A stretch of DNA of 64,000 bases. Source: Chitinophagales bacterium (GTDB lineage: Bacteria; Bacteroidota; Bacteroidia; Chitinophagales; CAVYQA01). Shown piece after piece: positions 1 to 64,000 of this stretch (the first letter of the stretch is position 1; each line of letters opens with the position of its first letter). The notes beneath the pieces were generated by a model. That model made no database searches. It had not been told where the DNA came from and saw nothing but the letters and a program-made list of their open reading frames with translations. Location: positions 16,955 to 80,954 of the forward strand of contig CAVYQA010000002.1 in NCBI GenBank assembly GCA_963770495.1, written 5' to 3'. The position numbers and the translations under genes were made by a program.

Positions 1-305
1 AAATTGCTGAGCAGGAACATGGCAATTTTGGTATTCACTTTTAAATCGCCCTCTTCATCAGTAAGGCATTTAACCAGCCACGCCTCGGAATAATCTACAA
101 TTGATTCGCGTATCTCTCTCATCTCTTCGCCAAATTTTTTAGCGCGCACATGGGCAGCCTGGCGCGAATAGGATACGCCATATTTTTGCCGTATTAATTT
201 GGCGGTTAATGTTAATATGCCATTGGTTTCTATGAGGGCATCAAGAAATTCCTCATCGGTTACTTTGTGCGTTTGCTTAATACTCTGCGATTGTTTTGTA
301 CTCAT
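1..305 (-). CDS. hypothetical protein, N-terminal part only (gene runs off the left edge); small helical, possibly HTH-like
   Basis: ATG at 305..303 on the minus strand opens a frame that stays open to position 1: MSTKQSQSIKQTHKVTDEEFLDALIETNGILTLTAKLIRQKYGVSYSRQAAHVRAKKFGEEMREIRESIVDYSEAWL... It is absent from the ORF track because it is truncated. Confidence 0.4.
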   Translation of the reverse strand, partial: MSTKQSQSIKQTHKVTDEEFLDALIETNGILTLTAKLIRQKYGVSYSRQAAHVRAKKFGEEMREIRESIVDYSEAWLVKCLTDEEGDLKVNTKIAMFLLSN

Positions 306-440
306 AACTATATTTTAATTTGTAACTAAAATTATGAGCAATGGGAATGCGTTTATGCAAGTTGGGACAGGAAATTTTTCAGTGAACAATTATCAGTTAT
401 CAATTAACAATAAATGGAGCTCAGTATATTATATACAGGA

Positions 441-559
441 GATTGCTTCGCTACGCTCGCAATGACGGCATCTGGAAGGGGGTCTGCCGTCCCGTCAAAG
501 GCGGGACGGAAAATATCTCCGCACATATTGTCATCACGAGGAGGAACGACGAAGTGATC
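441..559. repeat. ~119-nt foldback intergenic element (copy A), MITE-like
   Basis: Arms are gattgcttcgctacgctcgcaatgac and gtcatcacgaggaggaacgacgaagtgatc, around a central hairpin ccgtcccgtcaaaggcgggacgg. A second copy with the same architecture lies at 34385-34494. Confidence 0.7.
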
Positions 560-623
560 TAATCAATTAATCCTTTAATTTTCAAATTAACTCATTCCCA
601 AATTTTCAAATTACCTTTGCCCC

Positions 624-1217
624 ATGTCAAAAGCCATACTCGGATTAAAGCTGCCTACTGACCCGCGCTGGGTGAACTTAGTGGAAATGAGTATTGAAGA
701 AATACTGACCGACCACGCCTATTGCGAAATGAAAGCCGCGCAAACGTGTATGTCGCTCATTCAAAAATATTCCGACAAAGTGCGGCTGGTGGATGAACTC
801 TCTCCCGTTGCCGCCGAAGAATGGGGACACTTCAGACTGGTATTAGCTGAATTAAAAAAACGCGGTTTAACATTAGGCAGAAATCACACGGATGACTACG
901 TGAACCGCTTACTGAATTTTGAACGCAAAGGCGACCGCATAGAGCGGCAACTGATGGACAAGCTGCTTATTAATGCCATGATTGAAGCGCGAAGCTGCGA
1001 GCGGTTCCGGTTATTATCGGAAGGATTGAAAGAATCGTCGCTGCGCAAATTTTACCGCACCTTCATGGTTTCCGAAGCAGGACACTACCGCCTTTTCCTC
1101 TCTCTTGCCAAAGAATATATGCCGACAAAAATTGTGAAGCTGCGCTGGGACGATTTGGTGGCGGAAGAGGCGGCGATAATGAAGGAACTGGCGCCGCGCG
1201 GCGAGAGAATGCACTAA
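624..1217 (+). CDS. miaE: tRNA-(ms2io6A37)-hydroxylase MiaE (ferritin-like di-iron)
   Basis: LTDHAYCEMKAAQT, IEARSCERF and SEAGHY blocks match MiaE signature regions; 197 aa. Confidence 0.85.
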   Translation: MSKAILGLKLPTDPRWVNLVEMSIEEILTDHAYCEMKAAQTCMSLIQKYSDKVRLVDELSPVAAEEWGHFRLVLAELKKRGLTLGRNHTDDYVNRLLNFERKGDRIERQLMDKLLINAMIEARSCERFRLLSEGLKESSLRKFYRTFMVSEAGHYRLFLSLAKEYMPTKIVKLRWDDLVAEEAAIMKELAPRGERMH

Positions 1218-1243
1218 TCCCTAAATCCCCTAAAGTGGACTTT
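1218..1243 (+). repeat. 27-nt hairpin repeat family, degenerate copy
   Basis: tccctaaatcccctaaagtggacttt lies immediately after the miaE stop. Other copies: 22228-22256, 39701-39728, 49274-49300, 49694-49721. Confidence 0.6.
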
Positions 1244-1248
1244 AAAAA

Positions 1249-1806
1249 TTAAAACGAGAGCCCCATTGTAAAGGGCATAGTTACATTATCAGTTGATTTA
1301 AAATCGAAAATATCATTTGCCTGGTAGCTGTAACTTTCAGCTTTAATGCCTAACGCCATCTGAAGGCTTATATTATGCGTTACAAGTATACTAACTCCAA
1401 CATTAAGTCCTATAAAAATATTATTATTAGTATCAAATCCTCTGACACCCGCAATCTCATAACCGCCGTATAAGTTTAAGAATGGAGCAACATATTTGCC
1501 CGGGTTAAAATAATACCTGAAATCGGCAGACAACGGCACCAACATTCCGGGATTACAGTATTCAAAACCGATACCAATTCCCATAGAAAAACTTTTGACA
1601 GGTCTATAAGCAAAAACATTATTTACTCCTACTGTCATCCAATTCTGCTGGCTGCTTAAATCATTAAAATTCATTTCAGCTATGTCGTTGAATTTGCTTA
1701 CGGCTGGCGGCGGTGTATTGGCAGGAGCATTTTGCGCCCTTGTAAGGGTTGATGCCGCAACTAATAAAACAGTGAATAGGGTGGTTATTGATTTCACATA
1801 TTTCAT
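1249..1806 (-). CDS. outer-membrane beta-barrel protein (small porin-like), signal peptide
   Basis: N-terminal signal MKYVKSITTLFTVLLVAASTLTRAQ, alternating aromatic/Gly-rich beta-strand pattern, C-terminal ...GLSF. Confidence 0.6.
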   Translation of the reverse strand: MKYVKSITTLFTVLLVAASTLTRAQNAPANTPPPAVSKFNDIAEMNFNDLSSQQNWMTVGVNNVFAYRPVKSFSMGIGIGFEYCNPGMLVPLSADFRYYFNPGKYVAPFLNLYGGYEIAGVRGFDTNNNIFIGLNVGVSILVTHNISLQMALGIKAESYSYQANDIFDFKSTDNVTMPFTMGLSF

Positions 1807-2038
1807 AGTTTACGGTTTTTACTTTATAAATAACAACAACTCACGTCCAAATATAATTGGCACATAGAAATAGCACTTGGTAAAAGTTTCCTAAAAATAA
1901 GACGATATAATGCCATGAATGGTTGGCACATAATATTTATAAGCATAAATGTCGCCTTAGTAAGTGTTGTTGTCGCAATTAATAAAATTGCCAATACTGT
2001 GGTGGTTAGAGTTTTCATGTAGTATAGGTTTTAACTGC

Positions 2039-2950
2039 TTATAAGGTAATTCTTATCCCGGCATTTATGCCAATAGCTGATGAATTCATTATAGTGAACT
2101 CATCCGTAAAGGTGCCGTTAACATATGCCTCGCCAAAAATTGAAAAGTGTTTGTTGAGTTGCATGGTGCTGCCCCCGGCGAAATACAGCCCCACATTGGG
2201 GTTATCGAGTATTGTGTTCTGATAAGGATAAACACCGATAACAGCGCCGGAAGAATTGTAATCTACTGAATTATCGTTAATATAAATTTTATTGAGTGCA
2301 ATTATAAGCGCTCCCATTTTGGCATAAGGCGTAAATTTATGGTGGTTAGCCGTTATAATTACATTAGGTATTACATACATATAGGTATTCTGATTGTTCA
2401 TTATTTCATTAGAACGTAAATAAGTTATCGTATAAGTAATAAGATTGGGAGGAGTACCACTGTAAACCACGTAAGGTATAGTTGAGGATGTATTAGAATT
2501 ATAGTTGAGAGTTTGATACGTTAATTCAATGCCCAGCTGAACGCGGCGTGATACCGTGACTCCTAAATTTACACTTGAGGCAAAATCAATTTTTGTTTTA
2601 TTATTTATATCGTAGGGGGGTTTAACTCCAAATTGTGTGTTAAAGCAGCCGCCAATATCAATAAATGTGCGTTGGAGAAAATTACCATATTGGTTATGTT
2701 GGTCGGTTGGAGTCAGGCTGTTAAGCATCAGCGTTGAGCCGTCTTTATAATCTATTACAAGAACATCGCTTTTAGCTATGCTATAAGTGGTGGTATCAGC
2801 GCCACCCGCTTTTTGATATTTCACGGTGTTTAAATTGACATCGGTAACAGTGCCTCTTAGCTGGGTGCCGTTTTTAAGTGTAATAACGTCCTGCGCGTGA
2901 AGGGTGGCAAAAAACAGGATTGCTGCGAATAAAAGCGAAATTTTTTTCAT
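2039..2950 (-). CDS. hypothetical secreted or outer-membrane protein
   Basis: Signal peptide MKKISLLFAAILFFATLHAQ. The C-terminal half has a beta-strand-like pattern ending in an aromatic/aliphatic residue. Confidence 0.45.
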   Translation of the reverse strand: MKKISLLFAAILFFATLHAQDVITLKNGTQLRGTVTDVNLNTVKYQKAGGADTTTYSIAKSDVLVIDYKDGSTLMLNSLTPTDQHNQYGNFLQRTFIDIGGCFNTQFGVKPPYDINNKTKIDFASSVNLGVTVSRRVQLGIELTYQTLNYNSNTSSTIPYVVYSGTPPNLITYTITYLRSNEIMNNQNTYMYVIPNVIITANHHKFTPYAKMGALIIALNKIYINDNSVDYNSSGAVIGVYPYQNTILDNPNVGLYFAGGSTMQLNKHFSIFGEAYVNGTFTDEFTIMNSSAIGINAGIRITL

Positions 2951-3125
2951 GGTTTAAAATTTAAATGGTTAAAAGAAAAGAACGCTGATATATTCTCACT
3001 ACTAATGTAGTAAATATTCATTTAATGCAACTTTTATTTACAATTTAAAAGTTAACAGTTAATAGTTAATTGTTGATAGTTCTCTACACCTCACACCGGT
3101 ATAGTAGCACATCAGCACATCAATC

Positions 3126-4244
3126 TCAATATATTCCTATTTTCCGAATGCGATTATTATAATAATCCGCCACATACACTGCATCGCCCGATGGATCAAC
3201 GGCCACACCCTTGGGAGTGTTTAACGTGGCGGAAGTTGCCGCTCCCCCATCGCCTGAGAAGTTTTTTTTGCCGTTACCTGCCACCGTCCTGATGATGCCG
3301 GAACTGCTTATTTTGCGAACGCGGTTATTAAAAGAATCGCCGATATAAATTACGCCCGACTCATCTATGGCTATTCCCGCAGGGCTGTTAAGCGTGGCAG
3401 CCGTGGCGGGACCATCGTCACCGGAAAAGCCGGGATTTTCGTTACCCGCAATAGTGGAAATGATGCCGCCGCTTATTTTGCGAACACAGTTATTTGAATA
3501 ATCGTCGAAATAAATCGTGCCCGAAGCATCAACAACTATTCCCCACGGGTTATTGAGCTGGGCGGCAGTGGCGGCTCCGCCGTCGCCAGAATACGATTGG
3601 TCGCCCGTTCCTGCAATAGTAGTGATGATGCCCGTTTTTGCATCTACCTCACGAATGCGGTTATTTCCAAAATCCGAAATGTAAAGATTACCCGTCGCAT
3701 CAACAGCCACACCTGCGGGATTATTAAGCTCGGCATCGGTTGCTGCGCCGTTATCGCCCGAATAGCCATTGTCGCGGCTTCCCGCCACCGTGGTGATGAT
3801 GCCCGTTTTTGCCGCCACCTTGCGCACACGCTGGTTGTGCTGGTCGGCAATATAAACGTTACCCGCCACATCAACGGCAACACCGGCGGGAAAATTCAGC
3901 TCAGCTTTGGTGGCTGCTCCGCCATCGCCAGAAAATCCGCCATAGGCATAACTGCCGTTTCCCGCAATGGTAACGATTAAGCCCGTTTTGGCGCTCACTC
4001 TGCGAATGCGGTTATTTTTCTGGTCAACGATATACAGGTTACCGGCGGCATCAACAGCCACACCCACAGGATAATAAAGCCCGGTGGAATCGGCGGGCAC
4101 ATTCTCCGATAATTCCGAATACCCCGCATAGCCGTCTCCGGCAACGGTGGTTATGGTTTGCGCTTGTGTGTGTGTGCCTAATATTATAAGTAAGCAAACA
4201 GGTAAAAAAAATGTTGCTGCGGTTTTTCCGAAATTAACTATCAT
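3126..4244 (-). CDS. NHL-repeat beta-propeller protein, secreted
   Basis: Six to seven tandem units of the form TIAGxGxxGYSGDGGAATxAxLNxPxGVAVDxxGNxYIxDxxNxRIRKV, plus a signal peptide. Confidence 0.8.
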   Translation of the reverse strand: MIVNFGKTAATFFLPVCLLIILGTHTQAQTITTVAGDGYAGYSELSENVPADSTGLYYPVGVAVDAAGNLYIVDQKNNRIRRVSAKTGLIVTIAGNGSYAYGGFSGDGGAATKAELNFPAGVAVDVAGNVYIADQHNQRVRKVAAKTGIITTVAGSRDNGYSGDNGAATDAELNNPAGVAVDATGNLYISDFGNNRIREVDAKTGIITTIAGTGDQSYSGDGGAATAAQLNNPWGIVVDASGTIYFDDYSNNCVRKISGGIISTIAGNENPGFSGDDGPATAATLNSPAGIAIDESGVIYIGDSFNNRVRKISSSGIIRTVAGNGKKNFSGDGGAATSATLNTPKGVAVDPSGDAVYVADYYNNRIRKIGIY

Positions 4245-4325
4245 GAAACTATAATTTAATGTGAGAGAATCAGAGTGATTCCCGTTAGGACAAAAATAAT
4301 TTTAAAATTTGAAACTGTTACAGAT

Positions 4326-4985
4326 TTATTCTTTAATAAATGAGAACGAAGCCGATTGATATTGCGGCAACTGCTTATTCATTCTAAAAGTGGATTTGTA
4401 AGGACCGACCACGATATTTGCATTGATAAGCCAGTCGGGAATGTCACCGCCCGGATTGCCGAAAGCCGTATAATCAATTTTTATTTTACCGTTTCCTAAT
4501 TCTGTAAGTGTGTAAACAGATTGAAATTGTTTTATGCGCAGTATACCGGGCTTGTCAGGTATATAGCCAGGGGCAGCCATACTGCTGATAGTTACCGTTT
4601 TTGTTAATGAATCCTGGCTGATTTTTGAATCGGTTATTAAATCACGGTCACTAAACGGCCAAGGCACATCGGTTAATTCGTAATCATACTGTTCACGGTC
4701 ATTAATTAATTTCAAAATTTTGTATTCACTGCAATGATAGACCCATTTATGAAAATTTTCAGCATCAAGAAGCACTGCCACAACACCTGACAGGGAGGAA
4801 TTAACCGTATCTATTACCCAAATCTCTTTAATGCCGGAACCCTCGTGATACCTTGTATATACGGCAATCCCATTTTTGTTTTTTCTTAACACCCAATCGG
4901 ACGAGTCATTTGAAGAAAAACCAATGACTATAATTAACGGCAAAAAAAGCAGGATACTGTTCAGTTTCATAAAATAAAAATGCAT
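4326..4985 (-). CDS. START-like lipid-binding domain protein (possible start at 4970, MKLNS)
   Basis: Signal or anchor segment followed by WxLxKxKNGIxVYTR... and VPWPFSDRD, which resemble START/Bet v1-like proteins. Lies 49 nt downstream of the ATPase on the same strand. Confidence 0.5.
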   Translation of the reverse strand: MHFYFMKLNSILLFLPLIIVIGFSSNDSSDWVLRKNKNGIAVYTRYHEGSGIKEIWVIDTVNSSLSGVVAVLLDAENFHKWVYHCSEYKILKLINDREQYDYELTDVPWPFSDRDLITDSKISQDSLTKTVTISSMAAPGYIPDKPGILRIKQFQSVYTLTELGNGKIKIDYTAFGNPGGDIPDWLINANIVVGPYKSTFRMNKQLPQYQSASFSFIKE

Positions 4986-5034
4986 AATTTAATTTAAAGA
5001 TTCAATAAAATATCAAATCAGCATTTTGTTAATT

Positions 5035-7539
5035 TTATTTAACCGATGTTATACGAAAAGGCTTCCTTCCTAACAAAGAAGTTTTAGTGGGGTCAAAAAC
5101 CTGGTAAGCTATTAGTTTCACGCGATCATTCACCAGGAACCAAGCCAGCGCATATCCCCAAACAAATGCTGCCCAACCCCAGCCGATGGGTGTCATAAAC
5201 AACCCGTAAACCGCTATCAATGTCGCCACAAGCTGAGTGCCGAGAACAGCTAACCACAGAACCCGTGCGGGACGTATGGACCAGAATGGCCCGCGTGTGC
5301 GCGTGAGAAAAATCGTGAGATGACCTGCCACGGACAGCTTCAGATACATCAGGGTTTGGATGTGCGCCCTGTCGAGATGAAATACGCGCTCACCCAGGTA
5401 AAACAATCCAAACGCAGCCACAACGCCGATGATGCCAAGCACGGTAGATATGCCCAGCACCAAGCGCATATTCCATGCCTCGGGTTTATCCTTATAATGA
5501 ACGTTGTCGTAGGCAATGGACAGGATGGCTCCGTCGTTGAGTAATGCCAGCATCACAATCATCACTGCCGTCACCGGGTAGAAGTTAAACACCAGGATCG
5601 CCAGTGTCATTAAGAATAACACACGCAGGGTTTCAGCTATACGGTATATGGCGTAGCTGTTCATACGCTGGAAGATTTTCCGGCTTTCTTTTATCCCGTC
5701 AATAATAACCGACAAACCGGGCGCTAACAGAACTATTGATGCGGCTGCACGTGCCGCATCGGTTGCGCCGGAAACGGCTATGCCGCAGTTTGCTTTTTTC
5801 AGAGCGGGAGCGTCATTCACCCCGTCGCCGGTCATGCCGACGATATGCCCGCGTTGCTGCAACACATCCACAATGTGGAATTTATGTTCAGGAAATACCT
5901 GGGCAAAACCATCGGCTTTTTCTATGGCTTCTGCCGACTGTGCGGTTTCGTGACTCTTACTGTCGCCCAATCCGCTGGCATCAAGAATATTTGTGCCTAG
6001 CCCCAGTTGCCTGGCAGTTTCCTCTGCAATTGCCAATTGATCGCCGGTAATCATTTTGATGTTCACACCCATCTTCTCGGCGCTGGCGATGGTTGCTTTT
6101 GCCTGTGGGCGCGGCGGATCGTACAAGGGCAACACACCGGCAAACTGCCACTTGCCTTTCTCATCAGCACGTGCAACACCCAATGAGCGGAAACCGCGCG
6201 ACGCAAATTCGTTGATGGCTTTCTCTACATCGGGTTTTATCTCACTAACGTTAGTTGACATTGCCAGAATCACCTGCGACGCTCCCTTTGACACATAGAA
6301 TTGTTTCCCGTCTGCGGATTTGATAGTGGCTTCGGTGCGCTTGTGCACAGGATCGAATGGCTGGTAATGGATTATATTATATCCTTTCAAAGCCTCGCTG
6401 TTCTTCAAGCCGGCTAATACAGCCAAATCAATGGTGTCTTCATCTTCTGCACGTGAAGCCAGTGCGGCATAAAGGATAACCTGATCGGCAGCGATATTGT
6501 TTACAGTAAACGGCTCGCCCAGGGTGAGTTTATTTTGAGTAAGAGTGCCGGTTTTATCAGAGCACAATATGTCTACTCCGGCTAATTCCTCTATAGACGA
6601 CAACCGGGTAACAATCGCTTGTTTTTTTGCAAGAAGGCGGGCGCCAACTGCCATTGTTACCGACAACACTGTGGGCATGGCAACAGGAATAGCAGCCACC
6701 AAAAGCACTAATGCGAATGCGAGCGTGGTGAGAATAGCGTCGCCGCGAAAGATTGCAACCATAATAATCGTCACTACCAATACCACTGCAAGGATAATCA
6801 GGTAATCGCCAATCTTAAGAACAGCGCGCTGAAAATGGCTGACCGTGTGAGCTTCTTCTACCAACTGCGCTGTCTTGCCGAAATAAGTGTTCGTACCCGT
6901 GGCATAAACCATCGCATCAATTTCTCCTTTGCGGATAATTGAACCCGAGAACACTGCTTCGCCTGATTTGTGTGTAACGGGCAACGATTCACCCGTCAAT
7001 GCCGATTGATCCACTTCAACGGGATCGCCAGCCAGCAAGCGCGCATCTGCCGGCACAATGTCACCCAACCGCACACGGATGACATCGCCCGGCACCAGCT
7101 CACGTGCCACCGGATTAACCCATTTCCCGTCACGTTTAACTTTGGCTTTTATTGCCAGCTTTGCTTTCAGCGCAGCTATGGCGTTTCCCGCCTGGTGTTC
7201 TTCCCAGAATCTTACTATGGAGTTGGAAAAAAGTAAAAGCAGGATGATGAAAAAGTCGAGCCAGTGCCGCACCACACCTGAAAGAATTACTGCCCCTTCA
7301 ATCATCCAGGGGATAGGACCCCAAAAGTAGGAGAGGAATTTCAGGAGCGGATTGATTTTCTTTTCTTCAATCTCGTTAGGTCCGTATTGAATAAGCCGTT
7401 TTTCTGCCTCGGCTTGTGTAAGCCCTTCCGGCGACGATTCCAATTTTTTCTCCACCTCCGCCAGTGGCAACGACTTCATATCATCCTTCGTGTCGGGCTT
7501 AGATTCAGTAGCTGCGGACTGCCCGGTTTTATCGTTCAT
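5035..7539 (-). CDS. P-type ATPase, plasma-membrane H+-ATPase-like (P3A subfamily)
   Basis: DKTGTLT phosphorylation motif, TGES, MITGD, GMTGDGVNDAPALKKA. N-terminus GLTQAEAEKRLIQYGPNEIEEKKINPLLKFLSYFWGPIPWMIE resembles plant/fungal proton pumps. Confidence 0.9.
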   Translation of the reverse strand: MNDKTGQSAATESKPDTKDDMKSLPLAEVEKKLESSPEGLTQAEAEKRLIQYGPNEIEEKKINPLLKFLSYFWGPIPWMIEGAVILSGVVRHWLDFFIILLLLFSNSIVRFWEEHQAGNAIAALKAKLAIKAKVKRDGKWVNPVARELVPGDVIRVRLGDIVPADARLLAGDPVEVDQSALTGESLPVTHKSGEAVFSGSIIRKGEIDAMVYATGTNTYFGKTAQLVEEAHTVSHFQRAVLKIGDYLIILAVVLVVTIIMVAIFRGDAILTTLAFALVLLVAAIPVAMPTVLSVTMAVGARLLAKKQAIVTRLSSIEELAGVDILCSDKTGTLTQNKLTLGEPFTVNNIAADQVILYAALASRAEDEDTIDLAVLAGLKNSEALKGYNIIHYQPFDPVHKRTEATIKSADGKQFYVSKGASQVILAMSTNVSEIKPDVEKAINEFASRGFRSLGVARADEKGKWQFAGVLPLYDPPRPQAKATIASAEKMGVNIKMITGDQLAIAEETARQLGLGTNILDASGLGDSKSHETAQSAEAIEKADGFAQVFPEHKFHIVDVLQQRGHIVGMTGDGVNDAPALKKANCGIAVSGATDAARAAASIVLLAPGLSVIIDGIKESRKIFQRMNSYAIYRIAETLRVLFLMTLAILVFNFYPVTAVMIVMLALLNDGAILSIAYDNVHYKDKPEAWNMRLVLGISTVLGIIGVVAAFGLFYLGERVFHLDRAHIQTLMYLKLSVAGHLTIFLTRTRGPFWSIRPARVLWLAVLGTQLVATLIAVYGLFMTPIGWGWAAFVWGYALAWFLVNDRVKLIAYQVFDPTKTSLLGRKPFRITSVK

Positions 7540-7638
7540 AATGACTATTCTCTTTTTGGTTATTTGACGCTTAACTCTATAGAAATAACTTTTTCGGATT
7601 TACATTTTAAATTGAATGAGATTTTTTTTCATTTTATT

Positions 7639-8385
7639 TTAATAAAGTCTTTCTTTTATGTTTTTAGTTGTCGCCGGATAAACCAGCCCATAATTACGCG
7701 ATACTAATTTTTCACTCTTATTACCATATTTCAATTGCTTTAGAAGATGGGTGATAAGAGCGATATGCGCCGTTTTCTTATCCTCCGCGTTCACCACAAA
7801 CCAGGGAGCGTGTTTGAAATTGGTTCTCAGAAGCATTTCATTGCGGGCTTCGGAATAATCTTTCCAGTATTTCTGCGCCACCTCATCAATAGGGCTTATT
7901 TTCCACTGGGTGAGCGGGCTTTTCTCGCGCTCATTCAGTCTTCTTGCCTGTTCCTTTTTGCTGATGTCGAGATAATATTTCAGAATAATGAAGCCGGCGT
8001 CCACCAGGATCTTCTCAAATAAATCCACTTCCGTGAAAAATGATTTGTATTCTTTATCGGTGCAGAAGCCCATCACTTTTTCCACGCCGGCGCGGTTGTA
8101 CCAGCTCCGGTTGAAGAGCACAAACTCGCCTGATATGGGCAACTCAACGGCGTAACGCTGAAAATACCATTCCTTCCCCTGCCGGTCGGATGGCTTGCCC
8201 AATGCCACTGTCCTCGTTTCACGCGGGCTGAGATGCATGGTAATCACTTTTATAGTCCCGTCTTTACCGGCTGCGTCTCTTCCTTCAAGTATCACGAGCA
8301 GTTTAAGGTCAGAAGTTATTATTTCCTTTTGCAGCTTCACCAGCTCGATGTACAGCTTATGTAATAGTTTTTTTTCTTTCTTCAT
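7639..8385 (-). CDS. ppk2: polyphosphate kinase 2 (PPK2) family protein
   Basis: LVILEGRDAAGKDGTIK Walker-A-like block, FNRSWYNR and the lid region are typical of PPK2. Confidence 0.9.
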   Translation of the reverse strand: MKKEKKLLHKLYIELVKLQKEIITSDLKLLVILEGRDAAGKDGTIKVITMHLSPRETRTVALGKPSDRQGKEWYFQRYAVELPISGEFVLFNRSWYNRAGVEKVMGFCTDKEYKSFFTEVDLFEKILVDAGFIILKYYLDISKKEQARRLNEREKSPLTQWKISPIDEVAQKYWKDYSEARNEMLLRTNFKHAPWFVVNAEDKKTAHIALITHLLKQLKYGNKSEKLVSRNYGLVYPATTKNIKERLY

Positions 8386-8391
8386 ATCAAT

Positions 8392-8757
8392 TTATTTCGT
8401 TGCAATCCATTTTTTTGCTTCTTCCAATTCGGTATTTTTAAAAATGCGAACCTCGCAGGGCATCATATACCCGAAGAATTTAATAACTGAATTTATGGCG
8501 TGATTATCAGAAACAAGGGCAACTTTGTCCCATACGGTAAAATGCTTCATACCGATTTTGGCATCATCCATCAAAGCGGACAATTCAAAGCCGTTAAAAC
8601 CGCTTCCAAGGTTGTATAGCAAACGGATTTTTTTGTTCGTCAGCAACTTTTTTTCTACGGCAGGAATTAAAACCGTTTCATAATCCATTCCGGTCACCTT
8701 TCCTTCTGCTGAAAATCCCAGAACATTATCGGGTAAATCACTCATTACTTTTATCAT
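8392..8757 (-). CDS. STAS/SEC14-like (SpoIIAA-like, DUF3478-type) protein
   Basis: 121 aa. MIKVMSDLPDNVLGFSAEGKVTGMDYE...IRLLY...FELSALMDD pattern. Lies 7 nt upstream of ppk2. Confidence 0.65.
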   Translation of the reverse strand: MIKVMSDLPDNVLGFSAEGKVTGMDYETVLIPAVEKKLLTNKKIRLLYNLGSGFNGFELSALMDDAKIGMKHFTVWDKVALVSDNHAINSVIKFFGYMMPCEVRIFKNTELEEAKKWIATK

Positions 8758-8783
8758 ATAGCTATTTTTTGTTGTAGAAAGCT

Positions 8784-8826
8784 ACAAAAATATTGCCATA
8801 TCCTTCTTAACAAATGATTTATATCA
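8784..8826 (-). promoter_or_regulatory. putative promoter (TATTTTTG -7 box on the minus strand) with upstream TGAT-N4-ATCA dyad
   Basis: 19-nt block acaaaaatattgccatatc (8784-8802) is identical to 10038-10056. Dyad TGATttatATCA at 8815-8826, centred about 41 nt upstream of the predicted TSS. Confidence 0.35.
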
Positions 8827-8893
8827 TTTTCGCAAACGGATTACATCATTCAACCCTCAAACCTTTCAACCTTCAAACTTTTAAACCTTCTTC

Positions 8894-10000
8894 CTAACTC
8901 GTCAATATCACTTTTAAAGCTTTTTCTTTAGCTGCGTTGCCAAAGGTATCGTAAGCTTTCATCACCTCGTCTAATCTGAAATGATGCGTAATTAACTTCT
9001 TCGAATCCAATTTATGAGACTGAACAGTTTTAAACAGCATGGGCGTAGTAACCGTATCCACAAGCCGCGTGGTGATGCCGATGTTTTTCGACCACAGCGT
9101 TTCCATGTGAAGGGTTACGCTCTTTCCGTGTACGCCTATATTGGCGATGTGTCCGCCGGCATCAACAATGGCTTCGCAGAGTTCAAATGTCGCCGGTATC
9201 CCTACTGCTTCAATAGCCGTGTCCACTCCTTTTCCATTTGTCAGTTTCATCACTTTTGCAACAGCATCTTCCTTGCCGCTGTTAATTATTTGAGTTGCCC
9301 CGAAAGTTTTTGCAACGTTAAGGCGATTCTCGTCCATATCTATTACAATAATTTCCGCCGGGGTATAAAATTGTGAGGTTAATAAGGCAGCCATACCCAC
9401 AGGACCTGCACCCACAATGGCAATGGTATCACCCGGTTTTACCTGTCCGTTTAACACGCCGCATTCAAAACCCGTCGGTAAAATATCGCTTAACATCACC
9501 AGCGCCTCTTCATCAGAGCCAGCGGGAATAGGATACAGGCTGTTGTCGGCATAAGGTATCCTCACATATTCAGCCTGTGTTCCGTCAATCATATTGCCCA
9601 ATATCCATCCTCCGTCTGTACAGTGTGAGTACATGCCTTTCTTGCAATATTCGCATTTGCCGCAGGAGGTAATGCAGGAGATAAGAACATGGTCGCCCGT
9701 TTTGAAATTACTTACTGAAGTGCCGACTTCCTCTATAATGCCCACGCCCTCATGACCAATAATTCTTCCGTCGGTAACGGCAGGAAGGTCGCCTTTCATG
9801 ATATGCAAATCGGTTCCGCAGATGGTTGTTTTAAGAATTTTTACAATGGCATCTGTTGATTTTTTAAGCGTTGGTTTGGGTTTGTTTTCCCACGCTTTTT
9901 TTCCGGCGCCGTGATAAACCAGGGCTTTCATGGTAGCCGTTTTTACTGTTTTACCTTTTTTGGCTTCAAGAACTGAAGTGTCTTCTTCTAATGTTTTCAT
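8894..10000 (-). CDS. zinc-dependent NAD(P) alcohol dehydrogenase (alternative start at 9931, MKALVYHG)
   Basis: GHEGVGIIEEVG, the C-x2-C-x2-C-x7-C structural zinc motif, and GAGPVGMAA Rossmann motif. Confidence 0.9.
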   Translation of the reverse strand: MKTLEEDTSVLEAKKGKTVKTATMKALVYHGAGKKAWENKPKPTLKKSTDAIVKILKTTICGTDLHIMKGDLPAVTDGRIIGHEGVGIIEEVGTSVSNFKTGDHVLISCITSCGKCEYCKKGMYSHCTDGGWILGNMIDGTQAEYVRIPYADNSLYPIPAGSDEEALVMLSDILPTGFECGVLNGQVKPGDTIAIVGAGPVGMAALLTSQFYTPAEIIVIDMDENRLNVAKTFGATQIINSGKEDAVAKVMKLTNGKGVDTAIEAVGIPATFELCEAIVDAGGHIANIGVHGKSVTLHMETLWSKNIGITTRLVDTVTTPMLFKTVQSHKLDSKKLITHHFRLDEVMKAYDTFGNAAKEKALKVILTS

Positions 10001-10037
10001 AGGAGTATGTTTTTAGAGTTAGAAAATTATTATTGCC

Positions 10038-10081
10038 ACAAAAATATTGCCATATCAATGTGTTTAAAATGATTTTCATCA
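10038..10081 (-). promoter_or_regulatory. putative promoter, second copy of the 19-nt block plus TGAT-N4-ATCA dyad
   Basis: acaaaaatattgccatatc at 10038-10056; dyad TGATtttcATCA at 10070-10081. Lies upstream of the ADH gene, in the divergent region shared with the antiporter gene. Confidence 0.35.
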
Positions 10082-10236
10082 GTAAAAACAAATGAGTTAT
10101 ACTATTTAACCTTTTCTTAATCTATTTTAATCTTTAAAAATATCTTACCAACATAGAATCTAAAAAGGAGACCGAAAAATTAAACTATTAATGAAAGAAG
10201 TGACAGAAAAGAATAGTTATACCTTAGCAGTTTGAA

Positions 10237-11482
10237 TTGATTGTTATGCAGCTATTTGTTCTGTTTTCTGTTTTAATTTCATTGGCGGCGTTTTTTTCCT
10301 ACATTAATGTAAGGTTATTTAAACTCCCGCCCGGTATTACTCTTATGCTGATGGGAACGCTTGTTTCCATTGCAGTGATTATTACAGGCGAATTATCTCC
10401 GGCATTTACCATATACATAAAGCAACAGCTTTCTTTGATTAATTTTTCAGAATTCCTTTTAGGCATTTTGCTTAGTTTTTTATTGTTTGCGGGTTCGCTG
10501 CACGTAAATTATTCTTCTTTAAGAGAATCGGCAAAAAGCGTAATTAGTTTTGCCACTGTGGGGGTGCTTATTTCCACCGGTTTAATAGCGACAGGTATTT
10601 ACTATTTGCTTTTGCTGTTTAATATGCAAATTCCATTCATACCCTGCTTGCTGTTCGGCGCGCTTATTTCTCCTACCGACCCGATTGCGGTTTTGGGAAT
10701 TTTAAGAAAGGCGCATCTGCCAAAAAAAGTTGAAATAAAAATTACGGGAGAAGCCCTGTTTAACGACGGCGTGGGCGTGGTGGTGTTTGCCACCATTTTA
10801 CAAATTGCGCAACAGGGCATAGAAAATACCGGTGTGGCTTCTGTTTTGCTTTTATTTGCACGGGAAGCCTTTGGCGGGATAATTGCCGGATGGGTTATCG
10901 GTTATATCGGGTTAAAACTTATGAAATCCATTAACCATTTTCAAACTGAAATCTTAATTACGTTAGCCATGGTGATGGGCGGTTATAGTTTATGCCTTGC
11001 TTTACATGTATCGGTGACCATTGGCAATGGTGGTTGCGGGGTTAATGACCGGAAATAAAGAACAGGAATTTATACTACCGGATTCCACAAAAAATTACTT
11101 AGGCATATTCTGGGAGGTTATGGATGACGTATTGAACGCCATTCTGTTTATGCTGATAGGGTTGGAATTAGTGGTGATAAGCTTTCAATTCAGGTATTTT
11201 ATCGTGGGGCTTATTGCCGCAATTATGCTGGTGTTCGCAAGATATATTTCTCTTTGGATACCGGCTTATATTTTCCGGTTCAAACATACCCTGGAAGATG
11301 ATGAGCTTAAAATAATGACCTGGGGCGGCTTGCGCGGCGGCCTATCCATCGCCCTGGTGCTCCTGTTGCCGAACGAACCCTACAAAAGCGTTTTTGTTAC
11401 TATTACCTTTATCATTGTTTTATTTTCAATTTTAATACAAGGGCTTACAATAGAAAGGCTGGTAAAAAAACTCGAAAACTAA
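10237..11482 (+). pseudogene. CPA1-family Na+/H+ antiporter (NhaP-like), frame broken near 11015
   Basis: The two ORFs (10237..11058 and 11021..11482) together give a complete antiporter. ...ALHVS then frame shift then LAMVVAGLMTGN. Removing t11015 restores the typical LHVSGPLAMVVAGL. ISPTDPIAV and NDGVGVVVF motifs are present. Confidence 0.8.
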
Positions 11483-11587
11483 CTACCAATGGAAACAATG
11501 TCTGAACAGGTAAAGCGCTTTCTGAAAGAACTGTTCAGTTTGGAGGCTTAAGTAACGTATATGGTAAATTTAAAACACCTTCCAATC

Positions 11588-13234
11588 TCAACGCGCCGGT
11601 TTTTTCATCAGCTCATGCAGATAATATTTATAATCGGCAGTATCTTTTATCGTGATATAATAATTGGCTAAATCCTGTATGGCGCGGTCATAATCTTTAT
11701 TTAGGGTTAATACTTTTTTCCACTGCTCAACCGCCTTATCTATTTTGCCGTCGAGTTTATACGCTGTGCCCAAATTATACATTGCCGTAACATTTTTGGG
11801 ATGATGCGCCAGTTCTCTTAAAAATTCCCGCTCCGCTTCGGGATACATGCCTAAATGCATATAATCGGTTCCCATATTATTATGAAACTGCACCAGGGTG
11901 GAATCTATTTTAAGCCCCGCCTCGTAGGTGGCAATGGCATCGTTAAAAGAATCTATCTTTTCATATTCCTTGCCGAGCGTTAAATAAGCAAACGTGCCGT
12001 GCGCCGAGGTTTCCGTGGCGCTTTTATAAAATGAATACCGGTCTTTAAACAAGGGCAGCCTGTTGTTGCTGATGATAATGAAAAGAGCTATCCAGCCTAA
12101 CAGGATCACTTTCACCAAAGTTTTTTGTTTATCTATTTCGCGAATCCACACCGTTTCCGATAATATAATTAAGAACCCGAACATGGGTACATATATCCTG
12201 TGCTCCAACCCGACGAACGGCGATACCAAAGCGGGAACAAGAAACAACACATACCATATTGCGCCGAATAAAATATAGTTCCACCGTTTCACCGGCGTAA
12301 AATAAATGGCGGCGGCAACCACCGCCACGGTGAGAATGCTCCACATATAATGCGTATCTTTTAATGTGGTGAGCACGGAGAGGTCGAACGGGAATAATGT
12401 TTTGCCGAGGTATTGCGGCAGCATGGGAAAATTGGTTCCTATGTTTCGCACCACGTTTCCCATGTATATCTTGTTGTTGGCGTTTAGGGCGGCTTGCCGC
12501 AGTATCCACCAGGGAATAATAATTATAAGGTAACCGGTGCCCAAATAAAGTTTTGTCTTCGACAGCCATTTATCGCCGGCAATAAATTGCAGGTAGAAAA
12601 ATGTGAGTATCACAATCATTATCCCATTTTCTTTTGCAAACAGGGCTAACGCAAAAAACAACAGGTGAAGTGCTAATTGGTAATTTTTTTTCTCCTTCAA
12701 ATAATTTATGAAGAAAATAAAACTGCTCAAAACAAATATTGCCAGCAGTGAATCGTTTCTGCCCGGTATCCATGCCACCGCCTGGTTCAGCGCCGGGTGA
12801 ACCAGAAAAAACAGCGACAGAAAAAACGCAGGTATCTCCCCCACTCCCAGTTTTCTCAAAAACAGTACCAGCAGAATCACGGCAAGCGTGTGCAACAGGA
12901 TATTGGTAAAATGATAGAGCATCGGGTCGCTGCTGTCGCTAAGGTGAGCATCAACCATAAACGACACCGTCATCAGCGGGCGGTAATAATCGTGCGAGCG
13001 GTCGGGGCGGTTTTGTATTTTAAATATGTGCTGGCTGAATGCCTGTGGAATATTTGAAAAATCGTTGTTGAAATTAAAATTATCCACCACCAGCAAGGTA
13101 TCATCCAGGTAATCGTAATCGTAGTGCAAACATCTTCCGTACAGAATAAATGACACCACAATCAATACCAGGTACTGGAGCCTGATATTGCTCCAGAATC
13201 CCTTTCGGTTTGGCTTGAGTGGTTGTTTCTTCAC
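11588..13234 (-). CDS. TMTC/PMT-like polytopic membrane protein with C-terminal TPR repeats
   Basis: About 11 TM segments, a YRPLMTVSF motif (DUF1736-like), and C-terminal TPR units (AIATYEAGLKIDS..., YNLGTAYKLDGKIDKAVEQWKKVL). Confidence 0.7.
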   Translation of the reverse strand: MKKQPLKPNRKGFWSNIRLQYLVLIVVSFILYGRCLHYDYDYLDDTLLVVDNFNFNNDFSNIPQAFSQHIFKIQNRPDRSHDYYRPLMTVSFMVDAHLSDSSDPMLYHFTNILLHTLAVILLVLFLRKLGVGEIPAFFLSLFFLVHPALNQAVAWIPGRNDSLLAIFVLSSFIFFINYLKEKKNYQLALHLLFFALALFAKENGIMIVILTFFYLQFIAGDKWLSKTKLYLGTGYLIIIIPWWILRQAALNANNKIYMGNVVRNIGTNFPMLPQYLGKTLFPFDLSVLTTLKDTHYMWSILTVAVVAAAIYFTPVKRWNYILFGAIWYVLFLVPALVSPFVGLEHRIYVPMFGFLIILSETVWIREIDKQKTLVKVILLGWIALFIIISNNRLPLFKDRYSFYKSATETSAHGTFAYLTLGKEYEKIDSFNDAIATYEAGLKIDSTLVQFHNNMGTDYMHLGMYPEAEREFLRELAHHPKNVTAMYNLGTAYKLDGKIDKAVEQWKKVLTLNKDYDRAIQDLANYYITIKDTADYKYYLHELMKKPAR

Positions 13235-13391
13235 GTTAGTTTCACCAAAAATAATAAAATTGAATTATGAACCGCAGAACAACGAATATTGAATAACGAA
13301 GTAGGGCGCAGTACAATTTCGACATTCAGAATTCAATATTCAACATTCGAAATTCAAAAAATTATTTAGCCTTTCAACCTGAAAATATTCC

Positions 13392-14171
13392 TTATGGGTC
13401 CTGCCCCAGCATCACACAAGTATTCTTATACAAATCAGGCAAATTTTCCTGCATGGCGCCGGGCTTTTCGAAGAACACCTCCATGCAACAGGCGAAAAAC
13501 TCATGAATATTTGCAGCGGCATAATCGTGAAAACCCGCCCTGCGCAATACTTCCGCGTCGGACATGGCAATTTTTGCCGAGTCTTCCCACTTATCGTGCG
13601 CGGCAGAAAACGATGCCCTGAACGAGGTGCCATACTCCAGCTCTTCCATTTCCAATGCGTGAGCCATTTCGTGCAAGCCCAGGTTAATACCATCGTCGGG
13701 GATATCAAACCCCTGTTTGAAATAATCCCACGATAAATGTATTTCCCCGCTGTGGCGGATATCGCCGCGGTGCGATTGGTGGTCGGTAGAATTATTAAAG
13801 GCGTCAGGATGTACAATGATCTGTTTAAAATCAGGAAACGGGTCGGGCGGCAAACCAAATGTGATTTGCGTGGCGGCAGCGGCTATAGCCAGTTTTTCGG
13901 GCTTACCGATTACAATACCACCTATTCCGGTTACCTGTTTGTCCTCAAGAAAAAGGAAAACCCGTTTTATGAATTCTGTTTTTTCATCAGCGGAAAGCTT
14001 GCCGTAATAACTGCTTTGCTTAAGCAAAATTGCATCATAATCATCTTTAATATCATGATACGGCACTTCAAGCTCCGATGCAGCCGTCTTCATTCTTGGA
14101 AGGAAGTAAAGAAAAGCATATATCAGCCCCATAACTATAAATGTTCCCACAAAAACAATTAAATAATACAT
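13392..14171 (-). CDS. zinc-dependent peptidase, MtfA/M90-like, N-terminal TM anchor
   Basis: HEMAHALE HExxH motif, downstream EFFA block, N-terminal hydrophobic helix. Confidence 0.65.
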   Translation of the reverse strand: MYYLIVFVGTFIVMGLIYAFLYFLPRMKTAASELEVPYHDIKDDYDAILLKQSSYYGKLSADEKTEFIKRVFLFLEDKQVTGIGGIVIGKPEKLAIAAAATQITFGLPPDPFPDFKQIIVHPDAFNNSTDHQSHRGDIRHSGEIHLSWDYFKQGFDIPDDGINLGLHEMAHALEMEELEYGTSFRASFSAAHDKWEDSAKIAMSDAEVLRRAGFHDYAAANIHEFFACCMEVFFEKPGAMQENLPDLYKNTCVMLGQDP

Positions 14172-14354
14172 ACTATAAGTTTTATTTGAGGTTCAAAATA
14201 AATCAATCGTGAACACTCTTGCAATTAATTTAAATCTATTCCTTTCAATAATCGTTCTTCCATTTTTGTCTAAGCTGATCGGGTACACACACCCAAAAAT
14301 TACTTTTTGCTTATCAAATCACCAAATCGTCAACTTATCAAATTATTTTCATTC

Positions 14355-14370
14355 TTAAATTTGTATGTTT
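14355..14370 (+). promoter_or_regulatory. candidate Bacteroidota -7 promoter boxes upstream of pfkA
   Basis: TAAATTTG (14355-14362) and TATGTTTG (14363-14370) both fit TAnnTTTG, 34-49 nt upstream of the ATG at 14404. Confidence 0.3.
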
Positions 14371-14403
14371 GATTAACGAACAACAAATTTTATAAACCAA
14401 TTT

Positions 14404-15387
14404 ATGCCGTCAACCATTAAAACAATAGGCGTGTTCACCTCTGGCGGTGATGCGCCGGGAATGAATGCAGCCCTGCGCGCCGTGGTGCGCTCGGCTGTTT
14501 ATTATGGCGTTAAAGTGTATGGTATCCGGCGGGGTTACGACGGAATGATAGACGGCGATTTTATTGAAATGGCTGCAACGGATGTGAGCAACATCATACA
14601 ACGGGGCGGCACCATTTTAAAAACCTCGCGCTGCGAGCGTTTTAAAACGGCGGAAGGCATGGCTGCCGCTTACAGGCAGGTGGCGGCGCGCGGCATTGAG
14701 GGGCTGGTTGCCCTCGGCGGCGACGGCACGTTCAGGGGCGGGCTTGAGTTTGAACAAAAATATGCTATACCGATGATTGGTATACCCTGCACCATTGATA
14801 ACGACCTTTTCGGCATTGATTATACCATTGGGTTTGACACGGCGATAAACACCGCTTTAGACGCCATTGATAAAATCCGCGACACGGCTGATGCGCACAA
14901 CCGTTTATTTTTTATTGAGGTGATGGGACGCGATGCGGGATTTATTGCCATATACAGCGGTATTGCGGGCGGCGCGGAAGCCATACTGGTTCCCGAAACG
15001 AAAACAGATATAACTGCAGTTATATCCGCTCTTGAAAGGGGCTGGAACAGGAAAAAATCATCGTCAATAGTGGTGGTGGCAGAGGGTGAATATGAAGGCG
15101 GCGCTTTTGAAGTGGCTAGAAAAGTGAAAGAAAAATTTACGCATTACGACACGCGCGTGTCGGTGATAGGGCATATGCAGCGCGGCGGAAGCCCCTCCTG
15201 CATGGACAGGGTGCTGGCAAGCCAGCTCGGCGTGGCGGCAGTGGAGCATTTGTTAAATGGCGAACGGAATAAAATGGTGGGAAAATTACACCGCTCTATT
15301 GAACTTACCCCCTTTGAAAATGCCACTAAACATAACGTAGATATTAACCCCCAGATGCTGAAGATAGCTGAGATACTTTCGACGTAA
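14404..15387 (+). CDS. pfkA: ATP-dependent 6-phosphofructokinase
   Basis: GVFTSGGDAPGMNAA, GGDGTF, PCTIDND, MGRDAGF, GHMQRGG motifs. Confidence 0.95.
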   Translation: MPSTIKTIGVFTSGGDAPGMNAALRAVVRSAVYYGVKVYGIRRGYDGMIDGDFIEMAATDVSNIIQRGGTILKTSRCERFKTAEGMAAAYRQVAARGIEGLVALGGDGTFRGGLEFEQKYAIPMIGIPCTIDNDLFGIDYTIGFDTAINTALDAIDKIRDTADAHNRLFFIEVMGRDAGFIAIYSGIAGGAEAILVPETKTDITAVISALERGWNRKKSSSIVVVAEGEYEGGAFEVARKVKEKFTHYDTRVSVIGHMQRGGSPSCMDRVLASQLGVAAVEHLLNGERNKMVGKLHRSIELTPFENATKHNVDINPQMLKIAEILST

Positions 15388-15407
15388 GAAATTATCTTTG
15401 AGGTGCC

Positions 15408-16763
15408 ATGTCGAAAACCATTATTAAAAATGCCTTTATCGTTAATGAAGGAAAAACCGTCAGCGGCGATGTATTAATAACGGATACTATTATTGAGCGC
15501 ATAGCCCCGCAAATTAATTCGCCCGGCGCTAAAGAAATAAACGGCGAGGGCTTATATCTTATTCCCGGCATTATTGACGACCAGGTGCATTTTCGCGAGC
15601 CGGGTTTAACATATAAGGGTGATATTTATACGGAGTCGAAAGCGGCAGTGGCGGGTGGTGTTACGTCGTTTATGGATATGCCCAATACCAATCCTCCCGC
15701 CATCACCAATAAGTTGCTGGAAGAAAAATATAAACTGGGGGCGCAAAAATCATTAGCCAATTATTCGTTTTATTTAGGTACATCGAATACAAATATTGAG
15801 GAAGTGAAACGTGTGGATGTGAAAAACGTGAGCGGCATAAAAATTTTCATGGGTTCCTCTACGGGCAACCTTGCTATAACGGATAATAAAGCGCTGGAAC
15901 AAATTTTTGAACACGCTCCCACCCTTGTCGCCACCCACTGCGAAGATGATGCGATGATAAAAGAGAATTTGGAAAAATACCGCGCGCAATACGCCGATGC
16001 TATTCCCATGAAATATCACCCCGACATACGCAACGCCGCCAACTGTCTTAAATCATCAACGCTGGCAACGGGACTGGCAAAAAAATATAACACACGATTA
16101 CACATACTGCATATTAGCACGGCGGACGAGTTAACACTTTTTTCAAATCAAGAGAATCTATCGAAGAAAAAAATAACAGCAGAGGTGTGTGTGCATCACC
16201 TATGGTTTGACAGCAGCGACTACGAACGCCTCGGTCCGCTTATTAAATGCAACCCTGCCATAAAAGATGCCCGTCATAAAGAAAAATTATTTGCCGCACT
16301 TTTGGATAACACGCTCGATATAATTGCCACCGACCATGCGCCACATACCCGGGAAGAAAAATTTGTTCAAACTTCTGACGGCAAAATTAATTATTTAAAA
16401 AGCCCGTCGGGATTGCCGTTGATACAACACTCGCTTAACGTGATGCTGCAATTTTATCATAACAAAAAAATAACTCTTGAAAAAGTTATTGAAATAATGT
16501 GCCACGCTCCCGCTCTTTGTTTTCAATTAGAGAACCGCGGGTTTATTCGCGAAGGGTACTATGCCGATTTGACTCTCGTAGATATAAATAAAGAATGGAC
16601 GGTTGAAAAAAACAATATTCTTTATAAATGCGGCTGGTCGCCGTTTGAGGGAAATACATTTAAAGGAAAAGTGACTCACACGTTTGTAAACGGCAACCTT
16701 GTTTACAATAGCGGCGCATTTGATGAATCGAAAAAAGGAATGCGGCTGACGTTTAAGCGGTAA
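15408..16763 (+). CDS. pyrC: dihydroorotase (cyclic amidohydrolase family)
   Basis: DDQVHFREPG metal-binding HxH-type block, ATDHAPH, and typical amidohydrolase length of 451 aa. Confidence 0.8.
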   Translation: MSKTIIKNAFIVNEGKTVSGDVLITDTIIERIAPQINSPGAKEINGEGLYLIPGIIDDQVHFREPGLTYKGDIYTESKAAVAGGVTSFMDMPNTNPPAITNKLLEEKYKLGAQKSLANYSFYLGTSNTNIEEVKRVDVKNVSGIKIFMGSSTGNLAITDNKALEQIFEHAPTLVATHCEDDAMIKENLEKYRAQYADAIPMKYHPDIRNAANCLKSSTLATGLAKKYNTRLHILHISTADELTLFSNQENLSKKKITAEVCVHHLWFDSSDYERLGPLIKCNPAIKDARHKEKLFAALLDNTLDIIATDHAPHTREEKFVQTSDGKINYLKSPSGLPLIQHSLNVMLQFYHNKKITLEKVIEIMCHAPALCFQLENRGFIREGYYADLTLVDINKEWTVEKNNILYKCGWSPFEGNTFKGKVTHTFVNGNLVYNSGAFDESKKGMRLTFKR

Positions 16764-17250
16764 CCCTCATCCTGTAAAATGCAATAAGGTCAGTAGCGGG
16801 AATTTCAGTCACCCCCGCTCCCCGCATCATCGTTACTAATTGACCCCTATGATAGGTGGAGTGGTTCATAAGATGAGTAATTATTTTATATAATTCATTA
16901 CTGAAGGAATCGCCTTTTATGTTTTTATAAGTGATTACCCCTTCCAGTTTTTTATCATCACTCTGCTCTGCAAGATTTACAAATGCTTTTGATTGCTGCA
17001 GCCAAAATTCCGTCATCTTATTTATATCCTCAAAATTTTTGGCTTTATATTCCCATGTGGAATCGCCATTGATGCGTTTTAGCCAGTTGTATTCGCAATC
17101 TGCTATATGTTCGGCGGTTTTTCTTATGGTGTTGAAGCTGCTTTTCTGTTCCAGGTTCAACTGTGCAGGAGTGAGTTTTTGCAAAGCAGAAGCCATCCTT
17201 TCATTCGCCCATTGGTTGTAAGCGGTGAGGTCTGTTAACAGGTTTTTCAT
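16753..17250 (-). CDS. DinB-family protein
   Basis: AYNQWANERM N-terminus and C-terminal HLMNHSTYHRGQ motif. Confidence 0.85.
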   Translation of the reverse strand: MKNLLTDLTAYNQWANERMASALQKLTPAQLNLEQKSSFNTIRKTAEHIADCEYNWLKRINGDSTWEYKAKNFEDINKMTEFWLQQSKAFVNLAEQSDDKKLEGVITYKNIKGDSFSNELYKIITHLMNHSTYHRGQLVTMMRGAGVTEIPATDLIAFYRMRVTA

Positions 17251-17304
17251 AAAAGTGATTTTATGGAATACAAATTTATAAGAACTTTGGTTCTGTAAAA
17301 ATAA

Positions 17305-17389
17305 TTGCCGTTAGTTTTAACTGCACTTGCCGTCAGTTTTAACTACTTGCCGTCAGTTTTAACTACTTGCCGTCAGTTTTAACTGACGG
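17305..17389 (+). repeat. REP array, 4 tandem units of ~20 bp ending in the palindrome ccgtcagttttaactgacgg
   Basis: Units ttgccgtcagttttaactac start at 17327, 17347 and 17367 (degenerate copy at 17305). Terminal 9-bp stem 17370-17378 / 17381-17389. Confidence 0.85.
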
Positions 17390-17416
17390 ATAATAAAAGC
17401 AGCACAACCTAAGGCT

Positions 17417-17863
17417 TTAGCCCAAAACATTGCTTTCAAATTTTTCCCATCCATACTTTATTCTAAACTCCTCTATTTCTTCAGCAAATGTCTTTTTTCT
17501 GTGATGTTCTTCCTGTGCATTAATATATTTCCTTATCCTCTCAACTTGTGATTGCCCGATAGAAACAGCGAAATAATCATCCTGCCAATTTATTTTCTCT
17601 TTACACATTCCGCTTTCATTTAACCAATGTGCCGATTCACCTTTTAATAAGTGCATTGTTTTTGCAATTGTTTGTTCTTTATCCAATGAAAACAAACAAT
17701 GTACGTGATCTGTGTATCCGTTTACCACATCTATCCAAATTCCTTTGCTCCTTCCATAATTAATAATATGAGTGTATAAACTCGTTCTGATTTCTTTAGT
17801 CAGCATTGGTTGCCTGTTTTTAGTAGACCATACAGCGTGTATCCAAACTGTTACATAAGACAT
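17417..17863 (-). CDS. REP-associated tyrosine transposase (RAYT; IS200-like Y1 HUH transposase)
   Basis: VWSTKNRQP, HUH motif DHVHCLF, C-terminal YINAQEEHH (catalytic Tyr region). 148 aa, flanked by REP arrays. Confidence 0.85.
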   Translation of the reverse strand: MSYVTVWIHAVWSTKNRQPMLTKEIRTSLYTHIINYGRSKGIWIDVVNGYTDHVHCLFSLDKEQTIAKTMHLLKGESAHWLNESGMCKEKINWQDDYFAVSIGQSQVERIRKYINAQEEHHRKKTFAEEIEEFRIKYGWEKFESNVLG

Positions 17864-17917
17864 AAATTTCAGTTTTTGTTTGGGGGCTAAAGCCTAAAAT
17901 TATTATAATTTCTGTTC

Positions 17918-17984
17918 CCGTCAGTTAAAACTGACGGCAATTTCAGTTAAAACTGACGGCAATTTCTGCTCAAGCAAACGGCAA
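17918..17984 (-). repeat. REP array, about 3 units of 22 bp, inverted relative to the left array
   Basis: cccgtcagttaaaactgacggcaa, tttcagttaaaactgacggcaa, and a degenerate tttctgctcaagcaaacggcaa. Confidence 0.85.
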
Positions 17985-18017
17985 TTAAATGTTCTGAAAC
18001 AGGGGGGATTATTTCAA

Positions 18018-18401
18018 TTATTTAGCCACAACAATCTTACGCTCTTCAATGGTGTTTCCGGCAGTTATTTGCAGTAAGTAAACACCGTTGGCAAGTTGTT
18101 GCACCGGTATGGTCGTTTCAATATGTTGTGTTTTGTCTAAATTAACCGTCCACACGGTTTGACCTAAAAGGTTATACAGTTGCAACCGCACGGGTTCCTG
18201 TTGCTGGAAAGTAACCGATAGATATACAACATCACTCGAAGGATTAGGATAAAGATGAATCTGGTCAAAACCGCCGTCAGGTGTACCCGTGGCGGGGTTA
18301 TGAAGAATAGCACCCACAGGGGTTGAAAGCTGTATGGTTTGCGCATTTAAAGTAGCGGCAGCCAGCAGAAAGATTAATAATATACTTGTAAAAATTTTCA
18401 T
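18018..18401 (-). CDS. small secreted protein consisting mostly of a T9SS type-A C-terminal sorting domain
   Basis: Signal peptide MKIFTSILLIFLLAAATLNAQ (start chosen at 18401 rather than 18473). CTD: LYPNPSSDVVYLSV...LYNLLGQTV...LANGVYLLQI. Confidence 0.75.
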   Translation of the reverse strand: MKIFTSILLIFLLAAATLNAQTIQLSTPVGAILHNPATGTPDGGFDQIHLYPNPSSDVVYLSVTFQQQEPVRLQLYNLLGQTVWTVNLDKTQHIETTIPVQQLANGVYLLQITAGNTIEERKIVVAK

Positions 18402-18937
18402 TGGTATCAATTTAGCATTAAACACAAATAAAGCGTTTACACTAAGACAATAGTTACATAAATTATGCCACAAGATAGTAATATTTTATAATAAATGTAA
18501 TACCCAATTATGAACCGATGTTACAAAGTGTAGCAAATACTGAACGGCAGGGTTTAATTGCAGAAAGGTAAAAAGTTTTAAAAGTGACGCGACTATTTTT
18601 ATGGTTTACACATTTTTATTTATTTATTTGTTGCTCAACAAATTACAACAAACCGGTAAACCATCATTCTTGACGTTTTCCTGACAAAGTAAACCGAAAA
18701 TAAATGGTAAATAAAGTCAGAACAATTACTTTTTACCGTACAAAATTTTCAAAGAACGATCTTAGAAAACAAAATTAGTGATATAAGTAATACCGTTAGA
18801 AAAGTTGGGACAAGAAGTTTTAGAATAAAAGAATATGGCTTTAAGTGAAAATGGGTTCGGGGTGGGGAAGGAATATTCACGGTAATAAAGTTGCCGGGTA
18901 GTTTTTTATTCATCCAAAAAATAGTTATTTTGCTCTT

Positions 18938-19306
18938 ATGAGAAAAGACCAGAAACATAACCTGGATTATTTAAAGCAGCGTCGCCGTGATTTACGTAAA
19001 CGCCTCACGCCGGCAGAAGCCACTCTTTGGAAACAATTGCAGAATCGTAAATTAAATAACAGAAAATTCACCAAACAACACAGCATAGAAAACTTTATTG
19101 TTGATTTTTATTGTTCTGAAGAAAAATTGGTAATTGAATTAGATGGGTAAGGACACAATAATTTGGGACAGGTGAATTATGATGAAGAACGCGATAACAG
19201 GTTACAGAAATTAGGTTTTAAAGTTTTACGGTTTGAGAATAAACTTGTTTTTGATAATTTGGATTATGTGCTAATGAGTATTTGCGCCTGTTTTAAATTC
19301 ACTTAA
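18938..19306 (+). pseudogene. DUF559 (Vsr-like endonuclease domain) gene with an in-frame TAA at 19148-19150
   Basis: LTPAEATLWKQLQNRKL...FIVDFYCSEEKLVIELDG*GH...ERDNRLQKLGFKVLRFEN. The same frame continues to the TAA at 19304-19306. Confidence 0.8.
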
Positions 19307-19325
19307 ACTATCATTACACACCCAA

Positions 19326-19472
19326 CTCCCCTCCTGTTTTTAGGAGGGGACAGAGCGATGAGCGCAGCCGGGAGGTTTTTTTTAATTAAATAATATTAGC
19401 TGATTTTTTTAACAGACTTGACCTCCCCGGCTCCCCGCAAAGCTTAGCCCCCTCCTAAAAACAGGAGGGGAG
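19326..19472. repeat. ~147-bp foldback element with two GC-rich hairpins in opposite orientation
   Basis: tcccctcctgtttttaggagggga (19327-19350) and cccctcctaaaaacaggagggg (19449-19470) are reverse complements. Inner arms gccgggaggt / acctccccggc, with an AT-rich centre. Confidence 0.7.
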
Positions 19473-19571
19473 CTTTAAGGTCAGTGTGTTTTTCAATTGC
19501 CGCGCCTGTTAAGGCGCGGTGAAATAATAAAAGAATAAGGGCTTTAGGTGAAAATGGGGTTGGGGGTGAGG

Positions 19572-19616
19572 TACCTGTTTTCAGGTATATTGCAAAATAC
19601 CTGTTTCTGGGTATAT
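19572..19616 (+). promoter_or_regulatory. two dyad-like direct repeats upstream of the island operon (possible operator)
   Basis: tacctgttttcaggtatat (19572-19590; perfect TACCTG-N4-CAGGTA) and tacctgtttctgggtatat (19598-19616), 26 bp apart and 66-110 nt upstream of the ATG at 19682. Confidence 0.25.
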
Positions 19617-19681
19617 ATTATATGTAATATTTATTGCAGTTTTGTTGAGGGAAATATTTAAGTAACTTTAATTAAAAAAAT

Positions 19682-20110
19682 ATGCTTAATACCCCTAGAG
19701 GAAAACTTGGAATTGCTTATGCAGTTATTCTAATAAGTATTTTACTCTTAATAAGACTTCATTTCTTCTATGACTATTATACAGAGAATGATTTTTTGTA
19801 CTTACCGTGTCGATTTTGGTGGTCTTTGGAAAGCATTCTTTTAGCTTTTGTAGTTATTGTTTTTAATGGCGCAAAAAACGATACAAGAAAATGGAAACAA
19901 ATTTTGATACCTTATTTAATAACTTACCCAATCTATATAGTTGTTATAAGCTGCCTTTTATTTGCTTTTGCCAATTCAAACGATGAATTAAAAAACAACT
20001 TGTACTACCCTTTTTCATTTGGTATGGGCATCTTTTTGGGAAGGTTAACCGATAAAATTATTAATAACCTATCTTCTTGGATTGAAAAAATGACTGATAA
20101 GATAACATAA
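19682..20110 (+). CDS. hypothetical small integral membrane protein (about 4 TM)
   Basis: 142 aa with four hydrophobic segments. AT-rich codon usage. Lies 12 nt upstream of the next ORF, so probably an operon. Confidence 0.55.
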   Translation: MLNTPRGKLGIAYAVILISILLLIRLHFFYDYYTENDFLYLPCRFWWSLESILLAFVVIVFNGAKNDTRKWKQILIPYLITYPIYIVVISCLLFAFANSNDELKNNLYYPFSFGMGIFLGRLTDKIINNLSSWIEKMTDKIT

Positions 20111-20122
20111 TCCTTATATATT

Positions 20123-20797
20123 ATGAGTAAAAGTGATAAACTCAATCAACTCTTTGAAAAATGGCAAAAGGTTAACCCCGCCTATGAAGAAAATTTTAGG
20201 TATGACGGAATAATCAATGAAGACTGTTATGAAAAAGCAAAACATAAAATTCTATTTATTTGTAAAGAACCTAATGGTAAAAACCATGAAGGGCATATAG
20301 GTGATTTCAGAAAGGAATGGAATGAAGAAGGGGCACAATACCCTTTTTCATATAGAATTGCTGAATGGTCATACGGTATTTTGAATAATTTTCCTTATTT
20401 AGATAATATTTACAATTCTGAAAATTGGGAAATTCCTTATAAAAATGCTTTGCGCTCCATTGCATTTATGAATCTGAAAAAAAGTGCCGGTAAAGGAACA
20501 TCAGAGTATTCTACTATGATAAAAGTCTTAGAGAATAGAGAAGAGAAAAAATATATACTTGATGAAATAAAAATTATTGATCCTGAAATAATTATTTTAG
20601 GTTTAACATGGAAAGAATTAAGCATTGAATTGATTAATGATATTGAATGGACTAACTCAGGGTATCAAATACTAATTGGCAAATGGGGGAAAAGAAAGGT
20701 TATAAATTTTTATCACCCATCATCGCGGAATGCACCATCAGCTGCATATTCATTGTTACAAAACATAGTTAGATCAAAAGAGTTTATTAATCTTTAA
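20123..20797 (+). CDS. hypothetical protein with uracil-DNA-glycosylase-superfamily-like motifs
   Basis: KILFICKEPNG (compare motif 1, GxxPG), SIAFMNLKKS (compare family-4 TNxVK), VINFYHPSSRN (compare HPSPRN/HPSPL motif 2). The order and spacing are plausible for the UDG fold. Confidence 0.55.
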   Translation: MSKSDKLNQLFEKWQKVNPAYEENFRYDGIINEDCYEKAKHKILFICKEPNGKNHEGHIGDFRKEWNEEGAQYPFSYRIAEWSYGILNNFPYLDNIYNSENWEIPYKNALRSIAFMNLKKSAGKGTSEYSTMIKVLENREEKKYILDEIKIIDPEIIILGLTWKELSIELINDIEWTNSGYQILIGKWGKRKVINFYHPSSRNAPSAAYSLLQNIVRSKEFINL

Positions 20798-20852
20798 TAT
20801 TTAGTTTGTGGTTGGTGGATTTTATTTGAGTTTTTTTAATACCAAACACGAC

Positions 20853-21962
20853 TTAGTCTCCTGTTTCTTTTTCTTTCCAAATTGAAGTTGAGTATCCTGT
20901 TTTACCATCAATTAAAGGAAGTCTTTTAGTAAATGCTTCTTCAGGATTGAATATTGCTTCTTGTTGCATTATAAAATTAATAAGATGAATTGAAATTGGA
21001 ACACCGAGTGCAATTCTAATTTTGATTAAAATTTGTCCAATATAAATAATGTCATTTAACCAGTCTACCGCTTCTTCTAGTGTAATAACAAGAGTAGGTG
21101 GGTCAAAATGATTAAGATGATTTCTTAAAGTCTTTAATTTATTAAGTTTAGGTAGTTCGGCATCAATATCCAAATTGTTGCCTGTAATTTGATACACCCA
21201 ATGCAATTTATCTTTTAATCTCCTATTGTTTCTATCACCAAGTTTTTCTTTGTCAAAAATATTCCACCCCTTTTCTGGTGCGTACTTTGCCTTTATGTAA
21301 ATCTGAATAAGTGTTATTTCAAGAAGAGAAATTGAGTCATTAATTAGAGCTCTTAAATCTAAAATCCATTCAGGTTTTAGGCAATTTTCCGAATTCTCAA
21401 TTAGTAATTTTCTCTCTCTAATAATCCTCTTTATAAGTTGTGGTTGGAACGTTGTAAAAATGTGCCCTTCACGGTCCAATTTCGGTATTATAGGATATTT
21501 ATTTCCATATTGCATTTGAGGGGTTCCATCAACAACAAACACCGCTTCTTTATTTTTATCTTCGAAAAAATGGTAGTTTATACTTAGGTCTAAAGATATG
21601 TCAAGCCAAAAACACTCCATAGAAGGAAGATTAAATTTTAATGGCTCAAATTCTCCATCGTCCTTAAGTGTTTTAGTAAATAAAAGATAATTTATGTTTT
21701 TAGATTCAAGAGTTTCCTTTGTTTTAGGATGTTGCCATTTTATACGATAGTTATTATTGTCCTTTTTCCATTGCTTGCTTGTTTGTCTTATTTCTTTTAA
21801 ATAAAAGCTCGTTAAAATTTTTGCGGCGTGAGTTAGGAATCCGGTTATAGGTTTGCCAGTAAACAAAATATATTTATGATTGGGATCCCGTTCATATCCT
21901 TGTTGTCTTAATGCTGATAAAAGTTTACCATCCATATTAAGAATAAATTTCTCATTACTCAT
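20853..21962 (-). CDS. hypothetical protein, helical C-terminal half with a HEPN-like R-x4-H motif
   Basis: KLKTLRNHLNHFDPP (R-N-x3-H) sits in a predicted all-alpha C-terminal half. The N-terminal ~200 aa is unassigned. Very AT-rich. Confidence 0.5.
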   Translation of the reverse strand: MSNEKFILNMDGKLLSALRQQGYERDPNHKYILFTGKPITGFLTHAAKILTSFYLKEIRQTSKQWKKDNNNYRIKWQHPKTKETLESKNINYLLFTKTLKDDGEFEPLKFNLPSMECFWLDISLDLSINYHFFEDKNKEAVFVVDGTPQMQYGNKYPIIPKLDREGHIFTTFQPQLIKRIIRERKLLIENSENCLKPEWILDLRALINDSISLLEITLIQIYIKAKYAPEKGWNIFDKEKLGDRNNRRLKDKLHWVYQITGNNLDIDAELPKLNKLKTLRNHLNHFDPPTLVITLEEAVDWLNDIIYIGQILIKIRIALGVPISIHLINFIMQQEAIFNPEEAFTKRLPLIDGKTGYSTSIWKEKETGD

Positions 21963-22227
21963 TGGAATTGATTTTAAATTAAAATATGCCCCTTTTGGTT
22001 TTTAATCATTTACATTCTATCATAAATATAAAATTTTATTATCTATAATCAATATGCCGTGTCGCGTATCTCACACCCCGCGCCCAAAAAAGCTGTCCCA
22101 ACTTCTCGCACAGTGTAACTTCTAAAAGTAATTTTGTAAATCGTTCTTTGAAATGCTGTTTAGTTAAAGGTAGCCTTGCCACCCTCTAACTCCCTAAAGG
22201 GAGAACCGCTCCGCTCACCACAAACCC

Positions 22228-22256
22228 AAAGTCCCCTTCAGGGGATTTAGGGGTGA
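22228..22256 (-). repeat. 27-nt hairpin repeat family copy (reverse orientation)
   Basis: aaagtccccttcaggggatttaggggtga. Confidence 0.7.
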
Positions 22257-22442
22257 TTTGGTTTTTATAACGACAACAAAAGCGACAACAAACTGACAAG
22301 AACCGCAGATAAAATTTCCTGACGGGGTTGTTATAATGCATTGAATAACAAAAAAATAAAAAAATGAATGTCAGAAACGCTAAAATTGTTGTCGGTTTAT
22401 AAAACCTTTTACCTGTCTCGTTCGCAAAAAGACGAATCCGTC

Positions 22443-22955
22443 CTATGGTGGAGGGAGGAGGTTTAACACACCGCTCACTTTAGCTTCATGCTCCAGCAGC
22501 CATTGTTTGCGCCACAAGCCGCCGCCATAGCCAATCAGCGAGCCATCGCTGCCAATAACCCGGTGGCAGGGAACAATTACACACACATTATTACTGCCGT
22601 TAGCCGTGCCCACCGCCCTTATACTTTTCGGGTTGCCGATTTTCTTAGCCAGTTGCAGGTAGGATATGGTTTTCCCAAGCGGAATATTGCGCAGTTCCTG
22701 CCACACTTTTTGCTGAAACGGCGTTCCTTCCTGCTCTATTGGCAGTGTAAACGCTGCCCGCTTACCGCTGAAATATTCGGTTAACTGTTTCACACAGTCT
22801 TTAAGCACCTTTGGCGGGTGCGAGCTTTCATGCTCTAAATTTTCGGTAAGAAGAACGGAAACAACCGCCTCATCAGTGGTTTTTATTTCGGCATAACCTA
22901 TAGGCGAATGCAGATATGACGTATACAAATCAGTGCGGGGTGCAGCGATTTTCAT
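22443..22955 (-). CDS. ogt: methylated-DNA--protein-cysteine methyltransferase
   Basis: VIVPCHRVIGSDGSLIGYGGG active-site PCHR motif, with an HTH-like region TISYLQLAKKIG. Confidence 0.9.
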   Translation of the reverse strand: MKIAAPRTDLYTSYLHSPIGYAEIKTTDEAVVSVLLTENLEHESSHPPKVLKDCVKQLTEYFSGKRAAFTLPIEQEGTPFQQKVWQELRNIPLGKTISYLQLAKKIGNPKSIRAVGTANGSNNVCVIVPCHRVIGSDGSLIGYGGGLWRKQWLLEHEAKVSGVLNLLPPP

Positions 22956-22960
22956 ATCGC

Positions 22961-23398
22961 TTACCTGATTTTCCCGTCAATATAATCGTGCAGTTGCTCA
23001 ATGGTTTCCTGTTGCGATAAAATAGTTTCTCTTATCACATCATTAACGGAAATAATGCCATAGATCTTCTCGCCGTTAAACACCGGCAGGTAGTGTATGT
23101 TGTGCTCTGCCAATAAATGCATACATTCCTCAACCGATTCATTGGGGGAAATACGGGGCAAATCGGTAGTCATAATATCGGCAACATAGGTATGGTTGGA
23201 GGACTTACCTTTGAGAATAACTTTGCGCGAATAGTCGCGCTCAGTCACCAGCCCCACAAAAACCTCTCCGTCCATTACAATAATAGAACCGATATTATTT
23301 TCTGCCATTAGCTTTAAGGCATCAATGACAAGCGTCTCCTGAGGAACGGTAAACATCCGTCTGCCTCTCCTGTCGAAAATATCAGATACTTTTTTCAT
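22961..23398 (-). CDS. CBS-domain pair protein
   Basis: Start chosen at MKKVSDIF (23398). Two CBS repeats (IGSIIVMDGEVFVGLVTERD, IHYLPVFNGEKIYGIISVND). Confidence 0.8.
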   Translation of the reverse strand: MKKVSDIFDRRGRRMFTVPQETLVIDALKLMAENNIGSIIVMDGEVFVGLVTERDYSRKVILKGKSSNHTYVADIMTTDLPRISPNESVEECMHLLAEHNIHYLPVFNGEKIYGIISVNDVIRETILSQQETIEQLHDYIDGKIR

Positions 23399-23476
23399 AA
23401 CTGCAATTTTATAGGTTAAATAAGATAAGTCTCCAAAGTAAATATAATAATAACTTTGCAAAAAAACAAATAAAAA

Positions 23477-24685
23477 ATGATGCACACGTCTATCGGCTTC
23501 GGCTCGTCCTGTATTCATAGCGACTATGAACAAAAAACCGGCGCCCCGCACATGGAGCCCATCCATGCCACCACCACATTTTCATATGAGGATGCCTCTG
23601 AACTGATGCGTGTTTTCCGCGGCGATAAGGAAGGATACATCTACAGCCGGTGGCAAAACCCCACCATAGAACTGGTGGCGCAAAAGATTGCCCGCCTTGA
23701 GGCTCACCGCATAAACACCGCCCCTGTCGAATTATACTGCAATTTGTTCAGCTCGGGCATGGGCGCCATAACGGCGTTATTTTTATCGCAATTAAAACCG
23801 GGGGAAAAAGTAATTACCCAGGGCAATTTATACGGCGGCACCAATGAACTATTACAAAATATATTGACGGGGTTAAAAATCGAGCCGGTATTTACCCATC
23901 TTAAAAATCTGAATCATGTTGAGGATTTGGTGAAGAAAGATGCCTCTATAAAAATGATATATGTTGAAACACCTGCCAATCCTACCATTGACTGTTATGA
24001 TTTGAAAGGGCTTTCGCAGATTGGCAAAAGACACCATCTTATTTTAGCTGCCGACAACACGTTTGCCACACCCTATCTGCAACAGCCATTTAAATATGAT
24101 TTTGATTTTGTGGTTCACTCTACCACAAAATATCTTAACGGTCATGGTAATGCCACAGGCGGTGCATTGGTTGGAAGGGATGTAGAATATATGAAGAAGG
24201 AATTTTTTCATATTTTCAAATTATTGGGCGCCAACTCCAATGCCTTTGATGCCTGGCTGTTGAATAACGGGCTAAAAACGCTTGAACTGCGCATGGACCG
24301 CCATTGCGCCAATGCGTTCACGGTGGCTGAAGTGCTTGAAAAACATCCTAAGGTGGCGCGCGTAAATTACTGCGGGCTTCCGTCACATCCTGATTATGCT
24401 GTCGCGAAAAAACAAATGCACCAATTTGGGGGAATGTTAAGTTTTGAGCTAAAGGGCGGAATGGAAGCGGGAGTAGCCATGATGAATAAAATAAATTTCT
24501 GCACCCTGGCTGTTTCACTGGGCACCGTGGATACTATCATTCAGCACCCCGCCTCGATGAGTCATTTAAAAATGGAAAAATCACAGCGCGAACTATACGG
24601 CATTACCGACGGCTTGATACGCCTGTCGGTAGGCATTGAAAATGTGGAAGACATTATTGCCGACCTTGACCGGGCGATGGGTTGA
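23477..24685 (+). CDS. Cys/Met-metabolism PLP-dependent enzyme (cystathionine gamma-synthase, methionine gamma-lyase or OAH sulfhydrylase family)
   Basis: YSRWQNPT, HSTTKYLNGHG (PLP lysine), SLGTVDTIIQHPASMSH. Confidence 0.85.
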   Translation: MMHTSIGFGSSCIHSDYEQKTGAPHMEPIHATTTFSYEDASELMRVFRGDKEGYIYSRWQNPTIELVAQKIARLEAHRINTAPVELYCNLFSSGMGAITALFLSQLKPGEKVITQGNLYGGTNELLQNILTGLKIEPVFTHLKNLNHVEDLVKKDASIKMIYVETPANPTIDCYDLKGLSQIGKRHHLILAADNTFATPYLQQPFKYDFDFVVHSTTKYLNGHGNATGGALVGRDVEYMKKEFFHIFKLLGANSNAFDAWLLNNGLKTLELRMDRHCANAFTVAEVLEKHPKVARVNYCGLPSHPDYAVAKKQMHQFGGMLSFELKGGMEAGVAMMNKINFCTLAVSLGTVDTIIQHPASMSHLKMEKSQRELYGITDGLIRLSVGIENVEDIIADLDRAMG

Positions 24686-25112
24686 TAATTAATATGCCAA
24701 TATGCCGATGTGCTAATGTGCCGATGAAAAAAATTTGAACGTTGTAAGGTTAAAAAGTTTTTTGAATTCAGAATAATGAATATTGAATTATTAATATCGA
24801 AGTGAAAAGCGTAATCATTTTACTAAGCATAAATCACGGAAGTTCTCTCCCCTTTGGGGAGAGTTAGAGAGGGGCAGATAAAACTATTAATAATCATTTA
24901 AATTATTTCCCCTTCATTATTCATAATTCGATATTCTGTTGTTCATAATTCAATTTTGTCATTTCTTAGCGTTTCAGTGCCCTGGCAGTTACATATATTT
25001 TTTATCCACAGGATAAATTACCTATAAGGTTACCATTGTTAACATCTTTATGTGTTCCGTAATACTTGCTAATTATATCAATAGTAATTTGGCAACAATT
25101 TAACAGCGCACT

Positions 25113-26096
25113 ATGGAAGCTATTTTTGCTATGGTAATGACGACGGTAGCCACCAATAACCAAACCCCCGATGATGATATTATTACCGAGGCGCGCCTAT
25201 TATTCAATAAAATAAACCAGACCACCAACAGGTGCACTATTACAGGTGTACAGAATGAAGTGAGCAGCGAAATAAGCCGGCTGGAAAACCGGCTAAGCGA
25301 GGCAAAAGGCGATAAAGCGAAGTTTTATATTTGTAAAGCCTGTGATTTATACTGCATCATTTACAAAACACCGGAAGAACGATTGTCCTACCTGCAAAAG
25401 ATGATAACTATTATTGAAACACCCGGCGCAGATATCCCGAACAGGGAAAAAGCCCTTACGCGGTTTAAGATAGCCGATGTGTTATATGATGAAAACAAAA
25501 TTGAGGAGGCGCACACCTATATTTATAATTTATATAAATCGGAGCCGGAAAGTTTTAAGGAGTTGTTATCGGGCTATCAACTGCTTGTTGAAACCTCCAT
25601 TTTGCTTAAAAAATATGATTTAGCTGAAAAGATTTTAAACGATGAATTTAGTAAAAGCATAGAACTGCAAACGGAGCCCTATTGCAAATTCGCCCATCTT
25701 AATTATGCAAAGCTATACCTGCATAAAGCTGACTATGAGAAAGCCATTACCCATATTATTGAAACCAAACACATGCGTAAAAGCGAGCTGAATATGTTGC
25801 TGGAAGCGCAGATTCGTATTTACGAAACTATTTATTTTTTCCTTATCGGCGATGTGGATTATGCCAGCCAGTTAATAACTATTAATCTTAAGTTTTGCGA
25901 ATTTCATAATATCGGCGACCGCAGCCCGGAGATAAAAGAGATATTTAATACGGTCAATGAACTGATACAAGCCCGGCTAAACAACAGCACCATTACAATA
26001 AAAACTATGGACTCTCTAAATCGGTTTCAAACCGGACCCTGGAGAATTTTCGGCGAACTGCTGATGCGCTTGCCTAAAAAACTTAGCGCTGAATAA
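25113..26096 (+). CDS. hypothetical all-alpha (TPR-like) protein
   Basis: 327 aa with repeated helical hairpin-like segments (KIEEAHTYIYNLYK, DYEKAITHIIETK). No catalytic motif recognised. Confidence 0.45.
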   Translation: MEAIFAMVMTTVATNNQTPDDDIITEARLLFNKINQTTNRCTITGVQNEVSSEISRLENRLSEAKGDKAKFYICKACDLYCIIYKTPEERLSYLQKMITIIETPGADIPNREKALTRFKIADVLYDENKIEEAHTYIYNLYKSEPESFKELLSGYQLLVETSILLKKYDLAEKILNDEFSKSIELQTEPYCKFAHLNYAKLYLHKADYEKAITHIIETKHMRKSELNMLLEAQIRIYETIYFFLIGDVDYASQLITINLKFCEFHNIGDRSPEIKEIFNTVNELIQARLNNSTITIKTMDSLNRFQTGPWRIFGELLMRLPKKLSAE

Positions 26097-26121
26097 ATAA
26101 TAATTAACTACTCTATTTTTT

Positions 26122-26268
26122 TTATTTAGCTCCGCTGCGGCGCTGAGCGGTTAAGCGCTTTACAGAACCTTTGCCGAATGGATTTACGCCGCCGGGCGCC
26201 TTTTGTTTAGCTTTGCCGAATTGTGCTGTTACCTTGGGATTATTGCCTTTGCTGATTTTCTTTAGCAT
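26122..26268 (-). CDS. possible small basic protein (48 aa)
   Basis: MLKKISKGNNPKVTAQFGKAKQKAPGGVNPFGKGSVKRLTAQRRSGAK. GC is higher than in the flanks. Below the ORF-track length cutoff. Confidence 0.25.
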   Translation of the reverse strand: MLKKISKGNNPKVTAQFGKAKQKAPGGVNPFGKGSVKRLTAQRRSGAK

Positions 26269-26334
26269 AGTATTAAAGTTGGGTTAGTTAATTATGTGGC
26301 GTTTCTTTTAATTACTTTCTGACAACAAAATTAA

Positions 26335-26670
26335 CTAAATTTCTATAAAATTACTGTGATGTGCAAATTCCTCTTCTTCCAGTTTCAGGAACGTGTAAGT
26401 GCCCGCATCGGTCTTGGTTATTTTCCCGGCTTCTATCCATTTACCTGTTTTAATAAAATGAAAAAAGAAACTTTCTGAGCCGCCGGCCAAATTCATGCGG
26501 TAAAAGAAATCGTCCAATTTCACTGCCTGAAGTTTACTGAGACGCAAACTATAGTCATCACCAACGGGTTTAAATTCCTCTGCCAGAAATGTTCGTTTAA
26601 AGTTTTGAAGCTTGGCAGGGTTAGAACTATTACCTGAAACAGCTCGTATCTCAATCTTTATCTCGGACAT
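26335..26670 (-). CDS. hypothetical protein
   Basis: Start chosen at MSEIKIEIR. No recognised motif. Confidence 0.45.
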   Translation of the reverse strand: MSEIKIEIRAVSGNSSNPAKLQNFKRTFLAEEFKPVGDDYSLRLSKLQAVKLDDFFYRMNLAGGSESFFFHFIKTGKWIEAGKITKTDAGTYTFLKLEEEEFAHHSNFIEI

Positions 26671-26789
26671 ATTATTTACGTTTTCACACAATATACCACT
26701 AAATCGGTTAATAACCGCTTATTGTTCCGAACACCTCCATTTTAAAGACTACTCGTCAAGATCAGGTTGTTGTTAAAAAATGGATAACC

Positions 26790-27911
26790 TTAATGCATCT
26801 TCTCAATTGCCAGCCACATTTTTTCTGCGGTTTTTTGCCAGGAAAATTTCTGCCGCTGAATGCGTCCATTGGCAATTAATTTTTCGCGAAGAGGATTATC
26901 AGAATATAACTGCAACATAGCGCCGGCTATAGCTGAAACAGAGTTAGGGTCAACCAGCAACCCTGCATCACCGGCCACTTCGGGCATGGAGGTAACATTT
27001 GACGTAATGACTGGCACATCGCAGTTCATGGCTTCAATAATGGGTATTCCAAAACCTTCGTACAGGGACGGGTACACCAGGGCAGTTGCCGCCGCCGTTA
27101 CTTTCGCCAAGCCGTCTTTAAGCAAATGACCTAAAAAAATAACATCATTCTTAAATTCCATACTTTCATAGGCAAGAATGGTGTCTTCGGTATCCCATGC
27201 CTTGCGCCCGGCAATGAGAAGCTTTACACCCGATGATTTCATTTTCTTAAAGGCATCGAATGCCAATAAAAGATTTTTCACATTTTTTCGCGGCTGAATG
27301 GCGCCGATATAAATAAAATAATCGCTGCCCTGCGTGTAGGTTTTTTTTATTTCTGTTTTTTCACTCCCGGTAATGGGGCGAAACAAATCATTTGCGCCAT
27401 TATAAATCACATCAATTTTATCCTCGGCAATGCCGTAGGTTTTGATAATGTCGTCTTTTGTGTATTGTGAAACGGTGACTACCCTGTTGGCTTTTTGCAA
27501 ATACTTTGGAAAATAATTCCTGTAATACCACAAGGCAAGCCGGTCGAGGTGCTGCGGGTAATGCTCAAAAGCAATATCGTGCGCCACCAGCAGCGTTTTA
27601 ACCTTAGAGCGCAGGGATAAAAAATTATCGGTAGAAATAAAAATATCGGGTTTTATTTTTTTCAGCGCCGAAGCCACAGAAAATTCAAACCACCAATACC
27701 ACAAAAACGGGTGACGGGCGGGCGGGAAAAGCACTAAAGGGGTTACATTGGAGGAAAATATAAATTCCTTATCGTAAGGGCGGTCAAATAAAAAAATAAA
27801 TTCACATTCAGGGTGCTGTTTAGTGAGTATCCTGAGGGTTTCATAGGTGAACCATCCTATGCCTTCCAATTTATTCTTAATTAAAAAACGGGTATTAACT
27901 ACAATTTTCAT
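26790..27911 (-). CDS. glycosyltransferase family 4 (GT-B)
   Basis: C-terminal YPSLYEGFGIPIIEAMNCDVPVITSN (EX7E region). Confidence 0.9.
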   Translation of the reverse strand: MKIVVNTRFLIKNKLEGIGWFTYETLRILTKQHPECEFIFLFDRPYDKEFIFSSNVTPLVLFPPARHPFLWYWWFEFSVASALKKIKPDIFISTDNFLSLRSKVKTLLVAHDIAFEHYPQHLDRLALWYYRNYFPKYLQKANRVVTVSQYTKDDIIKTYGIAEDKIDVIYNGANDLFRPITGSEKTEIKKTYTQGSDYFIYIGAIQPRKNVKNLLLAFDAFKKMKSSGVKLLIAGRKAWDTEDTILAYESMEFKNDVIFLGHLLKDGLAKVTAAATALVYPSLYEGFGIPIIEAMNCDVPVITSNVTSMPEVAGDAGLLVDPNSVSAIAGAMLQLYSDNPLREKLIANGRIQRQKFSWQKTAEKMWLAIEKMH

Positions 27912-27976
27912 ATCTTGAAAATCCGCAAAAATTTCTAATGATAATAATATTTATTTTTATCGCACCATAACAGCCC

Positions 27977-29428
27977 ATGCAACGAAAATTTTTCACCAAT
28001 CTTTCCTTCCTGTTCTTCCTAAACATCATTGTGAAGCCGGTATGGATATTTGGTATTGACCGCACCGTGCAAAACACGGTGGGCGCACAAAACTACGGGT
28101 TGTATTTTGCATTATTCAATCTGTCGCTGGTTATAAACGTGGTGCTGGATTTGGGTATCACCAATTTCAACAATACCACCATTGCGCAAAACCCTCACCT
28201 GCTGGGTAAATACCTGCCAAATGTGCTTACCTTAAAAATAGCGCTGTCGTTTATTTACGTGGCTGCCACCATGATAATAGGATTATGCCTGGGGCTATAT
28301 GGTATTCAGCTTTACCTGCTTTTCATGCTGCTGCTGAACCAGGTGCTTGTTTCAATGGTGTTGTATTTGCGCTCAAATATTTCGGCGCTTCACTTGTTCA
28401 GGCTCGATAGCATTATTTCCGTTTCGGATAAACTTATTACAATTATTATATGCTCATGGCTGCTACTAACCGTGTCGCTCAGACAACACTTTACGGTAGA
28501 GTGGTATATCTATGTGCAAAATATTTCGCTGCTGATAATTCTTATTACCTGCCTTATAATTGTGCGCAGCAAATCGCCTGTTTTCGGGCTTAAGTTTGAT
28601 TTAGTGTTTCTGCGGCTGATTATAAAGCAAAGCTACCCGTTTGCCATTCTGATTCTTTTAATGACGGCTTATACGCGCATAGACGGCATTATGGTTAAAA
28701 GCCTGTTGGGGCAAAACGGCGACCGCGAAGCGGGTATTTATGCTTCAGCTTACCGGCTTTTGGATGCATTCAATCAATTCGGCTACCTATTTGCCGCATT
28801 GTTATTGCCTATTTTTGCAAGAATGATCCGGCTTAAAAGCCCTATTGAGCAATTAGTGAAACTTAGCTCCACCGCTATTTTCATTCTCTCGTCCGTGACA
28901 GCGCTCACTATTTATTTCTTCCGCGATAATATCATGAACCTGTTATATAAGGATTCTTCGCCTTATTCGGCTTCCATATTGGGTTATCTTATATTTTGTT
29001 TTATGTGCACGGGAACGGTGTATGTTTTAGGCACCTTGTTAACGGCAAACGGCAATCTTATGAAATTAAGCGGTATAGCGGTTATCGGCGTTATAGTTAA
29101 TTTCACATTAAATTATATACTCATTCCAAAATATGAAGCCAAAGGCGCAGCCATTGCCGCCATTATTACCCAGGTGATAGTGGCTGCACTACATATCATG
29201 CTGGCAATAAATATCTTTAAACTTAAAATAAATGTAAAGCTCATCGCTCTTCTTATCATCTATTTCCTGCTATGCGTCACTATTGATTATTATGCTTACC
29301 ATTGGCTTACTATTGACTGGAAGCTCAATTTTATACTCTGTGGGGCTGTTGACCTGGGCATTGCTTTCATTTTAGGTTTAATAGATATAAAAAAGGTTAT
29401 AGAGCTGGTACGCAACCCTTCATTTTGA
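27977..29428 (+). CDS. oligosaccharide flippase (Wzx/MOP superfamily)
   Basis: 483 aa, about 12-14 TM segments, located in a polysaccharide locus. Confidence 0.75.
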   Translation: MQRKFFTNLSFLFFLNIIVKPVWIFGIDRTVQNTVGAQNYGLYFALFNLSLVINVVLDLGITNFNNTTIAQNPHLLGKYLPNVLTLKIALSFIYVAATMIIGLCLGLYGIQLYLLFMLLLNQVLVSMVLYLRSNISALHLFRLDSIISVSDKLITIIICSWLLLTVSLRQHFTVEWYIYVQNISLLIILITCLIIVRSKSPVFGLKFDLVFLRLIIKQSYPFAILILLMTAYTRIDGIMVKSLLGQNGDREAGIYASAYRLLDAFNQFGYLFAALLLPIFARMIRLKSPIEQLVKLSSTAIFILSSVTALTIYFFRDNIMNLLYKDSSPYSASILGYLIFCFMCTGTVYVLGTLLTANGNLMKLSGIAVIGVIVNFTLNYILIPKYEAKGAAIAAIITQVIVAALHIMLAINIFKLKINVKLIALLIIYFLLCVTIDYYAYHWLTIDWKLNFILCGAVDLGIAFILGLIDIKKVIELVRNPSF

Positions 29429-29481
29429 TGTATTAAAATAGTGTTAAATTTCCCTACCTTTGCGCCACATTTTTAAAAATT

Positions 29482-30444
29482 ATGCCGGAATCATTTAACC
29501 TTGTCGGGTTTATACGACTAATAATCGGCTGGAGAAAGCCGATTATCATTGTTTGCAGTATAGCCGCCATCGGCACTTTCATAATAACGGACCCGCATAT
29601 TATGCCGCCGTATTACAAATCGGAATGCATTATATACCCCGCAAACCCGGAATTAACCAGTACGCAAAACCTTTTTTACTCCAACGCGCAAACCACTATA
29701 TTCGGGCTTTCAGCCGATGTTGACCGTGTTTTAGAAATTGCACAATCTACCCCCATTGAGCTGTATATGGTGCATAAATTTCATCTTTTTCAACATTACA
29801 GAATTGACTCGGCAAAAGAAGAATACCCGATGGACGCCGTGCTAAGTGAATTTAAAGATAATTATGACGTGATAAGAAACGAGCGCGGCGCGATAGTAAT
29901 TTCAGTGGAAGACCAGGACAAGCAATTAGCCGCAGACATGGCTAACGAAGTGACGGACCATATAGACCAGGTTTATAAAGATGTCGTAAACGGCAATAAA
30001 GAAAAAATACTTGGAATCTACCAGCAAAAGGTAAGTGATAATCAGAAGAAAATTAAACAACTGACTGATTCCATTCTTACCCTGAGAAACAAATACAATT
30101 TTTTTGACGGAATAAACAAGATGGGCAGCAATATTACCGTGATGAATAATGATTCATTTCAAAAAGCCTATGAGCAAATAAAAACGCTTGAGGCACAGGA
30201 GCAGTTCACCATTAAGGACCTTAATAACTCCCTGACTGATTTTTCGCAGTACCAGGCAAGTATCAGTAAAGAAGTGCCAAGTATCTATGTTGTTGAAAGA
30301 GCCACACCCGCCGAACGTAAATCTCGCCCGATGCGTACACTTTCCGTTTTGGGTGCAGTAATAATTTCATTCATCCTTACCGTTATTTGCCTTATTATCA
30401 TTAATAAATATAAGTCCATAAAAGCTGAGTTGAAAAATGATTAA
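29482..30444 (+). CDS. polysaccharide chain-length-determinant-like protein (Wzz/GumC-like)
   Basis: N- and C-terminal TM helices flank a long coiled-coil periplasmic region. Stop overlaps the next start (ATGATTAA). Confidence 0.55.
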   Translation: MPESFNLVGFIRLIIGWRKPIIIVCSIAAIGTFIITDPHIMPPYYKSECIIYPANPELTSTQNLFYSNAQTTIFGLSADVDRVLEIAQSTPIELYMVHKFHLFQHYRIDSAKEEYPMDAVLSEFKDNYDVIRNERGAIVISVEDQDKQLAADMANEVTDHIDQVYKDVVNGNKEKILGIYQQKVSDNQKKIKQLTDSILTLRNKYNFFDGINKMGSNITVMNNDSFQKAYEQIKTLEAQEQFTIKDLNNSLTDFSQYQASISKEVPSIYVVERATPAERKSRPMRTLSVLGAVIISFILTVICLIIINKYKSIKAELKND

Positions 30445-31912
30445 ACCCGTTGCCGACCGGTTTATCTTTAGCCAGTTTGCTGTTTTCAGTCTCATTCTGC
30501 TTGGTTCGCTATTCTATGGCATTTATGCTTATAGTATCTATGTGCTGGCTATACCTTTCGTGGTGTTGTTCTTCTATATATCTATAGTGGATACCCGGTT
30601 AGTGTATTTTTTCTTTCTTGCATCAATTCCCGTATCCATTGCCGTCAGCCTTCCCGGCGGGTTTTCCACCGATTTTCCGGGCGAACCGATTATGGGCGGC
30701 TTGATGCTGATATTTTTTGCCAACCTGCTTTTTAAAAAGGATTATGTGAAAAAAGAATTTCTAAGCCATCCTATTATTATTTTCCTGTTTATACACCTGG
30801 CATGGATTGTAGTGACTGCCTGTTTTTCAAGCATCTTTTATTATTCATTCAAATATTGCCTGGCGAAAACATGGTACGTGGCTGTGGGCGTTTTTCTTAC
30901 CGCCCTATTAATTAAAACCATGCGCGATAAGCGGCAGTTTTTTTGGTGGATATATTCACCCCTGACAGCAACTATATTAATTATTCTCCTGCGACATGCT
31001 CTTAATGACTTTTCATTCGACAGCATAAACGATATGGTGGAGCCCTTTTATATTAACCATGTTATGTACGCTGTAATGATGTGTATTTTTTTCCCGTTTC
31101 TTTGGTTCGCTGCATCGTGGTATGAAAAAGGCACGTTTAACAGGCAGCTGCTGCTTATTTCGCGCCCTCTTTATTTGGTGGCTATATTTTTTTCATATAC
31201 CCGTTCAGCATGGGCAGCAATAATCGGTTGCGCCGTGTGTTATTTTATAATTCAATTAAAACTATTGCAGTGGCTTTTCAGTGCATTTATGGCAGGTGTC
31301 GTAATTATTATCATTTATTTCAGCATGGGCAACCGCTACCTGGAATATTCCCCCAATTATGATAGCACCATTTACCACAGCACACTTGGCGCGCATCTTA
31401 CAGCGACCTACGAAATGGAAGATTTGAGCAGCGCCGAGCGCATTTACCGGTGGATTGCAGGATTGCGGATGTGGCAGGACAGACCTGTTTTCGGTTTCGG
31501 TCCATCAACATTTTATAGTAATTACAAGTCGTATACCGTCTCAAGTTTTATGACTTATGTGAGCGATAATCCCGAACAGTCAACCGTGCATAATTATTTT
31601 TTGCTTGTTCTTGATGAAGAGGGTGTGCCGGGCTTACTTATTTTTTTCACTCTCTCCTTTGTTTTGTTTCAGCAAGGACAGCGGATTTATCACCAAACAA
31701 AAGATAAAGATGAGAAAAGCTGGATTATGGCGGTATTGCTATGCCTTATTGCTATTTATATAACCACTTTTTTGAGTGACCTTATAGAGACAATAAAAGC
31801 GGGTACATTGTTTTTTATGTGCATGGCTTTTTTGGTGAACCAGGATATAAGGAATAAAAAATTATTAAAAGAAGCGGCAACTGAGAAAACTGACGTCGTC
31901 GCTGAAGATTGA
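30437..31912 (+). CDS. O-antigen ligase / Wzy-like polymerase family membrane protein
   Basis: Polytopic protein with the YTRSAWAAIIG block typical of the Wzy_C domain, followed by a large loop. Confidence 0.7.
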   Translation: MIKPVADRFIFSQFAVFSLILLGSLFYGIYAYSIYVLAIPFVVLFFYISIVDTRLVYFFFLASIPVSIAVSLPGGFSTDFPGEPIMGGLMLIFFANLLFKKDYVKKEFLSHPIIIFLFIHLAWIVVTACFSSIFYYSFKYCLAKTWYVAVGVFLTALLIKTMRDKRQFFWWIYSPLTATILIILLRHALNDFSFDSINDMVEPFYINHVMYAVMMCIFFPFLWFAASWYEKGTFNRQLLLISRPLYLVAIFFSYTRSAWAAIIGCAVCYFIIQLKLLQWLFSAFMAGVVIIIIYFSMGNRYLEYSPNYDSTIYHSTLGAHLTATYEMEDLSSAERIYRWIAGLRMWQDRPVFGFGPSTFYSNYKSYTVSSFMTYVSDNPEQSTVHNYFLLVLDEEGVPGLLIFFTLSFVLFQQGQRIYHQTKDKDEKSWIMAVLLCLIAIYITTFLSDLIETIKAGTLFFMCMAFLVNQDIRNKKLLKEAATEKTDVVAED

Positions 31913-33112
31913 TTTGCCGGTGAATTCCTTAGCCGTTATTAAAATCTTTTTATTCAAATCCTTCATAGACTTATAATCTCCGCCACGAATGATATTTTCC
32001 AAAATATCCATGCCATACGGCTGGTCTTTTGAATTTTCCAATTCAACCAAGCCATCGGTGTAACTAAACAATATGGCGTTGGGAGCAATTTTAATCTTTT
32101 GCACGTTCACCTGCGGCAAATAATCGAACATGCCGAGTATGGTGCTGCCTTCGCCGAGATGATAAAATGTGCCTTCTGAATAAAGCAAGGGCTGCGGGTG
32201 ACCGGCATTAACATAAGTAAGTTCTCTGGTCTTTAAATTATATTTGGCTAAAAACAAGGTGATATAATATTCGCCGCCGGTAATTTCATTTACTTTTCCG
32301 TTAAGTTCCTGGATAAGATTTTCAAGTGTGATTGAAGCATCGGCATTGGAGCTAAGCGCCGCCTGAAAATTCGCCATCAATAAAGCCGCTGCCACGCCAT
32401 TGCCCGAAATATCGCCTATGCAAAAAATAAATTCATCATCGTTAAGCGGAATATAATCGTAATAATCTCCCCCCACTTCATGATTGGGTAAATACAAACC
32501 CGCCATTTGTAAAAAATCGTTATCGGGCAAAACATCGGGAATAAGTTGTATCTGCACCTCTCCCGCCAGTTTCATATCGCTTAGCAGCTTGGTTTGTTTT
32601 TTACTCTGGTTAACCAACCGTTTATTTTCAATAGCCACACAAATAACATTTGTGATGGTTTGGATGTAATTCAATTTATCATCAACCGTATTAATATTAT
32701 CATCCGGCAAGATGCCTAAAAGCACTACGGCAAGAGGCTGGTCTTTATGATAAACCGGGATTGCCACCTGGAATATATCTGCTACTTTTTTATGCCCCGG
32801 GTGATTAAGAAAAGTGATTTGCTTGATGTTTGAAACAAATTCCACGAGATATTCTGAACTGAATAATTGTTTGCTTACACCGTGCAAATTCTTACAGTGC
32901 CAGTATCCGTCATAGGTAAATACCGTCCAGCGCTTTAAGCCTAACTTATTTTTTAAAATGATCTCATATAAATTAAACAACCCCTCTTCTGATAAATTGT
33001 TGTTAATAGCCGTTGTGATTTCCAACAGCGAGGTCATCTGGTTTTGTTTTTCAATGAGCCGCCTCTCCAGCCGCAAAACTATATCGTGAGGGTCAATAGC
33101 CGTGATTGCCAT
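31865..33112 (-). CDS. GAF-domain PP2C-type (SpoIIE/RsbU-like) serine phosphatase
   Basis: GGDYYDYIPL...FCIGDISGNGVAAALLMA...YTDGLVE motifs, with an N-terminal GAF-like region. Confidence 0.85.
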   Translation of the reverse strand: MAITAIDPHDIVLRLERRLIEKQNQMTSLLEITTAINNNLSEEGLFNLYEIILKNKLGLKRWTVFTYDGYWHCKNLHGVSKQLFSSEYLVEFVSNIKQITFLNHPGHKKVADIFQVAIPVYHKDQPLAVVLLGILPDDNINTVDDKLNYIQTITNVICVAIENKRLVNQSKKQTKLLSDMKLAGEVQIQLIPDVLPDNDFLQMAGLYLPNHEVGGDYYDYIPLNDDEFIFCIGDISGNGVAAALLMANFQAALSSNADASITLENLIQELNGKVNEITGGEYYITLFLAKYNLKTRELTYVNAGHPQPLLYSEGTFYHLGEGSTILGMFDYLPQVNVQKIKIAPNAILFSYTDGLVELENSKDQPYGMDILENIIRGGDYKSMKDLNKKILITAKEFTGKSIFSDDVSFLSCRFF

Positions 33113-33151
33113 ATCAACTAATAAAATAACTATACAAAATTATTCCGAAAG

Positions 33152-34333
33152 TTACACACTTTTACCCTTTATGTCTAAAGCATCTCTCAACGCATTGCCC
33201 ATTATATTGAACGCAAGCACTAAGAGCATAATGGCTATGCCGGGAATTATAGCCAGGAACGGCTCGCTGCCTATTATAAAACCATAGTTCTCTTTTACCA
33301 TTGTGCCCAAAGAAGGCGTAGGTGGTTGAACGCCAATGCCCAAAAAGCTTAACCCCGCCTCTATAAGAATGGCGGTGGCAAAATTCGCTGAAGCTATTAC
33401 CAACACCGGTCCTAACACATTGGGAATGATGTGCCTTAAAATTATTCTCCAATTACTAAAACCCATGCTGCGGGCGGCTTCCACATATTCCATCTCGCGT
33501 AAACTCATTACTTGTCCGCGTATTAAACGCGCCACGCTAACCCACATGGTTAGCCCCACCGCAACAAAAATGCTCCAGAATCCCTTGCCCAAAGCCAGCG
33601 TAATGGCAAACACTAATAATATAGTGGGAATTGACCAGACTACATTTATAAGCCACATAATCACTTCATCTGTTTTCCCCCGGAAAAAACCTGCCGCGCT
33701 GCCCAAAATAATACCTATAATAAGTGAGATAGCCACTGCAATAAATCCAACAGAAAGCGAAACACGCAACCCGATAATCAAACGGCTTAAAATATCCCTG
33801 CCAAACATGTCGGTGCCGAGCCAAAATGTTTTTTGTTTGATAAAATCATCCTCCACTTTTTTTCGCAAATCTCCATATTTCATTAATTTGCCTTTATTAT
33901 TATTACTATCCCCGTAAATTAGTTGTACGATGTTATAAACACCTTTTGTATTTGAAAGTCCTGTGCCTTTGAAAATAGTTGCTATAAGATTTCCATTATT
34001 AAAATGATAATTAATTAATGGAACAGACTCATATTGCTTTTGTTTGCCCCAAATCATTGTTTTAAAAATATTCTGATGAGATGCCACGTTATTTTTCAAT
34101 TCAAGCAATTGAATTTTAAACCCCGGCTTTTGAAGAGCCAACGGAAGATTAATATCATTAGCATCGGGCGTGGAATCGGGAGTAATAAGATAGCCAAGCG
34201 CAGCAATAACACTGATTAAAATGATAACTACAAGGGCGCTTAATGCAAGGTAATTTTTCCTGAACCGTTTCCATGCAATTTTGGCGGGAGATTCTATTAG
34301 CTGTGATTGTTTTTTTAAGAAATCGGAAAACAT
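33152..34333 (-). CDS. ABC transporter permease (Opp/Dpp C-type)
   Basis: The region around EAARSMGFSNWRIILRHIIPN carries the EAA-like permease signature; 6 TM segments. Confidence 0.9.
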   Translation of the reverse strand: MFSDFLKKQSQLIESPAKIAWKRFRKNYLALSALVVIILISVIAALGYLITPDSTPDANDINLPLALQKPGFKIQLLELKNNVASHQNIFKTMIWGKQKQYESVPLINYHFNNGNLIATIFKGTGLSNTKGVYNIVQLIYGDSNNNKGKLMKYGDLRKKVEDDFIKQKTFWLGTDMFGRDILSRLIIGLRVSLSVGFIAVAISLIIGIILGSAAGFFRGKTDEVIMWLINVVWSIPTILLVFAITLALGKGFWSIFVAVGLTMWVSVARLIRGQVMSLREMEYVEAARSMGFSNWRIILRHIIPNVLGPVLVIASANFATAILIEAGLSFLGIGVQPPTPSLGTMVKENYGFIIGSEPFLAIIPGIAIMLLVLAFNIMGNALRDALDIKGKSV

Positions 34334-34384
34334 GAATGTACTTATATCAATTAGCCTTAAAATTATTCAGTAAAAAAATAATAA

Positions 34385-34494
34385 GATTGCTTCGCTATCG
34401 CTCGCAATGACACGGAATTGTGGGAACTTTCGTCCCGCTAAAGCGGGACGAAAAATACTCCCCTTCACCTGTCATGGCGACTCCTAATGAAATC
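34385..34494. repeat. ~110-nt foldback intergenic element (copy B)
   Basis: gattgcttcgctatcgctcgcaatgac ... cgtcccgctaaagcgggacg ... gtcatggcgactcc...gaaatc. Same architecture as 441-559. Confidence 0.7.
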
Positions 34495-34496
34495 GT

Positions 34497-35630
34497 TTAG
34501 CGAATCTCCCTTCCTTTCCATTTTTGTTTTGCAAAAGTTCCGGTAATGCCCACAATCAGTACATAAATAATATGCATAAACTGTGCGGGTAAAAATACAG
34601 AAAGTAAGTCTTTCCGCTTAAAGAATGATGCTACCGAGCTTAGCAGTAAAAACTCAGTCACCAATTTGACAATTACCTGTACAAACAATAGTTTAAGGAT
34701 TATACCTGAAAAGAGCGCTGCAACAATATTTACTACCAATAAAAGATTAAATAAATAGGCTAAAAACAAAATGGTTGTAATGCGTTTATCGGAATAGTGA
34801 GTGGATTTTGAGGTCCATCGGCTGCGTTGCACAAAGAATTCTCCGACAGAGCGCTGGGGATAGGTGAAAACAGAGGCTGCCCTGCTTTTTAAAAACCCCA
34901 CGCTATGCGGATATTTTTTTACCATTTTATGCATCAGCAGCATATCATCGCCGCTGGCAACGTGGTCAATGCCTTCAAATCCGTTTACATCAAAGAACGC
35001 CTGTTTCTCATAAGCCAGGTTAGCACCGTTGCACATGACGGGAAACTGGTGAAAGATGCCACTGCACGTAATCCCCATCAATCCTAAAAAATCAAGGGAT
35101 TGAAACTCTTCAAACATATTTTTCTCATCCTTAAACAAAACAGGTGCGGCAATTAGTTTATACGAATTAGATTCATAATAGCTTACAATACCTGCCAGCC
35201 AAAGCGGCTCCATGCGGCAATCGGCATCTGTGGTAACTATCAATTTACCTGATGCGTTACTTACCGCAGTTTCTACCGCCTTTTTTTTATAGGCTGCGAA
35301 AATGCCGTCTTCTTTATCGTGTAATGAAATAAGTTTTAAATTTTTCTTATTGAAGCCCTTAACAATTTCAGAGGTGCGGTCAGTTGAATTATCATCTATC
35401 ACTATTACTTCAAGAAGATGTTCTGGAAACTGCTGGTTAAAAATATCAGTAAGGCATCGGGCAATATTTTCTTCTTCGTTTCGCGCGGGAATTACTACTG
35501 TAACGATTGTACTTAACGTTTCAGAAATTGATTTTTGTTGTTTTGCCATCATCCAGCCATACCAATACCACAGCATAAGTGCGCCATAGAATGCGGTAAT
35601 GAGAACGATAAAAAAAATATAAATAAGCAT
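34497..35630 (-). CDS. glycosyltransferase family 2, membrane-integrated
   Basis: VVIPARNEEENI, VIDDNSTD, TDADC (DxD), QRSRW (QxxRW-like), C-terminal TM helices. Confidence 0.85.
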   Translation of the reverse strand: MLIYIFFIVLITAFYGALMLWYWYGWMMAKQQKSISETLSTIVTVVIPARNEEENIARCLTDIFNQQFPEHLLEVIVIDDNSTDRTSEIVKGFNKKNLKLISLHDKEDGIFAAYKKKAVETAVSNASGKLIVTTDADCRMEPLWLAGIVSYYESNSYKLIAAPVLFKDEKNMFEEFQSLDFLGLMGITCSGIFHQFPVMCNGANLAYEKQAFFDVNGFEGIDHVASGDDMLLMHKMVKKYPHSVGFLKSRAASVFTYPQRSVGEFFVQRSRWTSKSTHYSDKRITTILFLAYLFNLLLVVNIVAALFSGIILKLLFVQVIVKLVTEFLLLSSVASFFKRKDLLSVFLPAQFMHIIYVLIVGITGTFAKQKWKGREIR

Positions 35631-35634
35631 TTAG

Positions 35635-36450
35635 CTATAAATTATTTTGGGGGACCAATTGCTGAAGTGTATCATTCAAATAATCTTTCATTAAATTATG
35701 TCCTTTGTCTAAAACTATAAGTTTGCTGTTTTCTAATCCTTTCACAAAAAACTCTCCCAATGCAGGTTTCATCACGGGGTCATATTTCCCGAATATCAAA
35801 TATATTTTAATGTGGTGAGCAGTAATCTTATTTTTTATAGTGGTCATATTCTCTTCCAACTCGCGCAAACACAACCAGGTGTTATATACTTTCAACCGTT
35901 TCTGTTTCGTTTCACCCCGCAGCTTTACCAATTTCACGGTGCCGTCGTTTATTATGCCCAATACATTTAATAGTCTCAACAAAAACATAAAAGGATAGGG
36001 AAAATTGATAAACAACCTGAATAACGCCCTGCCAAATGCCGGGTAGGTTGATACATTGTACCACACGTTGTTTTTTATCCCGTCGGGCGCTATAAGAATG
36101 ACTTCATCAATTTTAGAAGGCATTTCCATAATCAAACTCATCACCAATTTTCCGCCAAGGCTGTAGCCGATAACAGAAAACCGCTCCCTGTTAAACCGCT
36201 GCAGAATTTCGTTAACCAGCTTTTTAAGATGAAACGGGGTTAACAGTTTATGCTCATTCCAAATCGTGTTGCCGTGAAAGGGCAAATCAAAAGCTATAAT
36301 GGTGTATTCCTTGCCCAGTGAGGGTTCCAGCATCTTAAACTTATCGCCGTCCTCATCAAAGCCATGAAACGCCAGCATAAGTTTATCGCCTTTACCGATA
36401 GTTTGGTAAGCGATTTGCCCGTCTTCTATCACAATAAAATCGCGGTTCAT
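35635..36450 (-). CDS. alpha/beta-fold hydrolase
   Basis: HGF oxyanion region, GYSLGG nucleophile elbow, C-terminal GH. Confidence 0.8.
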   Translation of the reverse strand: MNRDFIVIEDGQIAYQTIGKGDKLMLAFHGFDEDGDKFKMLEPSLGKEYTIIAFDLPFHGNTIWNEHKLLTPFHLKKLVNEILQRFNRERFSVIGYSLGGKLVMSLIMEMPSKIDEVILIAPDGIKNNVWYNVSTYPAFGRALFRLFINFPYPFMFLLRLLNVLGIINDGTVKLVKLRGETKQKRLKVYNTWLCLRELEENMTTIKNKITAHHIKIYLIFGKYDPVMKPALGEFFVKGLENSKLIVLDKGHNLMKDYLNDTLQQLVPQNNL

Positions 36451-36561
36451 CTCATTATAACAATTTTAACCCTGCATCAATGTTAGTTACTTTGTGCGAG
36501 AAATTGAAGCTGCACAAATTTTATAGGGCGAGAATACATTTAATTTTCTATTTTTAAAACC

Positions 36562-37875
36562 ATGAAAAAAATTATTTTATCGTTATTGCTGGGTATGACA
36601 TTCTTTTTCAAGGCAAATGCCGACAGCGGCGACTCGGTATATAATGATTGCGTTTATTCGCCCGACATAAAATCTGTTCAGTTTGGCTTATCGGGAATTG
36701 TTCTCGCCCCACCCGTGCTTTCACTAAAAGGAACAAACCAGTTGCAGCTTTCCTTTGACGATATAAGCGGTGAAGATCGCACGTATTATTATTCTATACA
36801 ACAATGCAATGTTAACTGGACGGCATCAGACCTTTCATCATTCGATTATTTAACCGGTTTTAACGACAACCGCATTACAGATTTTCAATTTTCTTTTAAC
36901 ACGCTTCAATCTTATACCCATTACCAAATAATTTTTCCCGACCAGGATGTTTCAATCACTAAATCGGGCAATTATATAATTAAAATTTTTTCCGATGACG
37001 ACCCTAACCAGGTAGTGCTTATACGCCGTTTTATGGTTATTGACCAGAAAATGAGTATTTCGGGGCAAATAGTCCGCCCCGATGCCTCGAATTATATTAA
37101 CACTCATCAGCAGGTAAATTTTACTATAAGCTATCGTGACCTGCCGGTAACCGACCCGTTCACCGAAATAATAGTGGTGGTGCAGCAAAATAACCGGTTC
37201 GATAATGAAGTGGTGGGATTAAATCCGCAATTTGTTCAAAGCGGTGAATTGGATTATCAATATATGCCCGAACTGCTTTTTCCCGGGGGAAAAGAATTCC
37301 GGTATTTCGATATGCAGAGCTTGCGTTTCAAAGGTTTTCACATGGATGAGCTTGACGACACTTTTAATCAATATTACGTGAAGCTGGTACCCGATGAGCC
37401 GCGCACCTATCAAAAATATTCTTACATGAAAGATATTAACGGAAAATTCTTTATTAATTCCATTAACAGCACCCAGCCCAATGAAGAGGGAGATTATGCC
37501 CATGTGCAGTTCAAGTTAAAAATGGATTACCCGTTATTGGGAGGAAATGTATATGTGGTTGGCGGCTTAACAGACTGGCAAGCTTTGCCTGAATTTCTCA
37601 TGACCTATGATTTCGATAATCATTGGTATACCGCTAATGCCTATTTAAAGGAGGGCTATTACGACTATGCTTATGCCTATGTGGAAAAGGGGAAAAAAGC
37701 TCTTAATTTAAGTGAGTTGGAGGGCGATTGGTTTGAAACGGAAAATGATTATACCATTTACGTGTATTATCATCCCTTTGGAGCGAGATATGACCGGTTA
37801 GTGGGAATGCAAACGATAAATTCGCTGATTCAAAATAATACTAATAATAACAATAGCGGTGCCTATGGACATTGA
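36562..37875 (+). CDS. DUF5103-type protein (T9SS plug-protein family)
   Basis: IKSVQF...LQLSFDDISGEDRTYYYSIQQCNVNWTASDL matches the DUF5103 N-terminal pattern as I recall it; signal peptide present. Confidence 0.6.
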   Translation: MKKIILSLLLGMTFFFKANADSGDSVYNDCVYSPDIKSVQFGLSGIVLAPPVLSLKGTNQLQLSFDDISGEDRTYYYSIQQCNVNWTASDLSSFDYLTGFNDNRITDFQFSFNTLQSYTHYQIIFPDQDVSITKSGNYIIKIFSDDDPNQVVLIRRFMVIDQKMSISGQIVRPDASNYINTHQQVNFTISYRDLPVTDPFTEIIVVVQQNNRFDNEVVGLNPQFVQSGELDYQYMPELLFPGGKEFRYFDMQSLRFKGFHMDELDDTFNQYYVKLVPDEPRTYQKYSYMKDINGKFFINSINSTQPNEEGDYAHVQFKLKMDYPLLGGNVYVVGGLTDWQALPEFLMTYDFDNHWYTANAYLKEGYYDYAYAYVEKGKKALNLSELEGDWFETENDYTIYVYYHPFGARYDRLVGMQTINSLIQNNTNNNNSGAYGH

Positions 37876-39133
37876 AAAACTTTACTCAATTTTTTTAGCG
37901 TCGCAAGGGATATGTACCGATACAAGAAAATTACAGGCGGCTACTCTCTTTTTTGCTCTTAAGGGTAGTAATTTCAATGGTAACTTATTTGCCAAACAGG
38001 CATTGGATTCCGGCGCAATTGCGGCAGTGGTGGATGAGCTCCAAAATTTTAGCAGTGAAAAAATTATTCATGTTGAGGATGCTTTAAAAACATTGCAACA
38101 GTTAGCCACCCATCATCGCCGCCAATTAAAGATTCCTTTTATTGCCATTGCAGGAAGCAATGGAAAAACGACTACCAAAGAATTGATTCATTCGGTTTTA
38201 TCAACGACTTATAACACCTTTGCCACGCAAGGAAATCTGAACAATCATATTGGTGTGCCGTTATCAATTTTAGCTCTGAAAAAAGAGACAGAACTGGCAA
38301 TTATTGAACTTGGAGCAAATCATTTGGAAGAAACCGCATTTTTATGCGAAATATTGCAGCCCGATTTTGGTTTAATTACCAACAACGGCAAAGACCATCT
38401 TGAAGGATATGGCAGTCTTGAAAATGTGAAAAAAGGCAATAGCGAATTATTTGATTTTCTAAAATCACATACCGGAACTGCTTTTGTAAACGCCGGAGAT
38501 AGTGATTTGATGCGGTCTTCATCGGGGATAAAACGAATAACTTACGGAAATAAACATAGTGACGTTACCGGCGAAATTGTATCGGATAATCCTTATTTAA
38601 AAATTAAATGGAACAATCATCTTATCACTACTCAATTATTCGGTAAGTATAATTTTGAGAATATTCTTTGCGCCATAGCTATCGGAAATTATTTTAAAGT
38701 AAGCGAAGAAAATATTTGCAAAGGCATAGAAAACTATATTCCTAATAACAATCGCTCGCAGGTTATTCAATTCAATACGAATACAGTCGTAGTAGATTGC
38801 TACAATGCTAATCCATCCAGCATGGCTTTAGCCATTGAAAGCTTTTCCGACTGGAAATCGGATAAAAAAATGCTCATACTTGGCGATATGTTTGAGTTAG
38901 GTGAATTCAGCAATAAAGAACATAAAGAAATTCTTTACCTCATTGCGCAAAAACATTTTTCAGATGTCATTCTTGTTGGACCGGATTTTGCAACTGCTGA
39001 TACTAAAAATAAATACCGCCATTTTGCAACTACAACTGAATTAAAAAAGTGGTTTGATGCACAACAGTTTTCAGGATACTCTATACTCTTAAAAGGCTCA
39101 AGAGGAATGGCGCTGGAGAAGTTATTGAATTAA
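37859..39133 (+). CDS. murF: UDP-N-acetylmuramoyl-tripeptide--D-alanyl-D-alanine ligase
   Basis: DTRKL, FFALKG..FNGN, AIAGSNGKTTTKE P-loop, DCYNANPSSM, GDMFELG. Confidence 0.85.
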   Translation: MPMDIEKLYSIFLASQGICTDTRKLQAATLFFALKGSNFNGNLFAKQALDSGAIAAVVDELQNFSSEKIIHVEDALKTLQQLATHHRRQLKIPFIAIAGSNGKTTTKELIHSVLSTTYNTFATQGNLNNHIGVPLSILALKKETELAIIELGANHLEETAFLCEILQPDFGLITNNGKDHLEGYGSLENVKKGNSELFDFLKSHTGTAFVNAGDSDLMRSSSGIKRITYGNKHSDVTGEIVSDNPYLKIKWNNHLITTQLFGKYNFENILCAIAIGNYFKVSEENICKGIENYIPNNNRSQVIQFNTNTVVVDCYNANPSSMALAIESFSDWKSDKKMLILGDMFELGEFSNKEHKEILYLIAQKHFSDVILVGPDFATADTKNKYRHFATTTELKKWFDAQQFSGYSILLKGSRGMALEKLLN

Positions 39134-39134
39134 A

Positions 39135-39644
39135 TTACTTCGCGTCTGCCACAAATTTCAAGGCAGCAGAATTCATACAATATCTTAAACCGGTTGGTTT
39201 AGGACCATCATCAAACACATGACCTAAATGAGCGCCGCAACGGCTGCATATAACTTCAGTGCGTTCGCCATCTTTATCTGTGCGGGTAATTATATTTTTG
39301 GGGTCTGCTGGCTGGTAAAAACTTGGCCATCCTGTTCCTGATTCAAATTTATTATCCGATAAAAACAATAATTGTCCACAATCTATACAGTAATATTTTC
39401 CTTTTTCGTGATTATTGTAATAGGCGTTTTGAAACGGCGGCTCGGTTCCCTGTTGTCGCGTTACATAATATTGCTCCGGAGTGAGCTGCGCCTTCCATTC
39501 GGCATCTGTTTTTGTTACGGCAAATTTAGCGGGTACCTTATTAAAGTTAGGCGTAGGTGTGGTTTGGGCTATAACCTTGTAAATAACTCCCGCCAGAATT
39601 ATTGCGGCAACAACGATAATGGAAATTGATTTAACGGATTGCAT
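39135..39644 (-). CDS. msrB: peptide-methionine (R)-S-oxide reductase MsrB, with signal/anchor
   Basis: CxxC...CxxC zinc motifs (CIDCG, CSRCG), GTGWPSF, RYCMNS active site. Confidence 0.9.
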
Positions 39645-39700
39645 AGTGTTTGTTTTGATAGATATACGAAAAACAAAACAAAGTGGATTTTAATTTCAAT

Positions 39701-39728
39701 CACCCCTAAATCCCCTAAAGGGGACTTT
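39701..39728 (+). repeat. 27-nt hairpin repeat family copy
   Basis: cacccctaaatcccctaaaggggacttt lies between the convergent ends of msrB and rny. Confidence 0.7.
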
Positions 39729-39812
39729 TACTTAGTGCAAATAAATTTCATCTCGCGTTTTATATCTCACTTCTTACCTCTAAAGCCCTAAGCACTGTGC
39801 ACCATTCACTTA

Positions 39813-41381
39813 CTATTTGGCGTATGAAACGGCTCTCTTTTCACGTATTACTGTAATCTTAATTTGACCGGGATATTGCATTTCTGTTTGAATACGCTCC
39901 GATAACTGGAACGACAAATCCTCTGCCTGTTTGTCAGATACCTTATCGCTCTCAACTATAACGCGCAATTCCCGACCCGCCTGTATGGCATAAGCTTTGT
40001 CTACACCATCATAAGTCATAGCTAGTGATTCCAAATCTTTCAGACGCTTCAAATAGCTTTCCATCATTTCGCGCCTTGCTCCCGGACGTGCGCCGGAAAT
40101 GGCATCGCAAGCTTGCACAATTGGGGAAATAACAAACTTCATTTCCACTTCATCATGATGCGCTCCTATTGCATTACAAATAGCGGGATGCTCATTGTAT
40201 TTTTCGGCATATTTCATTCCGAGTATGGCATGGGTAAGTTCATCTTCATCTTGTATAACCTTTCCAATATCGTGGAGCAAACCTGCGCGTTTAGCCAGTT
40301 TCACGTTAAGCCCCAGTTCAGCCGCCATTATAGCGCATAAGTGAGCGGTTTCTTTTGAGTGTTGTAAAAGATTTTGCCCGTATGACGAACGGAATTTCAT
40401 GCGCCCCACAATCTTTATCAGTTCGGGATGTAGCCCGTTAATGCCAAGTTCAATAACCGTGCGCTCGCCTGTTTCCACAATATGCTCTTCCAATTGCTTA
40501 CGTGTTTTTTCAACTACTTCTTCAATACGCCCCGGATGAATTCTGCCATCTGCTACTAATTTCTGTAGCGACAACCGCGCTAATTCGCGCCTTACCGGGT
40601 CAAAACCGGAGATAACAATGGCTTCAGGTGTATCATCAACCACAATTTCAACGCCTGTGGCCGCTTCCAGGGCGCGGATATTACGCCCTTCACGACCAAT
40701 AATCTGACCCTTTAACTCATCGCTGTCAATATGAAAAACCGATACAGCATTTTCAATGGAAGTTTCCGCCGCAGTGCGCTGTATACTTTGTATGATAATT
40801 TTCTTGGCTTCCTTACCGGCGCGCAGTTTCGCTTCGTCCATTATCTCTTTCACATGAGACATGGCTTCTGTTTTGGCTGTTTCTTTAAGCTGCTCTATTA
40901 ATTCGGTTTTTGCCTCGGTAGCGGTAAACCTGGCTATTTTTTCTAATCGTTGTATGTTTTCATCCTGAGCTTTTTCCAGTTCCTGTTTTTTCAGGTTAAC
41001 CAGTTCAAGCTGGCGGTTGAGAACTTCCTTCACGCTTTCAACCTCGTTTTCCTTACGCTGTTGCGCTTCAATTTTTTGAGACAGGGATTGTTCTTTTTGT
41101 TTAATTCGGTTTTCCGCAAGAACAACATTTTTATTCTTTTCTACAACCTCCTTGTCATGAGCAGCGCGTAACTGGAGGATTTGTTCCTTCGCTTCAAGCA
41201 GTTTATCCTTTTTCAGGTTTTCTCCCTGCTTTTTAGCGTCGTCTATAATGATTTTTGCTTCTTGTTCGGCTTGTTCCTTTGTTTTTTTATTCGCTTGACC
41301 GGAGATGAGTCGTCCGAGTAATACGCCAACTGCCAAAGCAGCAGCTGCACTTATAATAATATATAAGATAAGATTGTTCAT
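39813..41381 (-). CDS. rny: ribonuclease Y
   Basis: N-terminal TM, long coiled coil, KH ([13 protein letters not shown]), HD domain (LLHDIGK). Confidence 0.95.
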
Positions 41382-41534
41382 GATTAAAATTTTGGGTTAA
41401 ATACCTTTTCATAACAGTTCTGATGAAGGAGTGCCAAAATGACACACTTTGCATCTTCATGGACAAAATTAGTAAATTTTGGGGTAAATGAAGAAAAAGT
41501 TAAATCTGAGAGTGAAAAATAAGTGTTTAGTGTC

Positions 41535-41816
41535 CTATTTTGTTATCAATGCATCTAATTCCTTTAACCTGGCGGTCACCTCATCTAAGTTTTGTTGAAG
41601 ATTGGAATTAGATTTAAACGCATCAATCAGGTTCATTAATGCGCTCATGGCTAAAAAATCCTGCTTGTCTTTGCCGGAATAAATGCCCTGGAATTCAGCT
41701 AATTTTTCATTTATAAGTTTTACGCAACGCCGCACCAACTGCTCATCCGCTTTTTCTATTTTTAAAGGATAAGTGCGGTCGGCTATAATAATGCCTATGG
41801 TTACCTCTTCGCTCAA
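41535..41816 (-). CDS. zapA: cell division protein ZapA
   Basis: 93 aa. IADRTYPLKIEKADEQLVRRCVKLINEKL pattern. Lies between pheT and rny, as is common. Confidence 0.7.
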   Translation of the reverse strand: MSEEVTIGIIIADRTYPLKIEKADEQLVRRCVKLINEKLAEFQGIYSGKDKQDFLAMSALMNLIDAFKSNSNLQQNLDEVTARLKELDALITK

Positions 41817-42112
41817 TCTTTTTCTGTTTTAAGTTTATGAATCACTGTATCCAATTCCTTTATCATATTATTTATCTTCTCTGAAAATTCGTTGTTCCCT
41901 TCCATATTGCCAATAAGCTGTTTAGCCAGTTTAATCGTTTCAATTTCTTCCTCAAGTGAATTGATTTTTTTATCCTTTTCTTTAAGCGCAACTTTTAAAT
42001 CATCGGTTTCACGGCGCAGCCTGATAATCATATCTTCAAGCGTTTGTTTTTGCTCAAGCAGCTTATGCGCCTTGCGAAAAATGCCGTCAACCGTGTGTTT
42101 CAGTTCGTCCAT
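41813..42112 (-). CDS. hypothetical coiled-coil protein
   Basis: 99 aa with heptad-rich sequence. Start and stop overlap pheT and zapA, suggesting translational coupling. Confidence 0.5.
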   Translation of the reverse strand: MDELKHTVDGIFRKAHKLLEQKQTLEDMIIRLRRETDDLKVALKEKDKKINSLEEEIETIKLAKQLIGNMEGNNEFSEKINNMIKELDTVIHKLKTEKD

Positions 42113-44544
42113 CAGTTTCTTATCTCTGCGCTTAACTCATTTTTAAATGTTTCAATCAACTTGTTCATCACATTTTCAATGTCCTTATCGGTAAGCGTTT
42201 TTGTTTTATCGAGGAAGGTAAAACTCAATGCACACGACTTTTTGCCTTTCCCGATTTTTTTGTCCTCATAAATATCGAAAATATTAACATCTTTTAATAA
42301 TTGTCCCGCTTGTTTTTTTACCAACGATTCCAGTTTGTCATAAGTTATTTCTTTATCGATTACTATGGCAAGGTCGCGTTCAACAGAGGGAAATACAGGA
42401 ATTTCACTGAATTTTATTGAATTATTCCTGCTTAATCGCTCTATTTCTTCCATCTGAAGACAGGCATAAAACACAGGCTGTTTTACATCATATCCTGCAC
42501 TAATCTTGGGTAACACTAAACCGAGCGTTGCTAATTCCGGTTTTCCAGCCGATAATTTTATAGCGTAATCAAATGATGGGTCATTAACGGCTTGTGTTTG
42601 TACTCTTTTAATGCCACAACGTTTAAGCAGGTTAATAACAAAAGTTTTCAGGTAATAGAAATCAGTTTGTTCGTCTTTTGTGAGCCAATTCTCCCGGTAT
42701 TTTTTCCCCGTAACAAATAATCCCAATTGGAACTCTTCAATATTTTCTTCCCCGTTCTTTTGAAAAACTTTTCCGAATTCAAAAAATTTTAAATCGGTAT
42801 TCTGGCGGTTGCTGTTGTAAGAAATAGCCTCAAGTCCGCTGCTGATAAGTGTTGGGCGCAAGGTATCAAGCCCTGCATTTTTATATCCTAATAACTTTAT
42901 TACCTGCGATTGGTTGTAACCAAAAATTGTTTCTAACTTATTACCATTGGTAATAGAATTGCTGATGGTTTCAAAAAAACCGTTTGCAGACAGGTAATCG
43001 GATAACACTTCAATAAGCGTATCAATGTGGTTCGGTTGGGAGGATTGAACGGTACGTTTCATCACCTGTGTTACAGGAATTTTATCGTAGCCATATACGC
43101 GCAAAACTTCTTCAATCACACTTTCAGGGCGCTGAACATCATTTTTTGCAGTGGGCACTGAAATACATAAGTGATGAGTTTCATCATCAAGAATATCATA
43201 ATTCAGAGCTGTTAAAATAGTTTTCACGCTGTCAGCCTGTATTGATGTGCCGGCTAATTCATCCAGCTTTTTATAATACAGGTTTATTTCTTTAGGTCTT
43301 ACAGGATTAGGATAACTATCTATTATATCTGAAGATATTTTTCCCCCGCAAATTTCTTTTATCAATAGCGCTGCCCGTTTTAAAGCCCATTCTGTGCCAT
43401 TAGGGTCTGTACCTTTTTCAAAACGGATAGCAGCATCGGTTCGCAAAATATGCCTGAACGATGTGCGCCGAACATAAGACGGATTAAAATGCGCGCTTTC
43501 CAAAAAAACATTCTTCGTAGAATCTTTTACGCCCGAATGAATTCCGCCGAATACACCGGCAATACACATCGGTTCTTTGGCATTACATATCATTAAATCG
43601 GCAGCGTCCAGTTTTCGTTTTTGCCCGTCGAGAGTTTGAAATTCCGTGCCGGCAGGTAAAAATTTCACTATCACTTCATTGCCCATAATATCATCGGCAT
43701 CGAAGGCGTGAAGCGGCTGCCCGCATTCGTGCATTACATAGTTTGTAATATCTACCACATTATTCAACGGGCGCAACCCTATAGCTTTAAGCTTGTTCTG
43801 CAGCCACTGCGGCGAAGGCGCAACCGTAATACCTGAAACTGTAATGCCCGAATAGCGTGTACAGGCTTTTGCATCGTCCACAGAAACATCAATTACGAGC
43901 GATTCATCATCATTGTTAAAATTTTCAACTGACGGAACTACAACTTCTGAACTTATATTTTCTCTTATTTTCAAAACAGCACATAAATCGCGCGCGATAC
44001 CAATATGCGACATGGCATCGCTGCGGTTGGGTGTTAAGGCAATATCAAAAACAAAATCACTTTCAATTTTATAAAAATCTTTTGCCAATGAGCCGACAAC
44101 TGCATTATCGGGTAAAATAATAATGCCGGCATGGTCTGTTCCCAATCCTATTTCATCCTCGGCGCATATCATTCCGAAAGAATCAACCCCTCGTATTTTT
44201 GAATTTTTAATTTTTACCGGTTCTCCAGAAATGGGATATAGCGTGGTTGCCGCGAGGGCTACCACTACCTTCTGATTAATTGCCACATTCGGCGCACCGC
44301 AAACAATTTGTAATAGTTGTGCCTTGCCTACATCAACTGTCGTAACTTTTAACTTATCGGCATCAGGATGCTTTTCTACTGTTTTTACCTGTCCTATTAC
44401 CAAGCCTTCAAGCCCACCCTTCACCCTTTCAACCGTATGAATTTCCTCCACCTCCAAACCGGCATTAGTAAGCAGGTCGGCAGTTTTTTCAGCGGGCAAA
44501 TCCGTTTTAATGTAATCCTTAAGCCAGTTATACGAAATCTTCAT
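42112..44544 (-). CDS. pheT: phenylalanine--tRNA ligase beta subunit
   Basis: MKISYNWLKDY N-terminus, tRNA-binding, B3/4, B5 and FDX-ACB organisation; 810 aa. Confidence 0.95.
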   Translation of the reverse strand: MKISYNWLKDYIKTDLPAEKTADLLTNAGLEVEEIHTVERVKGGLEGLVIGQVKTVEKHPDADKLKVTTVDVGKAQLLQIVCGAPNVAINQKVVVALAATTLYPISGEPVKIKNSKIRGVDSFGMICAEDEIGLGTDHAGIIILPDNAVVGSLAKDFYKIESDFVFDIALTPNRSDAMSHIGIARDLCAVLKIRENISSEVVVPSVENFNNDDESLVIDVSVDDAKACTRYSGITVSGITVAPSPQWLQNKLKAIGLRPLNNVVDITNYVMHECGQPLHAFDADDIMGNEVIVKFLPAGTEFQTLDGQKRKLDAADLMICNAKEPMCIAGVFGGIHSGVKDSTKNVFLESAHFNPSYVRRTSFRHILRTDAAIRFEKGTDPNGTEWALKRAALLIKEICGGKISSDIIDSYPNPVRPKEINLYYKKLDELAGTSIQADSVKTILTALNYDILDDETHHLCISVPTAKNDVQRPESVIEEVLRVYGYDKIPVTQVMKRTVQSSQPNHIDTLIEVLSDYLSANGFFETISNSITNGNKLETIFGYNQSQVIKLLGYKNAGLDTLRPTLISSGLEAISYNSNRQNTDLKFFEFGKVFQKNGEENIEEFQLGLFVTGKKYRENWLTKDEQTDFYYLKTFVINLLKRCGIKRVQTQAVNDPSFDYAIKLSAGKPELATLGLVLPKISAGYDVKQPVFYACLQMEEIERLSRNNSIKFSEIPVFPSVERDLAIVIDKEITYDKLESLVKKQAGQLLKDVNIFDIYEDKKIGKGKKSCALSFTFLDKTKTLTDKDIENVMNKLIETFKNELSAEIRN

Positions 44545-44633
44545 TCCTTAAAATTAGAAGCCAAAATTAGAAATAACTTTCAACCATTCAGAAATTTAAC
44601 AGACACTATCTATTTTTTGATTAACTTTAGGGT

Positions 44634-44927
44634 ATGTATTTAACGGAACACGAGATAAAAACCATTAAGGATTTTTTTAATGACCGCCCTGTTGTAAAAG
44701 CTTACCTGTTTGGCTCATACGCAAGAAAAGATGCCGGACGAGAGAGTGATGTTAATATTTTGGTGGAATTAGACAACTCCGACATTTCGGATAACGGGTA
44801 CGCAAAAATGCAACAAGACCTTCAAAGTAGGCTTAATAAACGTATTGACCTTGTTTCCACCAAAGAGGTATCAAAATATTTTTTGCCTTTTATCGAGCAC
44901 GATAAGAAGCTTATTTATAAAAAATAG
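44634..44927 (+). CDS. minimal nucleotidyltransferase (MNT-type)
   Basis: AYLFGSYARKDAGRESDVNILVEL (GS...DxD). No HEPN partner gene is adjacent. Confidence 0.8.
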   Translation: MYLTEHEIKTIKDFFNDRPVVKAYLFGSYARKDAGRESDVNILVELDNSDISDNGYAKMQQDLQSRLNKRIDLVSTKEVSKYFLPFIEHDKKLIYKK

Positions 44928-44952
44928 AATTTTGTAAGATAGACAGCATAAC

Positions 44953-45165
44953 ATGAGTACTTTAAAAATAGATATCATTAATCCCAAAGCAAAAAAGCTT
45001 TTAAAAGGCATGGCTGACCTTAATCTTATTTCCATAAAAGAAACAGGCAACAATGACTTTAAAACAGCTTTAAAACGGTTAAGAGGTAAAACAAAAGCAA
45101 AACCTTCTCTCAAAGAAATAACAAAAGAGGTTGAAGCGGTCAGGGCAAAAAGATATGCACGGTAA
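44953..45165 (+). CDS. putative antitoxin of the adjacent PIN toxin
   Basis: 70 aa and basic. Overlaps the PIN ORF, in a typical toxin-antitoxin arrangement. Confidence 0.5.
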   Translation: MSTLKIDIINPKAKKLLKGMADLNLISIKETGNNDFKTALKRLRGKTKAKPSLKEITKEVEAVRAKRYAR

Positions 45166-45577
45166 ATCCGATAGGATTATTATTGATACTAATCTTTGGA
45201 TTCATTTTCTTATTACAAAAAAATATTCACAACTTGATAAACTTTTACTGTCAAATAAAATAATTATTCTTTTCAGTGATGAATTGTTGGATGAATTTAT
45301 AGAGGTAATAACTCGTCCTAGACTTAGAAAATATTTTACGGTTGAATCAACTTACTCTATTATAGACAATACAAACGATTATTCCGAATTCATTAAAATT
45401 AAAAGCCAGATTAATGTTTGCAGAGACAAAAAAGATAATTTTTTGTTAGCGCTTGCACACGATGGTAAAGCAGATTATCTTATAACAAGGGATAACGATC
45501 TTTTGGTGCTACAAAGATTCGGAAAAACAAGAATAATCACAATTTCAGAATACCTACAAAAAAAATCGCTCCGGTAA
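45131..45577 (+). CDS. PIN-domain toxin (start possibly at 45155, MHGKSDR)
   Basis: IIIDTNLWIHFL (first acidic residue), ITRDNDLL (C-terminal acidic motif). Confidence 0.8.
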   Translation: MKRSGQKDMHGKSDRIIIDTNLWIHFLITKKYSQLDKLLLSNKIIILFSDELLDEFIEVITRPRLRKYFTVESTYSIIDNTNDYSEFIKIKSQINVCRDKKDNFLLALAHDGKADYLITRDNDLLVLQRFGKTRIITISEYLQKKSLR

Positions 45578-45612
45578 AAAACACCGGGGCGACTTTCCCA
45601 ACAAAACCAAAA

Positions 45613-46191
45613 CTACAACACAATCGCTTTTTCTTCAACCATTTTCCTCAGGTTAATCAGGGCATAGCGCATTCTGCCAAGCGCGGTGTTAATGCTTACG
45701 CCGGTCATATCGGCAATCTCTTTAAAACTCAAATCGCTGTAATGGCGCAAAATAATTACTTCGCGCTGTTCATCGGGAAGCTGCTCAATCATCTTACGCA
45801 GTTTCACGTGGGTTTGGTCAGACATCATGCGGTCTTCGGCATTCTCGTCTTTAAATTTTAAGACATTAAAAATGTCGAAACCGTCAGCCGTAGTGATTTT
45901 TGGCGTTCTTTTTGTTCTACGGTAGTAGTCAATGCAAAGGTTGTGTGCTATACGCATTACCCAGGGAAGGAATTTGCCTTCTTCAAGGTATTTACCTTCG
46001 CGTAACTTGTCAACCACCTTCATAAAGGTGTCCTGGAAAATGTCTTCCGCAATATACCGGTCTCTGACGAACAGGTAAATTGAGGTAAAAACCTTGCTTT
46101 TGTGGCGGTGGATCAGGGTTTCTAATGCTGCATTGTTTCCTCCGACATACAGTTGTATCAACTGATGGTCGTTGATGGGTTGTGTGTGCAT
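45613..46191 (-). CDS. ECF-type RNA polymerase sigma-70 factor
   Basis: Region 2 (DIFQDTFMKV, WVMRIAHNLCIDYYR) and region 4 HTH (SFKEIADMTGVSINTALGRMRYA). Confidence 0.9.
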   Translation of the reverse strand: MHTQPINDHQLIQLYVGGNNAALETLIHRHKSKVFTSIYLFVRDRYIAEDIFQDTFMKVVDKLREGKYLEEGKFLPWVMRIAHNLCIDYYRRTKRTPKITTADGFDIFNVLKFKDENAEDRMMSDQTHVKLRKMIEQLPDEQREVIILRHYSDLSFKEIADMTGVSINTALGRMRYALINLRKMVEEKAIVL

Positions 46192-46409
46192 AGTTCTCTA
46201 CTGTTTTTGGTTAAAAGAAATAGTAACGAGTAGAGCTATGCCTTATAGTGATAAATTAATATTAAGTTAGAAAATGATAAAAACTAAAAAACAACTAAGA
46301 GGAGAAATGAACTTATAGTGTGAATTTTGCTTTTAGTATTATTATTAAGATGTTTAATCGTTAATTAAAGTTGCAACAAAATAAATAGTATTTTTCGGCT
46401 TTTCCAAAT

Positions 46410-49243
46410 ATGACCATTAAAATGCCTTATCAAATATACGCTAAAGAAAGTCAAAATACAAATTTTTCTGATACAAAAGGAAATATTTTTATAAAAGGCG
46501 CACGGGTGCACAATCTTAAGAATGTGGACGTTGTCCTGCCCGGAATAAAATGATAGTGATTACGGGGGTGTCCGGCTCAGGAAAATCGTCATTAACCATT
46601 GATACTCTGTACGCTGAGGGGCAGCGCAGGTATGTGGAAAGCCTGTCATCCTATGCCCGCCAGTTCCTTATTCGTATGGATAAGCCCGATGTGGACTATA
46701 TTAAGGGATTATGCCCGGCTATAGCCATTGAACAACGGGTGGCTACCCGAACAGTGCGCTCAACCGTTGGTTCTATGACCGAGATATACGATTACCTGCG
46801 CCTTCTATATGCCAGAATCGGCAGGACGATTTCCCCGGTTTCAGGTAAAGAGGTGAAAAAGGATGAAGTGCGCGACGTGGTGGATGCCATTAATGAATTT
46901 GCTAATGGCACTGTCATTCAAATACTCATTCCGTTTACAATATACCATAACCGCAAGGTGAGCGAGGAACTTGGTATTCTTATGCAAAAGGGATTTTCAC
47001 GGGTTATTTATAATAACACTATGCTGAAAATTGAAGAACTGGTTGAAGATGCAGCAATAAAAAAGAATAAAGTAAAGCCTTCGGAATTGAAGGTGCTTAT
47101 TGACCGTATAGTGGTAAATAAAAAAGACCCCGATTTTCAGCCAAGAACGGCGGATTCCGTTAACACTGCATTTGCAGAGAGTGAAGGTATTTGTCTTATA
47201 GATGTAAATAAAAAGGAACTAAAATTTTCGAATCGCTTTGAGGCGGACGGAATACAATTTGAAAACCCTACTGCGCAATTCTTTAGTTTTAATAATCCTT
47301 ACGGGGCTTGCAAAACCTGCGAGGGTTTTGGCTCGGTAATAGGCATTGATGAAGATTTGGTTGTGCCCGATAAAAACCTGTCAATATATGAAGGCGCCAT
47401 TGCCTGTTGGCGCGGCGATAAAATGAGGGAGTGGAATGAAGCTCTTATTAAAAGCGCTTTAAAATTCGATTTCCCGGTTCATCGCCCTTATGCCGATTTA
47501 ACGGCTGAAGAGAAGGCGCTACTATGGAGCGGCAATAAATATTTCAGCGGGCTGGATGAGTTTTTCAGATTCCTGGAATCGCAAACTTATAAAATACAAT
47601 ACCGGGTAATGTTATCGCGCTATCGTGGCAGAACAGACTGCCCCGAATGTCATGGAACACGGCTGCGCAAAGATGTATCCTATGTAAAAATCAATAAGAA
47701 ATCCATTACCGATTTAGTGACGATGCCCATCAGCGATTTGAAAGATTTTTTTGATGGAATTGTTTTAAGCGAATTTGAAAAAAAAGTGGCTAAACGCATT
47801 TTACTTGAAATAAATGTTCGTATCCGCTTTATGTGCGACGTGGGTTTAAGTTATCTTTCGCTCAACCGCCTGAGCAGCACCTTATCGGGCGGTGAAACGC
47901 AACGTATTCAGCTTACACGCACATTAGGCAGCAACCTGACTAACTCGCTTTATATATTGGATGAGCCGAGTGTGGGATTGCACCCGCGGGATACCAAGCG
48001 TCTTATTAAAGTACTGCACCAGTTAAGAGATTTAAAAAACACAGTGGTTGTTGTGGAACATGATGAAGAAATGATGCGCCATGCCGACCATATTATTGAT
48101 ATGGGACCGCTTGCCGGGGTGCATGGCGGCGAGGTGATTTTTTCGGGCGATTTTCAGGCGTTATTAGAAGATAAAGATACCCTTACGGGAAAATACCTGA
48201 ATAACATCGAAAAAATTGATGTGCCCGCTCACAGGCGCAAATGGAACAAATTTGTAGAGGTGGTTGGCGCCACAGAAAATAACCTGAAAAATATTAATGT
48301 AAAATTTCCTATGAATGTGCTTACGGTGGTTACCGGTGTGAGCGGCTCAGGCAAAACATCATTGGTTAAAAAAATTCTTTACCCCGCTTTGCAAAAAGCG
48401 CTCGGCGCATTTGGTGAAAAGCCCGGTAAGCTCCGCGACCTGAAAGGAAATATTAAACAAATTGCACAGGTGGAAATGGTTGACCAAAACCCGCTGGGAA
48501 AAACATCCCGCTCTAACCCTGTTACCTATATTAAAGCCTACGATGAAATACGCGACCTGTTTGCTAACCAGCAATTGTCAGCCATACGCGGCTATAAGCC
48601 GCGGCATTTTTCATTTAATGTTGAGGGAGGCAGATGCGAAACCTGTAAAGGTGAAGGTGAAATTTTGGTTGAAATGCAATTTTTAGCCGATGTGCATTTA
48701 GTGTGTGAAGAATGTCACGGCAAACGGTTTAAAGATGAAGTGCTTGAGGTGACTTATAAAGACAAGAACATTGCCGAAATTTTAAACATGACGGTTGATG
48801 AAGCGCTTGAATTTTTCAAAGGAGAAAAAACCATTCACGAGAAATTAAAGCCTTTAGCTGATGTAGGATTAGGCTATGTTCAATTGGGGCAAAGTTCTTC
48901 CACCCTATCAGGTGGTGAAGCGCAGCGTGTTAAGCTGGCATCGTTTCTTGGCAAAGGAAATATTAACCTGCCTGTATTCTTCATATTTGATGAGCCGACA
49001 ACAGGCTTGCATTTTCACGACATAAAAAAATTGCTGAAAGCATTTAATGCCCTTATTGAAAACGGGCACACTGTTTTGGTGATTGAACATAATCCTGATG
49101 TAATAAAATCTGCCGACCATGTTATTGACCTGGGTCCTGAAGGCGGGGAAGAAGGTGGCTATGTTCTGTATACCGGAACGCCGGAAGGATTGGTGGAGGT
49201 GAAGGAGAGTTATACAGGGAAGTTCCTTAAAGGGAAATTGTGA
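46410..49243 (+). CDS. uvrA: excinuclease ABC subunit A (UvrA), frame interrupted by an apparent 1-nt deletion near 46544-46550
   Basis: Frame from 46410 gives ...FIKGARVHNLKNVDVVLPGIK*, and the frame from 46550 continues MIVITGVSGSGKSSL.... Two ABC modules and zinc-finger CxxC pairs are present. Confidence 0.9.
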
Positions 49244-49273
49244 CACGGGATGTGAGACATGCGACATGAGATG

Positions 49274-49300
49274 AAAGTCCCCTTTAGGGGATTTAGGGGT
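49274..49300 (-). repeat. 27-nt hairpin repeat family copy (reverse orientation)
   Basis: aaagtcccctttaggggatttaggggt. Confidence 0.7.
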
Positions 49301-49366
49301 TAAATGAACTAAATCTATGCTCTATAAGTTGTAACTTTGTAACTGAATTAACGTATAAAAGAATAT

Positions 49367-49693
49367 ATGATAACTGTATCTGAAAAAGCGAAAACACATT
49401 TAGGTGATTTAAAGACTCAACAGGGTTATGACGATAATTATTTTCTTCGTGTATCTGTTGTGGGCGGCGGTTGCAGCGGCTTATCGTATAAAATGGATTT
49501 TGATAAAGAAAACAAAAAAGACGACCAGGTTTTTGAAGATAAAGGCGTGAAAGTTGTAACCGACATGAAAAGTTTATTATACCTCGTGGGCACCGAGCTC
49601 GATTTCTCCGACGGGCTTAACGGAAAAGGATTTTATTTCAATAATCCTAATGCTTCCCGCACATGCAGTTGCGGTGAGAGTTTTGCGGTGTGA
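49367..49693 (+). CDS. erpA: iron-sulfur cluster insertion protein (IscA/ErpA/HesB family)
   Basis: FLRVSVVGGGCSG and C-terminal CSCGESF cysteine motif. Confidence 0.9.
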   Translation: MITVSEKAKTHLGDLKTQQGYDDNYFLRVSVVGGGCSGLSYKMDFDKENKKDDQVFEDKGVKVVTDMKSLLYLVGTELDFSDGLNGKGFYFNNPNASRTCSCGESFAV

Positions 49694-49721
49694 CACCCCT
49701 AAATCCCCTAAAGGGGACTTT
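49694..49721 (+). repeat. 27-nt hairpin repeat family copy
   Basis: cacccctaaatcccctaaaggggacttt starts immediately after the erpA stop. Confidence 0.7.
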
Positions 49722-49764
49722 TAAAATATAATTTCCTTATTAAGATATTCGTTATAGTATTTAT

Positions 49765-50439
49765 TTGCATATAATGACCCAAATAGGTTACACCACGTTA
49801 TTCCTATTAATGACTTTAAACTGCTTCGGGCAAAGTCATAAGGTTTGGTATGATACATCAATAATTTATTTGGGTAATAAATCTTATGCGTTTGTTAAAA
49901 AAAATATAGACCCCGATACAATTATTAAAACAGATTCATCAGGAGTTATAACGACGAAAATTGTCAATTATGATATGGGATGGGTGCCAGCTGATTCCAC
50001 ATTTAAAAGAACAGATATTTTTGGTCATTATCCTCCGGATGAATCCTGGGCTGAGATAGATTCTGCATTTAATATTACACCACATACTCTCTATAAACAC
50101 GAAAATATTTATTACCCAAAAATCCAATCTGCCTATATAGTTGATAGCGTAAATGTAGACTCATTTAAAAGACTTTCTATCGATATACTTAATATGAGTT
50201 TAAAAGTTAATAAAAGCAAGGAAAATATAGGTGGATTCAAATTTATTATAGTCAAACCAGATAGCTCAGTTGATATATATAAGGCTGATACTATTAACTC
50301 TTATCTTCTTAATACCATTATAAAACACTTAAACCATTTGACTTACTTAATAATGATGCCGGATAACAATACATATGATTATTATGACAAAATGTTTTTT
50401 TCCATGGATGAAAATTGTATTGCATGGTATATAAAATAA
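49765..50439 (+). CDS. hypothetical secreted protein (start possibly at 49774)
   Basis: Signal-like MTQIGYTTLFLLMTLNCFGQ. AT-rich. No motif recognised. Confidence 0.45.
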   Translation: MHIMTQIGYTTLFLLMTLNCFGQSHKVWYDTSIIYLGNKSYAFVKKNIDPDTIIKTDSSGVITTKIVNYDMGWVPADSTFKRTDIFGHYPPDESWAEIDSAFNITPHTLYKHENIYYPKIQSAYIVDSVNVDSFKRLSIDILNMSLKVNKSKENIGGFKFIIVKPDSSVDIYKADTINSYLLNTIIKHLNHLTYLIMMPDNNTYDYYDKMFFSMDENCIAWYIK

Positions 50440-50567
50440 TGGATATTGAATTATTTTAATTGAAAAAATGTCTTATTACCACAGTGACACAGAGAAAATG
50501 ATAATTGATTATTGTTTATTGATAACTGATTATGAAATTCCTTACTTTCGTGCTAAAATAACTACTA

Positions 50568-51107
50568 ATGGAAACGAACTGGCTCGCCACAATTCTTGAG
50601 ATATTAAAGTATGTCATACCATCGGTGGTGGTATTTTTAACGGCTTATTTTGTGTTAAAGCTGTTTTTGAAAAACGAATATGAAAAAAAACAGCTTGATG
50701 TGCGCATCAGCAATTTTAAAGAATCGCTGCCTATACGCCTCCAGGCTTATGAGCGCCTGGCATTATTTTTAGAGCGCATCTCCCCCAATAATCTTATCCA
50801 TCGTGTAAATAAACCCGGTATGAATGCGCGCGACCTTCAACTGGCGCTTATTGCAAATGTACGTATGGAATATGAACACAACCTTGCCCAGCAAATATAT
50901 GTTACCGGGCAAACCTGGATGATTATTGTACAAACCAAAGAGGAAGTAGTAAGCATAATTAACCGTGTGGGCGCCGACTTACCCGAATCAGCATCAGGCA
51001 AAGATTTGAGCCGTGGCATCTTTCAATACTTTATTGATAACGAACAAAGCATCCCCACTCAAAAAGCTATTGATACGCTTAAAGCGGAAGTGAAAAAAAT
51101 ATTCTAA
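50568..51107 (+). CDS. hypothetical membrane-anchored protein
   Basis: N-terminal TM (YVIPSVVVFLTAYFVLKLF) followed by a helical soluble domain. Confidence 0.55.
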   Translation: METNWLATILEILKYVIPSVVVFLTAYFVLKLFLKNEYEKKQLDVRISNFKESLPIRLQAYERLALFLERISPNNLIHRVNKPGMNARDLQLALIANVRMEYEHNLAQQIYVTGQTWMIIVQTKEEVVSIINRVGADLPESASGKDLSRGIFQYFIDNEQSIPTQKAIDTLKAEVKKIF

Positions 51108-51181
51108 CCTCACCCTCATGCCCTCTACAAAAAAGAGAGAGGTACATGGTTTAATTATTAACAAAACGGAAGACAATACTT

Positions 51182-52744
51182 ATGAGTAAACCGGAATCAA
51201 AAAAATATTTTTCTGATTCGGGTATTGAAATAGATCGCATCTACCGGGAATGGAAAAATGCCAACAATAAAGACGCAGGGGAGTTTCCTTTTACTCGCGG
51301 CATTCATCCTTCCATGTATCGCGACAAATTGTGGACTATGCGCCAGTACGCGGGTTTTTCAACGGCGGAGGAATCGAATAAACGCTATAAATATCTTCTC
51401 TCCCAGGGCACCACCGGCTTATCGGTGGCTTTTGATTTGCCCACACAAATAGGCTATGACAGCGATGACCCCATGGCTGAAGGCGAAGTGGGCAAAGTGG
51501 GCGTGGCTATTGATTCCTTACAAGACATTGAAATTTTATTTGACGGCATTAAGCTGCAGGATATTTCCACCTCAATGACCATTAATGCCACGGCGTTCAT
51601 CCTTCTTGCTTTTTACATTGCATTGGCAAAAAAACAAAAGGCAGATTTGAAAAAAATATCGGGCACGGTGCAAAATGATATTTTAAAAGAATACGCCGCA
51701 CGGGGCACTTATATCTATCCGCCAAAACCGAGTATGGGCATTATAACTGATATATTTGATTACTGCGGGCGCGAGTTGCCAAGCTGGAATACTATCTCTG
51801 TTTCGGGCTACCACATACGCGAAGCCGGCTCAACTGCCGTGCAGGAATTGGCGTTTACGTTAAGCAACGCTAAAGCCTATCTTAAGGCAGCCTTAAGCCG
51901 CGGGTTAGATATAAATGTTTTCGCCAAGCGCATTTCATTCTTCTTTAACGCTCATAATAATTTATTTGAAGAAATAGCCAAGTTTCGTGCATCGCGAAGA
52001 ATTTGGGCTAAGATTACAAAAGAGTTAGGCGCCACCGACCCGCGAGCGCAAATGCTGCGCTTTCATGCACAAACGGGCGGTTCAACATTATTGGCGCAAC
52101 AACCGCTAAACAACATCAGCCGGGTGACCATACAGGCGCTTGCTGCCGTGTTGGGAGGTACGCAGTCGCTACATACTAATGGCTATGACGAAGCGATGTC
52201 ATTACCTACAGAACAAGCGGCAACCATTGCCTTGCGCACCCAGCAAATTATCGGCTTTGAAAGTGGTGTTACACAAACGGTTGACCCGTTAGGCGGTTCT
52301 TACTTTGTGGAAAACCTGACAGATGAAATGGAACGGCAGGCACTTGAACTTATAAACACTATAGACAATATGGGAGGCTCTGTTCAGGCTATTGAACAAC
52401 AATTTATGCAGAACGAAATCAGCCGGTCAGCTTATGAATACCAGCGGAATGTAGAGCAGAACAGAAAAATTATAGTAGGGTTAAATGCTTTTCAACAGGA
52501 GGAGGCGCCCCGGACAACTCTATTCAGAATTGACGACTCAATCCGTAAAGCTCAGATGGAAAAACTGGCATTGCTACGGGCAAAAAGAGATAGTGAATCT
52601 GTTAAAAAATCGTTAATGGATTTGAACGAATCGGCAGTAAATGGAAAAAATATTATGCCCGATACTATAACTGCTGTGGAAAACTATGTAACTTTAGGTG
52701 AGATTGCTAATGCGCTACGCAAGGTCTATGGCGAGTATCGTTAA
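51182..52744 (+). CDS. methylmalonyl-CoA mutase family, catalytic (substrate-binding TIM barrel) subunit
   Basis: [50 protein letters not shown] blocks. No C-terminal B12-binding domain is present in this ORF. Confidence 0.9.
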
Positions 52745-53044
52745 TAACTGTTTTTTAGGTATCGCATTAACATTGACTTAACAAAAAATTAACATGATGA
52801 AAACAGCTACCAATCAACGTTTGACCACATTACGTAAAAATAAATTTAATTTTTTCGCAGGTGGAACACATGTTTACAAATTTTTATGAAAAAAAATAAT
52901 GTGGAAATGCCCAACTGTAATTTTTTTGAAATAACAAATAGAAAAAAATATTTTTTTACGAACAAGTTGTTTGCATCTTCGTCGCGTCATAAATAATATG
53001 ATAAATAGCATTAACTTACAGAACAATTAGTAAACATAATACGA

Positions 53045-54478
53045 ATGGCAAAAAATTACGAAGAGGTTTGGCAGTCCTGTTTAAAGATCATAAAGGACAA
53101 TGTTAACCTCCAGAGTTTTAAAACATGGTTTGAACCTATCAAGCCGGTAAAACTGGAAAGCAATGTACTCACCGTTCAGGTACCGAGCCAGTTTTTTTAT
53201 GAATGGATTGAAGAACATTACGTAACCCTTTTGCGCAAAACCGTAAAACGCGAGTTAGGTAATGATGCCCGCCTCGACTACAAAATAGTGATGGAAAACA
53301 GCAGTGGCGGTAAAGCACCTTTTACCGTTAATATCCCTACCTATAATACAAATACCAACAAAAACCCGGAGGTGGCGGCTCCTTTAATTTTAGGCACTAC
53401 TATAAAAAATCCGTTTGTTATACCGGGATTGAAAAAAGTGAATATTGATTCGCAGCTCAATCCAAATTACAGTTTTGAAAATTTTGTAGAAGGCGACTGC
53501 AACCGCCTGGCGCGTTCTGCCGGATTTGCAGTGAGCTCAAAACCGGGCGGCACCTCATTTAATCCTCTTGTAATTTATGGGGGCACAGGGTTGGGTAAAA
53601 CCCATCTTGCACAAGCTATCGGCAACCAGATAAAAATTAATTTCCCCACAAAAACAGTATTATATGTAACATCAGAAAAATTTACAAACCAGTTTATTGA
53701 TGCGCTTAAAACGAATTCCATAAACGACTTTGTTAATTTTTACCAGTTAGTGAATGTGCTGATACTGGACGACATACAATTCTTCGCCAACAAAGACAAA
53801 ACGCAAGACGTATTTTTCCACATTTTCAATCACCTGCACCAATCGGGCAAACAGCTTATCCTGACCTCCGACCGCTCACCGCGCGATTTGGAAGGCATGG
53901 AAGAACGCTTGCTATCACGATTCCGCTGGGGATTGAGCGCCGATTTGCAGGTGCCTGATTTTGAAACACGCATAGCTATTCTCGAAAAGAAAATGTACGC
54001 CGATGGTATTGAACTGCCGCGCGAAGTGGTCGAATTTGTAGCTTATAATATTACTACAAATGTGCGTGAGCTGGAAGGGGCATTAATATCATTGCTGGCA
54101 CAGGCATCGCTTAACAAGCGCGAGATAGATATTGATTTGGCGAAAAAAATCATCAAGAATTTCGTGAAGAGTTTTTCACGCGAAGTATCCATAGATTTTA
54201 TTCAGAAAACGGTTTGCGAATATTTTAGTGTCCCTTCTGACAAGCTACGCGAAAAAACCCGCAAGCGCGCTGTGGTACAGGCTCGCCAGCTTTCCATGTT
54301 CTTAGCCAAGCAGTTTACCAAAAACTCATTGAAAGTTATCGGCAAGCATTTTGGCGGGCGCGACCATAGCACGGTTATACACTCCTGCCAGGCAGTGCGC
54401 GACCTAATGGATACCGATAAAGAATTTAAGGATGCTGTGCAGGATTTGCAGAAAAAGATCCAGCTAAGCATTTCGTAG
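53045..54478 (+). CDS. dnaA: chromosomal replication initiator protein DnaA
   Basis: [10 protein letters not shown] Walker A, LILDDIQF Walker B, domain [18 protein letters not shown]. Confidence 0.95.
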   Translation: [477 protein letters not shown]

Positions 54479-54502
54479 GATAATCCTTGTTCTGGTTATA
54501 GA

Positions 54503-54548
54503 ACGGATGGCAGTTAATGCAATTTTATTAACTTTGTCATCCGTTTTT
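54503..54548 (+). terminator. compound hairpin plus T-run after dnaA
   Basis: acggatg (54503-54509) pairs with catccgt (54538-54544), with inner stem gttaat/attaac, followed by ttttt. Ends 8 nt before tRNA-Ser. Confidence 0.45.
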
Positions 54549-54555
54549 GATTTTT

Positions 54556-54645
54556 GGAGAGGTGCCTGAGTGGCCGAAAGGAGCGGTTTGCTAAACCGTC
54601 GTACGCCTTTAAAGCGTACCGGGAGTTCGAATCTCCCCCTCTCCG
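54556..54645 (+). tRNA. tRNA-Ser (anticodon GCU)
   Basis: Acceptor GGAGAGG/CCTCTCC, anticodon loop ttGCTaa, long variable arm gtacgc...gcgtac, T-arm gggagttcgaatctccc. Confidence 0.9.
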
Positions 54646-54646
54646 C

Positions 54647-54664
54647 GGTTGGGGTTTGGGTGTG
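54647..54664 (+). repeat. 18-bp arm of a perfect inverted repeat (GT-rich)
   Basis: ggttggggtttgggtgtg is the reverse complement of 55205-55222. Confidence 0.85.
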
Positions 54665-54694
54665 GTGGACGTGTGGGTGTGGTGGTTTAGATAA

Positions 54695-55069
54695 ATGTAT
54701 AAATATTTTTTGATGTTTGATTTTGAAAAATTGGAGGTTTACAAAATTGCCAGGGAAACAAACATTAAAGTACTTGAATTATTAGGAACCGATAAGAAAG
54801 TGGATTTAGATATTAAGAACCAGTGGAAAAGAGCCAGTATGAGTATGGTGCTCAATTTAGCTGAGGGTACAGGACGTATGACAGCATCTGATAAAAAACA
54901 TTTTTACACCATCTCTCGTGGCAGTGTATTTGAATGTGCGGCTATTTTAGATACCGTGCAGGGCATGAATTTAATCACTGATAAGCAATACCAGGAGTTT
55001 TATTCTAAGTATGAGCAAATCTCTAAAATGCTGCTTGGGATGTTTCGTAGCTTTAATAAGGAAACTTAA
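54695..55069 (+). CDS. four-helix-bundle protein (23S rRNA intervening-sequence protein family); start possibly at 54713
   Basis: FDFEKLEVYKIARE..., NLAEGTGR, TISRGSVFECAAIL are typical of the S23-IVS four-helix-bundle family. Confidence 0.85.
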   Translation: MYKYFLMFDFEKLEVYKIARETNIKVLELLGTDKKVDLDIKNQWKRASMSMVLNLAEGTGRMTASDKKHFYTISRGSVFECAAILDTVQGMNLITDKQYQEFYSKYEQISKMLLGMFRSFNKET

Positions 55070-55204
55070 TCGTATTTTCACACCCGCAAACATATTATAT
55101 AAACAAATTTCACACATCAATCACACTCACACACCAACCCAAACCTGATCATTCACACCTCCATCACCCACACCCAAACCCAATTGTTACACCTCAATCA
55201 CACT

Positions 55205-55222
55205 CACACCCAAACCCCAACC
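55205..55222 (+). repeat. 18-bp arm of a perfect inverted repeat (CA-rich)
   Basis: cacacccaaaccccaacc. It is preceded by two degenerate CA-rich copies (55116-55147, 55151-55186). Confidence 0.85.
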
Positions 55223-55227
55223 CAACC

Positions 55228-55302
55228 CGGGGTGTAGCGCAGCCCGGTTAGCGCGCCTGCTTTGGGAGCAGGATGTCGCAGGTTCGAATCCTGCCACCCC
55301 GA
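55228..55302 (+). tRNA. tRNA-Pro (anticodon UGG)
   Basis: Acceptor CGGGGTG/CACCCCG, anticodon stem cctgc/gcagg with loop ttTGGga, T-arm gcaggttcgaatcctgc. Confidence 0.9.
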
Positions 55303-55310
55303 CACAGTAG

Positions 55311-55340
55311 AAAATCCTTCGGCAAACCGAAGGATTTTTT
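55311..55340 (+). terminator. Rho-independent terminator after tRNA-Pro
   Basis: aaaatccttcgg caaa ccgaaggatttttt: 12-bp stem, 4-nt loop, T-run. Confidence 0.7.
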
Positions 55341-55404
55341 CATTTAGGTACACCTGAAAACCATTGCAACTGTTATATTTGCTAAAAGATTAAAATATAT
55401 TTCT

Positions 55405-56070
55405 ATGTCAATTAAAAAAGAAACACTTCAGTTTCTGAAAGAACTGGATAAAAACAACAACCGCGACTGGTTCAATAAAAACAAAGATAAATTTATTGCA
55501 GCCAATGAAAACTTCATTCAGTTTGTGCAATCGCTGATTGGGGAGGTGGCTAAATTTGATAAATCAATAACCGGGCTTGATGCAAAAGATTGCGTGTTCC
55601 GTATTTACAGGGATACCCGTTTTTCGAGAGACAAAACGCCCTATAAAACGCAATTTTCTGCTACACTGATGGGAAAGGGTGCCGGCTGTGGCGTTGCGGG
55701 TTATTATATACGCTTGCAACCTGGCAAAACGTTTTTGGCGGGCGGCTCTCACATGGCAGAGCCGCAAAACCTGAAAGCCATTCGTGAAGAAATTAGCGAG
55801 AATGGAAAAGAGTTTCTGAAAATTATTAATGATAAAACATTCAAAACTAATTTCTCCATTGAGGGCGAAAAACTGGTTAAAGTTCCGCAGGGCTTTGATA
55901 AAGAAGACTCCATGAGCGAATACCTGAAATATAAAGAGCTTATCATTCAACACACGGTTGATGATAAAACGGTGCTTTCAAATGATTTCACTTATTACTG
56001 CGGGAAAATATTTAAAACAATGGTTCCGTTTAACTCATTCGTAAATAAACCCGTGATGGCTCTTAATTAA
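55405..56070 (+). CDS. DUF2461 (TIGR02453) family protein
   Basis: FLKELDKNNNRDWFNKNKDKF... and RIYRDTRFSRDKTPYKT blocks. Confidence 0.85.
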   Translation: MSIKKETLQFLKELDKNNNRDWFNKNKDKFIAANENFIQFVQSLIGEVAKFDKSITGLDAKDCVFRIYRDTRFSRDKTPYKTQFSATLMGKGAGCGVAGYYIRLQPGKTFLAGGSHMAEPQNLKAIREEISENGKEFLKIINDKTFKTNFSIEGEKLVKVPQGFDKEDSMSEYLKYKELIIQHTVDDKTVLSNDFTYYCGKIFKTMVPFNSFVNKPVMALN

Positions 56071-56186
56071 AGATTCAAACACCTCCATGCCTCTATAATA
56101 TTAATCCCCGCCAAAATGAATATTTCGGGTAATATTCCATAATTTTATGCTCACTCTATTCCGTTATTTTAAAAAGTTCTTTAAGA

Positions 56187-58925
56187 ATGAGAAAACCCGT
56201 ACTATGTCTTTTAAGTTTCGTCTTTCTATTTGCATCAACTTTCTTAGTAAAAGCCGGTAATCCCCCCGTTACTAAATGGACGGTAAAAAATCCTTTTGAG
56301 CAAAAAGTGTTTATTGAAAATAAAGGACAATATAACCTGCCCGATAAAGCACCATCCAAAAACATTTTGTTTGGAGCGCAGCTGGATGGATTGAATTATT
56401 ATTTTACCTCAACCGGAATATGGATAACACATTATGTGCAGGTTAAAAGCAATAATAAAGAGTCAACCCAATTGCAATTGCCAAATGCAAAGCACGTGCA
56501 GGAATTCCATCAAATTAATTTTATAGCTGCCAATTCATCGGCTGAAATTATCGGCGATAACAAGGTAAAGCAATATTACAATTTCAGGGGAGAAGGTAAT
56601 TCAAACATAAAAGCATCTGCCTACCAAAAAATTATATACAGAAATTTATATCCCGGCATTGATATGGAATTTTATTTCCCTGAAGACAAGCTGGGTTTTG
56701 AATATTCGTTTATTGTGCACCCGGGAGCGGATATTTCGCAGATAAAAATGCAATACCCGTTAAGTGAAAGAATCGCTCTTACTGCCGAAGGCAACATTAC
56801 GATACAATCAACTTTTGGTGAGTTTACCGACCACGCACCTGTTGCGAATCAACAGGGATTGCTTACACCCATTACCTGTTCATTCAGATTAAATGAAGGC
56901 GAAGTAGATTTTAGTGCAGGTAATTATAATAAAAACAAAGATTTAATAATAGACCCCTGGACATCTATTCCGTCATTTCCATTAAGCAGAAGTGACCGCG
57001 CTTATGATTTAGACTGGGATAATGCCGGCAACTGCTATGTCTATGGCGGGTCAGGGCAGTATGAAGAATATCCTTTGTATCTTTTAAAGTATGATAATAC
57101 AGGCAAGTTGTTATGGTCAATTCCCATACATGATTATTATAGCGAAGATTATGGAACAGAACTGTATGGAGATTTTTGTGTAGACAAAAATTCGCAATCC
57201 ATTTACATTTCCCAGGGCGCTAATGTTTTACATGGAGCAGAAATAATTAAGCTTAACCGGGCAGGTGCAATAATTGATTCTTCAGGTGGAAATATAAATA
57301 TGACGGCAATGTGGCGCATTGCATTTACCAGCCAATATAACGAGCTTATAGGAGCGGGCGGCGCATATCCAAATAGTCCGGCTGCCACTGCCATGTACGC
57401 TGATACTAATTTAACTAACGGAACAATTGTGTATGTAAATACCCCGGCTAATCCGTTTCATTATATGTGGGGTATAACGCTGGATAATTTTGGTAATTGC
57501 TATATGGCAATAAGCGGACTAACAGCAGGTGATACTACCGGTAATGACATGTTTAAATTACCGCTGTCTACTCTTTCACCAACATCATGGGAAGTAAATG
57601 ACGGATATGAGTTTCACATCTTCACACCCGGTTATATTACTGAAAATGGAGGTAATGGTTATAATGGAATGACTGTTAATGATACCAACCTCTATACCTA
57701 CGATAGCTATACGCTGAAAAAATGGGCTACAACAAACGGCACATTGCTAAATAGCATTAATATAGACGGTAATAACGGCACCCCAAGTAATATTTACTGG
57801 GGAGGAATAACCTCTGACAGTTGTGGTGACATTCTCCTCGGTTATCTTGACACCGTTAAGCAATATACCGACAACTTAACTCTTATAAATTATATCATTG
57901 CACACGATACTATTTATGACTTAAGCATGGGAAACAATAACATATTATATGCCTGTGGCGCAGACTTTGTATCTGCAATTGATGTATCACCTCCACGTGT
58001 AATTATAGACAGCCCCGGCACTTGTTTAGGAACTGGTGTAGCGCTTAAACCATCGGGTGGTAATAGTTATAACTGGTTTCCTTCTGCAGGATTAAATACC
58101 ACAACCGGCGATAGCGTTATTGCTAATCCATCCGTTACTACTACATATACCATAGTTGGTTTTGAAAACGTGAGTTGTCCTGATACGGTTCAATCAGTTG
58201 TAACCATTAAACCACTGCCAACAATAATAGCCCCGCCGGCATCAATTTGTTATGGAAATAGCACAGTACTGACAGCAAGCGGAGCAGTTTCCTATACATG
58301 GGCACCGGCAACAGGCTTAAATATTACAACAGGAGACAGTGTAACTGCCAACCCATCTATAACCACCACTTATACAGTAACAGGTTTGGACACTGATGGC
58401 TGTACGGCATCAGTTTCTGATATAGTGACTGTAACAACTTCTCCTAATAAACCAACCTTCAGTCAACATGAAGATACTCTTATTTCAAGCTCCTCACGTG
58501 ACAATCAATGGTATCGTAATGACTCGTTACTGGTAAATGACACCAGTCAAGACTTGATAATTACCGTCTTGGGCGAATATTTGGTAGTTGTATCTAACGA
58601 GGCTGATGGTTGCAGCACATCGTCAGATTCGATGAATATTAGTTCACTGACAGGCGTAAATCAACTATCAGCTATCAGTGGACAGTTATCGGTTTATCCT
58701 AATCCATTTAACAGCACAATTTATGTGACAATAAATCCATCGGCGCAATATGTGAACGACTGGAGTTTGCAGATTACGGATGTGCTGGGCAGAATTATTT
58801 ATTCAAGAATATCATTAAACTATAGTAATGAGATCAACCTTTCAAAAATACCATCGGGGGTATATTTCATAACCGTTACAAATGAGAAGGGACGAGCGGT
58901 GTTCCCTATAATCAGGCAGGAATAA
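56187..58925 (+). CDS. T9SS cargo protein: N-terminal conserved module, beta-propeller-like region, 2 Ig-like Cys-containing repeats, type-A CTD
   Basis: FIENKGQY N-terminal module. Repeats ...GLNTTTGDSVIANPSVTTTYTI.... CTD LSVYPNPFNSTIYV...IPSGVYFITV. Confidence 0.85.
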   Translation: MRKPVLCLLSFVFLFASTFLVKAGNPPVTKWTVKNPFEQKVFIENKGQYNLPDKAPSKNILFGAQLDGLNYYFTSTGIWITHYVQVKSNNKESTQLQLPNAKHVQEFHQINFIAANSSAEIIGDNKVKQYYNFRGEGNSNIKASAYQKIIYRNLYPGIDMEFYFPEDKLGFEYSFIVHPGADISQIKMQYPLSERIALTAEGNITIQSTFGEFTDHAPVANQQGLLTPITCSFRLNEGEVDFSAGNYNKNKDLIIDPWTSIPSFPLSRSDRAYDLDWDNAGNCYVYGGSGQYEEYPLYLLKYDNTGKLLWSIPIHDYYSEDYGTELYGDFCVDKNSQSIYISQGANVLHGAEIIKLNRAGAIIDSSGGNINMTAMWRIAFTSQYNELIGAGGAYPNSPAATAMYADTNLTNGTIVYVNTPANPFHYMWGITLDNFGNCYMAISGLTAGDTTGNDMFKLPLSTLSPTSWEVNDGYEFHIFTPGYITENGGNGYNGMTVNDTNLYTYDSYTLKKWATTNGTLLNSINIDGNNGTPSNIYWGGITSDSCGDILLGYLDTVKQYTDNLTLINYIIAHDTIYDLSMGNNNILYACGADFVSAIDVSPPRVIIDSPGTCLGTGVALKPSGGNSYNWFPSAGLNTTTGDSVIANPSVTTTYTIVGFENVSCPDTVQSVVTIKPLPTIIAPPASICYGNSTVLTASGAVSYTWAPATGLNITTGDSVTANPSITTTYTVTGLDTDGCTASVSDIVTVTTSPNKPTFSQHEDTLISSSSRDNQWYRNDSLLVNDTSQDLIITVLGEYLVVVSNEADGCSTSSDSMNISSLTGVNQLSAISGQLSVYPNPFNSTIYVTINPSAQYVNDWSLQITDVLGRIIYSRISLNYSNEINLSKIPSGVYFITVTNEKGRAVFPIIRQE

Positions 58926-58966
58926 AAAATTTGACATATATTAACTGAATTTTTAAAATCATTGAA

Positions 58967-61900
58967 ATGATAAAACAGCGTTTATTTTTCTTTATTGTAA
59001 TTTATTTACCGGTTACTGTTTTCTTTGCAAAAGCCGGCAGCCCGCCCGCTACCAAATGGACGGTAAAAAATCCTTTTGAGCAAAATGTATTTATTGAAAA
59101 TAAAGGACAATACAGCCTGAATGGTAAATTACAATCAAAAGACATTTTGTTTGGAGCAAATCTGGATGGTCTGAATTATTATTTTACATCAACCGGAATA
59201 TGGATAGAGCGCAATGTGCCGGTTAAACGTACTGATGAAGAATTAGAACAACTGAAATTGCCTACTTCAGCAAATAACTTAAAGGCATTTGAATACAAGT
59301 ATATGCAGGAGTTTCATCAAATTAATTTTATAGGCGTTAATACATCAGCAGAAATTATCGGCAATACTGAGGTAAAACAATATTTCAATTTCAAGATAGA
59401 AGGTAATGTAAACATAAAAGCATCTGCCTACAAAAAAATCATATACAAAAATTTATATCCCGGCATTGATATGGAATTTTATTTCCCTGGCAACAAGAAA
59501 GGTTTTGAATATTCATTTATTGTACACCCCGAGGGTGATATTTCGCAGATAAAAATGCAGTATCCTTTGAATGGAGGAATAACTCTTACTCCTGATAACA
59601 ATATCAAAATTCAATCGGCATTCGGTGAATTTATTGACCACGCGCCTGTTGCAAACCAAAAAGGTGTGTTAAGGAATATCGGTTGTTCTTTTGTTCTACA
59701 GAATGGAATCGTGCAATTTAAAACGGGTGACTACAATAAAACACAGGATTTAGTCATTGACCCATGGACAGTAACTCCTGTATTTCCGAAAAGTATTAGT
59801 GACCGCGCTTACGATGTTGACTGGGATAACGCCGGAAATTGTTATGCCTACGGCGGTTCAGGACAGTACAGCGAATATCCTTTATACATGTTAAAATATG
59901 ACAGCAACGGAAATTTACTATGGGAAACACAAATAGATGAGGGATACCGATATGATTACGGAACAGAATTATATGGGGGTTTCGTGGTTGATAAAAATTC
60001 GCAATCTATATATATAGCAATGGGTGTTAATATTTTTTCCGGAGGCAAAATAATTAAGCTTAACCAGGCGGGCACATTAATTGATTCTTCTTCCGGCAAT
60101 TTAAATATGCTGGCAATATGGCGAATTGCATATAGTACTAAATATAACGAATTGGTAGGTGTAGGTGGAAGTTATCCGTATGGCCCTGCTGCCACAGCAA
60201 TGTATATTGATACTAATTTAACAACTGAAACAGTAGTGTATGTTAATAATCCTCCTAACCCATATCGTTATATGTGGGGTGTTACACTTGATGATTCAGG
60301 CAACTGCTATATGGCAATAAGCGGATCAACTATGGTGGGTGATACAGCAGGTAATGATTTATTCAAGGTACCAATGCCCTCACTGTCGCCAACAACATGG
60401 GAGGTAAACGACGGGTATAAAATTATTGGGATAGGTGACCCTCAATATATAGCACACAATAATGGTAATGGCTTTAATGGGATTACCGTTAGTGATTCTA
60501 ACTTATATACCTATGATAGTTATACCCTTAAAAAATGGAGCACAGCAACCGGTGATTTAGACGACAGTGTTTCTGTAACTCCAGTAACCGCCCTGTATAT
60601 CTATTGGGGTGGATTGACATCTGACTCTTGCGGCAATATTTTTCTTGGCTGTCGTGACACTATTAAGAAATATAACAGCAACTTAACGTTGTTGAGTTAT
60701 TTTTCAGCTCCTGACAGCATCTATGATTTAAACCTGGGAAATAATAATTTACTATACGCTTGCGGGGCAACATTTATATCTGTCTATGAATTAGCACCAC
60801 ACCTTGTAAACACAAATACCAATACCGATGCTGATACTACATTATATTATACAATATGTTTGGGTAACTCCGCAGCACTTGAAGCCGGGGGCGCAACCAG
60901 CTATACCTGGTCGCCTTCTTATGGATTAAGCGCAACAACCGGCGACAGTGTTTCTGCCACCCCATCTGTTACTACTACTTACACAGTTATTTGTTCCGGA
61001 AGTCTTACCTGCCCTCCTTCTGCTACTGATACTTTCAAAATAGTAGTAACTGTTGATACCTTCCCACTGCCGCATATAACCGTAGTTCCCGATTCAACTA
61101 CTATATGTTTTGGAAAAAGTGTATCATTAACTGCCAGCGGCGTTAAAACCTATGAATGGACTCCCTCACAAGGATTAAATAGCTCCAGCGGTGGTACTGT
61201 AATGGCCTCTCCCGCTGTATCTACTACCTATATCGTTAAAGGGATAGATTCAAACGGGTGTTATGATATTGGTCATTCTATAGTAACTGTGGATACGCTG
61301 CCCTATGCATATGTATCATCGAGTGCATTCTACATATGTAAGGGACAACCTGATACCTTATCTGTCAATTCAGAATCCTCTTATGAATGGAGTCCTTCGA
61401 CCGGATTAAATACTACTACCGGTGATACCGTAATTGCCTCTCCTTCTTCATATACTGTTTACACTGTTACCGTAACAGGTAGTAACGGCTGTACAAACAC
61501 CGCTCAATCTACAGTATATGTTGAAACACCCACTGTAATCGTATCTCCGAATTCACCTTCCTTATGCCCCGGACATAGTATTTCATTAACGGTCACCGGA
61601 GCAAAATTTTATCAATGGAATCCCTCTGCCAGTATAGACAGTATTTCTGCTGATACTGTGCTCGCCTCTCCTACTACAACCACTACTTATATCGTTATCG
61701 GCAGCAATAGGTTTGGCTGCTCAGATACTGTGCAGGATGTAATAAATGTTGTTTTCCCTATGGTAATTATAGCGCCATCTTCACCATCTGTATGTTTCGG
61801 GTCAAGTATTGCATTATACGCCAGCGGTGCAGACACATTCCAATGGAGACCTTCGACCGGATTAAATACTACCACAGGCGATACTGTAATAGCTAATCCC

Positions 61901-62692
61901 ACTATAACCACTACCTATACCATTGTCGGAAGAAATGGATGCGCGGATAGCACCACAACTGTAGTAACCGTTGATTCCATACCCCAAATAAGTGTGATCA
62001 GTTCAACCTCAGTATGTTTAGGACAAAGCACTTCATTAATTGCTGTTGGTGCAAGTACCTATCAATGGAGTCCATCAGCAGGATTGAACACTACCACAGG
62101 CGACAGTGTTGTTGTCACTCCCACTGCAGCCACTACCTATTCATTAACCGGTTATAATTCATATGGTTGTGTGGCATCAATACTTGTTACGGTAAACATA
62201 ATTCCTTCTCCTAATAAACCAACTTTTAGCCAACAGGGAGATACTCTTATTTCAAGCTCCAAATTTGATAATCAATGGTACCTGAATGGCTCTCTTCTTA
62301 TAAATGATACCAGCCAGGACCTTATAATTACTACGTTGGGAGAATACTGGGTGGTTGTAAATAATGAGGCTAATGGTTGCAGCACATCATCAGACTCGAT
62401 GAATATAGATACAGTGACTGGGATAGAAATGTTATCAATTATCAGTGAACAGCTATCAGTTTATCCTAATCCGTTTAATGATGAGATATTTGTAAAAATA
62501 AATTCATCGGCTGAAGATGTGAAAGACTGGAATTTGGAAATTACTGATGTGTTAGGCAGAACTGTTTATACAAAAGCGTCATTAAATTATAATAATGTGA
62601 TTGATCTATTAAAAATACCTTCAGGAGTATATTTTATAACTGTTACAACTAAAAACGGAAGAGCGGTGTTCCCGCTAGTAAGGCAGGAATAG
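58967..62692 (+). CDS. T9SS cargo protein, paralogue of the preceding gene with 6 Ig-like repeats
   Basis: Same N-terminal module and CTD. Six units carry the xTTGDxVxAxPxxTTTYxV signature between about 60840 and 62150. Confidence 0.85.
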   Translation: MIKQRLFFFIVIYLPVTVFFAKAGSPPATKWTVKNPFEQNVFIENKGQYSLNGKLQSKDILFGANLDGLNYYFTSTGIWIERNVPVKRTDEELEQLKLPTSANNLKAFEYKYMQEFHQINFIGVNTSAEIIGNTEVKQYFNFKIEGNVNIKASAYKKIIYKNLYPGIDMEFYFPGNKKGFEYSFIVHPEGDISQIKMQYPLNGGITLTPDNNIKIQSAFGEFIDHAPVANQKGVLRNIGCSFVLQNGIVQFKTGDYNKTQDLVIDPWTVTPVFPKSISDRAYDVDWDNAGNCYAYGGSGQYSEYPLYMLKYDSNGNLLWETQIDEGYRYDYGTELYGGFVVDKNSQSIYIAMGVNIFSGGKIIKLNQAGTLIDSSSGNLNMLAIWRIAYSTKYNELVGVGGSYPYGPAATAMYIDTNLTTETVVYVNNPPNPYRYMWGVTLDDSGNCYMAISGSTMVGDTAGNDLFKVPMPSLSPTTWEVNDGYKIIGIGDPQYIAHNNGNGFNGITVSDSNLYTYDSYTLKKWSTATGDLDDSVSVTPVTALYIYWGGLTSDSCGNIFLGCRDTIKKYNSNLTLLSYFSAPDSIYDLNLGNNNLLYACGATFISVYELAPHLVNTNTNTDADTTLYYTICLGNSAALEAGGATSYTWSPSYGLSATTGDSVSATPSVTTTYTVICSGSLTCPPSATDTFKIVVTVDTFPLPHITVVPDSTTICFGKSVSLTASGVKTYEWTPSQGLNSSSGGTVMASPAVSTTYIVKGIDSNGCYDIGHSIVTVDTLPYAYVSSSAFYICKGQPDTLSVNSESSYEWSPSTGLNTTTGDTVIASPSSYTVYTVTVTGSNGCTNTAQSTVYVETPTVIVSPNSPSLCPGHSISLTVTGAKFYQWNPSASIDSISADTVLASPTTTTTYIVIGSNRFGCSDTVQDVINVVFPMVIIAPSSPSVCFGSSIALYASGADTFQWRPSTGLNTTTGDTVIANPTITTTYTIVGRNGCADSTTTVVTVDSIPQISVISSTSVCLGQSTSLIAVGASTYQWSPSAGLNTTTGDSVVVTPTAATTYSLTGYNSYGCVASILVTVNIIPSPNKPTFSQQGDTLISSSKFDNQWYLNGSLLINDTSQDLIITTLGEYWVVVNNEANGCSTSSDSMNIDTVTGIEMLSIISEQLSVYPNPFNDEIFVKINSSAEDVKDWNLEITDVLGRTVYTKASLNYNNVIDLLKIPSGVYFITVTTKNGRAVFPLVRQE

Positions 62693-62736
62693 AAAACAGG
62701 AACACTAAATTTAATTTGAACCTACCTGGCTTTGTC

Positions 62737-63090
62737 TTAGCTAAGCAGTCGTCTATATGTTGATTCAATTTCGCTAAGAAGTTCTTTATCTCTTGCAGAT
62801 AGAGTGGAAGAAAATAAATTATGAGCGGAAGTTTTTGAAACATTTATCAGTTCTGTTATTTCCTCAAAAGTCATATTGAGAACTTTCCTGGCTAAATGAA
62901 CAAACAGCTTCTTTTCACGCACCAAAAAATTATCATTAATATGCTCCATAAACCTGTTCTGTAATTCCAGGCGCGTTGTGTGGGTATGAATTACAAAAGA
63001 CTCAAATAATGTTTTAATTTTTTCGGGATAGTTTACCCATGAAAATCTTTGGGAACTCATATCCATGCCAAACTGAATAAATGGGTTCAT
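62737..63090 (-). CDS. hypothetical small HTH protein, weakly DnaA-domain-IV-like
   Basis: REKKLFVHLARKVLNMTFEEITELINVSKTSAHNL resembles the arrangement of [32 protein letters not shown] in dnaA. Confidence 0.45.
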   Translation of the reverse strand: MNPFIQFGMDMSSQRFSWVNYPEKIKTLFESFVIHTHTTRLELQNRFMEHINDNFLVREKKLFVHLARKVLNMTFEEITELINVSKTSAHNLFSSTLSARDKELLSEIESTYRRLLS

Positions 63091-63102
63091 TGAACTAAGT
63101 TT

Positions 63103-63663
63103 TTAGTCTATATTATTATGAAAACTTAAATAGTTATTGAATCTATTATTGATAATGTTTTTATTATGATTCTCTGTATCGTATCCATTCTCCGGCAAAA
63201 ACTCTTTAAAATTCTTCTCTACATTATCATAATGAGAACGGAATTCTTCATTCTTTATATAGAATTCTTTTGCCCGCCTTTCAGCCATCAGGATAGATGA
63301 ATGGTCTCTCCCTCCCAAATGCATACCTATTACCTTTAAAGGAAAATCAAAATTTGATCGCAAGATGCTCGTAAATGCTCCGCGAGCCTTTGGCAGAGGC
63401 ATATACCTATCTTTGCTCTTCAGTTCTTCATTAGTGATATTAAATTCACGGCAAATAAACTGGTCAAGAACATTTATTATATTTTGTCCTTTATCTGTCA
63501 ATGTGATTGTTATATTGAAAAGGGATTTTCTACTATCATAGTTAAATTTTTTCCTCACCGGGATTTGTTTTGAAAGCCACTTGATGGGTCTTGAATAAAT
63601 TTTTGACCTATTAATTCTTAATCCCCGAGCTTTAGCATTGTTTTTACTTTCTATGAGTTTCAT
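63103..63663 (-). CDS. DnaA C-terminal (domain IV) HTH-only protein
   Basis: PLPKARGAFTSILRSNFDFPLKVIGMHLGGRDHSSILMAERRAKEF aligns with dnaA residues ...[45 protein letters not shown]. No AAA+ domain. Confidence 0.65.
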   Translation of the reverse strand: MKLIESKNNAKARGLRINRSKIYSRPIKWLSKQIPVRKKFNYDSRKSLFNITITLTDKGQNIINVLDQFICREFNITNEELKSKDRYMPLPKARGAFTSILRSNFDFPLKVIGMHLGGRDHSSILMAERRAKEFYIKNEEFRSHYDNVEKNFKEFLPENGYDTENHNKNIINNRFNNYLSFHNNID

Positions 63664-63778
63664 TCTGTGTGGATTTAACGCATTAATAAAATAGGTTTTT
63701 TTATTTTATCCATTCCTGAACCATTTCCATATAAACTCTCATCTCTATTTTCAGGAATATTCTTACAAAAGGCTGAGT

Positions 63779-63949
63779 TTATTGAAAATCAAAATATAAT
63801 TCGAATTTGACTGGGTTTATGCTGAACGGAATAGTTTTGATAAACATCAGTTGCTTTTTGTAGTTCAGGTTTTTTGCTATTTTCAACAAGCCGGCTAATT
63901 GGATGTTGGCTTTGCCCACATGAACTTTTTTAGAATCTTTAGGTTTCAT
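63779..63949 (-). CDS. possible small ORF (56 aa) heading the same minus-strand gene string
   Basis: MKPKDSKKVHVGKANIQLAGLLKIAKNLNYKKQLMFIKTIPFSINPVKFELYFDFQ. Below the ORF-track cutoff, with no motif. Confidence 0.2.
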   Translation of the reverse strand: MKPKDSKKVHVGKANIQLAGLLKIAKNLNYKKQLMFIKTIPFSINPVKFELYFDFQ

Positions 63950-64000
63950 AATTTAGTTTTAATTTTAGTTTTTAAAGTGATTAAATCGGGTTTCTTTTCG

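Follow-up and report, generated by a model that had tools for sequence, protein, structure and literature searches.

A 3.9-kb AT-rich islet with long imperfect inverted ends, resembling a transposase-less mobile element, beside ogt in a Chitinophagaceae bacterium

Cargo of 1-10 kb lying between inverted, transposase-less elements of 244-288 bp represents an established route for moving genes (PMC13367494). In composites of the TIME-COMP and IMU types, two such miniature elements bound the cargo, which is mobilised in trans (PMC13367494). The islet described here comes from a Chitinophagaceae bacterium; it measures 3.9 kb and is flanked by a conserved gene on either side, within the 64,000-nucleotide stretch of DNA that was analysed as a whole (hereafter the window). 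It shares with these composites inverted non-coding bounding repeats of 250-350 nt, an accessory cargo in the 1-10 kb range with no transposase inside, and an interior prone to later rearrangement. In contrast to theirs, its arms each lack terminal inverted repeats and share 73% identity instead of being near-identical; the unit is not framed by 5-6-bp direct repeats, and its termini, judged by eye, are not of the GGGG type that is the consensus of Tn3 ends. Neither other copies nor a partner transposon are known for it, and it occupies a Bacteroidota chromosome with a defence-type cargo in place of resistance genes.

Terminal inverted repeats (TIRs) that are imperfect, internally structured and hundreds of bp long, as found here, recall the long-TIR or foldback transposons, among them the eukaryotic Foldback elements and the casposons, whose TIRs can reach several hundred bp, families that include non-autonomous copies; the islet differs in being single-copy, without a target-site duplication and without an identified integrase or transposase relative. 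We know of no bacterial family with ends like these arms, nor of a partner transposase for them. As in Tn7-like elements, the insertion begins a short way (about 0-22 nt) beyond the stop codon of ogt, a conserved gene, and the ends are long and structured, but there are no tns genes and no 5-bp duplication, the ends begin with TGC and not TGT, and no array of ~20-bp repeated sites is common to both ends. The repeated sub-motifs differ between the arms (GGTTTAC on the left, CGACAACAA on the right), and do not fit binding-site arrays for one protein at both ends. Bacteroidota invertons and shufflons likewise have a segment set between inverted repeats, with promoter-like boxes playing a part. 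Inverton repeats are roughly 20-30 bp long, whereas those of the islet exceed them tenfold and share only 73% identity, its boxes face outwards from within the repeats, no recombinase is adjacent, and the whole unit is missing from relatives.

Table 1. Features of the islet and its flanks (window coordinates)
Feature	Position	Strand	Remarks
T9SS C-terminal sorting-domain gene (flank)	18018..18404	-	PF18962, E 4e-15; orthologues adjoin ogt in relatives
Native ogt/T9SS spacer, outside the insertion	18405..18557	-	holds the promoter region of the T9SS gene itself; TATCTTGTG kept by every relative
Left arm, left terminus of insertion, non-coding	18558..18877		GC 0.30; inverted match to right arm
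Left outer block	18560..18660		partner 22320-22420; score 58 vs 36; terminal motif AGAMAGGTAAAARGTTTTA
Left inner block	18745..18812		partner 22094-22156; score 52 vs 28; carries TAATTTTG and ATCGTTCTTTGAAA
Direct repeat copy 1, inner end of left arm	18824..18877	+	44-50 nt; 87% identical to 19526-19571
DUF559 (Vsr-like endonuclease) pseudogene	18938..19306	+	PF04480, E 1.3e-32 spanning in-frame TAA at 19151-19153
GC-rich palindromic repeat downstream of DUF559	19326..19472		47-nt arms, 83% complementary
Direct repeat copy 2	19526..19577	+	with 18824-18877 brackets the 702-bp DUF559 cassette
142-aa membrane protein	19682..20110	+	hydropathy plot: three strong hydrophobic segments (four in the sequence-only reading)
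p224, uracil-DNA-glycosylase superfamily fold; candidate defence glycosylase	20123..20797	+	predicted structure and Foldseek
p369, N-terminal alpha/beta and C-terminal HEPN-like helical domain	20853..21962	-	invariant R280-N281-H282...H285
Right arm, right terminus of insertion	22067..22426		GC 0.36 without the repeat insert; inverted match to left arm
Right inner block	22094..22156		outward-facing TAATTTTG at 22129..22136, plus strand
REP-like hairpin pair within right arm, secondary	22181..22258		GC 0.54; missing from left arm in alignment
Right outer block	22320..22420		partner 18560-18660; inverted match, terminal motif
Stretch between inverted-repeat end and ogt stop	22421..22442		22 nt; native spacer, filler or asymmetric element end
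ogt (flank)	22443..22955	-	Pfam matches; C-terminus altered in this lineage

The segment had been read, from sequence alone, as accessory DNA between ogt and a T9SS gene; its context is as described, and comparison with relatives bears out its accessory nature. The order CGS-CBS-ogt-T9SS-tail gene-DinB-DHOase is kept in four lineages whose ogt is 74-83% identical (L099, 83%; L086, 78%; L088-L091, 75-78%; L087, 74%), and an empty site was found in all four: on five distinct contigs, ogt lies directly beside the T9SS-tail gene, with a gap of just 124-180 nt. No match to DUF559, the membrane protein, p224, p369 or the arms was found at these empty sites. The region ~18558-22420/22442 is therefore an insertion specific to this lineage, with the arms as its termini; they do not represent a native palindrome, and the suggestion of an island inserted at the apex of a pre-existing native palindrome falls accordingly.

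As for the boundaries, the relatives' spacer is homologous to the native spacer outside the arms (82% identical at aligned positions to those of both L099 and L087), and this homology ends at ~18557, at most ~5 nt from the start of the inverted repeat at 18560-18562. On the right side, arm similarity stops at 22418-22426, 17-25 nt short of the ogt stop codon, and the intervening stretch has no clear counterpart in the relatives' spacers; 16-22 nt at this junction are without assignment. Neither candidate boundary shows a target-site duplication. Beside the insert, the 3' end of ogt lacks ~11-12 nt and its stop codon is shifted, the protein ending in ...VLNLLPPP vs. ...xxLF in five relatives, one of which belongs to the window ogt's own protein cluster (at least 90% identity).

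In composition, the coding part is foreign. As had been noted by eye, the enclosed DNA is richer in AT than its surroundings, with a GC content in 400-nt windows of 0.28-0.31 across 19600-22000 vs. 0.40-0.55 in the flanks; the cargo genes have 0.29-0.31 and host genes 0.40-0.51. Since host intergenic DNA ranges from 0.28 to 0.38, the arms' own GC is uninformative on their origin.

The non-coding stretches at the two ends match, after reverse complementation, in two collinear blocks. The outer block, which takes in the collinear patches recognised earlier by hand, is 79% identical at aligned positions (75 matches, 20 mismatches, 10 gap positions) and the inner one 82% (50 matches, 11 mismatches and 7 gap positions, close to the hand count of 49 out of 62 with one 6-nt gap). 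When 18400-18900 was aligned locally with the reverse complement of 22000-22500, the best alignment (18562-18658 / 22322-22418) scored 58, against a mean of 22.3 and a maximum of 36 for 500 dinucleotide shuffles and 22 for the same-strand control. With the outer blocks taken out, the inner halves (18746-18812 / 22094-22153) still scored 52, the shuffle maximum being 28. None of the 500 shuffles thus reached either score, and 118 pairs of 500-nt windows, taken 3.6 kb apart along the window as controls, yielded no score above 31: that the flanking stretches are inverted copies of each other is upheld. The terminal motif is confined, within the window, to the two arm ends, the outermost 19 nt rank among the best-conserved parts of the arms, and the combined inner-block pattern has two sites in the window, both being the inner blocks. 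Two inverted cores, ATCGTTCTTTGAAA (14 nt) and TGTCCCAACTT (11 nt), are perfectly conserved. Similarity continues inwards to ~18877 and ~22067 via a G-rich motif, the G-rich part of 18824-18877 aligning in inverted orientation with 22069-22091.

Over the whole arm, identity is 73% at aligned positions and 61% with gaps counted, the central third (~61% identical) being essentially unalignable, which is poor for functional TIRs. The orthologous spacer has diverged less between the window and L099 (82% and 72%, respectively); as the relatives lack the insert, the arms were not identical copies made at insertion. Each arm also contains weak inverted repeats, marginal vs. chance (~3-4% of shuffles reach their score). 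Further arm copies were found neither in the window, nor in about 1.5 Mb of fetched loci, IMG/VR, or plasmid and phage collections, and a scan of JGI metagenomes for the arm pattern returned only an unrelated IS21-family end.

The best-conserved block of each arm carries an outward-facing TAATTTTG box of the Bacteroidota -7 type, at 18777..18770 (minus strand) and 22129..22136 (plus strand), exactly where the sequence-only reading had placed them. The consensus TAnnTTTG is found 1.16 times per kb across the window, and both boxes lack a TTTG at -33. If these putative promoters were active, transcription from the left box would run towards the T9SS gene in the sense direction, and that from the right box would enter ogt in antisense.

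Three cargo genes encode a protein with a UDG fold, one with a HEPN domain and a small membrane protein; the fourth, a DUF559 gene, is interrupted by a single stop. The UDG-like assignment of p224 is confirmed at the fold level: its AlphaFold2 model (pLDDT 92) is matched by Foldseek to 1l9g, 4zby, UdgX and TDG (E about 1e-4, probability 1.0), and the family profile gives a weak match to 4zbx. The best structural relative reported for the defence glycosylase Brig1 is the S. tokodaii family 4 UDG, 4ZBY (PMC11078745); p224 shares this best neighbour and the UDG-superfamily fold, a likeness at fold level. For p369 (pLDDT 90), none of 92 homologues contains a Pfam domain; the earlier HEPN-like call gains support from the invariant motif columns and from the top Foldseek matches, which are HEPN toxins including HepT, with a target TM of 0.6-0.7 although E is 0.4. 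With its predicted HEPN-like domain and invariant Rx4H motif, p369 resembles HEPN Abi and toxin proteins and may act as an RNase. Regarding the third gene, previously described as a 4-TM protein, its membrane nature stands, with three strong segments on the hydropathy plot against the four counted earlier; it has no significant match in Pfam, NCBIfam, PADLOC or PHROGs and is not a conserved partner of p224.

Homologues of p224 occur in Dnd and type I restriction-modification islands, and those of p369 adjoin Fic, HATPase_c_3 and AbiJ-caspase genes; both occur singly, in varied defence-type neighbourhoods and without arms. In gene content the islet is like the defence islets found at hotspots between core genes, and its cargo genes are probably anti-phage genes. 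Neither protein, however, matches the PADLOC model of a known system at a meaningful E-value (no match for p369, a chance-level 0.014 alone for p224), and unlike defence islands, which are not normally bounded by long inverted repeats, this islet is. No island ORF of 40 aa or more matches a recombinase or transposase, in agreement with the earlier reading.

Two later additions can be discerned. The DUF559 gene, rightly described as decayed (a single in-frame TAA, with a Pfam match of E 1e-32 across it), belongs to the 702-bp cassette, which is probably a secondary insertion. The extra insertion noted in the right arm is real and has no counterpart in the left one; since part of it (22228-22258) recurs at four other places in the window (39698-39728, 49694-49721, 49274-49300 and 1219-1243), it represents a host REP-like repeat.

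We tentatively favour, at a little under even confidence, the reading of ~18558-22420/22442 as one horizontally acquired cargo element with long imperfect TIR ends and without a mobility gene. With inverted ends of ~320 bp and its absence from four lineages, the islet resembles a transposase-less mobile element or its fossil. The arms lie at most ~5 nt (left) and at most 22 nt (right) from the ends of the inserted DNA, which fits the non-autonomous element proposed in the sequence-only reading. Mobility is inferred, neither a target-site duplication nor a second arm copy having been found.

Entry independent of the arms is the most serious rival, though an unlikely one. A fragment of a donor chromosome would have been integrated by illegitimate or homology-facilitated recombination, the arms being an old inverted duplication of a donor regulatory region (promoter plus leader), near the ends as the fragment is short. 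The absence of a target-site duplication, the resemblance of the 16-22 right-junction nucleotides to filler DNA, and the damaged ogt 3' end, more like untidy recombination than clean transposition, all speak for it, as do the promoter-like box in the best-conserved block of each arm, arms that had diverged already on arrival, and the lack of an arm family in the collections searched. TAnnTTTG by itself is common, however, and for an internal duplication it would be an unlikely coincidence that similarity extends to ~5 nt (left) and at most 25 nt (right) of the boundaries, with the outermost 19 nt among the best-conserved parts. Rather improbable is an entry in two steps, in which a foreign, ~650-bp foldback MITE-like element with its arms back to back came first and AT-rich cargo entered its centre later. 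This variant of the apex reading could still apply: the arms bound the insertion exactly, the interior is a mosaic to which a REP insert and the DUF559 cassette, framed by direct repeats of 44-50 nt, were added later, the cargo genes occur elsewhere independently of one another, and there are weak, if marginal, inverted repeats inside each arm. Yet no relative has the intermediate with arms and without cargo, all empty sites lacking both, and no free-standing foldback copy was found in anything searched.

We consider it very unlikely that the islet is a fossil composite transposon, i.e. an inverted pair of insertion sequences around cargo, with the last ~300 nt of each copy surviving as the arms. 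A 30-nt block of both arms (GTAATTTTGT..AAATCGTTCTTTGAAA) does also occur in JGI metagenomes, where it immediately follows the istB stop codon in an IS21-family element present in several copies, but this similarity amounts to the searched pattern plus 3-7 extra bases, so that its score is ascertainment-biased. Moreover, istA/istB remnants are absent throughout the island, the G-rich terminal repeats of the IS21-family element are missing from the arms, and the differences between the two arms are spread evenly over codon positions (3/3/4 substitutions). Least credible of all is the invertible segment also raised previously, in which a recombinase encoded elsewhere would flip 18.8-22.1 kb between short conserved arm cores. 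The two perfectly conserved inverted cores would suit such a flip, and TIME-COMPs offer a documented case of inversion between bounding elements in inverted orientation (PMC13367494). Nevertheless, no recombinase lies within or beside the segment, and same-strain short-read contigs (L001, L002) show only the window orientation at the inner junction of right arm and cargo. The arms are just 73% identical and an order of magnitude longer than Bacteroidota inverton repeats. A flip would leave outward promoters and flanks equivalent, and hence there is no obvious switch.

Under the favoured reading of a non-autonomous or fossil long-TIR element, the element would have inserted a single time, in this lineage only, into a ~180-nt spacer, immediately downstream of ogt but still upstream of the promoter belonging to the T9SS-tail gene. 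The insertion was probably carried out by an enzyme acting in trans, for which the conserved outer terminal block, and perhaps also the inner one, would be the recognition site, the arms (about 320 and 350 nt) being already dissimilar at arrival. Thereafter, the element would have been colonised by the host REP hairpin pair and would have gained the DUF559 cassette with its flanking 44-50-nt duplication. It is probably immobile at present. The payload that it would have brought into this lineage is of the defence-island type, made up of p224 with its UDG fold, p369 with its HEPN-like domain and the small membrane protein.

Among the GTDB representative genomes, the best ogt match was 58% identical and showed no synteny; relatives for an empty-site comparison were found through a large protein collection and contig look-ups. 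Contigs from four related lineages (L086, L087, L088-L091 and L099) carry an ogt that is 83% identical to that of the window in L099, 78% in L086, 75-78% in L088-L091 and 74% in L087, with flanking proteins that are 52-88% identical. All of them keep the gene order CGS-CBS-ogt-T9SS-tail gene-DinB-DHOase, with a spacing of 124-180 nt between ogt and the T9SS-tail gene and no matches to the DUF559 gene, the 4-TM membrane protein, p224, p369, the RAYT gene or the arms. Their spacer, which includes a conserved promoter box TATCTTGTG, aligns with the window DNA lying between the T9SS-tail gene and the left arm (82% identity at aligned positions in L099 and L087).

On the left side, this spacer homology ends at most about 5 nt from the start of the left arm. 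On the right side, 17-25 nt separate the end of the inverted-repeat similarity from the stop codon of ogt; for the 16-22 nt in between, the relatives show no clear counterpart. The inverted repeats are thus located at the insertion termini, within about 5 nt (left) and 0-25 nt (right) of the empty-site boundary. Since the homology stops at the arm start and the right similarity ends near ogt, this lineage alone among those compared carries an insertion, which measures about 3.86 kb with the arms and has them as its two ends. The segment is proven accessory, as the sequence-only reading had claimed, whereas its suggestion of a native palindrome that predated the island is removed by the empty sites, the arms belonging to the insertion. 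No target-site duplication or 5-6-bp direct repeat was found at either candidate boundary (...TTTAAT / TGCAGAAAGG and CCTGTCTCGTTCGCA / AAAAGAC, or / CTATGG, the slash marking the junction); such a repeat could have decayed.

The similarity of the arms, also claimed from the sequence, stands far above chance. The best local alignment of 18400-18900 with the reverse complement of 22000-22500 joins 18562-18658 to 22322-22418 with a score of 58, whereas 500 dinucleotide-preserving shuffles averaged 22.3 and never exceeded 36, and the same-strand control scored 22. When the outer blocks were taken out, the inner halves (18746-18812 and 22094-22153) still scored 52 against a shuffle maximum of 28, while 118 control pairs of 500-nt windows with arm-like spacing scored 31 or less. 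A repeat search and blastn recovered the same two collinear blocks. When aligned globally, the arms continue inward through a G-rich motif as far as about 18877 and 22067.

Coordinates (window positions) and properties of the insertion, its arms, its cargo and the neighbouring features
Feature	Position	Strand	Remarks
RAYT gene	17417-17863		within 17251-18017, between the T9SS-tail gene and DinB
T9SS-tail gene	18018-18404	-	
Spacer shared with relatives	18405-18557		
Left arm	~18558-18877		
Right arm	~22067-22426		
Whole arm			73% identity at aligned positions; 61% with gaps counted
Outer block	18560-18660 / 22320-22420		79% identity at aligned positions
Central third of arms			~61% identity, essentially unalignable
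Inner block	18745-18812 / 22094-22156		82% identity at aligned positions
Sites of the ~30 nt shared with the IS21-family element	18747-18780 / 22126-22153		GTAATTTTGT..AAATCGTTCTTTGAAA
Hairpin-like inverted repeat, left arm	18601-18664		motif ATGGTTTAC/GTAAACCAT
Hairpin-like inverted repeat, right arm	22262-22403		motif CGACAACAA/TTGTTGTCG
Direct repeats around the DUF559 cassette	18824-18877 / 19526-19577		44-50 nt, 87% identical; first = inner end of left arm
DUF559 gene			broken by a single TAA
GC-rich palindrome	19326-19472		
142-aa membrane protein			family not assigned
p224	20123-20797	+	
p369	20853-21962	-	
REP-like hairpin AAGTCCCCTTCAGGGGATTTAGGGGTG	22228-22258, 39698-39728, 49694-49721, 49274-49300, 1219-1243		copies 92-97% identical
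Altered ogt 3' end	22443-22470		
ogt	22443-22955	-	

As for the nature of the arms, Rfam covariance models (whole window at gathering thresholds, islet region at E<=5) gave only two tRNAs and noise: for the arms, no model reached its gathering threshold, and the looser cut-off brought up no relevant match. Arm folding was not clearly more stable than that of shuffles (z-scores -1.9 and -1.2). Each arm contains an internal hairpin-like inverted repeat of marginal significance, the motif of which differs by arm; a small apical stem is present in both (TTGTTG..CAACAA vs. TTGTTAT..ATAACAA), with one compensatory G-C to A-T change. Other candidate identities were rejected as well. The arms contain no conserved ORF, and an apparent shared peptide, 'CPNFS..T...NFV', is explained by DNA identity alone: substitutions between the two copies of the frame are spread 3/3/4 over the codon positions, a start codon is absent and the left copy contains a stop. 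The arms are not complete MITEs, having no terminal inverted repeats of their own (aligning the outer 50 nt of each arm with its reverse-complemented inner end gave scores of 13-16, inside the shuffle range). Nor are they shared binding-site arrays in the style of Tn7, Mu or IS21, the sub-repeats being unlike between the two arms. The outward-facing boxes TAATTTTG are present where they had been proposed, one per arm, without a -33 TTTG, and their 8-mer class occurs at 1.16 per kb. Arm GC is uninformative on a foreign origin, since intergenic DNA of the host is equally rich in AT.

Searches of the window, of the fetched loci, of plasmids and phages, and of IMG/VR found no other arm copies: three patterns run against IMG/VR gave either no match or AT-rich noise, and blastn against plasmids and phages gave no matches. 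A metagenome scan with the exact inner-block pattern matched the ends of seven contigs, and in every case the match was the right end of a single IS21-family element with multiple copies. This element (L092-L098; JGI samples Ga0209835 and Ga0116204) is about 2.8 kb long, encodes an IstA of 525 aa and an IstB of 240 aa, and is present in at least seven copies, the assemblies breaking at its right end. About 30 nt, directly 3' of its istB stop codon, are common to both arms, and no further similarity was found beyond them. Since the islet also lacks istA/istB remnants (blastx against IstA and IstB, best E 4.7), an origin of the arms from this element was rejected, and the match is treated as a coincidence or a shared short motif.

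Two pieces of the unit appear to be secondary. The extra piece of about 80 nt noticed in the right arm is real and corresponds to a host REP-like hairpin pair, one part of which has four other copies in the window. A nearby RAYT gene, coding for an IS200-like Y1 transposase, presumably acts on this hairpin as a substrate; same-strain Logan contigs break at the hairpin repeats. The other piece is a 702-bp DUF559 cassette, including the GC-rich palindrome, between direct repeats that are too long for a transposase target duplication, which suggests entry by site-specific or homologous integration. Without both pieces, the original unit would measure about 3.08 kb.

Changes were also observed next to the unit. 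In L087, L088 and L091, only about 100 nt separate the T9SS-tail gene from DinB, so the RAYT gene, at a distance of 0.7 kb from the islet, is another insertion specific to the lineage; in L086, a different 279-aa gene occupies this place. The 3' end of the window ogt has lost about 11-12 nt, placing the native TAA out of frame, and a new TAG is used. Its product ends in ...SGVLNLLPPP*, as compared to ...xxLF* in five relatives, including the JGI protein P0334, which ends in ...RLF and, like P0333, belongs to the same cluster as the window protein at 90% identity or more. Judged from these sequences, the damage is a derived state, directly beside the insert.

Concerning the cargo, the low GC content reported earlier holds for its genes (0.29-0.31 vs. 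0.40-0.51 for host genes). No ORF of at least 40 aa in the islet has a Pfam match to a recombinase or transposase, and the whole cargo gave no meaningful matches to PADLOC, PHROGs or NCBIfam; for p224 and p369, Pfam likewise gave no match with a meaningful E value. The predicted fold of p224 agrees with its description as a UDG-like protein: Foldseek matched it to UDG family 4, UdgX, TDG and MUG (E 9e-5 to 1e-3, probability 1.0), which shows the alpha/beta fold of the UDG superfamily. The defence glycosylase Brig1 has 4ZBY as its closest structural relative, the same as that of p224 (PMC11078745). About 200 homologues of p224 are located in Dnd and type I restriction-modification islands, where a small soluble ORF, not a 4-TM protein, precedes them. 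In four such contigs (L100-L103), the p224 homologue neighbours either a type I restriction-modification system or DndB/C/D-like genes and always follows this ORF, of 76-79 aa, with a 4-nt overlap, which suggests a two-gene module; in the window, its position is occupied by the 4-TM protein. On one JGI contig, a DUF559 gene lies inside a type I restriction-modification operon beside a p224 homologue.

The model of p369, a protein of 369 aa (pLDDT 90), combines an alpha/beta domain at the N-terminus with a helical one at the C-terminus; the structures closest to the latter are those of HepT-type HEPN toxins (target TM 0.6-0.7, with an E value of only 0.4). The residues R280-N281-H282...H285 are invariant in 41 relatives. 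The roughly 90 relatives of p369 belong to no Pfam family; homologues occur singly beside Fic, HATPase_c_3, HTH and AbiJ-caspase genes, and no long inverted repeats were found around those elsewhere. The closest ones (66% identical, L104-L106) follow an overlapping 66-aa ORF and a thioredoxin-like gene, and no such small upstream ORF precedes p369 in the window. With homologues occurring singly in defence-type neighbourhoods and no match to known families, the cargo genes make up a mosaic of defence-island type whose members circulate independently, and fold and neighbourhood suggest a role in defence.

That the repeat ends coincide with the insertion ends strongly indicates that long inverted termini bounded the unit when it travelled. 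The mechanism with the best support, favoured only tentatively, is mobilisation in trans of a cargo element that has TIRs at its ends and is non-autonomous or by now a fossil; the interpretation made from the sequence is partly supported. After arrival, such an element would have received the host REP pair in its right arm and gained the DUF559 cassette. It is rather unlikely that the unit was acquired by untidy recombination and that the arms are a duplication which came along as a bystander. Divergence between the two arms exceeds that of the orthologous spacer between the window and L099, and all sampled relatives are without the insert. If rates were more or less neutral and equal, it is simplest to suppose that the arms had diverged before arrival, which argues against an inverted duplication made at insertion. 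That a foreign foldback element came in bare and received its cargo later seems distinctly improbable to us. A fossil composite transposon, of which the islet holds no istA/istB remnant, is very improbable, and an invertible segment is hardly credible: in L001 and L002, two same-strain contigs from short reads, a single orientation is seen, and no recombinase was found in the segment or in the adjacent flanking genes (about 16.7-23.0 kb scanned).

Among described architectures, the TIME-COMP / IMU type comes closest, in which 1-10 kb of cargo lie between mostly inverted, transposase-less elements of 244-288 bp, and in which 5-6-bp direct repeats flank the outermost inverted repeats (PMC13367494). 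Defining features of this type are terminal repeats of the elements' own, these direct repeats and Tn3-type ends. The islet has neither of these two kinds of repeat, and its ends, judged by eye, do not look like Tn3 type; it would work like this class but is not a member of it. It also differs from the IS21 family in lacking istA/istB remnants and IS21-type multiple terminal repeats. What makes the islet unusual is the combination of orphan inverted ends, which are long and imperfect, with the lack of a recombinase and of a target-site duplication and with an insertion point just past a conserved gene.

A bolder version of the trans-mobilised element, which we regard as unlikely, is that the arms represent an undescribed family of transposase-less cargo elements with long TIRs of about 320 bp in Chitinophagaceae, serving as defence-gene shuttles with outward promoters. 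Single defence genes would be delivered into spacers just downstream of conserved genes by an enzyme acting in trans, which would recognise the conserved outer and inner blocks only and leave no target-site duplication, and the arm promoters would rewire the expression of neighbouring host genes.

In any case, the islet draws attention to p224 and p369, both of them widespread and uncharacterised, as candidate defence proteins. Should the arms be no more than a fossil duplication, the islet is a small genomic one of the ordinary kind. If they are real mobility ends, their two conserved blocks would provide a sequence handle for finding more islets and the missing enzyme, and the unit would illustrate in compact form the transfer of single defence genes in Bacteroidota with no recombinase attached.

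Follow-up and report, generated by a model that had tools for sequence, protein, structure and literature searches.

The 224-aa protein described here is supported as a member of the uracil-DNA glycosylase (UDG) superfamily, both by the fold of its structural model and by profile homology. We consider it probable, at roughly 0.6, that by analogy it is a stand-alone antiviral glycosylase of the same kind as Brig1, Brig2 and Brig3, which are experimentally shown UDG-fold antiviral glycosylases (PMC11078745; bioRxiv 10.1101/2025.10.29.685425; bioRxiv 10.64898/2026.02.25.707755). Antiviral DNA glycosylases were recognised just in the years 2024-2026, and the UDG-fold examples with known targets number three. 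The protein belongs to an unnamed family that escapes the thresholds of Pfam, PADLOC and NCBIfam, and is therefore missed by the current catalogues of defence islands.

The gene and its AT-rich islet

The window, i.e., the whole stretch of 64,000 nucleotides that was analysed, has a GC content of about 0.40, which falls to 0.294 at 20-21 kb and to 0.307 at 21-22 kb. The UDG-like gene itself has a GC of 0.298, compared to 0.402 in distal DNA. This reading frame, the hydrophobic frame preceding it in the same orientation, and the convergent gene following it within an AT-rich island were all found as the original prediction had described them (Table 1). The islet is flanked on the left by a DUF559 pseudogene, GC-rich hairpins and a transposase of the IS200/RAYT type, and on the right by the DNA-repair gene ogt, located about 1.6 kb from the UDG-like gene and outside the AT-rich islet.

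Table 1. Positions in the window of the genes, the islet and the motifs of the UDG-like protein.
Feature	Positions	Strand	Remarks
Candidate antiviral DNA glycosylase gene, divergent UDG superfamily	20123..20797	+	224 aa, ATG start
Hydrophobic 142-aa ORF (4-TM gene)	19682..20110	+	3-4 TM helices by eye; co-oriented, 12-nt gap upstream of the UDG-like gene
369-aa ORF, HEPN-like	20853..21962	-	Convergent with the UDG-like gene, 55-nt gap
Three-gene AT-rich islet (4-TM, UDG-like and HEPN-like)	19560..22100	.	GC about 0.30 versus 0.40; boundaries approximate
Proposed motif A equivalent, K48-E49-P50-N51-G52	20264..20278	+	Directly after strand beta1 (residues 43-47, DSSP of the model)
N117-L118-K119-K120	20471..20482	+	End of strand beta2 and next loop; hhalign to family-4 UDGs
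Motif B, Y197-H198-P199-S200-S201-R202	20711..20728	+	HMMER and hhalign to family-4 UDGs

Fold, family assignment and conserved motifs

The AlphaFold (AF2) model of the protein had a pLDDT of 92.9. When it was compared to the PDB with Foldseek, the 15 best matches all belonged to the UDG superfamily (probability 0.93-1.00, TM-score 0.39-0.57, E-values from 4.9e-4) and included 1l9g (E 4.9e-4), 4zby, UdgX, MUG/TDG and SMUG1, while the probabilities of non-UDG matches were 0.05-0.66. In the viral structure library BFVD the best matches were UDGs of COG1573. Sequence profiles gave the same answer. A profile of 89 family members, searched against the PDB with hmmsearch, retrieved just family-4 UDGs below E 0.1, with 4zbx at E 8e-6 and 1l9g, 1vk2 and 1ui0 at E 5.6e-4 or lower. 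The same 89 sequences were aligned by hhalign with seven family-4 UDGs taken from annotated plasmids, at a probability of 95.9% (E 5.9e-9, 80 columns). The corresponding alignments to single sequences of E. coli Mug and Ung reached a probability of at most 1%, and a 58-aa fragment of TM0511 used as homologue query had no match. The UDG-fold reading of the original prediction was thus upheld by four independent lines, namely structure, the PDB profile search, profile-profile alignment and Pfam: 39 of 52 relatives matched the UDG family PF03167 singly at E<=1 (best E 3.7e-5), whereas the window protein itself had no match at this cut-off, and ten inspected members all scored below the gathering threshold of 24.3 bits, the best of them at 22.5 bits. 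Searches with the window protein alone in PADLOC, NCBIfam, PDB sequences and PHROGs likewise returned nothing meaningful.

The absence of a database match for the single sequence would also be expected if the UDG resemblance were superficial, i.e., if the motif triad were coincidental and the fold an unspecific Rossmann-like alpha/beta one serving some other activity (such as the metabolism of nucleotides or cofactors). Such a reading could also draw on TM-scores to UDGs of about 0.5, on an N-terminal half that matches nothing, and on MoaB/MoeA and anthranilate phosphoribosyltransferase further down the Foldseek list. We regard it as very improbable, because the hhalign match places two catalytic landmarks in register, the PDB profile matches below the cut-off are UDGs alone, the best structural matches are separated in probability from the non-UDG ones, and the independent viral library agrees on UDG. 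Membership in family 4 (UdgA) in the strict sense was rejected, as the protein has no Fe-S cysteines, carries KEPNG in place of GEAPG, and belongs to a family with Pfam scores below the cut-off.

The three blocks on which the original prediction was built are present in the protein, KILFICKEPNG at residues 42-52, SIAFMNLKKS at 112-121 and VINFYHPSSRNAPS at 193-206, the last being one residue off the numbering first given. They are the most conserved blocks of the family. In an alignment of 52 sequences the invariant columns include K48, E49, N51, K119, K120, G123, Y197, H198, P199 and S200, with N117 and R202 conserved in at least 90%. In the wider alignment of 89 sequences, which extends down to 19-30% identity, G29 and K120 are invariant, and D28, K48, E49, N117, K119, H198 and P199 are conserved in at least 90%. 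The active-site residues are thus retained across phyla and below 30% identity. A conserved cysteine column was present in neither alignment, in agreement with the predicted lack of Fe-S cysteines.

Two of the three motif equivalences proposed earlier were recovered by alignment. By hhalign IAFMNLKK is paired with VYFTNVVRC, the TNVxKCRPP motif region of the family-4 UDGs, with N117 on an Asn that is invariant there, and YHPS is paired with FHPA, with H198 on the invariant family-4 His. H198-P199 also falls on the family-4 H-P in the HMMER alignments to 4zbx, 1l9g, 1vk2 and 1ui0. On this register the homologue of N117 is the base-reading Asn of family 4, and that of H198 is the His which stabilises the leaving group in UDGs. 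The third equivalence, KEPNG with GEAPG, has no significant alignment behind it and is supported by topology, since KEPNG follows strand 43-47. The N-terminal-half profile matched neither the PDB nor the family-4 UDGs, and the family-4 HMM gave no alignment spanning GEAPG. The Pfam UDG envelopes of two members, P0013 and P0114, begin at beta1 and run through motif B. A forced global hhalign placed GEAPG on the stretch AEWSYG in its low-confidence N-terminal part; this placement was rejected, as the model has residues 74-87 in helical conformation. From the proline register of known UDG motifs, from N50-P51-S52 of Brig3 and from topology, E49 is proposed as the water-activating residue, and by the same analogy N51 would occupy the site adjoining C5 of the flipped base.

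Distribution and genomic context of the family

The family comprises 3,846 clusters at 50% identity and 198 close relatives. Scanning the genomes of 185,579 species returned 94 relatives, with Bacteroidota dominant, the scan being biased by its search patterns. The relatives occur sporadically in Bacteroidota, Ignavibacteria, Leptospira, Gamma-, Beta- and Alphaproteobacteria, and Firmicutes, and in 91% of the loci their gene is more AT-rich than the distal flanks (median GC difference -5.2 points). A homologue with 30% identity is a cassette in the superintegron array of Vibrio sp. HDW18. No homologue of the UDG-like protein was found by tblastn in 50,697 phage genomes. One member carries the UniRef name 'Uracil-DNA glycosylase'. 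The member P0010 is set among the housekeeping genes dcd, cdaA and folP and is fused to two TM helices; this extension was considered as a relative of the 4-TM protein in the window and was rejected as unrelated.

Defence genes were found within about 7 kb in all eight independently inspected contexts. The first held AbiH, HEPN, an MmeI-type IIG and GmrSD, the second Mrr together with Type I RM, and the third SNF2/DEAD helicases and an integrase. The fourth to sixth held Type I RM with SIR2, Type I RM, and an AAA_15 ATPase, respectively, the seventh a dndB/C/D/E-like operon with the UDG-like gene at its 3' end, and the eighth E2-CBASS with GIY-YIG. Among 71 non-redundant loci, Type I RM subunits occurred in 12 and integrases in six. 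The PADLOC profiles matched by 140 adjacent proteins belonged to 499 defence families, including GajA (E 4.5e-169), AriA, Old and PtuA, versus 163 for 140 proteins at least eight genes away in the same loci, a contrast which counts families and not proteins. Gabija-, PARIS- and Dnd-like genes are found among the neighbours. The link of the family to defence is one of guilt by association, from which we infer a probable antiviral role; the defence idea of the original prediction is favoured by this context together with the precedent of the three Brig proteins. Against it stand the housekeeping surroundings of at least one member, P0010, and the position of the window copy beside the repair gene ogt.

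The same distribution bears on the possibility that the protein serves base-excision repair, as a housekeeping or back-up glycosylase removing uracil, 5-hmU or a damaged pyrimidine from the DNA of its own cell, with carriage on mobile elements being incidental. The protein has kept two features of repair UDGs, the uracil-type Asn and the motif-B His, and Brig1 and Brig3 keep residual uracil activity (bioRxiv 10.64898/2026.02.25.707755); the setting of P0010, the UniRef name and the nearness of ogt in the window would fit the repair role as well. A core repair gene is nevertheless unlikely because the distribution is sparse and patchy. In addition, the GC content below that of the surroundings, the integron-cassette homologue, the dominance of restriction and defence genes over repair genes among the neighbours, and the position of ogt beyond the islet all count against repair, which we therefore hold to be distinctly unlikely.

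Single neighbours are frequently close. A co-oriented gene was found within 50 nt upstream in 30 of 70 loci and downstream in 21 of 69, whereas 32 of 68 loci had no tightly linked neighbour at all. The tightly linked neighbours are spread over 80 different Pfam families, of which the commonest, DUF6150, was seen in five of 51. A GIY-YIG gene overlaps the start of the UDG-like gene at one locus, and one neighbour is an AP_endonuc_2 gene. In several loci an MmeI-type IIG gene follows after 3 nt, and the gene of the closest homologue closes a dnd-like operon, behind that of a HARE-HTH protein. In six loci of the Flagellimonas/Croceivirga clade a protein of 166-185 aa is encoded directly upstream. 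It may be a PD-(D/E)xK (D..ExK-like) nuclease according to a motif read by eye, while searches in Pfam, PHROG and PDB gave no support for a nuclease.

In the window the two neighbours of the UDG-like gene were characterised as well. The 142-aa hydrophobic protein, whose gene is possibly co-transcribed with the UDG-like gene, had no match in Pfam, PADLOC, NCBIfam or PHROG, and tblastn located its frame just in the window and in two contigs bearing identical copies of these genes. The 369-aa protein consists of an N-terminal alpha/beta domain of no assigned family and a C-terminal helical domain with R280-x4-H285. It had no sequence match in Pfam or PDB, and its family of 92 members is likewise without a Pfam domain. 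Within the segment R280-N-H-L-N-H285, R280, N281, H282 and H285 are invariant in the family. The AF2 model (pLDDT 88.7) has C-terminal helices which weakly resemble the HepT/HEPN toxins 7bxo, 6m6w and 5yep (Foldseek; TM-score by target 0.56-0.66, E 0.6-3). The original prediction had read the UDG-like gene in a context with these two neighbours. This part did not hold for the family, since none of 85 fetched loci from other genomes contained a homologue of either gene (tblastn), and both were ruled out as conserved partners. They would thus be local accidents of the island, and the glycosylase would need no partner gene.

A second way to read the close neighbours is that the protein is one component of a multi-gene system, either as the base-excising 'restriction' arm beside an adjacent nuclease or RM/Dnd module, or as a sensor of modified DNA that is itself catalytically quiet and sets off an effector encoded next to it (e.g., the HEPN-like or the membrane protein). 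The frequency of co-oriented neighbours, the putative small nucleases of differing folds directly upstream, the AP_endonuc_2 neighbour, the dnd-like operon of the closest homologue and the closely spaced IIG genes would agree with this, as would the TM fusion of P0010, which echoes the 4-TM frame, and the helper BapA of Brig3 (bioRxiv 10.64898/2026.02.25.707755). We consider it unlikely all the same: no partner is family-wide, nearly half of the loci are without a linked gene, the window neighbours have no homologues near other members, and the nuclease reading of the 185-aa partner was made by eye. The quiet sensor is further disfavoured because the catalytic-type residues are fully conserved.

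Proposed mechanism and comparison with known glycosylases

The preferred reading is a monofunctional DNA glycosylase of the UDG superfamily, probably recruited to anti-phage defence. The enzyme would scan DNA and flip a non-canonical pyrimidine into its pocket, as suggested by the UDG fold and by the homology of N117 and H198 to the family-4 Asn and His. N117 would then read the Watson-Crick face, H198 would stabilise the O2 oxyanion of the leaving base, and E49, the residue just ahead of the motif-A proline, would activate the water; these three roles we infer from motif register and topology. The residue before the motif-A proline is the catalytic Asp or Asn in UNG, MUG, SMUG1 and Brig3. An insertion of about 35 residues specific to the family (53-89, two helices), with conserved D61, R63, W66, F75, R78, E81 and W82, may widen the pocket so that it admits a modified base. 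Abasic sites throughout the modified phage DNA would then block replication, and host DNA, being without the base, would be spared. The target is presumed to be a base of the uracil or thymine type, namely U, 5-hmU or a hypermodified thymine, because Asn is kept at the position that is Glu or Asp in Brig1 and Brig3, both cytosine-directed; this is an argument from a single residue. If the family is active, base-excision immunity would be a common strategy in Bacteroidota and beyond. Enzymes that excise specific hypermodified bases are useful reagents for mapping the modifications of phage DNA.

A tentative and rather doubtful extension of the stand-alone reading is that the family forms a very large clade of its own, distinct from Brig1, Brig2 and Brig3 and marked by the signature D-G...K-E-P-N...N-x-K-K...Y-H-P-S, that excises a U/T-derived hypermodified base or uracil from phage DNA. 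In some lineages it could make up a two-step 'base-excision restriction' module by means of unrelated small nucleases (GIY-YIG, D..ExK-like, AP-endonuclease-2-like) or a membrane tether.

By sequence profile, profile-profile alignment and structure, the closest known enzymes are the family-4 UDGs (TM0511, 1l9g/1vk2; S. tokodaii, 4zbx/4zby; T. thermophilus, 1ui0). They share with our protein the beta2 Asn, a helix-beta3 segment 'P(D/E)IIv.G', a beta-hairpin, the H-P of motif B and a length of about 200 aa. However, family-4 UDGs have the [4Fe-4S] cysteines (an invariant Cys, a C-x2-C pair and the Cys of KCRPP), which are missing in our family. Their motif A reads G-E-(A/G)-P-G...G-x-P-F, as opposed to K-E-P-N-G, with GEAPG and RPP invariant in the family-4 alignment, and after beta2 they have 'NxxKCRPPxNR' instead of 'NxKKxxG'. 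Our protein differs further by about 35 extra residues after motif A, an extra N-terminal helix and the conserved D28-G29. The setting is different too, housekeeping in family 4 and accessory or defence-related here. SMUG1 and MUG-TDG (families 3 and 2) are also among the structural matches and have the UDG fold, an H/N-P-S motif B, and, as proposed for our protein, a small residue after the motif-A proline, admitting 5-substituted pyrimidines. Their motif A is G-(M/I)-N-P-G, unlike ours, and no similarity could be detected between the sequence profiles, the hhalign probability for E. coli Mug being 1%.

Among the antiviral enzymes, Brig1 (GenBank OR880862) is an alpha-glucosyl-5hmC DNA glycosylase of 261 aa, which leaves the modified DNA of phages with abasic sites (Hossain et al., Nature 2024; PMC11078745). 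Like our protein it is a single-gene UDG-fold enzyme of similar size, its closest structural relative is also 4ZBY, and its gene is found in defence islands close to RM/BREX genes, as the relatives of our protein lie near defence genes (PMC11078745). The reported Brig1 homologues number 42 and are mostly actinobacterial (PMC11078745), while the family described here is far larger and covers many phyla. E147 of Brig1 corresponds to N82 of StoUDG (PMC11078745), and D127 of Brig3 corresponds to E147 of Brig1 (bioRxiv 10.64898/2026.02.25.707755). At this beta2 position both have an acidic residue, in contrast to N117 here, the mapping to our protein being transitive through StoUDG N82 and not direct. 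We offer this as a testable specificity rule, in which Asn at the end of beta2 would indicate a U/T-type target and Asp or Glu a C-type target.

Brig3 (PX942695) is a 5hmC DNA glycosylase with the helper BapA, encoded by a defence-island gene (bioRxiv 10.64898/2026.02.25.707755). Its motif A, N50-P51-S52, is at nearly the same positions as E49-P50-N51 of our protein, and in both the polar residue of beta2 is preceded, at a distance of 27 residues, by an aromatic one (W100 and D127 in Brig3, F90 and N117 here). The essential residues of Brig3 are N50, E55, W100, D127, R197 and N225, compared to the key residues E49, N117 and H198 proposed here. The Brig3 family is in part a two-gene operon. Our protein has no BapA-like partner, and the target class presumed for it differs from 5hmC.

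Brig2 is a UDG-like integron-cassette protein that defends against thymidine-hypermodified Pseudomonas phages, with more than 500 homologues in Proteobacteria, Firmicutes and Bacteroidetes, in AT-rich loci associated with MGEs or defence and of integron origin (Getz et al.; bioRxiv 10.1101/2025.10.29.685425). The integron UDG-like clusters of that study number 11. Compared by description, our family shares the spread and the AT bias of Brig2 and includes a Vibrio integron-cassette member and loci of the MGE/defence type. The phylum balance looks different, as Brig2 homologues are mostly from Pseudomonadota and those in our scan mostly from Bacteroidota, the latter being affected by the search patterns. 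A U/T-type target, as predicted for our protein, would match that of Brig2.

Fold and homology of the UDG-like family

The 224-aa ORF of the original prediction was present as claimed, with a 142-aa hydrophobic (4-TM) ORF ending 12 nt upstream and a 369-aa ORF converging on it from 55 nt downstream, and the three genes do lie in a GC trough (about 0.30, where the window as a whole has about 0.40). The three blocks likened to uracil-DNA glycosylase (UDG) motifs occupy residues 42-52, 112-121 and 193-206, and are no chance resemblance. A search of 5.8 billion proteins returned 198 relatives, nearly all of 215-235 aa, about 50% identical and without a precomputed Pfam domain. K48, E49, N51, K119, K120, G123, Y197, H198, P199 and S200 were invariant in a 52-sequence family alignment, N117 and R202 nearly so, and the signature was kept at only 25-30% identity in homologues from Firmicutes, Proteobacteria and Bacteroides. 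When 1.84 billion representatives were searched exhaustively with a family profile, 3,846 clusters fell within E<=1e-3, of which 2,145 were within E<=1e-10.

Taken alone, the window protein had no match in Pfam, PADLOC, NCBIfam or PDB sequences. Once family information was used, four converging lines bore out the claimed UDG fold. Firstly, 39 of the 52 members matched Pfam UDG PF03167 (best E 3.7e-5), with every inspected score short of the 24.3-bit gathering threshold; two members were matched all the way from beta1 through motif B (residues 37-198, covering positions 4-125 of the 141 in the profile). Secondly, UdgA-type Fe-S (family-4) UDGs were the four best UDG matches of the first family profile against PDB (4zbx, E 0.004), and an 89-sequence profile matched 4zbx (8e-6), 1l9g (1.2e-4), 1vk2 (1.3e-4) and 1ui0 (5.6e-4), with no match outside family 4 below E 0.1. 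Thirdly, the AlphaFold2 model was confident (pLDDT 92.9, pTM 0.92), and its best 15 Foldseek matches in PDB all belonged to the UDG superfamily (family 4, UdgX, MUG/TDG, SMUG1); in a viral library the best matches were COG1573 UDGs and UDG-like domains of phage DNA polymerases. As modelled, the strand order (43-47, 114-117, 156-160, hairpin 184-195, then YHPS) is the UDG layout. Fourthly, hhalign of the family against seven annotated family-4 UDGs taken from plasmids gave a probability of 95.9% (E 5.9e-9) over residues 113-202. We regard UDG fold and homology as nearly certain, and a coincidental likeness as very improbable.

Two of the three proposed motif equivalences are confirmed, because in the hhalign alignment N117 falls on the Asn that is invariant in 'TNVxKCRPP', and H198-P199 on the equally invariant motif-B 'HP'. 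For KEPNG, topology suggests equivalence to GEAPG (motif A): the block directly follows strand 43-47, the first sheet strand in the model, and no significant alignment extends to it. Membership of family 4 was ruled out, as the Fe-S cysteines (correctly noted as missing), GEAPG and RPP are all absent from the family. Compared with family 4, the UDG-like family adds an N-terminal helix, a conserved D28-G29 and a two-helix insertion of about 35 residues (53-89), in which D61, R63, W66, F75, R78, E81 and W82 are conserved.

Predicted chemistry and target base

The catalytic residue of motif A is Asp in UNG (GQDPY) and Asn in MUG (GINPG) and SMUG1 (GMNPG). Brig3, a published antiviral UDG-fold glycosylase, has N50-P51-S52 with N50 catalytic (bioRxiv 10.64898/2026.02.25.707755). 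With the proline of motif A as register, E49 would occupy the catalytic-residue position of these four enzymes, and N51 that of the residue beside C5 of the flipped base (Tyr in UNG, S52 in Brig3). The spacing from F90 to N117 is 27, the same as F55 to N82 in StoUDG and W100 to D127 in Brig3.

The N204D change in human UNG, as Kavli et al. are said to have found in 1996, creates cytosine-DNA glycosylase activity. Brig1 E147 stands at a position that is 'often asparagine', e.g. StoUDG N82 (PMC11078745), and Brig3 D127 is aligned with it (bioRxiv 10.64898/2026.02.25.707755). Both enzymes act on cytosine derivatives, Brig1 on alpha-glucosyl-5hmC (PMC11078745) and Brig3, with helper BapA, on 5hmC (bioRxiv 10.64898/2026.02.25.707755). 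By these published correspondences, Brig1 and Brig3 are acidic at the base-reading residue, whereas the UDG-like family keeps Asn. The retained Asn, the acidic residue of the two cytosine-directed enzymes and the UNG N204D effect together point, with modest confidence, to a uracil- or thymine-type target.

The AT-rich islet and its flanks

The 4-TM and 369-aa genes did not hold up as conserved partners of the UDG-like gene. By tblastn, both proteins were matched only in the window and two contigs with identical gene copies, and their homologues were absent from 85 other family loci. The 369-aa protein has its own family of 92, without a Pfam domain. Its earlier label, HEPN-like, is plausible but not established, since it draws on an invariant R280-x4-H285 and a weak likeness of the C-terminal helical domain to HepT/HEPN toxins (AlphaFold model, Foldseek). 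One family member of 313 aa (P0010, L104-L106), located among housekeeping genes, has an N-terminal two-TM-helix extension fused to the UDG-like domain; this recalls the separate 4-TM ORF, the membrane parts sharing no sequence similarity.

To the left, a transposase gene with inverted arrays of the palindromic unit TTGCCGTCAGTTTTAACTGACGGCAA on both sides suggests a REP-associated tyrosine transposase (RAYT) within its REP cluster. The DUF559 gene is a pseudogene because of an in-frame TAA after '...VIELDG', beyond which the frame runs on; direct repeats flank it. An imperfect inverted repeat encloses this pseudogene and the three AT-rich genes; it may delimit an inserted element, or be a chance occurrence in AT-rich DNA. 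GC-rich palindromes (CCCCTCCTGTTTTTAGGAGGGG, an inverted copy of it, and GCCGCGCCTGTTAAGGCGCGGT) occupy the intergenic DNA upstream of the 4-TM gene; they probably represent terminators or else REP-like elements, marking the left islet edge. A DNA-repair gene, ogt, lies just beyond the islet.

Features of the islet and its surroundings (window positions)
Feature	Position	Strand	Details
Transposase and palindrome arrays	17293-17986		20-22-nt unit
IS200/Y1-type transposase	17417-17863	-	148 aa; Pfam E 1.5e-27
Inverted repeat	18769-18812, 22094-22137		44 nt; 77% complementary; 9-nt perfect ends
Direct repeats	18824-18862, 19526-19565		~40 nt
DUF559 (Vsr-like endonuclease) pseudogene	18938-19315		TAA 19151-19153; frame to ~19315
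GC-rich palindromes	19326-19521
4-TM ORF	19682-20110	+	142 aa
UDG-like gene	20123-20797	+	224 aa
369-aa gene	20853-21962	-
ogt (Ogt/MGMT O6-alkylguanine-DNA alkyltransferase)	22443-22955	-	PF01035 E 2.4e-35; PF02870

Distribution, defence setting and the Brig enzymes

Only 94 relatives turned up in 185,579 scanned species genomes, and they are dispersed among Bacteroidota, Ignavibacteria, Calditrichia, Leptospira, Firmicutes and several classes of Proteobacteria; tblastn of 50,697 phage genomes found no homologue. In 91% of loci the gene was AT-richer than its distal flanks. Family-wide, the surroundings are those of an accessory defence gene. Neighbours in eight independent contexts, read from precomputed Pfam annotation, were (1) AbiH, HEPN, an MmeI-type IIG enzyme and GmrSD; (2) Mrr and Type I RM; (3) giant helicases and an integrase; (4) Type I RM and SIR2; (5) Type I RM; (6) an AAA_15 ATPase; (7) a dndB/C/D/E-like operon with HARE-HTH, the closest homologue (59%) being the last gene; and (8) E2-CBASS, with a GIY-YIG gene overlapping the start of the UDG-like gene. 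Among 140 proteins 1-2 genes away, PADLOC gave matches to 499 defence families (including GajA, E 4.5e-169, AriA, Old and PtuA), against 163 among 140 at least 8 genes away, a crude contrast that points in the direction expected of defence association. Type I RM subunits occurred in 12 of 71 non-redundant loci and integrases in 6. In Vibrio sp. HDW18, a superintegron-type array at 589024-599487 of plasmid NZ_CP049914.1 carries a 30%-identical full-length homologue as a cassette (WP_166015498.1, 214 aa, annotated only as hypothetical); the array also holds catB9, VOC proteins, RelE/ParE, GNAT, a SIR2 protein and DUF2726. A mobile repair glycosylase we consider unlikely.

That the protein acts as component or sensor in multi-gene systems, as the dnd-like operon might suggest, is rather doubtful: no conserved partner was found, the tightly linked neighbours belonged to 80 different Pfam families, and such neighbours were lacking at 32 of 68 loci. 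That operon (L102, 1-6678) runs PAPS_reduct (DndC-like), AAA_23 (DndD-like), DndE-DUF87 ATPase, a 173-aa unknown, DndB, a 79-aa HARE-HTH and the UDG-like gene, with a 4-nt overlap between the last two. Among tightly linked neighbours on the upstream side, a DUF6150 protein of 87-94 aa was the commonest (5 of 51 linked neighbours); it lies at position -1 in L019, L021, L029 and L030, and also matches phage protein family phrog_6462. A protein of 166-185 aa with a putative D..ExK-like motif lies directly upstream in six Flagellimonas/Croceivirga-clade loci (L003, 5440-5997; L006, 5500-6000), there is one AP_endonuc_2 (AP-endonuclease-2 TIM-barrel) neighbour, and a 121-aa GIY-YIG protein gene overlaps the UDG-like start codon on the P0012 contig. 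Small putative nucleases of unrelated folds hint at glycosylase-nuclease pairs in some lineages.

A stand-alone antiviral glycosylase is the best explanation of the UDG-like protein (probability about 0.6); that it would be aimed at a U/T-type modified base is a tentative proposal. Brig2, which is integron-derived and acts against thymidine-hypermodified phages, has >500 homologues in AT-rich, MGE-associated loci (bioRxiv 10.1101/2025.10.29.685425). Compared by published description, it resembles the UDG-like family in its spread over phyla, its AT bias and its occurrence in integrons. In the same kind of comparison, Brig1, Brig2 and Brig3, the three UDG-fold antiviral glycosylases described, resemble the family in every criterion tested: fold and size, the habit of acting as a single gene, and where the genes lie. 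The family is best explained as a large, unannotated group that would belong with the Brig-type defence glycosylases, with an active-site signature of its own.

Follow-up and report, generated by a model that had tools for sequence, protein, structure and literature searches.

What is the function of a 369-amino-acid protein whose gene lies in a low-GC island of the window (the whole stretch of 64,000 nucleotides that was analysed)? A sequence-only reading of this DNA had described the protein as an orphan and had noticed that its C-terminal half contains the motif RNHLNHFDPP, which resembles the active site of HEPN ribonucleases. It suggested that the gene could encode an abortive-infection-type effector and might be linked to two nearby genes, which encode a membrane protein and a UDG-like protein. 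The locus raises three questions: whether the protein is a HEPN ribonuclease, whether it works with a partner, and whether it takes part in defence. The relevant features, and the evidence that defines each of them, are:

20853..21962, minus strand: gene for the 369-amino-acid, two-domain protein (list of open reading frames, ATG start, alignment of homologues, AF2 model)
21453..21962, minus strand: N-terminal domain, residues 1-170, predicted to be mixed alpha/beta (secondary structure, pLDDT, conservation)
20928..21446, minus strand: C-terminal HEPN-like helical domain, residues 173-345 (domain-only AF2 model, Foldseek, sub-threshold matches to HEPN_Apea)
21096..21125, minus strand: RNHLNHFDPP motif (codon translation)
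18747..18812, plus strand: left arm, imperfect, of an inverted repeat (repeat search, alignment of the arms, uniqueness in the window)
22094..22153, minus strand: right arm of the inverted repeat (same evidence)

The gene and its surroundings are as they were first described. The open reading frame has an ATG start and encodes 369 amino acids, and a full-length alignment shows that the gene product and 32 homologues have the start MSN-EKF in common. Translation of 21096..21125 does give the RNHLNHFDPP motif, of which RNHLNH is residues 280-285 of the protein. The location is AT-rich, with a GC content of 0.29-0.31 over 20-22 kb versus roughly 0.40-0.44 in the flanks, and this AT-rich segment, with the HEPN gene inside it, is indeed bounded by an imperfect inverted repeat. 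The arms of the repeat (about 66 nucleotides) are 78% identical with one 6-nucleotide indel, and have no further copies elsewhere in the 64-kb window; the right arm is about 130 nucleotides upstream of the start codon of the HEPN gene. As reported, the gene is convergent with the open reading frame for the 224-amino-acid UDG-like protein (20123..20797, plus strand). An Ogt gene is also a neighbour in the window.

The description of the protein as an orphan does not hold. It has 92 homologues at E ≤ 1e-47 in a word-indexed search of 5.8 billion proteins, and every one of them is unnamed and lacks a Pfam domain. When 1.84 billion representatives (clustered at 50% identity) were scanned exhaustively with HMMER, 164 relatives came up, including 97 at E ≤ 1e-30. 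The unnamed family has at least 300 sequence clusters, mostly from Bacteroidota, and its members are about 340-370 amino acids long. With one genome per species, 38 family loci were found among 185,579 species genomes, in several phyla. The Bacteroidota loci are from Flavobacterium, Pedobacter, Mucilaginibacter, Spirosoma, Chitinophagaceae, and Saprospiraceae; scattered loci are from Myxococcota, Desulfomonilaceae, Acidobacteriota, and Nostoc, among others, and a profile search with the C-terminal domain found a member in Leptospira. This patchy spread is consistent with horizontal transfer, and together with the low-GC island it points to horizontal transfer of the family. When family sequences were compared by tblastn to the phages in INPHARED and to the plasmids in PLSDB, no match was found in either collection, and just one contig in IMG/VR carries a homologue.

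Is the motif meaningful? The HEPN superfamily is characterised by Rx4-6H with a polar residue (N, D, or H) after the arginine (PMC3710099), and RNHLNH at residues 280-285 has this form. By itself, RNxxxH is weak evidence for a HEPN domain, because the looser Rx4H pattern is present in 31% of 407 unrelated proteins of similar size (RNxxxH itself is present in four of them, or 1%). The motif does go beyond chance, because it is invariant across homologues. In 33 close homologues, R280, N281, H282, H285, F286, D287, P288, and P289 are all invariant. R280 and N281 are also invariant in 138 members at 24-50% identity. More broadly, 209 of 241 family sequences carry RN[HQD]xxH[FWLYM][DN]PP; the sequences that lack it are mostly short fragments, and of the three that are long, two look frameshifted. 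Conservation extends beyond the motif to D251 and K252 (invariant or nearly so, in the helix at 249-260) and, in the N-terminal domain, to H29, C117, W119, D121, H131, P157, P160, R164, E165, and G166.

The same data bear on whether the domain might be a catalytically silent HEPN that regulates or senses by binding nucleotides or RNA. There are HEPN families without catalytic activity, but in these the Rx4-6H motif has typically been lost (PMC3710099). Across 93 diverse full-length members of this family, the arginine (R280) and the asparagine (N281) are 100% conserved and the histidine (H285) is 96% conserved. We consider a silent domain very unlikely, and we return to the reading of the protein as a HEPN ribonuclease.

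The predicted structure is consistent with a HEPN domain. The full-length AF2 model, which was built with the family alignment, has a pLDDT of 89.2 and a pTM of 0.88; it shows a mixed alpha/beta region at residues 1-170 and a helical domain at residues 173-331. The C-terminal half had been described as all-helical, and the model agrees; the N-terminal region had been described as about 200 residues and beta-rich, and in the model it is about 170 residues and mixed. An AF2 model of the C-terminal domain by itself has a pLDDT of 95.1. The predicted helices of this domain are at residues 173-189, 197-227 (H1), 249-260 (H2), 270-284 (H3), and 295-319 (H4), and they appear to form the four-helix up-down bundle of the HEPN superfamily. 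The helix at 270-284 ends in R280..H285 and is followed by a loop (285-294) and then by the long helix at 295-319. The HEPN definition places the motif at the end of helix 3 (PMC3710099), and this is its position in the model.

Among structures in the PDB, the best Foldseek match to the C-terminal domain is HepT (6m6w_G, with a TMq of 0.55, a TMt of 0.72, an rmsd of 3.3, and a probability of 0.98), followed by 5yep, 7bxo, 2hsb, and 1jog. The entries 5YEP, 6M6W, 7BXO, and 7AE8 are of HepT, the toxin of the MntA-HepT (HEPN-MNT) system. Across HepT chains, the probability is 0.96-0.98, TMq is 0.49-0.55, TMt is 0.62-0.72, and the rmsd is 3.3-3.6 Å over about 146 columns. AF_0298 (2hsb) and HI0074 (1jog), which are both HEPN proteins, rank after HepT, and Csm6 and AbiV are lower on the list. 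All of the PDB matches with TM above 0.5 are HEPN proteins. No PDB match reached E ≤ 0.001 (the best E-values were 0.31-0.47); the support for the fold comes from the TM-scores, the probabilities, and the specificity of the list of matches, with Foldseek E-values of 0.3 or above. The similarity to the HEPN fold that had been anticipated is present by TM-score, in that every match above 0.5 is HEPN, but not by E-value. Four-helix bundles are easy to match in structure searches. A Foldseek search of the viral structures in BFVD found nothing. Taking the model and its matches together, the C-terminal domain very probably has the HEPN fold.

Profile searches were less direct. The protein itself has no match at E ≤ 1 in Pfam, NCBIfam, or PADLOC, and 10 distant members have none at E ≤ 10 in Pfam or PADLOC. 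Sequence-profile searches of the PDB found nothing relevant, whether they started from the full-length alignment or from that of the C-terminal domain, and the N-terminal domain is unmatched in Pfam, NCBIfam, PADLOC, PDB, and BFVD. When 138 diverse members were scanned individually with permissive settings, 16 of them matched HEPN_Apea (PF18739), all below the threshold (best E = 0.0036); one matched HEPN_Cthe2314, and no unrelated Pfam family was matched by more than two. We inspected two of the HEPN_Apea matches. They score 12.7-14.4 bits, as compared to the curated cut-off of 24.4; they run from the RRxxDKLxW segment of helix 2 through RNHLxHFDPP (H2 to H3) and map to positions 54-100 of the 136 positions in the profile. 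For all of the HEPN families in Pfam, the scanned members stayed below the curated cut-off, including the gathering score of 24.4 bits for PF18739, which the protein from the window does not match even at E ≤ 1. These matches indicate that the family is remotely related to HEPN_Apea; since all of the scores are below the curated cut-off, the relationship is remote and is not membership.

PF18739 corresponds to the ApeA-BMEI1217 family of Anantharaman et al. 2013. ApeA is an anti-phage system that consists of a single HEPN protein (Gao et al. 2020; Juozapaitis et al. 2026, bioRxiv 10.64898/2026.01.26.701840; Drobysheva et al. 2026, 10.64898/2026.03.20.713152). ApeA_NTD1 (PF18862) is an N-terminal domain of about 300 amino acids that is mostly beta and has conserved aromatic residues. 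At E ≤ 10, neither our protein nor the 138 members have an N-terminal match to it or to any other Pfam family. The member from Leptospira (UniRef100_A0ABN0HEG0) is named "ApeA N-terminal domain-containing protein," which we did not reproduce with Pfam. We recovered the full-length sequences of Ec1ApeA and Ec2ApeA from E. coli genome records, and when these were aligned by hhalign with the profile of the C-terminal domain, the probability was about 0.1%. Ec1ApeA and Ec2ApeA themselves match no model in the copy of Pfam that we used. A profile search of the PDB, which includes the ApeA chains 9hxb-9hxn, found nothing, and ApeA chains are absent from both of the Foldseek top-50 lists. The protein thus differs from the Ec1-Ec4ApeA type of E. 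coli, which is defined by detectable homology, by three domains (N, Mid, and split HEPN), and by a length of about 580 amino acids.

Could the helical bundle be only superficially HEPN-like, with RNHxxHFDPP serving as a structural or ligand-binding motif of unrelated function? This would fit with Foldseek E-values that are all above 0.3, with PDB profile searches that find nothing, and with Pfam HEPN matches that are all below the curated threshold. However, only HEPN proteins reach TM above 0.5, with non-HEPN helical proteins at 0.37 or less and an rmsd of 7-20 Å, and the 16 independent sub-threshold matches are to the same HEPN family and cover the catalytic core. We think that a look-alike is quite unlikely. 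Of the original proposal of a HEPN RNase, the HEPN part is upheld by the invariant motif, the predicted fold, the position of the motif at helix 3, and the matches to HEPN_Apea; catalysis is predicted.

Does the protein work with a partner? All-against-all clustering of the neighbours in 41 non-redundant loci identified no conserved partner gene, and neither a conserved small open reading frame nor conserved flanking DNA was found across 34 loci. There is also no tandem array near the gene and no match to Rfam. In the absence of a conserved partner, small open reading frame, flanking element, repeat, or Rfam RNA, we reject both the toxin-antitoxin pair and the three-gene cassette as models. 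In particular, a classical type II toxin-antitoxin layout is excluded, since there is no conserved neighbour or small open reading frame. A type III arrangement (AbiF-like, with an RNA antitoxin) was rejected given that there is no tandem array, no flanking conservation in the 34 loci, and no Rfam match. A HEPN-MNT pair was rejected given that no neighbour is conserved in the 41 loci and no small open reading frame is conserved. The Pfam families of 144 immediate neighbours were listed by frequency, and no nucleotidyltransferase family is among the top 25.

The cassette deserves a closer look, as the sequence-only reading had linked the gene to the 142-amino-acid membrane protein and the 224-amino-acid UDG-like protein and had suggested that co-occurrence with homologues of 20123..20797 be checked. 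If this were correct, the three genes would be mobilised together in the AT-rich segment between the inverted repeats. All three are inside that low-GC segment, and the trio is also found, with identical sequence, on an independent short contig (L051). This contig is the sole exception: neither the membrane protein nor the UDG-like protein has a homologue in the 55 other family loci, which refutes the link. Even homologues that are 66-67% identical have different neighbours, such as a Fic gene or a thioredoxin-like gene, and the UDG-like protein has a large and independent family of its own. Also, the pair and the HEPN gene converge, which means that they do not share a transcript. The cassette is largely refuted and we give it hardly any credence. 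By the criterion that the sequence-only reading had set, the failure to co-localise removes the idea of a multi-gene system, but does not affect the assignment to HEPN. Instead, the family gene behaves as a single-gene unit.

The surroundings of family members vary, and they are often related to defence or lie in prophages; several of these contexts suggest that the family is associated with defence. First, one member occupies a moron-like slot in a prophage, on the opposite strand between the genes for portal and TerL. Second, two members directly adjoin restriction-modification (RM) enzymes, of Type ISP and of the MmeI type, and another is 88 nucleotides upstream of a Type I HsdM gene. Third, one member adjoins nSTAND, DACNV, and SMC_N genes, and the immediate neighbours of the family include CBASS, mads, PDC-S31, ArdC, and resolvase genes.

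The fourth context, and the most informative one, is a protein (P0176, seen on six contigs) in which the C-terminal domain of the family, from about residue 177 and with the motif intact, is fused to an HsdS with two TRDs. The HsdS stands in place of the whole N-terminal domain, so the HEPN module is separable from its usual N-terminal domain. The gene for the fusion overlaps the upstream hsdM, and the Gabija genes gajA and gajB come next. The arrangement suggests that an RM complex can stand in for the usual N-terminal regulator. P0176 recalls PrrC, a HEPN anticodon nuclease that is tied to a Type I RM system. Given the prophage moron, the adjacency to RM genes, and the HsdS::HEPN fusion beside Gabija, an abortive infection (Abi-type) or other defence role is plausible from context.

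Alternatively, the protein might be a genuine HEPN RNase whose role lies outside of defence, such as a stress-induced toxin, a factor in RNA processing or turnover, or an addiction module of a mobile element. Many family members have only housekeeping genes around them (for valyl-tRNA synthetase, methylmalonyl-CoA mutase, MutS2, or trehalose synthase, for instance), and this includes the member in the window, with its neighbour Ogt. In two unrelated loci, the gene directly next to the family member is that for valyl-tRNA synthetase, and HEPN domains also act in RNA processing (PMC3710099). These points are countered by the very patchy distribution, which is consistent with horizontal transfer, by the low-GC island in which the window's copy lies, by the members in prophage moron and RM or Gabija contexts, and by the lack of any conserved antitoxin-like partner. 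We view a role outside of defence as unlikely.

Our preferred reading, which we consider reasonably likely from the combined analysis, is that the gene encodes a stand-alone and self-regulated HEPN ribonuclease that is used in defence, and that its family, which is unnamed and most common in Bacteroidota, is horizontally mobile. HEPN RNases form a composite active site in a dimer, do not require metal, and leave 2',3'-cyclic phosphate ends. By analogy to ApeA, HepT, PrrC, and DARNA, two HEPN domains of this family would dimerise into an RNase site of this composite and metal-independent kind. We propose that the conserved N-terminal domain is a sensor or auto-inhibitory module, which would keep the enzyme inactive until a cue derived from infection appears. 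Once activated, the enzyme would cleave cellular RNA or phage RNA. The most common target of such HEPN enzymes is the anticodon loop of tRNA. Cleavage of RNA would then stop the propagation of the phage by abortive infection or by growth arrest. A more specific version of this proposal, which we offer tentatively, is a compact single-gene anti-phage system in which a previously undescribed alpha/beta N-terminal domain of about 170 amino acids would sense the cue and unleash an Apea/HepT-like HEPN RNase, and in which the HEPN module would be portable to the specificity subunit of a Type I RM system, much like PrrC but on a different scaffold.

The family has been overlooked by current defence annotation: the models in PADLOC, Pfam, and NCBIfam currently miss it. 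The concept of a self-regulated HEPN RNase is not new. It is well established in abortive infection, so the advance would be incremental. If our reading is confirmed, then a compact single-protein HEPN defence, mostly from Bacteroidota, would join the group of ApeA, DARNA, and PrrC, and the N-terminal domain, which has no detectable relatives, would be a new candidate for an infection sensor. For understanding how HEPN nucleases are held in a latent state, the natural HsdS::HEPN fusion is a ready point of comparison.

How does the family compare to known systems? Single-protein HEPN defence is already established for ApeA and DARNA. Like ApeA, the family consists of single genes without a partner, and in both, the N-terminal region is uncharacterised and the C-terminal HEPN domain carries R-N-x3-H. 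The RNxxxH core is shared: it is RTRNLIVH in Ec2ApeA, KVRNKITH in Ec1ApeA, and LRNHLNH in our protein. Both are found in prophage moron positions, and the ApeA family has been noted within RM operons, as are several members of the unnamed family. Structurally, both HEPN domains match HepT best (for the ApeA domain, this is what the ApeA authors report), and HEPN_Apea is the only Pfam family that the unnamed family matches recurrently. However, the family's proteins are about 340-370 amino acids, as compared to 580-600 for ApeA, and they have two domains where ApeA has three (N, Mid, and a split HEPN with insertions). Their N-terminal domain is predicted to be alpha/beta, whereas that of ApeA is predominantly helical. 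Finally, hhalign found no sequence similarity to Ec1ApeA or Ec2ApeA, and PADLOC gave no match.

With HepT, the protein shares an LRNxxxH core that is followed by helix 4: this segment is GLRNIAVHDYQELNLDIV in HepT and TLRNHLNHFDPPTLVITL in our protein. (The HepT fragments for this comparison are real sequences that we retrieved from the PDB with a DUF86-like probe.) HepT is a minimal HEPN protein of about 130 amino acids, whereas the family carries an additional N-terminal domain of 170 amino acids. The antitoxin that neutralises HepT, an MNT nucleotidyltransferase, is encoded next to it, but the family has neither an MNT nor any other conserved neighbour. Also, HepT has a tyrosine, in HxY, that is AMPylated, where our protein has HFD.

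PrrC and RloC are HEPN anticodon nucleases that are associated with Type I RM loci, and the family has both the HsdS fusion and a member adjacent to HsdM. In contrast, PrrC and RloC have an N-terminal ABC-ATPase-like domain, which is absent from the family, and most members of the family are outside of RM loci.

DARNA (PD-T7-3), AbiV, and Abi2 (AbiD/F) resemble the family in that a single polypeptide combines a HEPN RNase with a sensor domain. DARNA cleaves the anticodon loops of tRNAs once it is activated by an infection cue. In DARNA, the HEPN domain is N-terminal and is followed by a helical C-terminal domain, which is the opposite order from the family; we reject an identity with DARNA given the reversed order and the lack of a match in PADLOC. 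AbiV is among the weak structural matches of the protein, but the histidine of the motif is typically missing from AbiV (PMC3710099), and the PADLOC models for DARNA, AbiV, and Abi2 do not match the family. Overall, the one-polypeptide logic of the family is like that of ApeA, its core is most like HepT, and the nearest Pfam family by sequence is HEPN_Apea.

The surroundings of the HEPN gene in the window (20853-21962, minus strand) include the following features:

17288-18001: transposase gene with its flanking palindrome arrays
17417-17863, minus strand: IS200-like Y1 transposase gene (PF01797, E = 1.5e-27)
18824-18862 and 19526-19565: direct repeats of ~40 nt around the DUF559 fragment
18938-19150: N-terminal fragment (70 aa) of a DUF559 (Vsr-like endonuclease) gene
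19326-19472: hairpin with 47-nt arms, after the DUF559 fragment
20123-20797, plus strand: UDG-like neighbour, 224 aa, with motifs ILFICKEPNG and NFYHPSSRN

The 224-aa neighbour had no match in Pfam, NCBIfam, or PADLOC. It belongs to a separate family of at least 198 proteins, mostly from Bacteroidota, and one of its relatives is called "Uracil-DNA glycosylase" in UniRef. The protein may be a glycosylase of a divergent or defence type.

The arms of the imperfect inverted repeat (18747-18812 and 22094-22153) each precede, by ~125-130 nt, a gene that faces inward, which is the DUF559 fragment at one arm and the HEPN gene at the other. The arms could be terminal repeats that delimit a cassette lacking a transposase, or they could be a duplicated regulatory region. 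Between 18824 and 19565, the window looks like a decayed DUF559 gene amid repeat elements. A ~22-nt palindromic unit, TTGCCGTCAGTTTTAACTGACGGCAA, recurs in arrays on either side of the Y1 transposase gene, in inverted orientation; as a whole, 17288-18001 resembles a REP-associated tyrosine transposase (RAYT) accompanied by its REP/BIME clusters.

We also considered the neighbours of HEPN family members in other genomes:

L026, 5161-7800, and L036, 3798-6710: valyl-tRNA synthetase genes adjoining family members
L018 and L037, 4385-5388, and window, 14404-15387: pfkA
L005, 9106-9633, same strand as the family member and directly after it: 175-aa gene of unknown function
L057, 8001-9959 (also in L058): P0176, a natural fusion of a two-TRD Type I HsdS to the HEPN domain of the 369-aa protein's family

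In Flavipsychrobacter and Chloracidobacterium, two genomes that are unrelated, the gene directly upstream of the family member encodes valyl-tRNA synthetase, which may be a coincidence. Orthologues of pfkA lie 2.6 kb from a family member in two Bacteroidia MAGs (L018 and L037) and 5.4 kb from the HEPN gene in the window. The neighbour comparison identified no other flanking gene that is common to these three loci; the vicinity of pfkA may be an integration hot spot that they share. In the prophage of L005, portal and TerL are separated by an insertion of two genes, the family member and the 175-aa gene, and this second gene was not conserved in the other loci of the family that we compared. 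The gene for P0176 overlaps the upstream hsdM and is followed by the Gabija genes gajA and gajB; hsdR was not found within the 14 kb of sequence at this locus.

Among known systems, we compared the single-protein HEPN system ApeA:

L049, 2605-4356: Ec2ApeA in E. coli JNQH497

Neither Ec1 nor Ec2 ApeA matched a model in the copy of Pfam that we searched, and in E. coli JNQH497, Ec2ApeA is annotated only as "hypothetical protein." It lies in a P2-like prophage, where it is flanked by the baseplate V gene and the virion-morphogenesis gene. The role of Ec2ApeA in defence has been validated by experiment, and its structures have been solved (9hxb-9hxi).

Follow-up and report, generated by a model that had tools for sequence, protein, structure and literature searches.

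The window analysed here, i.e., the whole stretch of 64,000 nucleotides of Chitinophagales DNA, contains between dnaA and a DUF2461 gene a compact cassette in which two tRNA genes on the same strand, tRNA-Ser(GCU) and tRNA-Pro(UGG), stand outside a pair of complementary arms, and the sole gene enclosed by those arms is an ORF of the four-helix-bundle family PF05635/TIGR02436 (Table 1). The 18-nt cores of the arms are 100% complementary, the 5' arm begins 1-2 nt past tRNA-Ser and the 3' arm stops 5 nt short of tRNA-Pro. A perfect 18-nt inverted repeat flush with the two tRNAs had been described in a first-pass annotation of this DNA, and it is borne out by direct reading and a repeat search for the arms and by ARAGORN and Rfam for the tRNAs. 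Also present as described there are a terminator-like hairpin with a T-run ahead of tRNA-Ser (54502-54545) and a strong terminator past tRNA-Pro, composed of a 12-bp perfect hairpin and a T-run; in addition, the loop of the first hairpin carries the promoter box TAACTTTG. The same annotation was right that a single gene lies between the arms but not about its length: the maximal ORF, from 54695, would encode 124 aa, and the homologues all begin MFDFEKL, i.e., at the ATG at 54713, which gives a protein of 118 aa. No rRNA was found by ARAGORN or Rfam in positions 53000-57000 around the cassette.

Table 1. Features of the tRNA-Ser/tRNA-Pro cassette and its borders, with positions in the window.
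Feature	Position	Strand	Basis
Terminator-like hairpin and T-run after dnaA, promoter box in loop	54502..54547	+	Arms 54502-54512 / 54535-54545, 91% complementary
Bacteroidota sigma-A -7 box TAACTTTG (TAnnTTTG), putative promoter of the whole unit	54529..54536	+	27 nt upstream of tRNA-Ser
tRNA-Ser(GCU), no encoded CCA	54556..54646	+	ARAGORN (end 54646); Rfam, 54.1 bits (end 54645)
5' arm, G/T tract (24 G, 14 T, 1 A, 1 C), period ~6, perfect core GGTTGGGGTTTGGGTGTG (54647-54664)	54647..54686	+	Repeat search, autocorrelation
Four-helix-bundle gene, PF05635 / TIGR02436, 118 aa	54713..55069	+	Pfam, TIGR02436, conserved start
C/A-rich repeat copy 1, tandem duplicate of terminal 3' arm, alternative pairing partner	55104..55145	+	42 nt, 83% identical to 55181-55222
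Inner C/A-rich segment, predicted partner of 54652-54686	55152..55181	+	14 nt perfect, 54652-54665 / 55168-55181; predicted fold
Terminal 3' arm, C/A-rich, perfect core CACACCCAAACCCCAACC (55205-55222), end 5 nt before tRNA-Pro	55181..55227	+	Repeat search, folding
tRNA-Pro(UGG), no encoded CCA	55228..55303	+	ARAGORN; Rfam, 70.3 bits
Intrinsic-terminator-like 12-bp perfect hairpin AAAATCCTTCGG / CCGAAGGATTTT, then TTCATTT	55311..55345	+	Repeat search, direct reading

The Four-Helix-Bundle Protein

The protein belongs to its family both by sequence, with scores above the curated cut-offs (86.2 bits against a cut-off of 33.8 for Pfam PF05635, E 2e-24, and 73.8 bits against 24 for TIGR02436), and by its predicted four-helix-bundle fold. 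The AF2 model of the monomer, at a pLDDT of 92, has helices at residues 4-26, 32-50, 58-84 and 90-113; PDB entry 2gsc was matched at E 3e-8, and the best Foldseek matches were 2rld and 2gsc (TM 0.8), with Avd, a protein of diversity-generating retroelements (DGRs), also matched. Purifying selection on the protein is strong, with a dN/dS of 0.05 at a dS of 0.52 against the closely related locus L022, and more than 1,300 close relatives in the subfamily came from one search. No second PF05635 gene was found in the window by tblastn or HMM, and a scan of viral contigs with the mainstream PF05635 profile returned no relatives. We know of no function for the very large PF05635 family outside the DGR protein Avd.

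Complementary Arms and the Predicted Stem

The inverted repeat is beyond chance even with its GT/CA composition kept: in 3000 shuffles that preserved arm composition, a perfect match of 18 nt was never reached (maximum 16, mean 8.6). The fold of 54640-55230 that the first-pass annotation had suggested computing has the terminal stem in both its MFE and centroid structures (z -2.5), and RNAduplex gives -64 kcal/mol for the two spacers of this locus (z -4.5). An extension of the pairing into the adjoining GT-rich and CA-rich sequence had been envisaged as well, and it reappears as a prediction, 54665-54686 pairing with 55157-55176. The 5' arm is repetitive, with an autocorrelation of 0.67 at lag 6. 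Rfam found nothing in the spacer of the window at E<=1 and no spacer family at gathering thresholds in 20 loci, returning in both cases only the tRNAs and chance matches. A G-quadruplex was set aside as a conserved feature, since many arms (e.g., GAGTTTG, GAGTGTG) have no G-runs and yet are still complementary.

Recurrence across Bacteroidota

The related loci number 95, among them that of the culturable Agaribacillus aureus BMA12 (L011); 91 of the loci have sufficient downstream sequence, and in every one of the 91 a tRNA on the same strand lies directly 3' of the gene. The Ser(GCU)/Pro(UGG) context is that of 63 loci, drawn from Chitinophagales, Cytophagales and Bacteroidales, and the arms accompany the gene also into Val(GAC)/Pro(GGG) and promoter/Arg(UCU) contexts. 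Homologous loci of three or more Bacteroidota orders repeat the architecture of a stem-enclosed PF05635 ORF flush between two tRNAs, with co-evolving arms, but the suggestion that it had been transplanted into a tRNA spacer does not hold for any recent event: inheritance of the tRNA-gene-tRNA module spans the phylum Bacteroidota, and its protein is under the strong purifying selection noted above.

A duplex dG below -25 was found in 62 of 90 loci, and a z below -3 in 40 of 90; strong stems start 0-6 nt past tRNA-Ser and end 0-5 nt ahead of tRNA-Pro. Conservation of the inverted repeat at homologous loci, a point on which the first-pass annotation had staked its reading, is partial, a strong flush stem being kept in ~40% of loci and lost in about a third. 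Among non-redundant loci it is absent from 27 of 78, often with spacers of 22-50 nt, and the stemless loci are dispersed over the protein tree; the stem is not obligatory for the locus. The polarity of the arms is invariant, the 5' arm always being the GT one and the 3' arm the CA one, and their period is 6. The two arms co-evolve, the complementarity of a locus's own arms scoring 773 against 560 +/- 20 with the arms of other loci (maximum 655 in 10,000 permutations, p<1e-4), and at L016 and L001 even non-repeat irregularities in one arm are mirrored in the other. The close relative L022 has an imperfect stem with uncompensated changes, and it retains the hairpin before tRNA-Ser. Other simple repeats are common in the spacers of related loci. 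A genome-wide repeat family was rejected: no GT-only or CA-only tracts exist elsewhere in the 64-kb window, and 229 kb of flanks of the related loci hold one GT/CA tract, in coding sequence (L003), and none of reversed polarity.

A survey of other four-helix-bundle genes, which had also been recommended at the first pass, revealed the same anatomy of an ORF between complementary tandem-repeat arms in non-tRNA contexts. Complementary arms with a 7-nt period flank mainstream PF05635 genes in L105, L107, L108, L109, L111, L113 and L114, and mainstream cassettes lie inside unrelated operons, i.e., cysD-cysN, hut and exbB-exbD. PF05635 genes are also present in cas operons (PMC3936711). Our searches of the open literature found no description of a tRNA-embedded gene of this kind, nor any of PF05635 genes outside rRNA that are flanked by repeat arms.

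Transcription Signals

Promoters were called by the TAnnTTTG motif and direct reading; a sigma-70 promoter scan gave nothing, as expected for Bacteroidota promoters, and a simple terminator scan missed the tRNA-Pro terminator. In 17 of 18 loci tRNA-Ser is preceded, at a distance of 17-37 nt, by a TAnnTTTG box, and among the 18 scanned none has such a box between the 5' arm and the ATG. Because the -7 box stands before tRNA-Ser and none stands before the ORF, tRNA-Ser, the gene and tRNA-Pro are probably co-transcribed. A pattern of motifs with a single upstream promoter and a terminator at the end fits the window and most loci. In 11 of 77 loci, from one Bacteroidales clade, the 5' arm is separated from the ATG by a small hairpin with U6-9 that could end transcription before the ORF, and L005 and L007 may have a second promoter past the stop codon, ahead of the CA arm.

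A Model and Its Alternatives

We favour, with a probability of roughly 0.6, a model in which the locus is a single transcription unit carrying an IVS-type cassette outside rRNA, whose stem loops out the mRNA and offers an entry for RNase III. The unit would run from the promoter through tRNA-Ser(GCU), the G/U-rich 5' arm, the four-helix-bundle (FHB, PF05635) mRNA, the C/A-rich 3' arm and tRNA-Pro(UGG) to the terminator. The 3' arm, once transcribed, would zip onto the 5' arm to give a terminal duplex of 20-60 bp abutting tRNA-Ser at its 3' end and tRNA-Pro at its 5' end, with the coding insert of ~450 nt looped out and the tRNAs side by side again. This duplex would be the RNase III entry site, like the terminal stem of the ORF-bearing 23S intervening sequences (IVSs); the tRNAs would be trimmed by RNase Z and RNase P, and the freed mRNA would be left with paired ends that substitute for its missing 5' triphosphate and 3' terminator hairpin. 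Processing of the stem by RNase III is thus suggested by analogy with the rRNA inserts, and we infer for the stem a role in stabilising the mRNA. Slippage in the tandem units, of period 6 here and 7 in other PF05635 cassettes, would alter the length of an arm and keep its register, and the two-letter alphabet of each arm would prevent its misfolding with itself or with the tRNAs. A duplex that reaches the tRNA ends could, however, hinder and not help RNase P and RNase Z, and quick degradation of the excised RNA in the manner of Coxiella would be odd for a gene so strongly selected. The loci that have no stem, the uncompensated changes in L022, the hairpin with U6-9 of the Bacteroidales clade and the possible second promoter at L005 and L007 also speak against the model.

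The alternative that survives best, although we consider it unlikely, is that the stem serves only for end protection or insulation, without a productive RNase III step. RNase Z and RNase P would then free the mRNA, and its 5' monophosphate and 3' OH would be buried in a blunt duplex, shielded from 5'-end-dependent RNases and 3' exonucleases. The stem indeed abuts the cleavage sites of both tRNAs, the absence of an encoded CCA from each tRNA makes endonucleolytic 3' processing the expected route, the ATG and its AT-rich leader lie outside the stem, and the strong conservation of the ORF argues for a stable, translated mRNA. Yet a near-perfect duplex of 20-85 bp is a canonical substrate for RNase III, that enzyme does cut the stems of the homologous IVSs (PMC4990558), and the gene is evidently still expressed at loci that have no stem.

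That the arms act in DNA and not as RNA partners, so that they would be the terminal inverted repeats or the recombination sites by which a cassette moves or inverts, seems to us quite improbable. No transposase or recombinase gene is adjacent, no other copy of the cassette is present in the window, the arms of close relatives vary in length, sequence and unit and share no conserved end sequence, the gene and the tRNA downstream of it have the same orientation in 91 of 91 loci, with no inversion seen, and the tRNA module is inherited across orders. These observations outweigh what would otherwise speak for mobility, namely the arm-ORF-arm unit in several tRNA contexts (Ser/Pro, Val/Pro(GGG) and promoter/Arg), the mainstream PF05635 cassettes wedged into cysD-cysN, hut and exbB-exbD, and the presence of the family in cas operons (PMC3936711) and at rRNA insertion sites of Candidate Phyla Radiation (CPR) bacteria. 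As to the idea of a mobility signal, raised at the first pass, no mobility was seen at this locus. A MITE/TIR transposon was rejected on the single copy in the window, the variation of the arms between close relatives and the absence of an adjacent transposase, and an inverton on the constant orientation.

We hold it to be very improbable that the arms are neutral, i.e., microsatellite-like slippage tracts whose likeness is maintained by gene conversion from one inverted copy to the other and which have no selected RNA function. Their tandem 6-7-nt units and fast turnover would suit such an origin, as would a 3' arm that is duplicated in tandem, as it is in the window, L029 and L057, the frequency of other simple repeats in the same spacers, and the many lineages that lost the stem yet kept the gene. 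But the arms have persisted over at least three orders at a dS that would scramble neutral sequence, they are always placed flush with the tRNA ends and in invariant polarity, and other PF05635 subfamilies and the Coxiella IVS have the same architecture with independent unit sequences. Least credible of all is that the periodic arms are binding sites for a pentameric FHB protein, in autoregulation or RNP assembly, with the duplex secondary: the fold does match pentameric S23p proteins and Avd (8ub7, 4dwl), Avd is part of an RNA-protein complex with reverse transcriptase, and 3-12 short periodic units per arm accompany the gene family in every context seen, but the units are wholly different between PF05635 loci with similar proteins, which argues against sequence-specific recognition, and such binding is in any case compatible with our main model and does not exclude it.

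Comparison with Known Systems

Transcripts that join tRNAs and mRNAs are familiar from thrU-tyrU-glyT-thrT-tufB and tyrT-tpr of E. coli and from the tRNA punctuation model of mitochondria. There, likewise, the coding RNA is released by tRNA processing enzymes, but no terminal stem closes the mRNA, whereas the mRNA of the cassette lies between two tRNAs and would be bracketed by a duplex. The Correia elements of Neisseria are MITEs whose transcribed inverted repeats fold in RNA and are cut by RNase III; they are multicopy, lack an ORF, show TA target duplications and end in terminal inverted repeats that are conserved, whereas the cassette is single-copy per window, bears an ORF and has variable tandem-repeat arms. 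The processing stems of rRNA operons, helices that flank 16S and 23S and are cut by RNase III, also form by long-range pairing around a long segment in a tRNA-bearing precursor, and they too evolve fast with compensation (PMC6582327). What they enclose is rRNA, as against the mRNA of a 118-aa protein here, and the cassette's arms are distinguished by being two-letter tandem repeats. With the DGR protein Avd the homology is one of four-helix-bundle fold (Foldseek TM ~0.8 to 8ub7/4dwl; PMC10053308), at an identity of only ~7%. Neither of the DGR hallmarks, reverse transcriptase and template/variable repeats, is adjacent to the cassette, whose neighbours are dnaA and DUF2461 and whose only repeats are the arms.

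The ORF-bearing 23S IVSs of Leptospira, Coxiella and Brucella share more with the cassette: they too are inserts of ~430-580 nt with a sense PF05635 ORF, with terminal inverted repeats (18-60 bp) and with variable-copy short tandem repeats in the region of the 5' arm, and they sit in a highly transcribed stable-RNA precursor (PMC4990558). The Coxiella IVS, of 428 nt, has a 28-bp terminal stem that is cut by RNase III, and upstream of its S23p ATG are variable heptamer repeats (GACAGAT, three to four copies), of which the first holds the RNase III site (PMC4990558). Cleavage in Coxiella deprives the RNA of its ribosome-binding site, and degradation of the excised RNA follows quickly. Of the characters that define an IVS, the cassette has the stem-forming complementary termini and the sense S23p ORF after tandem short repeats, and it lacks the location in an rRNA gene (23S helix 9, 25 or 45, or 16S) and the sporadic, strain-variable distribution. 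Its site is a tRNA-tRNA spacer and not a 23S helix, its units are hexamers of G/T against C/A where those of Coxiella are heptamers, and it is phylum-wide and syntenic where IVSs are sporadic. The S23p ORF is decaying in Coxiella, whereas that of the cassette is under strong purifying selection (dN/dS 0.05), and IVSs are excised by RNase III, whereas for the cassette such excision is a prediction.

Implications

To our knowledge, 23S IVSs and their S23p ORFs have gone unexplained for about 30 years. We regard the cassette as IVS-type and outside rRNA, and the match of its layout to that of cassettes first seen inside 23S rRNA points to a general mode of embedding in busy transcripts. A broader reading, which we offer tentatively as a possibility worth entertaining, is that PF05635 genes in general reside in self-insulating, IVS-like RNA cassettes with complementary arms of period 6-7 that colonise transcribed spacers of all kinds. 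The host sites may include 23S/16S rRNA helices, tRNA operons, ribosomal-protein operons and ordinary operons (cysDN, hut, exbBD, cas), and the stem may restore the local topology of the host transcript and mark the insert for RNase III, making the insertion silent. The copy between tRNA-Ser and tRNA-Pro may be an ancient, domesticated member that became fixed in Bacteroidota, and its protein, presumably a pentamer, may have the periodic arms as its target or, as Avd does, cooperate with a reverse transcriptase and so help the cassette to spread.

It is rare in bacteria for a protein gene to be fixed between essential tRNAs, as it is here between two, and our model for this layout predicts co-transcription, stem-dependent processing and silent insertion. 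The presence of a stem-closed anatomy with tandem-repeat arms in a tRNA operon and in ordinary operons suggests a general architecture and not a curiosity of a few pathogens. It also advises caution in annotation, as the PF05635 genes found inside cas and other operons may be passengers there and not functional partners.

The tRNA-flanked cassette

The first-pass annotation had described an 18-nt inverted repeat between tRNA-Ser(GCU) and tRNA-Pro(UGG) that closed around a lone four-helix-bundle gene, and this stem-closed cassette was confirmed: its arms are perfectly complementary, and the only gene that they enclose encodes a PF05635/TIGR02436 protein. The G/T tract on the 5' side comprises 24 G, 14 T, 1 A and 1 C, and the 3' side carries a C/A-rich region of 124 nt, within which the arm is tandem-duplicated (83% identity). 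The repeat is not due to chance, since an 18-nt perfect match was reached in 0/3000 shuffles with arm composition kept (maximum 16), and no further GT-only or CA-only tracts were found elsewhere within the 64-kb window. The terminal stem is present in the MFE fold of 54640-55230 as well as in the centroid fold, and, as read from the sequence, neither flanking tRNA encodes CCA.

Coordinates of features in the window and at related loci from other genomes and metagenomes (L numbers)
Locus	Position	Feature	Detail
Window	54478	dnaA stop	
Window	54502-54547	Terminator-like dnaA-distal hairpin	
Window	54529-54536	-7 box	TAACTTTG
Window	54556-54646	tRNA-Ser(GCU)	ARAGORN, Rfam
Window		tRNA-Ser to tRNA-Pro spacer	581 nt
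Window	54647-54664	5' arm	GGTTGGGGTTTGGGTGTG; G/T tract extends to ~54686
Window	54713	ATG of PF05635 gene	
Window	55104-55145, 55181-55222	Tandem duplication of arm	
Window	55205-55222	3' arm	CACACCCAAACCCCAACC
Window	55228-55303	tRNA-Pro(UGG)	ARAGORN, Rfam
Window	55311-55345	Perfect 12-bp hairpin + T-run	
Window	from 55405	DUF2461 gene	
L001	3001-3354	PF05635 ORF	frameshifted after 35 codons
L020	2831-3300	Distant PF05635 gene	between rplB and rpsS
L057	1854	ORF stop	361 nt to tRNA-Pro
L079	1251-1285 vs 1426-1458; 599-628 / 1084-1137 vs 1470-1498	Further complementary simple-repeat pairs	TTCACT/AGTGAA, TTCGCT/AGCGAA
L105	1345-1961	Arms 85 nt, 79-87% complementary, -130 kcal/mol	opposite strand to both neighbours
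L107	1511-2124	Arms (TTCGCTN)n vs (AGCGAAN)n, 65 nt, 86%	opposite strand to both neighbours
L108	1472-1934	Arms 25 nt, 88%	between cysD and cysN
L109, L111	L109 1350-1950; L111 885-1427	Arms about 21-45 nt	hut operon, between FTCD and hutI
L113	911-1423	Arms about 32 nt, 78%	after phosphoglucomutase gene
L114, L115	L114 945-1412	Arms 31 nt, 84%	between exbB and exbD

The length of 124 aa originally given for the protein had to be revised to 118 aa, because all homologues begin with MFDFEKL, at the ATG listed as the start. Its AlphaFold model (pLDDT 92) has four helices and superposed best on BT_0352 (2rld), XCC0516 (2gsc) and the diversity-generating retroelement (DGR) protein Avd. The protein is under strong purifying selection, with a dN/dS of 0.05 at a dS of 0.52 against its closest relative, L022 (95% aa identity); the arms of the two loci have diverged far more than their ORFs, and the L022 stem is imperfect. 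In L001, from a metagenome-assembled genome, a broken ORF lies between some of the best-paired arms of all (-72 kcal/mol); either the assembly is wrong here or this is a pseudogene that has kept its stem.

Conservation among the Bacteroidota

A search limited to a single genome for each species yielded 19 Bacteroidota loci, 17 of which had the same-strand order tRNA-Ser(GCU), gene, tRNA-Pro(UGG), in the Chitinophagales, Cytophagales (Cyclobacteriaceae, Agaribacillus) and Bacteroidales, and a metagenome scan added 80 more. An ORF could be recognised at 95 loci; among these, Ser(GCU) lay upstream and Pro(UGG) downstream in 63; Pro(UGG) also followed genes with Ser(GCU) on the opposite strand (1 locus), no detected upstream tRNA (11) or too short an upstream sequence (5). 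The remaining pairs were Val(GAC)/Pro(GGG) and Ser(GCU)/Arg(UCU) (5 each), a promoter with Arg(UCU) (1), and Ser(GCU) on contigs that end too soon (4). A same-strand tRNA lay directly 3' of the gene at 91/91 loci with enough downstream sequence. Neighbouring protein genes vary from locus to locus, and thus the conserved unit is the tRNA-gene-tRNA module. L009, L010, L012, L021 and many metagenome contigs often break off inside or beside the arms, or at tRNA-Pro. Short-read assembly is probably disrupted by the simple repeats of the arms, and metagenome-assembled genomes may therefore under-represent or truncate this locus.

Co-evolution of the arms

Most loci have a G/T-rich tract after tRNA-Ser and a C/A-rich tract before tRNA-Pro, with a period of 6, in units that differ (GGGTGT, GGGTTT, GAGTGT) and tracts that span 20 to over 100 nt. 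The arms are conserved as a feature and not as a sequence. RNAduplex of the two spacers gave dG < -25 kcal/mol in 62/90 loci and z < -3 in 40/90 against a shuffled 3' side, a harsh null, since sequences of GT and CA composition pair readily even when shuffled. Strong stems start 0-6 nt past tRNA-Ser and stop 0-5 nt short of tRNA-Pro. In L016 (GGGGCGAGAGTGTGG vs CCACACTCTCGCTCC) and L001 (CTGTGTG vs CACACAG), departures of one arm from its repeat are mirrored in the other, and across 32 non-redundant armed loci the summed complementarity of own-arm pairs was 773, above every one of 10,000 permutations (560 +/- 20, maximum 655); therefore, the arms co-evolve. Their polarity is never reversed, and a search of 229 kb of flank found only one other tract, which was coding, making the GT/CA tracts cassette-specific.

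The stem is not obligatory. Conservation of the inverted repeat held in part, with strong stems for 31, weak stems for 20 and none for 27 of 78 non-redundant proteins, these classes being interleaved across the protein tree. The stemless L053 and L063 keep a C/A remnant on the 3' side only, which fits an ancestral stem, lost repeatedly.

L057 has two extra tandem copies of a unit consisting of the CA arm and tRNA-Pro-like sequence, each interrupted by small inserted hairpins (cccgacttcgtcggg), with the intact tRNA-Pro after them, and L074 has a similar broken copy, of tRNA-Pro(GGG). In L049, L050, L060, L061 and L094, a tRNA-Ser 3' end (aatccccctctctccgc) precedes the GT arm 150-230 nt upstream of the ORF, the tRNA body being interrupted or its 3' part duplicated past a ~125-nt insert, which may represent insertion into tRNA-Ser or an integration scar there. 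Tandem repeats of 7-8 nt (GAGCTTA, CAGTCAA, CACCAGTT, GTAACGC), reminiscent of cyanobacterial STRR heptamers, litter the spacers around these tRNA operons (upstream of tRNA-Ser in L006 and L009, after the stop codon in L057 and L061, and in L070, L058 and L068).

Transcription signals

In 17/18 loci, tRNA-Ser is preceded at a distance of 17-37 nt by TAnnTTTG, the Bacteroidota -7 box, and the same survey found none between the 5' arm and the ATG. This pattern and the terminator that follows tRNA-Pro support a probable single transcript. Loci without tRNA-Ser have the box directly before the 5' arm or leader (L003, L058, L068, L070, L083). In the window the box sits in the loop of the terminator-like dnaA-distal hairpin, the two overlapping within ~50 nt, as they do in L022. 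The single-transcript reading is complicated by two features. One Bacteroidales clade, accounting for 11/77 loci (L002, L004, L005, L007, L014-L016, L064, L077, L089, L090), has a small GGGA...TCCC hairpin with U6-9 downstream of the 5' arm and ~15-22 nt ahead of the ATG, which could be an attenuator or terminator fixing the tRNA-to-mRNA ratio. In L005 and L007, a candidate promoter also occurs after the stop codon and ahead of the CA arm.

Arms around other PF05635 genes

The second PF05635 gene of L079 is a mainstream one; complementary arms with a 7-nt period flank both this gene and its homologues in other assemblies, the unit being locus-specific. In almost all mainstream loci the 5' arm has G>C, and the arms often adjoin the neighbours' stop and start codons. 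The further L079 pairs bracket tRNA-Ser and the region between its two PF05635 genes, suggesting possible nested long-range helices within one precursor. The S10 ribosomal-protein operon of a Saccharibacteria contig (L020) holds a distant member (31% identity) with weaker, periodic arms (ACGAAT/ATTCGT). Such wedged positions agree with the literature: 18 of these genes have been found in cas loci, e.g., one between cmr3 and cmr2 (PMC3936711), and others occur in 16S and 23S rRNA insertion sequences of Candidate Phyla Radiation bacteria.

A processing model and its alternatives

The evidence best supports a model in which both tRNAs and the mRNA are co-transcribed as a tRNA-mRNA-tRNA precursor. 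The 3' arm, once made, would zip at once onto the waiting 5' arm, looping out the coding insert and juxtaposing the tRNAs; the duplex would be an RNase III substrate, and RNase Z and RNase P would cut at the flush tRNA boundaries, because neither tRNA encodes CCA, leaving an mRNA with paired ends. Two-letter alphabets would stop each arm folding on itself or onto the tRNAs, and periodic units would let pairing tolerate slippage. The polarity, which never varies, may simply be inherited, or may, we infer, reflect Rho avoidance: a C-rich, G-poor arm left waiting unpaired would resemble a Rho loading site, and as the 3' arm it would pair immediately.

End protection by the stem, with no role for RNase III, explains the flush placement, arm co-evolution and recurrence across the family less well than this precursor does, and the same observations sit less well with arms that are terminal repeats acting in DNA or neutral microsatellites kept alike by gene conversion. 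Putative protein-binding sites fare no better on these three points.

The Coxiella 23S rRNA intervening sequence (IVS) is 428 nt long with a 28-bp terminal stem cut mid-stem by RNase III, and has three to four tandem GACAGAT heptamers, strain-variable in number, upstream of the ATG of its S23p gene, the RNase III 5' site lying at the first (PMC4990558). The tRNA-spacer element shares all sequence-level traits of such ORF-bearing IVSs except the host site, and may be likened to them or to an rRNA processing stem; it is not itself an IVS, as its host site is a tRNA spacer and its distribution is not sporadic. Assignments as a MITE, inverton or DGR were rejected.

No account of a PF05635 gene fixed between tRNAs, or of repeat arms around non-rRNA members, was found in the searchable literature. 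The initial interpretation, an IVS-like architecture transplanted into a tRNA spacer and possibly serving as a processing or mobility signal, is partly supported: recent mobility at the window locus is not, while the architecture and the link to the gene family hold, given a conserved module, co-evolving arms and armed PF05635 loci elsewhere, and processing by RNase III is predicted.
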